Below are positions 1 through 11,740 of a DNA stretch of 11,740 nt, in pieces. The notes below the pieces were generated by a model. That model was not told where the DNA came from, ran no database searches, and saw only the letters and a list, made by a program, of their open reading frames with translations. How positions within the stretch are numbered: the stretch's first letter is position 1; each line of letters starts with the position of its first letter. This stretch comes from an uncultured archaeon (GTDB taxonomy: Archaea; Iainarchaeota; Iainarchaeia; Iainarchaeales; CSSED10-239), in the NCBI GenBank assembly GCA_964468895.1, contig CAYXWT010000023.1, forward strand, positions 1-11,740, given 5' to 3'. Made by a program: the position numbers and the translations under genes.

Positions 1-95
1 GTATAGTAAATTTTGATGGAATTAAATCTAGTAACAATAATTTTGAAACAATGCCAATTGATTATTATAATGATTCTATAAATTTTTATGAATAA
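1..95 (+). CDS. 3' end of an upstream gene cut by the window edge. Its C-terminus resembles the tandem secreted-protein family that follows.
   Basis: Frame 3 is open from the window edge to TAA at 93-95 and reads ...IVNFDGIKSSNNNFETMPIDYYNDSINFYE*. It is N/D/Y-rich and ends in a DYYND..FY tail, comparable to LYYNDGQLYR at the end of the 1044-1799 protein. It lies 35 nt upstream of the next family member. Confidence 0.45.
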   Translation, partial: IVNFDGIKSSNNNFETMPIDYYNDSINFYE

Positions 96-130
96 TTTTT
101 TTACTAAGCAAATATTAGGAGATGAAATTT

Positions 131-1027
131 ATGAAATTAAAAATATTTAATGTTTTACTTTTATTATTATTTTTACAATTAATATTAGTTCCAATTTATG
201 CAGAAGATGTATATAATTCAGTTTATGACATATATCCTATTGATGATAATATATATCATATTGATAATATAAATGAAATTTTATATAATAAAGTTGATAC
301 TATTTCTGAAGATTATTTTGATTCTGAAAAGTTTGAAGATAATGTTTTGATTTATCCAGATTCAAATCTTTATGATACAGTTTGGACTAATTATTATACA
401 GAATCTTCTACTAATAATGATTTTTTTAAAAACAATATTGAATCTGGAAACATAATCTCTACAAGTACGGTACATCCTGATAGTATAGTGTATACTTATA
501 ATAATATAAATACACAAGGTGATTATTATTTTGGTAGAGATCCAAAGGTTATAACTCAAGAGTATTTAGAAGTTATAGATTATTCTACAGATAATGATTC
601 TTTAAATATAGATAAATTTAATTATAATGTGTCAACTATAAATTCTAATAATTCTGAAGATTCTGAAGAATTTAATATAAATCTTAATTATGAAACTGTT
701 GCTCCAGAATTAAATATGAGTTATAGAAATGATTCAGAAAGTAAGTTAAGTTCTTTAAAATATCTTGATGGTGGTTCTGTAGAATCTATTGATACTTATT
801 CTTGTATTGGTTGTATGCCTTGTGAATATTTGGGTTTAGAAAATAAAAATTTTGAACCAGTTTCTGATGAATTTTATGATAGTTATGAAGGTTATAAAGA
901 AAATTTTGTAAATGATAGTTCTGCTTTAATGTTAAGACATAATTCTCAAGAATATGTTGATGGAGAAAAGTTTAAATCTGATTTGGAATTATCATATTAT
1001 ATTGATGGTGTAATTTATTATAAATAA
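131..1027 (+). CDS. Secreted acidic N/D/Y-rich protein of unknown function, tandem family copy 1
   Basis: This is track ORF 122-1027. AGGAG at 117-121 abuts the ATG at 122, so the ATG at 131 (9-nt spacer) is the likelier start. It gives MKLKIFNVLLLLLFLQLILVPIYA|EDV, a classic signal peptide with a positive n-region, a hydrophobic core and a small-x-small cleavage site. The copy shares PDSxVY, the LEVIDYSTDNDSLNIDKFNY island and the C-terminal YYIDGVIYYK with its paralogs. It also contains CIGCMPC. Confidence 0.85.
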   Translation: MKLKIFNVLLLLLFLQLILVPIYAEDVYNSVYDIYPIDDNIYHIDNINEILYNKVDTISEDYFDSEKFEDNVLIYPDSNLYDTVWTNYYTESSTNNDFFKNNIESGNIISTSTVHPDSIVYTYNNINTQGDYYFGRDPKVITQEYLEVIDYSTDNDSLNIDKFNYNVSTINSNNSEDSEEFNINLNYETVAPELNMSYRNDSESKLSSLKYLDGGSVESIDTYSCIGCMPCEYLGLENKNFEPVSDEFYDSYEGYKENFVNDSSALMLRHNSQEYVDGEKFKSDLELSYYIDGVIYYK

Positions 1028-1043
1028 TTATATGGTGATTTAA

Positions 1044-1799
1044 ATGAAAAATAAAGTTTTAGGATTTTTAGTAGTTTTGATATGTTTACAAGTGTTTTTG
1101 TCTTTTGTTAGTGCTCAAGATAATAATGATTCTCAAGAAATCTTATATGGTTTACAAAAACTAGAATTTAATATTGAAAATGAAGTCCTTGATATTGTTG
1201 TAGAAAATTCTTTTGAAACACTTACTGTTTTAGATAATGATGTAAATTATATGTCTTATATTAATATAAATGAAGGTCAATTTGATGAATCTATAGCTTA
1301 TAACTTTATTGATATTTATCCAGATAGTTTAGTATATAGTTATAAAGATGCAGATTATATAAATGATAATAGTATCTCTTTTAGAATCGTAGATTATAGT
1401 CCTTATAATGATAATATAGATTTTGATAAAATAAATTATTCTGAAAATTACAGTTTAGTTGACAATCCAAATATTTATTATGAAAAAGATAATTCTTCTT
1501 CACAGATAGAGATAGATGCATATTCTAATTTATCAAATATTACTTATAAACATAATTTTGGTGAAGATTATTGTGTGGATTGTTATGGATATTTAAATGG
1601 AGCTGAAGTAGAAGAAAATGATTTTTCTAAAGATAAATATTATGAATCTTATGAATTTGATAATAGAATGTATAGTAATTTTTCAGAAGACTTTAAAGTT
1701 AAATTATACCATGTAAAAGATACTTTTGATTATGAAAATCATCTTGTCAATTCTGAAGATGAGTTTTTATATTATAATGATGGTCAACTATATAGATAA
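1044..1799 (+). CDS. Secreted acidic N/D/Y-rich protein of unknown function, tandem family copy 2
   Basis: GGTGAT box with a TTAA spacer before the ATG at 1044. The signal peptide is MKNKVLGFLVVLICLQVFLSFVSA|QDN. Family islands present are IYPDSLVYSY, FRIVDYSPYNDNIDFDKINY and a C-terminal YYNDGQLYR. It also has a CVDC motif. It starts 16 nt after copy 1. Confidence 0.88.
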   Translation: MKNKVLGFLVVLICLQVFLSFVSAQDNNDSQEILYGLQKLEFNIENEVLDIVVENSFETLTVLDNDVNYMSYININEGQFDESIAYNFIDIYPDSLVYSYKDADYINDNSISFRIVDYSPYNDNIDFDKINYSENYSLVDNPNIYYEKDNSSSQIEIDAYSNLSNITYKHNFGEDYCVDCYGYLNGAEVEENDFSKDKYYESYEFDNRMYSNFSEDFKVKLYHVKDTFDYENHLVNSEDEFLYYNDGQLYR

Positions 1800-1841
1800 T
1801 TAGTTGAATTTTTACTAAAAAATATTAAAATGGTGATTTAT

Positions 1842-2630
1842 GTGAAATTTAAAGTAATATTAAGTTTTTTGTGTTTAATGATTTTTTTACAATCAATATT
1901 AGTTTCAGTTTATGCTGAAGATTTTGTAGATGTGTCCTATTTAAATGAAAATATTAATTATTACATTAATAATAAGGTAAATTCAGTAATATCTGATTTT
2001 CCTCAAGGAGATTTAATTTATAGTTCTGATGAAGTAGAAGTATATAACCATATTGATTCATCAGGAAGTGTATTTTGGGGTGAAATTCCATCTGATTCTT
2101 ATACCATTACAAAGTCAGATGATAGTATAGTGTATGAATATTATAGTTTTAAGGGTACAGCTCATAATTCTGATACTGATCAATGTTATGTGAAATTTGT
2201 TGATAATACACCTGAAAATAATATTGTTGATTTAGATGAAACTTATTATAATTATAGTCACGATATGATAAGACAAAACAATTTAGTATCTATAGAATTA
2301 GAATCTAAAAATAATCATTTAAATAAAAGAGAATTCTATGAATTAAGAGATAATAGACTAGAATCAAATATTTATCTTAATAATGTTGAAAATCAATTTG
2401 TAGACTATTATAAAGTTACTGATGTTGATACAACAGATTCTATTGATTTATATAATGGGTATTTAGAAGACAATCTTAATAGTGAATATTTTGATATTTA
2501 TTTAGAAAAATATCCTGAAAATTCTACTATTATAATTTCTCATAATCATGAATATTATAATGATGAAAGTGAAATGATAAATTATAGTCCAGACGTTATA
2601 TTTTATAATAATGGTCAGTTTTATAAGTAA
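1842..2630 (+). CDS. Secreted acidic N/D/Y-rich protein of unknown function, tandem family copy 3 (probable GTG start)
   Basis: This is track ORF 1830-2630. The ATG at 1830 overlaps the GGTGAT box (1832-1837). An in-frame GTG at 1842 sits at exactly the same spacing (GGTGAT+TTAT+GTG) as in copy 2 (GGTGAT+TTAA+ATG). It yields (M)KFKVILSFLCLMIFLQSILVSVYA|EDF, which matches the MKxK start of the paralogs. Family islands present are DDSIVYEY, VKFVDNTPENNIVDLDETYY and a C-terminal FYNNGQFYK. Confidence 0.85.
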   Translation: MKFKVILSFLCLMIFLQSILVSVYAEDFVDVSYLNENINYYINNKVNSVISDFPQGDLIYSSDEVEVYNHIDSSGSVFWGEIPSDSYTITKSDDSIVYEYYSFKGTAHNSDTDQCYVKFVDNTPENNIVDLDETYYNYSHDMIRQNNLVSIELESKNNHLNKREFYELRDNRLESNIYLNNVENQFVDYYKVTDVDTTDSIDLYNGYLEDNLNSEYFDIYLEKYPENSTIIISHNHEYYNDESEMINYSPDVIFYNNGQFYK

Positions 2631-2643
2631 TATTGTGATTTAT

Positions 2644-2757
2644 ATGAAACTAAAATTATTTTCTTTTCTATTTTTCACATTTAAATTAATAAGTATTATA
2701 TACATAATTTTTGGTAAAGGGTACTTGAATTTATTTACTAAATTAACTACTATTTAA
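2644..2757 (+). pseudogene. 37-codon ORF that looks like the decayed 5' end (RBS, start codon and leader) of a further family copy
   Basis: The sequence TGTGATTTATATGAAA mirrors GGTGATTTAAATGAAA and GGTGATTTATGTGAAA of copies 2 and 3, with a G->T change in the box. The translation is MKLKLFSFLFFTFKLISIIYIIFGKGYLNLFTKLTTI*. It starts MKLK like copy 1 and is hydrophobic, but it stops before any mature domain. Confidence 0.35.
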
Positions 2758-2797
2758 CTAAACGTGCACATGTAACTATAGTTAGTTAAATAATAGT
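2746..2797. repeat. 16-bp inverted repeat (one mismatch) with a 20-nt spacer, in the gap between copy 3 plus relic and copy 4
   Basis: ACTACTATTTAACTAA (2746-2761) pairs with TTAGTTAAATAATAGT (2782-2797, reverse complement ACTATTATTTAACTAA), a 15/16 match. The spacer ACGTGCACATGTAACTATAG contains the small palindromes GTGCAC and ACATGT. TAACTATA recurs at 2815-2822. Confidence 0.6.
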
Positions 2798-2879
2798 GTT
2801 TATAAATTTAACTTAACTATAAAATTATAAGGCAAGTTATATATATTTATATAAATAATTATTTTTAGGAGATTTTTTT

Positions 2880-3656
2880 ATGAAAAGTAAAATTTTATTT
2901 TGTCTTTCTTTAGTTGTGTTTTTACAATTAATGTTTTCAGTAGTATATGCACAAGGTATAGGAAAGGATGATATTTCAAATAACAGATTATTAAGTGAGA
3001 ATGTTCAAATTATAAGTGGTACATTAGATGATAATATAAGATATATCTCTGACACTTACCTTAATGGTAGCTCTAACCATCCAAATTTAGTATATGTTGA
3101 CAATACTAGCCCAGATAGTACTGTGTATGTTTACAATAATGATAACCAATATATCTCTGGATCTCCAGATTCTTTAACAGATGAATCTCTTAGAATTGTA
3201 GATTATTCTGTAAATAATGATACTTTAAATGTAGATAAATTTACATATTCAGAAAATGGTTCTAGTCTGTATGGAGATGGTACTTTAGAAAAATATAGAA
3301 TAAATTATAATAGTGGATATACAAACCCAGTATTAGAAGTTATCTATGTTAATGATAATCAAAATGAATTAGAAACATTACAATATAATAATTATGGAAA
3401 TTCTAGAGGTTATACTACTTATAGTTATAATGGTAATTATCAAAATTCAGAAGTAATTTTAATTGATCCTGTTTTTAGTGATGTTACAAATGTAAGTAAT
3501 GATTTTTCAGATGTATATGATAATTTTAGACAAAATAATGTTAATGGTGATTATCCTATTACTTTAACAGAATTTAATGAGTATTATGAAGATAATGAAT
3601 TTTTAAATTCTAATATTGGATATTCTTACTATATTGATGGTCAGATATATAAATAA
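2880..3656 (+). CDS. Secreted acidic N/D/Y-rich protein of unknown function, tandem family copy 4
   Basis: AGGAGA at 2867-2872 lies 7 nt before the ATG. The signal peptide is MKSKILFCLSLVVFLQLMFSVVYA|QGI. Family islands present are HPNLVY, SPDSTVYVYNN, LRIVDYSVNNDTLNVDKFTY and a C-terminal YYIDGQIYK. A 249-bp gap precedes it, so it probably has its own promoter. Confidence 0.88.
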   Translation: MKSKILFCLSLVVFLQLMFSVVYAQGIGKDDISNNRLLSENVQIISGTLDDNIRYISDTYLNGSSNHPNLVYVDNTSPDSTVYVYNNDNQYISGSPDSLTDESLRIVDYSVNNDTLNVDKFTYSENGSSLYGDGTLEKYRINYNSGYTNPVLEVIYVNDNQNELETLQYNNYGNSRGYTTYSYNGNYQNSEVILIDPVFSDVTNVSNDFSDVYDNFRQNNVNGDYPITLTEFNEYYEDNEFLNSNIGYSYYIDGQIYK

Positions 3657-3680
3657 ATTAATTTATTAAAAATTAATTTG

Positions 3681-3702
3681 TTTTTTTTAAATCTTTTTTT
3701 TT
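3681..3702 (+). terminator. Oligo-T termination signal after the family array
   Basis: A T8 run (3681-3688) and a T9 run (3694-3702) lie within 50 nt of the copy-4 stop codon. They follow the self-complementary AAATTAATTT, which occurs twice. Oligo-T tracts are the usual archaeal terminator, and this also fits an intrinsic terminator tail. Confidence 0.5.
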
Positions 3703-3825
3703 AAAAATACTAATTAAAATTGGTTCTACATAACAGACTTGTTGTATATATACAAATAACTTTATTTTATAAGTTTTTCTAATTCTAAATATTATGTAAT
3801 ATAATAAATATTTAATTATTTTATT

Positions 3826-3907
3826 GCTGGGTTTCCCGAGCGGTCAAAGGGGCTGGACTTAAGATCCAGTGCTTAGTGCTTCGCAGGTCCGAATCCTGCA
3901 CCCAGCA
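3826..3907 (+). tRNA. tRNA-Leu (anticodon UAA), class II, no encoded CCA
   Basis: The sequence folds by hand. The 7-bp acceptor stem is GCTGGGT/ACCCAGC. The 3-bp D stem carries a GAGCGGTCAAA loop. The anticodon stem is CTGGA/TCCAG with loop CTTAAGA (U33, anticodon TAA, G37). There is a 13-nt variable arm. The T stem is GCAGG/CCTGC with loop TCCGAAT, and the discriminator is A. Confidence 0.93.
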
Positions 3908-3928
3908 TTTAAAAGAAGGTGATTTTTT

Positions 3929-4516
3929 ATGAAAGTTGGAATTATTGCAGATGTACATGATAATATTCATAATTTGATTTTAATTTTAGAAAAATTAGAA
4001 GAAAGCAATTGTGAAAAAATATTGTTTTTAGGAGATTTTGCAGGAGCAGCTGTTGCTTTTGTATTAAGAAGTTCTAAAATACCTATTTTTGGAATTTGGG
4101 GTAATAATGATGGTGATAAAACAAGAATTACTAGACTTTCTATGCATCCAAATAGTAATTTAACAATGGCTGATGATATTTTTGATTTTATAGAAATTGA
4201 TAATAGAAAGATATTTTTAACACATTATCCTAATCTTGCTAAACCTATGGCTAAATCTAAAGAATTTGATGCTGTATTTTATGGACATAATCATCTTAAA
4301 AATGTAGAATATATTGGAGATTGTTTAGTAGCTAATCCTGGTGAAATTGGAGCTCAAAAAACAGGAGTTCCAAGTTATGGAATTTATGATACAAAAACAA
4401 ATAAAATTGAAATTATAATACTTGAAAATGGTGTTATTTTAGGTACAGATAAAGTAAGAGAGCATATGAAAGAAATTTCTTTTAAGTGGAGTCAAACAAA
4501 AGCTCATAAATATTAA
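3929..4516 (+). CDS. Metallophosphoesterase, YfcE/MJ0936 family
   Basis: GGTGAT box 5 nt before the ATG. The calcineurin-like motifs are present in order: IIADVHDN (DxH), FLGDF (GD), GNNDGD (GNxD), THYP (H), YGHNH (GHxH) and NPGE. Confidence 0.88.
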   Translation: MKVGIIADVHDNIHNLILILEKLEESNCEKILFLGDFAGAAVAFVLRSSKIPIFGIWGNNDGDKTRITRLSMHPNSNLTMADDIFDFIEIDNRKIFLTHYPNLAKPMAKSKEFDAVFYGHNHLKNVEYIGDCLVANPGEIGAQKTGVPSYGIYDTKTNKIEIIILENGVILGTDKVREHMKEISFKWSQTKAHKY

Positions 4517-4559
4517 AAATAAATAAATTTTATTTTTAATTTACTCTAAAGGAAAATAT

Positions 4560-5216
4560 ATGAAACCAAAGAAAATAAGTAGGGCTTTTTCTAAAAATAT
4601 AGGTTTGCCTAAAAATATTAAGAGTTTAGAATTTGAAAATACAAAATCTACTCCTAAAATTAGTGGTGTATTAGGTACTTCTAAATTATTAGCATTTTGT
4701 GTTAAAAGAAAGTATAATCTTCCTGATAATATGGTAGTTAAGGGATCTTGTGTTTTACCATATCAAATAAGTTTATTATCTAAGCTTAATAAAACTATTA
4801 AGGTTCTTAAAAAAGGTGACATTATAGTTCACAATAATTTGAGTTGTAGTATTATTAATTTTAAAAAGAAAAAAATAAGTTATATAAATGATTTACATTC
4901 TTTACCTTCTTTAGTATCTTTTAAAGGTTTTAAAGTATTTTATAATAAAATGATGTCTAAAATAAAAGAAAATAAATCAACACATGTATATTGTCATACA
5001 TGGATATTTTATGAACATCCAAATTTAGCAGAAAAGTTAGGTTTTAAGTTGGTTAGAAATATAGATAAATTTAAGAGTTTGTTAGAAAAAAATAAAATTA
5101 TAAAAATAGAAAAATATAGTTTTAAATCTGACAAATTAATCTGTAGAGATATTGATAATAAAATTGTAGCTCTTAATGCTAATTTATTACCTTTATGGGT
5201 AAAAGAAATAAAATAA
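4560..5216 (+). CDS. Hypothetical lysine-rich protein (218 aa), no recognisable family
   Basis: A long ORF in a genome where stop codons are frequent. A weak AAGGA lies 6 nt upstream of the ATG. No signal peptide or transmembrane segment is apparent. The only faint similarity is HPNLAEKLGFKLV, which resembles the end of a GNAT fold, but there is no Q/RxxGxG/A motif. Confidence 0.65.
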   Translation: MKPKKISRAFSKNIGLPKNIKSLEFENTKSTPKISGVLGTSKLLAFCVKRKYNLPDNMVVKGSCVLPYQISLLSKLNKTIKVLKKGDIIVHNNLSCSIINFKKKKISYINDLHSLPSLVSFKGFKVFYNKMMSKIKENKSTHVYCHTWIFYEHPNLAEKLGFKLVRNIDKFKSLLEKNKIIKIEKYSFKSDKLICRDIDNKIVALNANLLPLWVKEIK

Positions 5217-5265
5217 TAAAAAAACTATATTTAAAAACTCTTTTTGTCTTAAATATAATATTATT

Positions 5266-5347
5266 GCTAGGTTTCCCGAGCGGTCAAAGGGGCCAGACTC
5301 AAGATCTGGTGCTTAGTGCTTCGCAGGTTCAAATCCTGCACCTAGCA
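5266..5347 (+). tRNA. tRNA-Leu (anticodon CAA), class II, no encoded CCA
   Basis: Same architecture as 3826-3907. The acceptor stem is GCTAGGT/ACCTAGC. The anticodon stem is CCAGA/TCTGG with loop CTCAAGA (anticodon CAA). The variable arm is identical. The T loop is the canonical TTCAAAT. A T5 run follows immediately. Confidence 0.94.
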
Positions 5348-5492
5348 TTTTTAATCTTATTTTATTTCTAACTATTTATTAATTCTATTTTAGTTAATAA
5401 GTATTATTATTATGTGATCTTAATTTTATATGTTATTAATAAAAAAGATAATTAAAATTATTGTTATTGTTTTTTGATTTCTATTAAATTTA

Positions 5493-5669
5493 TCATTTAT
5501 GATTCTTATCTATTTCTTTAGTTTGTGATAAAGAAAAATTATTGTTGGTGGACTTTTTTTCTTTTTTAAATAAATAAAAAATCTTAGTGGAAAAGCATAA
5601 AATTCCAGTAATTGTGATTATAATTATTACAATTATTATCATTACTAATCCACTTATTGCAAATAACAT
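5493..5669 (-). CDS. Possible small single-pass membrane protein (58 aa), not in the ORF track
   Basis: I translated the minus strand by hand: MLFAISGLVMIIIVIIIITITGILCFSTKIFYLFKKEKKSTNNNFSLSQTKEIDKNHK*. One hydrophobic helix is followed by a basic tail. It starts 25 nt downstream of the AIM24-like gene on the same strand. No clear SD box is present, so support is weak. Confidence 0.3.
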   Translation of the reverse strand: MLFAISGLVMIIIVIIIITITGILCFSTKIFYLFKKEKKSTNNNFSLSQTKEIDKNHK

Positions 5670-5694
5670 AATTTATTCTTTTTTCTAAAGTTAT

Positions 5695-6375
5695 TTAGTG
5701 TTTTCGTCCTAATGTACTACTTATTTTATATGCTAATTTAGCTATAGGCATAGTTTGTAAACATATTTTTCCAGGACCTGAAAGTGTTGCTAAAAATAAT
5801 CCTTCTCCACCAAATAGCATATTTTTTACACCTTTTACAGCAGCAATATCATAAGTTACTGTGTCTTCAAAATATGCAATGTGGCCAGGATCTATTTTTA
5901 AAGTTTGTCCTTCTTCAAGATTAATTTCAATTAAATCACCACAGATTTCTAAAAAAACATAACCGGTACCACTTATTTTTTGAAGAATAAATCCTTCGCC
6001 TCCAAAAAATCCTGCTCCTAATTTTTTGTTAAACTTAATATCTAGGTTAACTGTTTCTTGAGCTACCATAAATGCATCTTTTTGTGCAATTATTGTCTTT
6101 GTACCATCTAATTGAATAGGTACTATTTTTCCAGGAAATTCAGAAGGAAAAGAAATCATACCTTGTCCATCTTCACAACTATAAGTATTCATAAAAAAAG
6201 ATTCTCCAGAGAGTAATCTTCCAAAGGCTTTTCCAACTCCTCCTTTAGTGTTAGTTTCCATTTTTATGTTTGTACTCATCCAACCCATGCCACCGCCTTC
6301 AGTATATAATGAATCTCCTTTTTGTAAGATTACATCTAAGGTTTGCATAGATTCTCCTCTTATTTTAAATTCCAT
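5695..6375 (-). CDS. TIGR00266 / AIM24 (DUF124) family protein
   Basis: GAGGTGA box 4 nt before the ATG. The sequence is characteristic of the family: GGGMGWMS, GESFFMNTY, GAGFFGGEGFILQKISGTG, DPGHIAYFE and NMLFGGEGLFLATLSGPGKICLQTMP. Confidence 0.88.
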   Translation of the reverse strand: MEFKIRGESMQTLDVILQKGDSLYTEGGGMGWMSTNIKMETNTKGGVGKAFGRLLSGESFFMNTYSCEDGQGMISFPSEFPGKIVPIQLDGTKTIIAQKDAFMVAQETVNLDIKFNKKLGAGFFGGEGFILQKISGTGYVFLEICGDLIEINLEEGQTLKIDPGHIAYFEDTVTYDIAAVKGVKNMLFGGEGLFLATLSGPGKICLQTMPIAKLAYKISSTLGRKH

Positions 6376-6653
6376 TTTTTCACCTCTAAATTATATTTAT
6401 TAAAATTAATACTAATTTTATTATTACTTCTTTTTTTAAATGCATTTCTTTTTTATAAATTAGAATTTAGGGTTGGATTTTATTATTTTATAGCTTTGTA
6501 AAAAAATTAAACTTAATATTTACAATTGTGTAATTATAATACGAAATAGTCATACCTAATTTAAGTATTTAATTAAATTTATTTTAATATATAGATTATA
6601 AAATTTAGATTGTAAGATTTATTAAAAATAGTTATATCTAGTTTTCTAAAGCA

Positions 6654-6701
6654 ATCAAATTCAAGATTTGATATGATTGTGTTTTATAGTTTCAAATCTT
6701 G
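6654..6701 (-). terminator. Hairpin-forming region downstream of the ABC-2 permease gene; possible terminator
   Basis: CAAGATTTGA (6662-6671) is the exact reverse complement of TCAAATCTTG (6692-6701), with a 20-nt loop. An overlapping alternative hairpin is ATCAAAT-TCAAG-ATTTGAT (6654-6672). It lies 33 nt past the stop at 6734 on the minus strand, and T-rich sequence lies beyond it. Confidence 0.3.
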
Positions 6702-6733
6702 CATCTAATGTTTTTTATAGTATTTGATTTTAT

Positions 6734-7480
6734 TTAAGTTTCTATTTTATTAAATAATTTTGTACCTATTATTCCTAATATTATTATTAATAAAATTAAA
6801 ATTCCTAAACTTAAGAACATATTAATTTTATAACTAACTCCTAAACTAAATTTTAATATGTTTACAGCATAAGTAAAAGGATTTATTTTAATTAATAATT
6901 GAATAATTTTAGGGAAATTATTTACTGGAAATAAAGCACCTGAAATAAAAATCATTGGCATAATTAATACATTCATTATTATTGGAAATGATTGCATATC
7001 ATCAAATTTAGAAGCAATACTAGTTCCAAGTAAATTAAATAAAAGTGAAATTATAAACATAAATATTATACATATTGGGAATAGGAACCAGTTTACAATT
7101 CTAAAACCCATAATAAATCCTAAAAATAATACTATTATTCCTTGAATGGTGCTTGTAGTAGCTCCACCTAGACATCTACCAAATAATAAACTGGATCTAG
7201 ATACAGGTGCTACTAATGTTTCTTTTAAAAATCCAAATTGTTTATCCCAAATCAAAGACATTCCGTTCATTGTTGAACTCATAAGAATTGTCATTCCAAC
7301 TATTCCAGGAATTAAAAATTGTATATAATTTCCATTACCTACTTGTTCAAACATACCTCCTATTCCAAAACCAAAGGCTATTAAAAATAATAATGGTTGT
7401 ATTAATGTTACTAGTAATCTTTGTTTATTTCTGAAATATTCTTTAATTTGTCTGTGCCACATGACAGTTAATGCATTCAT
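6734..7480 (-). CDS. ABC-2 type transporter permease
   Basis: The protein has about six hydrophobic segments after an N-terminal MWHRQIKEYFRNKQRL cytoplasmic stretch, which is typical of ABC-2 (DrrB/NodJ-like) exporter permeases. Its ATG overlaps the stop codon of the upstream ATPase gene (ATGA, 7477-7480). Confidence 0.85.
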   Translation of the reverse strand: MNALTVMWHRQIKEYFRNKQRLLVTLIQPLLFLIAFGFGIGGMFEQVGNGNYIQFLIPGIVGMTILMSSTMNGMSLIWDKQFGFLKETLVAPVSRSSLLFGRCLGGATTSTIQGIIVLFLGFIMGFRIVNWFLFPICIIFMFIISLLFNLLGTSIASKFDDMQSFPIIMNVLIMPMIFISGALFPVNNFPKIIQLLIKINPFTYAVNILKFSLGVSYKINMFLSLGILILLIIILGIIGTKLFNKIET

Positions 7481-8259
7481 TTTCTAAACCTTTTTCTCAT
7501 TTGTTCTATATTACTTCCTGATTGTTCTCTAATATCATAGCCTGTTAATTTTAAAAATGCATTTTCAAGAGTATCTGTTTTTGTAGTTTTTTTAATATAT
7601 TTTGAAGTTCCTTCTATTAATATTTTTCCATTATCAATTATTGCAATTTTAGTTGCTATTTTTTCAGCTTCATCTAAATTGTGTGTTGTAAAAAAGATTG
7701 TTATTTTTTGTTTTTTATTTATTTTTTTAATTTGATCCCAAAGAAAAGCTCTTGTTTGAACATCTAAACCTAAAGTTGGTTCATCAAGAAATAATATTTT
7801 TGGAGAATGAAGAAGTCCTCTTGCAATTTCAACTCTTCTTTTCATTCCTCCAGAAAACTTTTTTACAAGTTCATCTTTTCTTTCAAGTAAACCTATATTA
7901 TCTAACATTTTTTCAATTTTATTTTTAATTTCTTTCTTTGGAATTCCATATAAACTTGCATGATAATAAAGATTTTCATAAGCTGTAAGATCATCATCTA
8001 AAGTTGGATCTTGGAAAATAACACCAATTGATTTTCTTACATTTTTTTCTTCTTTGGCTGTATTAAATCCAGCTATAGTTATAGAACCAGTAGTAGGTTT
8101 TGAAATTGTTGTCATCATTTTTATGGTTGTTGATTTTCCTGCTCCATTAGGACCTAGAAAAGCAAAGATTTCACCATCATTAACTTTAAAATTAATATTA
8201 TCTATTGCTATAAACTTTTTAAATTTTTTACTTAAATTAATTACATTTATTGCGATCAT
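7477..8259 (-). CDS. ABC transporter ATP-binding protein (ABC-2/DrrA-like exporter ATPase)
   Basis: Motifs present are Walker A GPNGAGKST, the Q-loop FQDPTL, the signature FSGGMKRRVEIA, Walker B ILFLDEPTLGLD and the H-loop TTHNLDEAE. An AGGTAAT box lies upstream. Confidence 0.93.
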   Translation of the reverse strand: MIAINVINLSKKFKKFIAIDNINFKVNDGEIFAFLGPNGAGKSTTIKMMTTISKPTTGSITIAGFNTAKEEKNVRKSIGVIFQDPTLDDDLTAYENLYYHASLYGIPKKEIKNKIEKMLDNIGLLERKDELVKKFSGGMKRRVEIARGLLHSPKILFLDEPTLGLDVQTRAFLWDQIKKINKKQKITIFFTTHNLDEAEKIATKIAIIDNGKILIEGTSKYIKKTTKTDTLENAFLKLTGYDIREQSGSNIEQMRKRFRK

Positions 8260-8302
8260 ATTTTATTACCTTTTTATAATTTAGATTTTTTAGAAATAGT
8301 TA

Positions 8303-8602
8303 TTATTTTTTTAAAAATTTAAATTCTCCACCTTCAATTTTAATTGCTTTACCGTTAACTAATGCATTTGCTATTTTCTGTCTAGCACTTAAAACTAATC
8401 TATGAAAAGTAGGTTGAGAAATTTCCATCTTTTTTGCACATTCATTTTGATCTAATTGTTTACAATCTTTTAATCTTATAGACTCTAATTCTACATAACT
8501 TAAACATATTTCTTCTAGTTCTCTGATAGGAACTCCTGCAGGTTTAAAATAAGTTATATCGGGTTTATTTCTTATTCTTCTAAATCTTCTAGGTCTAGGC
8601 AT
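8303..8602 (-). CDS. DUF134 / UPF0251 family predicted DNA-binding protein
   Basis: The N-terminus MPRPRRFRRI....YFKPAGVP and the helix-turn-helix region ECAKKMEISQPTFHRLVLSARQKIA are the hallmark of the family. Its start overlaps the upstream P-loop gene by 8 nt. Confidence 0.88.
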   Translation of the reverse strand: MPRPRRFRRIRNKPDITYFKPAGVPIRELEEICLSYVELESIRLKDCKQLDQNECAKKMEISQPTFHRLVLSARQKIANALVNGKAIKIEGGEFKFLKK

Positions 8603-9113
8603 AATATATCTTCTTTTTTAATTTTTTTATAAAAATAATTTCATCTTTTTTATTTTTAATTTCTATATATTTTTTTTTAATTTTATCTAAACAATGTTTA
8701 TGTTCATAATAATAAGACATTTTTTTATTAAAATCATAATTTGATGCATTTTTAATAAAATTTATTCTTTGTTTAATATTGGATTTGTATTTTTTAAATA
8801 AAATGTTTTTAAGTTCTCTTTTAATAAGTCTAAATATAATTTTGTATTTGTTAATATTAAGCCAAACAATTGTATCAGCTTTTTCAAGAGCTTTTTTATT
8901 CCATTTAGTATATACACCTTCAATAATCCAATCTTTATTTTTAATAATTTTATTAAATTCTTTATTTCTATGTTCTTCTGTATTACATGTAGTAAATTTT
9001 ATTTTCCAATAGATGTTATCTAAATCAAAATATTTTATTTTTAGTATTTTACTTATTTTTTTTGCAAGTGTAGTTTTACCAGATCCAGATGCACCTATTA
9101 TATATATTTTCAT
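8595..9113 (-). CDS. Small P-loop NTPase, adenylate-kinase-like / topology-modulation (FlaR-like) family
   Basis: An N-terminal Walker A, MKIYIIGASGSGKTTLAKK, is followed by YFDLDNIYW and DWIIEGVY. This is the pattern of short nucleoside/nucleotide-kinase-fold proteins. The stop codon is TAG at 8595-8597. Confidence 0.75.
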   Translation of the reverse strand: MKIYIIGASGSGKTTLAKKISKILKIKYFDLDNIYWKIKFTTCNTEEHRNKEFNKIIKNKDWIIEGVYTKWNKKALEKADTIVWLNINKYKIIFRLIKRELKNILFKKYKSNIKQRINFIKNASNYDFNKKMSYYYEHKHCLDKIKKKYIEIKNKKDEIIFIKKLKKKIYYA

Positions 9114-9163
9114 AATTTTTCTTTTTCATTGTTACTTAAAAAATATTCTATAATTTATTACTT

Positions 9164-9502
9164 TTAGTGATTACAACTTTGTTGTATGTCTTCTAAATTA
9201 TTTATATTTTCTATAACTTCAGATAATTTAGTATAGTTTCCTTTTTTAAGTTTTATATTTTTTTCTTTAAATAAATTAATTGCTCTTTGGCCTATACCTA
9301 AAGTAAAAACTAAATCTATATTATATTTTGAAACTTGATCAACAGGAGTTAAGTCTTTACTAGTATGATTAATATCATTTTCAATATATTCTATATTTTT
9401 GGTGTTATAATCATAGATTGCAAAGTATTTACAATATCCAAAATGTTCACTTAAATCTGATTCTAATTGTTTATTATTATCTAAAGCTATTAATATCTTC
9501 AT
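9164..9502 (-). CDS. NifX/NifB-type (Nitro_FeMo-Co, dinitrogenase FeMo-cofactor-binding fold) protein, copy 2
   Basis: AGGAGA box upstream. The sequence MKILIAL...SEHFGYCKYFAIYD...IDLVFTLGIGQRAINLFKEKNIKL matches the usual HFG..xxF.iyd / G.G..a...l layout of this small domain family. Confidence 0.8.
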   Translation of the reverse strand: MKILIALDNNKQLESDLSEHFGYCKYFAIYDYNTKNIEYIENDINHTSKDLTPVDQVSKYNIDLVFTLGIGQRAINLFKEKNIKLKKGNYTKLSEVIENINNLEDIQQSCNH

Positions 9503-9548
9503 ATTTTTCTTTCTCCTAATTTTTATTATTTAATTCAGTAATTTATTT

Positions 9549-9851
9549 TTAAATTTCTTCTAAAACTTCTTGAATAGTTTTATTTTGAATTTCTTTAAAT
9601 TTCAGATTTTTATCATTTATTGCTGAAATCATATTTGATCCAAATTTACCACAAATGATAAGATCTATGTTTTTATCATTTAACATTTCAACAACACTAA
9701 AACCAGCACCACCTCCGCCAACTGCAAAAGGATTTTTTAGTGCTTCTATTAGTTTTTTATCTTCAAATACAAGATAGTAATCAGCTCTTCCTCCTCTATT
9801 ACTTATTATTGAATTTAAATCGTTTTTATCACTAGCTATTGCGATTTTCAT
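9549..9851 (-). CDS. NifX/NifB-type (Nitro_FeMo-Co fold) protein, copy 1
   Basis: MKIAIASD...GGRADYYLVFE...GGGGAGFSVVEMLNDKNIDLIICGKFGSNMISAINDKNLKF matches the family layout. Its ATG overlaps the stop codon of the upstream permease gene (ATGA, 9848-9851). A GGAGAT box lies upstream. Confidence 0.8.
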   Translation of the reverse strand: MKIAIASDKNDLNSIISNRGGRADYYLVFEDKKLIEALKNPFAVGGGGAGFSVVEMLNDKNIDLIICGKFGSNMISAINDKNLKFKEIQNKTIQEVLEEI

Positions 9852-10351
9852 ATTTTCATCTCCACTATTTTTTCTACAACTATTCCTTGTATTATAGATA
9901 TAATTATCATAACACTCATTAGAACTATTGCATATGTTACACTAAAGTATAATATTATTATTGGTAATATTGGTATTTTTATTGATCTATTATAAAGAAA
10001 TGTTGCGATATATGCATCTCTAGCACCTTCTTTTTTAAGATCTTTAAGTAATGGATACCACATGTATATTGGACCAGTTGAAATAACTCCTCCTAAAATG
10101 GATATTAACCATCCTTTAATTCCAGAGTTTTTTCCTAAATATTTTGAGATTGTTTTTGGTTTTATAAAATAATCTGCAATAACCATTAATATAAATATTA
10201 TTATAAAAACATAGTATATATTTGAAAATATACTTAAAAATTTATTTAAAACTAAAATAAATTTGCTTTTATTAATAATAAGTAAGATTAAATATAAAAT
10301 TATTACAAAACCAAGAAAAAATAAACTTTTATTATCTTTATAATTAATCAT
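9848..10351 (-). CDS. Integral membrane protein, second half of a split permease (ArsP_1/COG0701-like predicted permease)
   Basis: The protein is strongly hydrophobic, with about 4-5 helices. The motif TGPIYMWYPLLKDLKKEGARDAYIATFLYNR parallels the motif in the preceding gene product. Its start overlaps the upstream gene (ATGA, 10348-10351). Confidence 0.7.
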   Translation of the reverse strand: MINYKDNKSLFFLGFVIILYLILLIINKSKFILVLNKFLSIFSNIYYVFIIIFILMVIADYFIKPKTISKYLGKNSGIKGWLISILGGVISTGPIYMWYPLLKDLKKEGARDAYIATFLYNRSIKIPILPIIILYFSVTYAIVLMSVMIIISIIQGIVVEKIVEMKI

Positions 10352-10767
10352 ATTATATTCACCACTGTAACTGTTATAATTGCTACAATTATTGAAAATA
10401 CAAAATTACTTATATTTCTAACTATTGCAAACTTTTTTCCAAGTAAAACAATTTCAGCTGGTAACTGTACAATTCCAACAGTAACCCATGCAACTAGAAA
10501 AGCAGTTATTGCAACTAAACTGATTCCTTGTTTTAATAGTTCTCCACCTATTATGTAACTAGTAATTGGATTTCCTGCTGCAACACTTCCAATTCCAGCA
10601 CCTATTATAGTATCTATAAAACCACCACTAAATAATAATTTAATAGTTTCACTAGGTATTAATATATCTACTAAACTAACTAAAAGTATTATTGAAAAAA
10701 TCATTGGTAAGGAATTTAGTATTCCTTTTAAAGATTTTTTAATAGATATTTTTAATTTTTTGTTCAT
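10348..10767 (-). CDS. Integral membrane protein, first half of a split permease (ArsP_1/COG0701-like predicted permease)
   Basis: The protein is hydrophobic, with about 4 helices. The motif AGNPITSYIIGGELLKQGISLVAITAFLVAW resembles the repeat unit of predicted-permease families, in which a CSCG-type loop usually precedes a ..kG.s.g...aFL segment. No cysteines are present here. An AGGT box lies upstream. Confidence 0.7.
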   Translation of the reverse strand: MNKKLKISIKKSLKGILNSLPMIFSIILLVSLVDILIPSETIKLLFSGGFIDTIIGAGIGSVAAGNPITSYIIGGELLKQGISLVAITAFLVAWVTVGIVQLPAEIVLLGKKFAIVRNISNFVFSIIVAIITVTVVNII

Positions 10768-10920
10768 AATTTTAACCTGTATTTTTTTAGTTAATTTTTT
10801 TAAAAGTTTAATTTAATTTTTATTTTTTTATATCTTTAAGAGATTATAATATTTATATATGTATTTGTGATTTTAATATTATGTTTTTATAATTTTAAAT
10901 ATTTGTAGTTGTAATTTTTA

Positions 10921-10946
10921 AATAAAAAAAAAGAAAGATAAAAGAT
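10921..10946 (-). terminator. Oligo-T tract immediately after the DUF5320-like gene
   Basis: The minus strand reads TAA-atcttttatctttcTTTTTTTTTatt, where the T9 corresponds to the A9 at 10924-10932 on the plus strand. This suggests the small gene is transcribed separately from the permease operon, which starts about 180 bp further on. Confidence 0.4.
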
Positions 10947-11117
10947 TTATTGTGTATTGTTTCTAAATCTTCCACCTAATCTTCTACCCATTCCATTTCT
11001 TTTACCAAAATTGCTTGTGTCTGTAGTAGTATTTTTGTTATTTGGATTACATTTTCCAAGACCTCTTCCAGTCATAGGTCCTTTTCCATCTGGTCCTGTT
11101 TTATCTTCTCTAGGCAT
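10947..11117 (-). CDS. DUF5320-family small protein (56 aa), not in the ORF track
   Basis: I translated the minus strand by hand, codon by codon: MPREDKTGPDGKGPMTGRGLGKCNPNNKNTTTDTSNFGKRNGMGRRLGGRFRNNTQ*. The N-terminus MPRxDxTGPxGxGPMTGRGxGxC is the DUF5320 signature as I know it. A GGAGG box (CGGAGGAATTATTATG) lies 7 nt upstream. DUF5320 commonly neighbours DUF134 and NifX-like genes. Confidence 0.8.
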   Translation of the reverse strand: MPREDKTGPDGKGPMTGRGLGKCNPNNKNTTTDTSNFGKRNGMGRRLGGRFRNNTQ

Positions 11118-11144
11118 AATAATTCCTCCGTATATTTTTTATTT

Positions 11145-11212
11145 TGAATCTATATTCAAAACTAACATAATTAGAGACCGAAGTCTTTTTAAAGGTATTG
11201 AATATATATTCA
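11145..11212. promoter_or_regulatory. Two copies of a 14-bp palindrome, TGAAT-N4-ATTCA, upstream of the DUF5320-like gene; candidate operator pair
   Basis: Site 1 is TGAATCTATATTCA (11145-11158), extended to TTTTGAAT-CTAT-ATTCAAAA at 11142-11161. Site 2 is TGAATATATATTCA (11199-11212). The two differ at one base, and their centres are 54 bp apart. Site 1 begins 28 nt upstream of the start codon. Confidence 0.5.
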
Positions 11213-11266
11213 CAACTGAGTTTAAATAATCACATTATCTTTTAGAAAATAAAAACTCTAAAGTAA

Positions 11267-11485
11267 CTTATAGTACTGGTTCTATTAAAAAAAGAAGATC
11301 TGGTTTATTATGATAACCAAGATATTTCTTTATTTTATAATATTGTTATAGATGTTGGTGGTATTGAATATAGTGGTAGTTTAAAGTCTGTAACTTATTC
11401 ATCTTTATATCTAAATCTATATTATTATGTTATTTACGATATAAGTGGTAATATGATTAATATAAAACATAATGATTTCGAATAA
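11267..11485 (+). pseudogene. 72-codon open frame without any ATG/GTG/TTG start; probable C-terminal gene remnant
   Basis: The frame reads LIVLVLLKKEDLVYYDNQDISLFYNIVIDVGGIEYSGSLKSVTYSSLYLNLYYYVIYDISGNMINIKHNDFE*, bounded by TAA at 11264 and TAA at 11483. At this base composition an open run of this length is unlikely by chance. The only in-frame ATG is 10 codons from the end. Confidence 0.3.
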
Positions 11486-11740
11486 TTAATAATTTTGTAT
11501 TATTTTATATATTTGTGATATTTTTAATTTATCTATCTTTAATGTGTTGATTATTAGTGAAAAACATTTATTACGCTTTTTTGGCTCTAAAAAGCTTTAA
11601 ATACGCTTCTACCTATTTTGGGTTATATGTTAACCCTAAATAATTTTCTAATATTAGAAATAGATTTTTTAATTTTATTTTAAAATATGGGCATCTAAGA
11701 ATCGAAAAACAGTTGCTAAATTATTGATCTTTATTAAATC

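Follow-up and report, generated by a model that had tools for sequence, protein, structure and literature searches.

A tandem array of predicted exported, lineage-restricted proteins with strain-variable N-terminal segments in an archaeon of the Iainarchaeota

The left end of the DNA analyzed here (the window, 11,740 nt) is occupied by a tandem array of paralogous genes (Table 1). The window organism is a DPANN archaeon of the Iainarchaeota/Diapherotrites, related to Forterrea and with a GC content of ∼22%. Its assignment to the archaea, already made in a sequence-only reading by a model, was borne out by a twin contig of the window that carries genes for deoxyhypusine synthase and FtsZ, the latter 86–88% identical to FtsZ of Iainarchaeota MAGs, Ca. 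Forterrea among them. Forterrea, a close relative, is predicted to be symbiotic (PMC5905446), and the window archaeon is tiny and probably symbiotic as well.

Table 1. Features of the array, in window coordinates unless a contig is named.
Feature	Position	Strand	Basis or details
tRNA-Ser(GCU), left array boundary	L090 38–121		
Copy 0, C-terminal tail and stop codon	3–95	+	Frame-3 translation ends IDYYNDSINFYE*, the family tail
Copy 1 (c1), 298 aa	131–1027	+	Predicted signal peptide 131–202; GGAG 118–121
Copy 1, strain-hypervariable N-terminal mature segment	203–380	+	L001 vs L002
Copy 2 (c2), 251 aa	1044–1799	+	Predicted signal peptide 1044–1115; GGTGA 8 nt upstream
Copy 2, strain-hypervariable segment	1145–1340	+	Comparison with L003
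Copy 3 (c3), 262 aa, GTG start	1842–2630	+	Predicted signal peptide 1842–1916
37-aa ORF beginning MKLKLFSFLFFTFKLIS	2644–2757	+	Read directly from the sequence
Upstream block with TTTATAAA at 2799–2806	2781–2818	+	Conserved
Copy 4 (c4), 258 aa	2880–3656	+	Predicted signal peptide 2880–2951; AGGAG 2867–2871
Copy 4, strain-hypervariable segment	3020–3084	+	9 of the gene's 13 differences from L003
tRNA-Leu(UAA), right array boundary	3825–3908	+	ARAGORN and Rfam

Extending the array leftward through overlapping metagenome contigs gave six genes and one decayed 5′ remnant, with the tRNA-Ser gene at the left edge. Thus, the multi-copy array first described from sequence alone stands, and its count of at least five copies is corrected to six genes plus a remnant. 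The four complete ORFs of the window were all found where they had been read. Copy 0 is a truncated paralogue of 168 aa that continues 5′ onto contigs L090 and L002; the full gene was reconstructed from these two contigs, which overlap by 126 identical nt. The start of copy 1 is best placed at ATG 131 because of the GGAG upstream of it and because the public gene call is likewise 298 aa, and that of copy 3 is best placed at GTG 1842 because TGGTGATTTA precedes it exactly as in copy 2, with the 36-nt start regions of the two genes being 81% identical. The spacers between copies 0 to 3 are 35, 16 and 42 nt, with GGAG or GGTGA before each gene, in agreement with the operon-like arrangement proposed earlier. 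In the 37-aa ORF that follows copy 3, a seventh paralogue survives as a decayed 5′ end covering the signal-peptide region; this ORF is preceded by TTGTGATTTAT, as are the starts of copies 2 and 3, and is also kept in L093. The block between this remnant and copy 4 is near-identical to a block upstream of a further paralogue, copy −1 (cm1), in L090 and may be an archaeal promoter or regulatory element that serves copy 4, a gene whose stop codon is followed by a T-rich run. The region downstream of the array varies between strains. The GC content of the array equals that of the remaining window, and there is therefore no sign of recent transfer.

Homology among the copies was tested on the mature parts only. 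Composition-corrected BLASTP connected all full-length copies, with E-values of 3e-24 (c1–c4), 9e-12 (c3–cm1), 3e-7 (c2–cm1) and 1e-6 (c2–c4), and in Smith-Waterman alignments every pair of the four window copies exceeded 300 of 300 shuffles (z 4.3–19.5). The truncated copy 0 was linked weakly to the window copies (shuffle z −0.3 to 4.1) and significantly to P0024 (7e-6). Independent metagenomes and a diverged relative also conserve the family ORFs as reading frames.

All eight members begin with MKxK, including two Lys in the n-region, followed by 16–17 hydrophobic residues with an invariant LQ in the core and by [VI]-x-A|[EQ]; the 19-residue Kyte-Doolittle maximum (2.2–2.7) falls at residue 5 in each. 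On this rule-based reading all eight have the features of Sec/signal-peptidase-I exported proteins, consistent with export through a predicted Sec-type signal peptide, although the segment may alternatively remain as an uncleaved signal anchor that tethers the protein N-terminally. No further hydrophobic segment was found in the family proteins, for which hydropathy beyond residue 30 is at most 0.82. We rejected a lipoprotein assignment on the grounds that Cys is absent from the end of the h-region and its vicinity and the +1 residue is E or Q, a type IV pilin-like or archaellin class III leader on the grounds that MK[LNFS]K is followed directly by I, V or L with no G or A after the charges, and a PGF-CTERM/archaeosortase substrate on the grounds of the same low hydropathy and a C-terminus of the form YYxDGQxYK. 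At the DNA level the signal-peptide region is 57–85% identical between copies vs 50–58% for the codon-aligned mature parts.

The mature parts share a D-S-x-[VI]-Y-x-Y motif, an island of the form [VI]D[YN][ST]xxN[DN]x[LIV][ND]x[DE] and a C-terminal tail of the form [YF]Y[IN][DN]G[QV]xY[KR]. Their composition (D 10.8, E 7.9, N 13.4, Y 11.4, K 3.8, A 0.7%) differs from that of the 11 neighboring proteins (D 4.1, E 4.9, N 6.5, Y 3.4, K 11.7, A 4.4%), and the mature pI is 4.05–4.08 for the window-lineage copies and 4.05–4.46 over the family. Invariant residues are nearly all D, N, Y, S or G. N-glycosylation sequons showed no enrichment over shuffled sequence. YD/RHS-type or β-hairpin repeats, prompted by YYxDG, were considered and rejected, with no Pfam hit (PF05593) and an off-diagonal E-value of 0.9 in an hhalign self-comparison. 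Overall, these results uphold what the sequence-only reading had said of the proteins: homologous but strongly diverged genes, signal peptides with MKxK, LQ and A|E/Q whose DNA is the better conserved part of the genes, a DSxVY-type motif, central island and fixed C-terminal tail, and acidic mature parts that are rich in D, E, N, Y and S, poor in K and R and without transmembrane or lipobox features.

The proposed lack of a recognizable domain also held. Pfam, NCBIfam, PHROGs and PADLOC contained no matching family (best E 0.018–0.25, far under the cut-offs), a PDB profile search gave no match (best E 0.51), and a search with two family members found no relative in IMG/VR. Against 1.84 billion (1.84e9) representative proteins, HMMER retrieved only seven clusters, all from the window lineage, and a second profile search added nothing even at E≤10. 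We conclude that the family does not extend beyond one lineage. AlphaFold2, working from alignments of 9–12 sequences, gave pLDDT values of 39.1 (c4) and 34.1 (c2), and the best Foldseek result against the PDB (E 1.0, TM <0.25) carries no meaning. On low-confidence secondary structure, the conserved scaffold described below is probably all-β.

Both dN/dS values and strain comparisons agree with the earlier description of a rapidly diverging family. dN/dS was 0.54–0.62 for copy 4 and 0.80 for copy 1, vs 0.04 for FtsZ, 0.10–0.11 for DUF134 and DS and 0.22–0.46 for the other seven linked genes. The window and L003 are 99.6% identical across 10.6 kb, and of the 45 differences 40 fall in copies 2, 3 and 4 (26, 1 and 13, respectively), 35 of them clustered in short N-terminal segments of copies 2 and 4; eight of the 11 non-family genes have no difference at all. 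In copy 2 all 26 differences lie within 196 nt and none in the other 459 nt, and in copy 1 the corresponding segment shows an 18-nt indel and numerous substitutions between L001 and L002, with the downstream sequence almost identical. Copy 3 is nearly invariant among strains. Exposed front ends that differ between near-identical strains are as expected of proteins that contact a host or a virus. pN/pS in the variable segments does not exceed 1 (in copy 2, for example, 13 nonsynonymous vs 9 synonymous differences), so relaxed constraint together with recombination fits as well as diversifying selection. L001 carries a swapped signal peptide, the copy 1 signal peptide of this strain being identical at 66 of 75 nt to that of copy −1. 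Copy number also differs by lineage, with six genes and a remnant here vs two genes at the syntenic site of the diverged relative L091.

With moderate confidence, we interpret the array as a lineage-restricted exported family in which a variable tip is carried on a conserved scaffold and which is diversified by duplication and recombination. Signal peptidase I would most likely cleave the pre-protein after V-x-A, releasing a soluble, very acidic, Tyr/Asn/Asp-rich and probably all-β product of ∼230–275 aa without a membrane anchor, and therefore destined for the envelope/S-layer space or the medium. A poorly conserved, strain-variable N-terminal segment of ∼50–95 aa precedes the better conserved scaffold, which runs from D-S-x-V-Y-x-Y through the VDYSxxNDxLNxDK island to the fixed YYxDGQxYK tail and would keep the protein on the cell surface or within an oligomer. 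The tip would touch an outside partner that itself changes, for example a glycan, a virus or the surface of a host cell, and many versions of an interaction or decoy protein would then coexist in the population. The array changes by tandem duplication and decay, as seen in the copy numbers of the two lineages, and by homologous recombination, as seen in mosaic alleles and a swapped signal-peptide region, for which the conserved signal-peptide DNA is probably the substrate. We infer that the proteins act in contact with a ligand, host or virus, and the earlier suggestion of a surface, adhesin or host-interaction protein is consistent with the data.

Several other explanations were weighed. Export, strong acidity and an abundance of Tyr, Asn and Ser characterize many archaeal S-layer proteins. 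The family, as predicted, has the same character, comprises several paralogues and varies in its surface-exposed part, so the proteins might be S-layer or S-layer-associated envelope components that vary because viruses exert pressure on the outermost layer, not through host recognition. We regard this as possible though unlikely, given that no S-layer domain matched in Pfam or NCBIfam, 25–30 kDa is small for S-layer proteins, sequons are not enriched, a C-terminal anchor is lacking and six co-expressed divergent subunits would be unusual in a lattice. A composition of ∼19% D+E, 11% Y and ∼5% K+R, invariant residues drawn from so few types and a dN/dS that is high yet below 1 would also suit secreted cation-, mineral- or glycan-binders that rely on bulk acidic and aromatic character, drift freely and vary neutrally. 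However, strain variation is sharply confined to the N-terminal segment rather than protein-wide, and discrete motifs have been kept across deep paralogue divergence, which argues for a defined fold; we therefore judge this explanation decidedly improbable.

An integrated mobile element or provirus that sits between tRNA genes and carries the array as cargo, for instance for receptor-binding or superinfection-exclusion proteins, seems very improbable. The flanking tRNA-Ser and tRNA-Leu genes and the strain-variable downstream region would fit, but no integrase or mobile-element gene was found in the window or beside the array in L091, PHROGs gave no hit and IMG/VR no relative for the two members searched, array GC matches the flanks, and a relative whose FtsZ is 97.5% identical has the family at the syntenic place in its chromosome. 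Finally, the 22% GC content of the window and the low complexity of the proteins would suit a compositional artefact of an AT-rich genome in which the ORFs are not real genes. This view is practically untenable, being refuted by composition-corrected E-values down to 3e-24, shuffle z-scores up to 19.5, conservation of the ORFs in independent metagenomes and the diverged relative, and dN/dS below 1.

To our knowledge, the means by which DPANN archaea recognize and attach to partner cells are largely unknown, and most attachment candidates are giant multidomain adhesins. The window family is a different kind of candidate: small, multi-copy, predicted to be exported and without known relatives, with strain-level hypervariability that can be measured at one end. 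The array also illustrates gene birth, decay and recombination within a very small genome, although its value is limited by an uncultured lineage and a family confined to one narrow clade. More speculatively, the conserved signal-peptide DNA and the D-S-x-V-Y region may bracket an exchangeable N-terminal tip cassette, whose shuffling between paralogues and between alleles would let the population keep varying a host-binding or virus-decoy protein. We consider such a recombination-driven surface-variation system quite unlikely; if real, it would represent an archaeal counterpart to antigenic variation in bacteria and would use an entirely new fold.

Among known systems, archaeal S-layer and envelope glycoproteins share with the family a Sec signal peptide, an acidic pI, many Tyr, Asn, Ser and Thr residues and an extracellular location (predicted here), but are much larger, and the family has no domain match to them, no PGF-CTERM or other C-terminal anchor and no excess of sequons. 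The large surface proteins called SPEARE, for which a part in host contact has been proposed in the DPANN archaeon Nanohaloarchaeum antarcticus, are likewise lineage-specific candidates for host interaction; these are giant and multidomain, with recognizable protease, adhesion and nuclease domains, whereas the window proteins are ∼260 aa with no recognizable domain. Diversity-generating retroelements (DGRs) have target proteins in DPANN and CPR organisms, and the family shares with such targets a small-genome DPANN lineage and localized hypervariability of a presumably extracellular protein. However, its variable part is N-terminal and contains indels. We rejected a DGR origin: the window has no template/variable repeat pair, no reverse transcriptase occurs among the window or L003 genes, and variable sites (A 13, C 10, T 8, G 5; transitions dominant) are not adenine-specific. 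The Vsp/Vlp lipoproteins of Mycoplasma and the paralogous families of Borrelia are tandem variable surface or secreted families of host-dependent microbes. The window array differs from them in its archaeal organism, its N-terminal variable part, the absence of sequence relationship or a lipobox, and the lack of any visible repeat-based phase-variation switch or silent cassette. Yet it is like them in its tandem paralogues, in an export-signal region conserved at the DNA level, in a variable exposed part and recombination as drivers of diversification, and in a strain-dependent copy number within a reduced genome.

We find that the genes c1 to c4 belong to a lineage-restricted, fast-evolving array of paralogues that is larger than the window shows, with six genes and a decayed remnant in overlapping metagenome contigs. 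The four open reading frames lie where the sequence-only reading had placed them, and the partial fifth at the left edge ends in the family tail. The leftward extension of the contig that this reading had called for completed copy 0 and added copy −1 by means of two metagenome contigs, L090 and L002, which have 126 identical nt in common and of which L002 continues into window position 1. Read together, they place tRNA-Ser(GCU) first, then a conserved upstream block, followed by copy −1 with 264 aa and copy 0 with 168 aa (truncated to the N-terminal half and the tail), and after these c1, c2 and c3. The intergenic spacers are as short as had been described (35, 16 and 42 nt), and each gene has its own Shine-Dalgarno (SD) box, GGAG or GGTGA, before its start; both motifs can pair with the anti-SD sequence usual in archaea. 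A 37-aa ORF that follows c3 and is kept in contig L093 has the appearance of a seventh paralogue that has decayed to its signal-peptide end. The ∼38-nt blocks preceding c4 and copy −1 can be aligned with each other and may be a putative archaeal promoter or regulatory site. We infer two transcription units, (−1, 0, 1, 2, 3) and (4), each with the duplicated putative promoter region. A bacterial promoter scan returned 58 sites versus 47.5 expected, the bacterial model being uninformative in AT-rich archaeal DNA.

Features of the paralogue array (window positions unless a contig is named)
Feature	Position	Remark
Copy 0 tail	3-95	frame 3 reads to IDYYNDSINFYE and a stop, the family tail
c1	131-1027	ORF
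c2	1044-1799	ORF
c3	1842-2630	ORF, GTG start
37-aa ORF	2644-2757	after c3; MKLKLFSFLFFTFKLISIIYIIFGKG... (MKLKLFSFLFF...), behind SD-like TTGTGATTTAT
Upstream block, ∼38 nt	2781-2818 and L090 ∼205-243	near-identical pair; contains TTTATAAA
c4	2880-3656	ORF
Signal peptides, c1 to c4	131-202, 1044-1115, 1842-1916, 2880-2951	read from sequence
tRNA-Leu(UAA)		beyond c4, closing the array

Pairwise identity of the mature parts is 25-36%. In Smith-Waterman alignments all six pairs of window copies scored above every one of 300 shuffles (z 4.3-19.5); composition therefore does not account for the motif islands, and the homology claimed for the copies withstood the shuffled-sequence control. BLASTP with composition-based statistics connected all full-length copies (c1-c4, 3e-24; c2-c4, 1e-6; c2-copy −1, 3e-7; c3-copy −1, 9e-12). 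The signal-peptide DNA is better conserved than the rest, as had been noticed, with 57-85% identity between copies versus 50-58% for the codon-aligned mature part. Within the proteins the N-terminal segment is variable and the remainder more conserved: mean pairwise identity among paralogues is 9-21% in the N-terminal region and as high as 32-42% across the motif islands and C-terminal tail.

Signal-peptide features are present in all eight known members (the six copies here and P0023 and P0024 from a diverged relative), each of which begins with MKxK; a stretch of 16-17 hydrophobic residues comes next, always containing LQ, and leads to [VI]-x-A|[EQ]. The Gln, always after Leu, lies midway along the hydrophobic core, an unusual place for a polar residue. 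No further hydrophobic segment was found (19-residue hydropathy past residue 30, ≤0.82), nor any lipobox Cys, class III (pilin) leader or C-terminal anchor. With a mature pI of 4.05-4.08 for the six copies here, this rule-based reading agrees with the earlier description of exported, acidic, lysine-poor proteins lacking transmembrane or lipobox features. The family contains 10.8% D, 7.9% E, 13.4% N, 11.4% Y, 10.0% S, 3.8% K and 0.7% A, versus 11.7% K, 3.4% Y and 4.4% A in eleven neighbouring proteins. The acidity is thus not explained by AT-bias. Alanine is nearly missing from the mature proteins, and lysine is depleted three-fold despite a 22% GC genome. Enrichment in N-glycosylation sequons was rejected, a weak enrichment occurring in c2 alone, as was an internal-repeat or YD-repeat protein, there being no detectable internal repeats.

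The absence of a recognisable domain was upheld by searches of Pfam, NCBIfam, PHROGs and PADLOC, which gave no match near threshold for any member, and by a profile search of PDB sequences (best E 0.51). In a full HMMER search, 1.84 billion representative proteins yielded seven clusters, every one from this lineage, and a four-copy profile run against a 5.8-billion-protein index returned near-identical orthologues only; a wider profile in the indexed search at E≤10 gave no twilight matches, adding only family members and one chimera. Neither genome contigs scanned with copy 1, nor metagenomes scanned with a four-sequence alignment, nor IMG/VR scanned with two family members contained a match, and a metagenome scan with c4 alone found two near-identical loci only. 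AlphaFold2 models, built from alignments of 9-12 sequences, had a pLDDT of 39 (c4) and 34 (c2); they give a low-confidence impression of mostly beta proteins, and Foldseek with the c4 model was uninformative. The protein P0027 (L092 86-850, on a 1038-nt MEGAHIT contig) joins an N-terminal half resembling sortases (Pfam Sortase, E 2.4e-5) at YKDNDYF to the last 100 aa of copy −1; as a real sortase-family domain fusion it was rejected and judged a probable assembly chimera, formed at an AT-rich k-mer in the ∼1-kb contig.

The G+C content is 20-28% across the whole window, which a near-identical contig, L003 (99.6% over 10.6 kb), extends rightward with genes for FtsZ, a Fic protein and deoxyhypusine synthase. 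The L003 FtsZ is 86-88% identical to those of Iainarchaeota/Diapherotrites MAGs, among them the complete Ca. Forterrea multitransposorum genome. Judged from this protein, the source organism is a Forterrea-related DPANN archaeon, in line with the archaeal host first guessed. Beyond the array, tRNA-Leu(UAA) and tRNA-Leu(CAA) lie in a 96-nt direct repeat (3815-3910 and 5255-5350, 89% identical) that takes in ∼10 nt upstream of each tRNA and flanks a metallophosphoesterase gene and a Lys-rich 218-aa ORF (4560-5216) with no match in Pfam, PHROG or PADLOC. This ORF is kept with changes in L094 (Ga0075122_10026277), where 380-2689, compared with window 3657-7480, has the metallophosphoesterase reduced to its last ∼37 aa and lacks the AIM24 gene; strains therefore differ structurally 3′ of the array as well.

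The diverged relative (contigs L091/L089; FtsZ 97.5% identical) has only two family copies, P0023 (c4-like) and P0024 (c1-like), at a syntenic site adjoining tRNA-Leu(CAA) and a block of DUF134, two NifX-like, permease and DUF5320 genes. With six genes and a remnant here versus two there, the array has recently expanded or contracted. The family evolves faster than the linked genes, as the rapid divergence first proposed implied: c4 shows 59-60% identity to the relative with dN/dS 0.54-0.62 and c1 42% with 0.80, versus 58-97.5% and 0.04-0.46 for linked genes. In the window the corresponding minus-strand block (8303-11117) encodes DUF134, P-loop kinase-like, two NifX/NifB-type (Nitro_FeMo-Co), two half-size permease and DUF5320 proteins, and is syntenic in L091 minus the kinase-like gene. 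In L091 (3873-5258) the two-gene array comes after genes for a rhomboid-like membrane protein and for a DUF333 protein whose N-terminal part has a hydrophobic segment; farther upstream lies the gene for the R subunit of a type I restriction enzyme.

The most interesting new point is that hypervariability is localised within genes at strain level. Between the window and L003, 45 positions differ in 10.6 kb, with 26 in c2 (all inside 1145-1340), 13 in c4 (nine inside 3020-3084) and one in c3; eight of the 11 non-family genes have no difference. In contigs L001 and L002, c1 differs over residues ∼27-83, where a 6-codon indel also lies, and is almost identical elsewhere. Recombination or mosaicism occurs between strains. 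The c1 signal peptide of L001 resembles that of copy −1 (66 of 75 nt identical) rather than that of the window c1, a pattern indicating that unequal crossing-over or gene conversion took place where the 5′ ends are conserved.

Every type of substitution occurs in the variable patches, transitions being in excess and adenine specificity absent, and no template repeat was found; a diversity-generating retroelement is therefore excluded. Since pN/pS in the patches does not exceed 1, relaxed constraint with recombination explains them as well as positive selection does. We propose that the signal peptide would be cleaved to give extracellular or envelope-associated proteins, in which the conserved part would act as a structural scaffold and the variable tip, the N-terminal mature segment, would contact a changing external partner such as a host surface, glycan or virus. 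The main rivals to such a partner-binding role are that the proteins are S-layer-associated components or bulk acidic binding proteins, or that the array is mobile-element cargo.

The sequence family, having no detectable relative, is new. A variable exported family of this kind comes as no surprise in DPANN archaea, whose genomes encode many hypothetical secreted proteins, and the phenomenon is the same as that well known from bacteria, where reduced-genome organisms carry tandem, recombining families of exported variable proteins.
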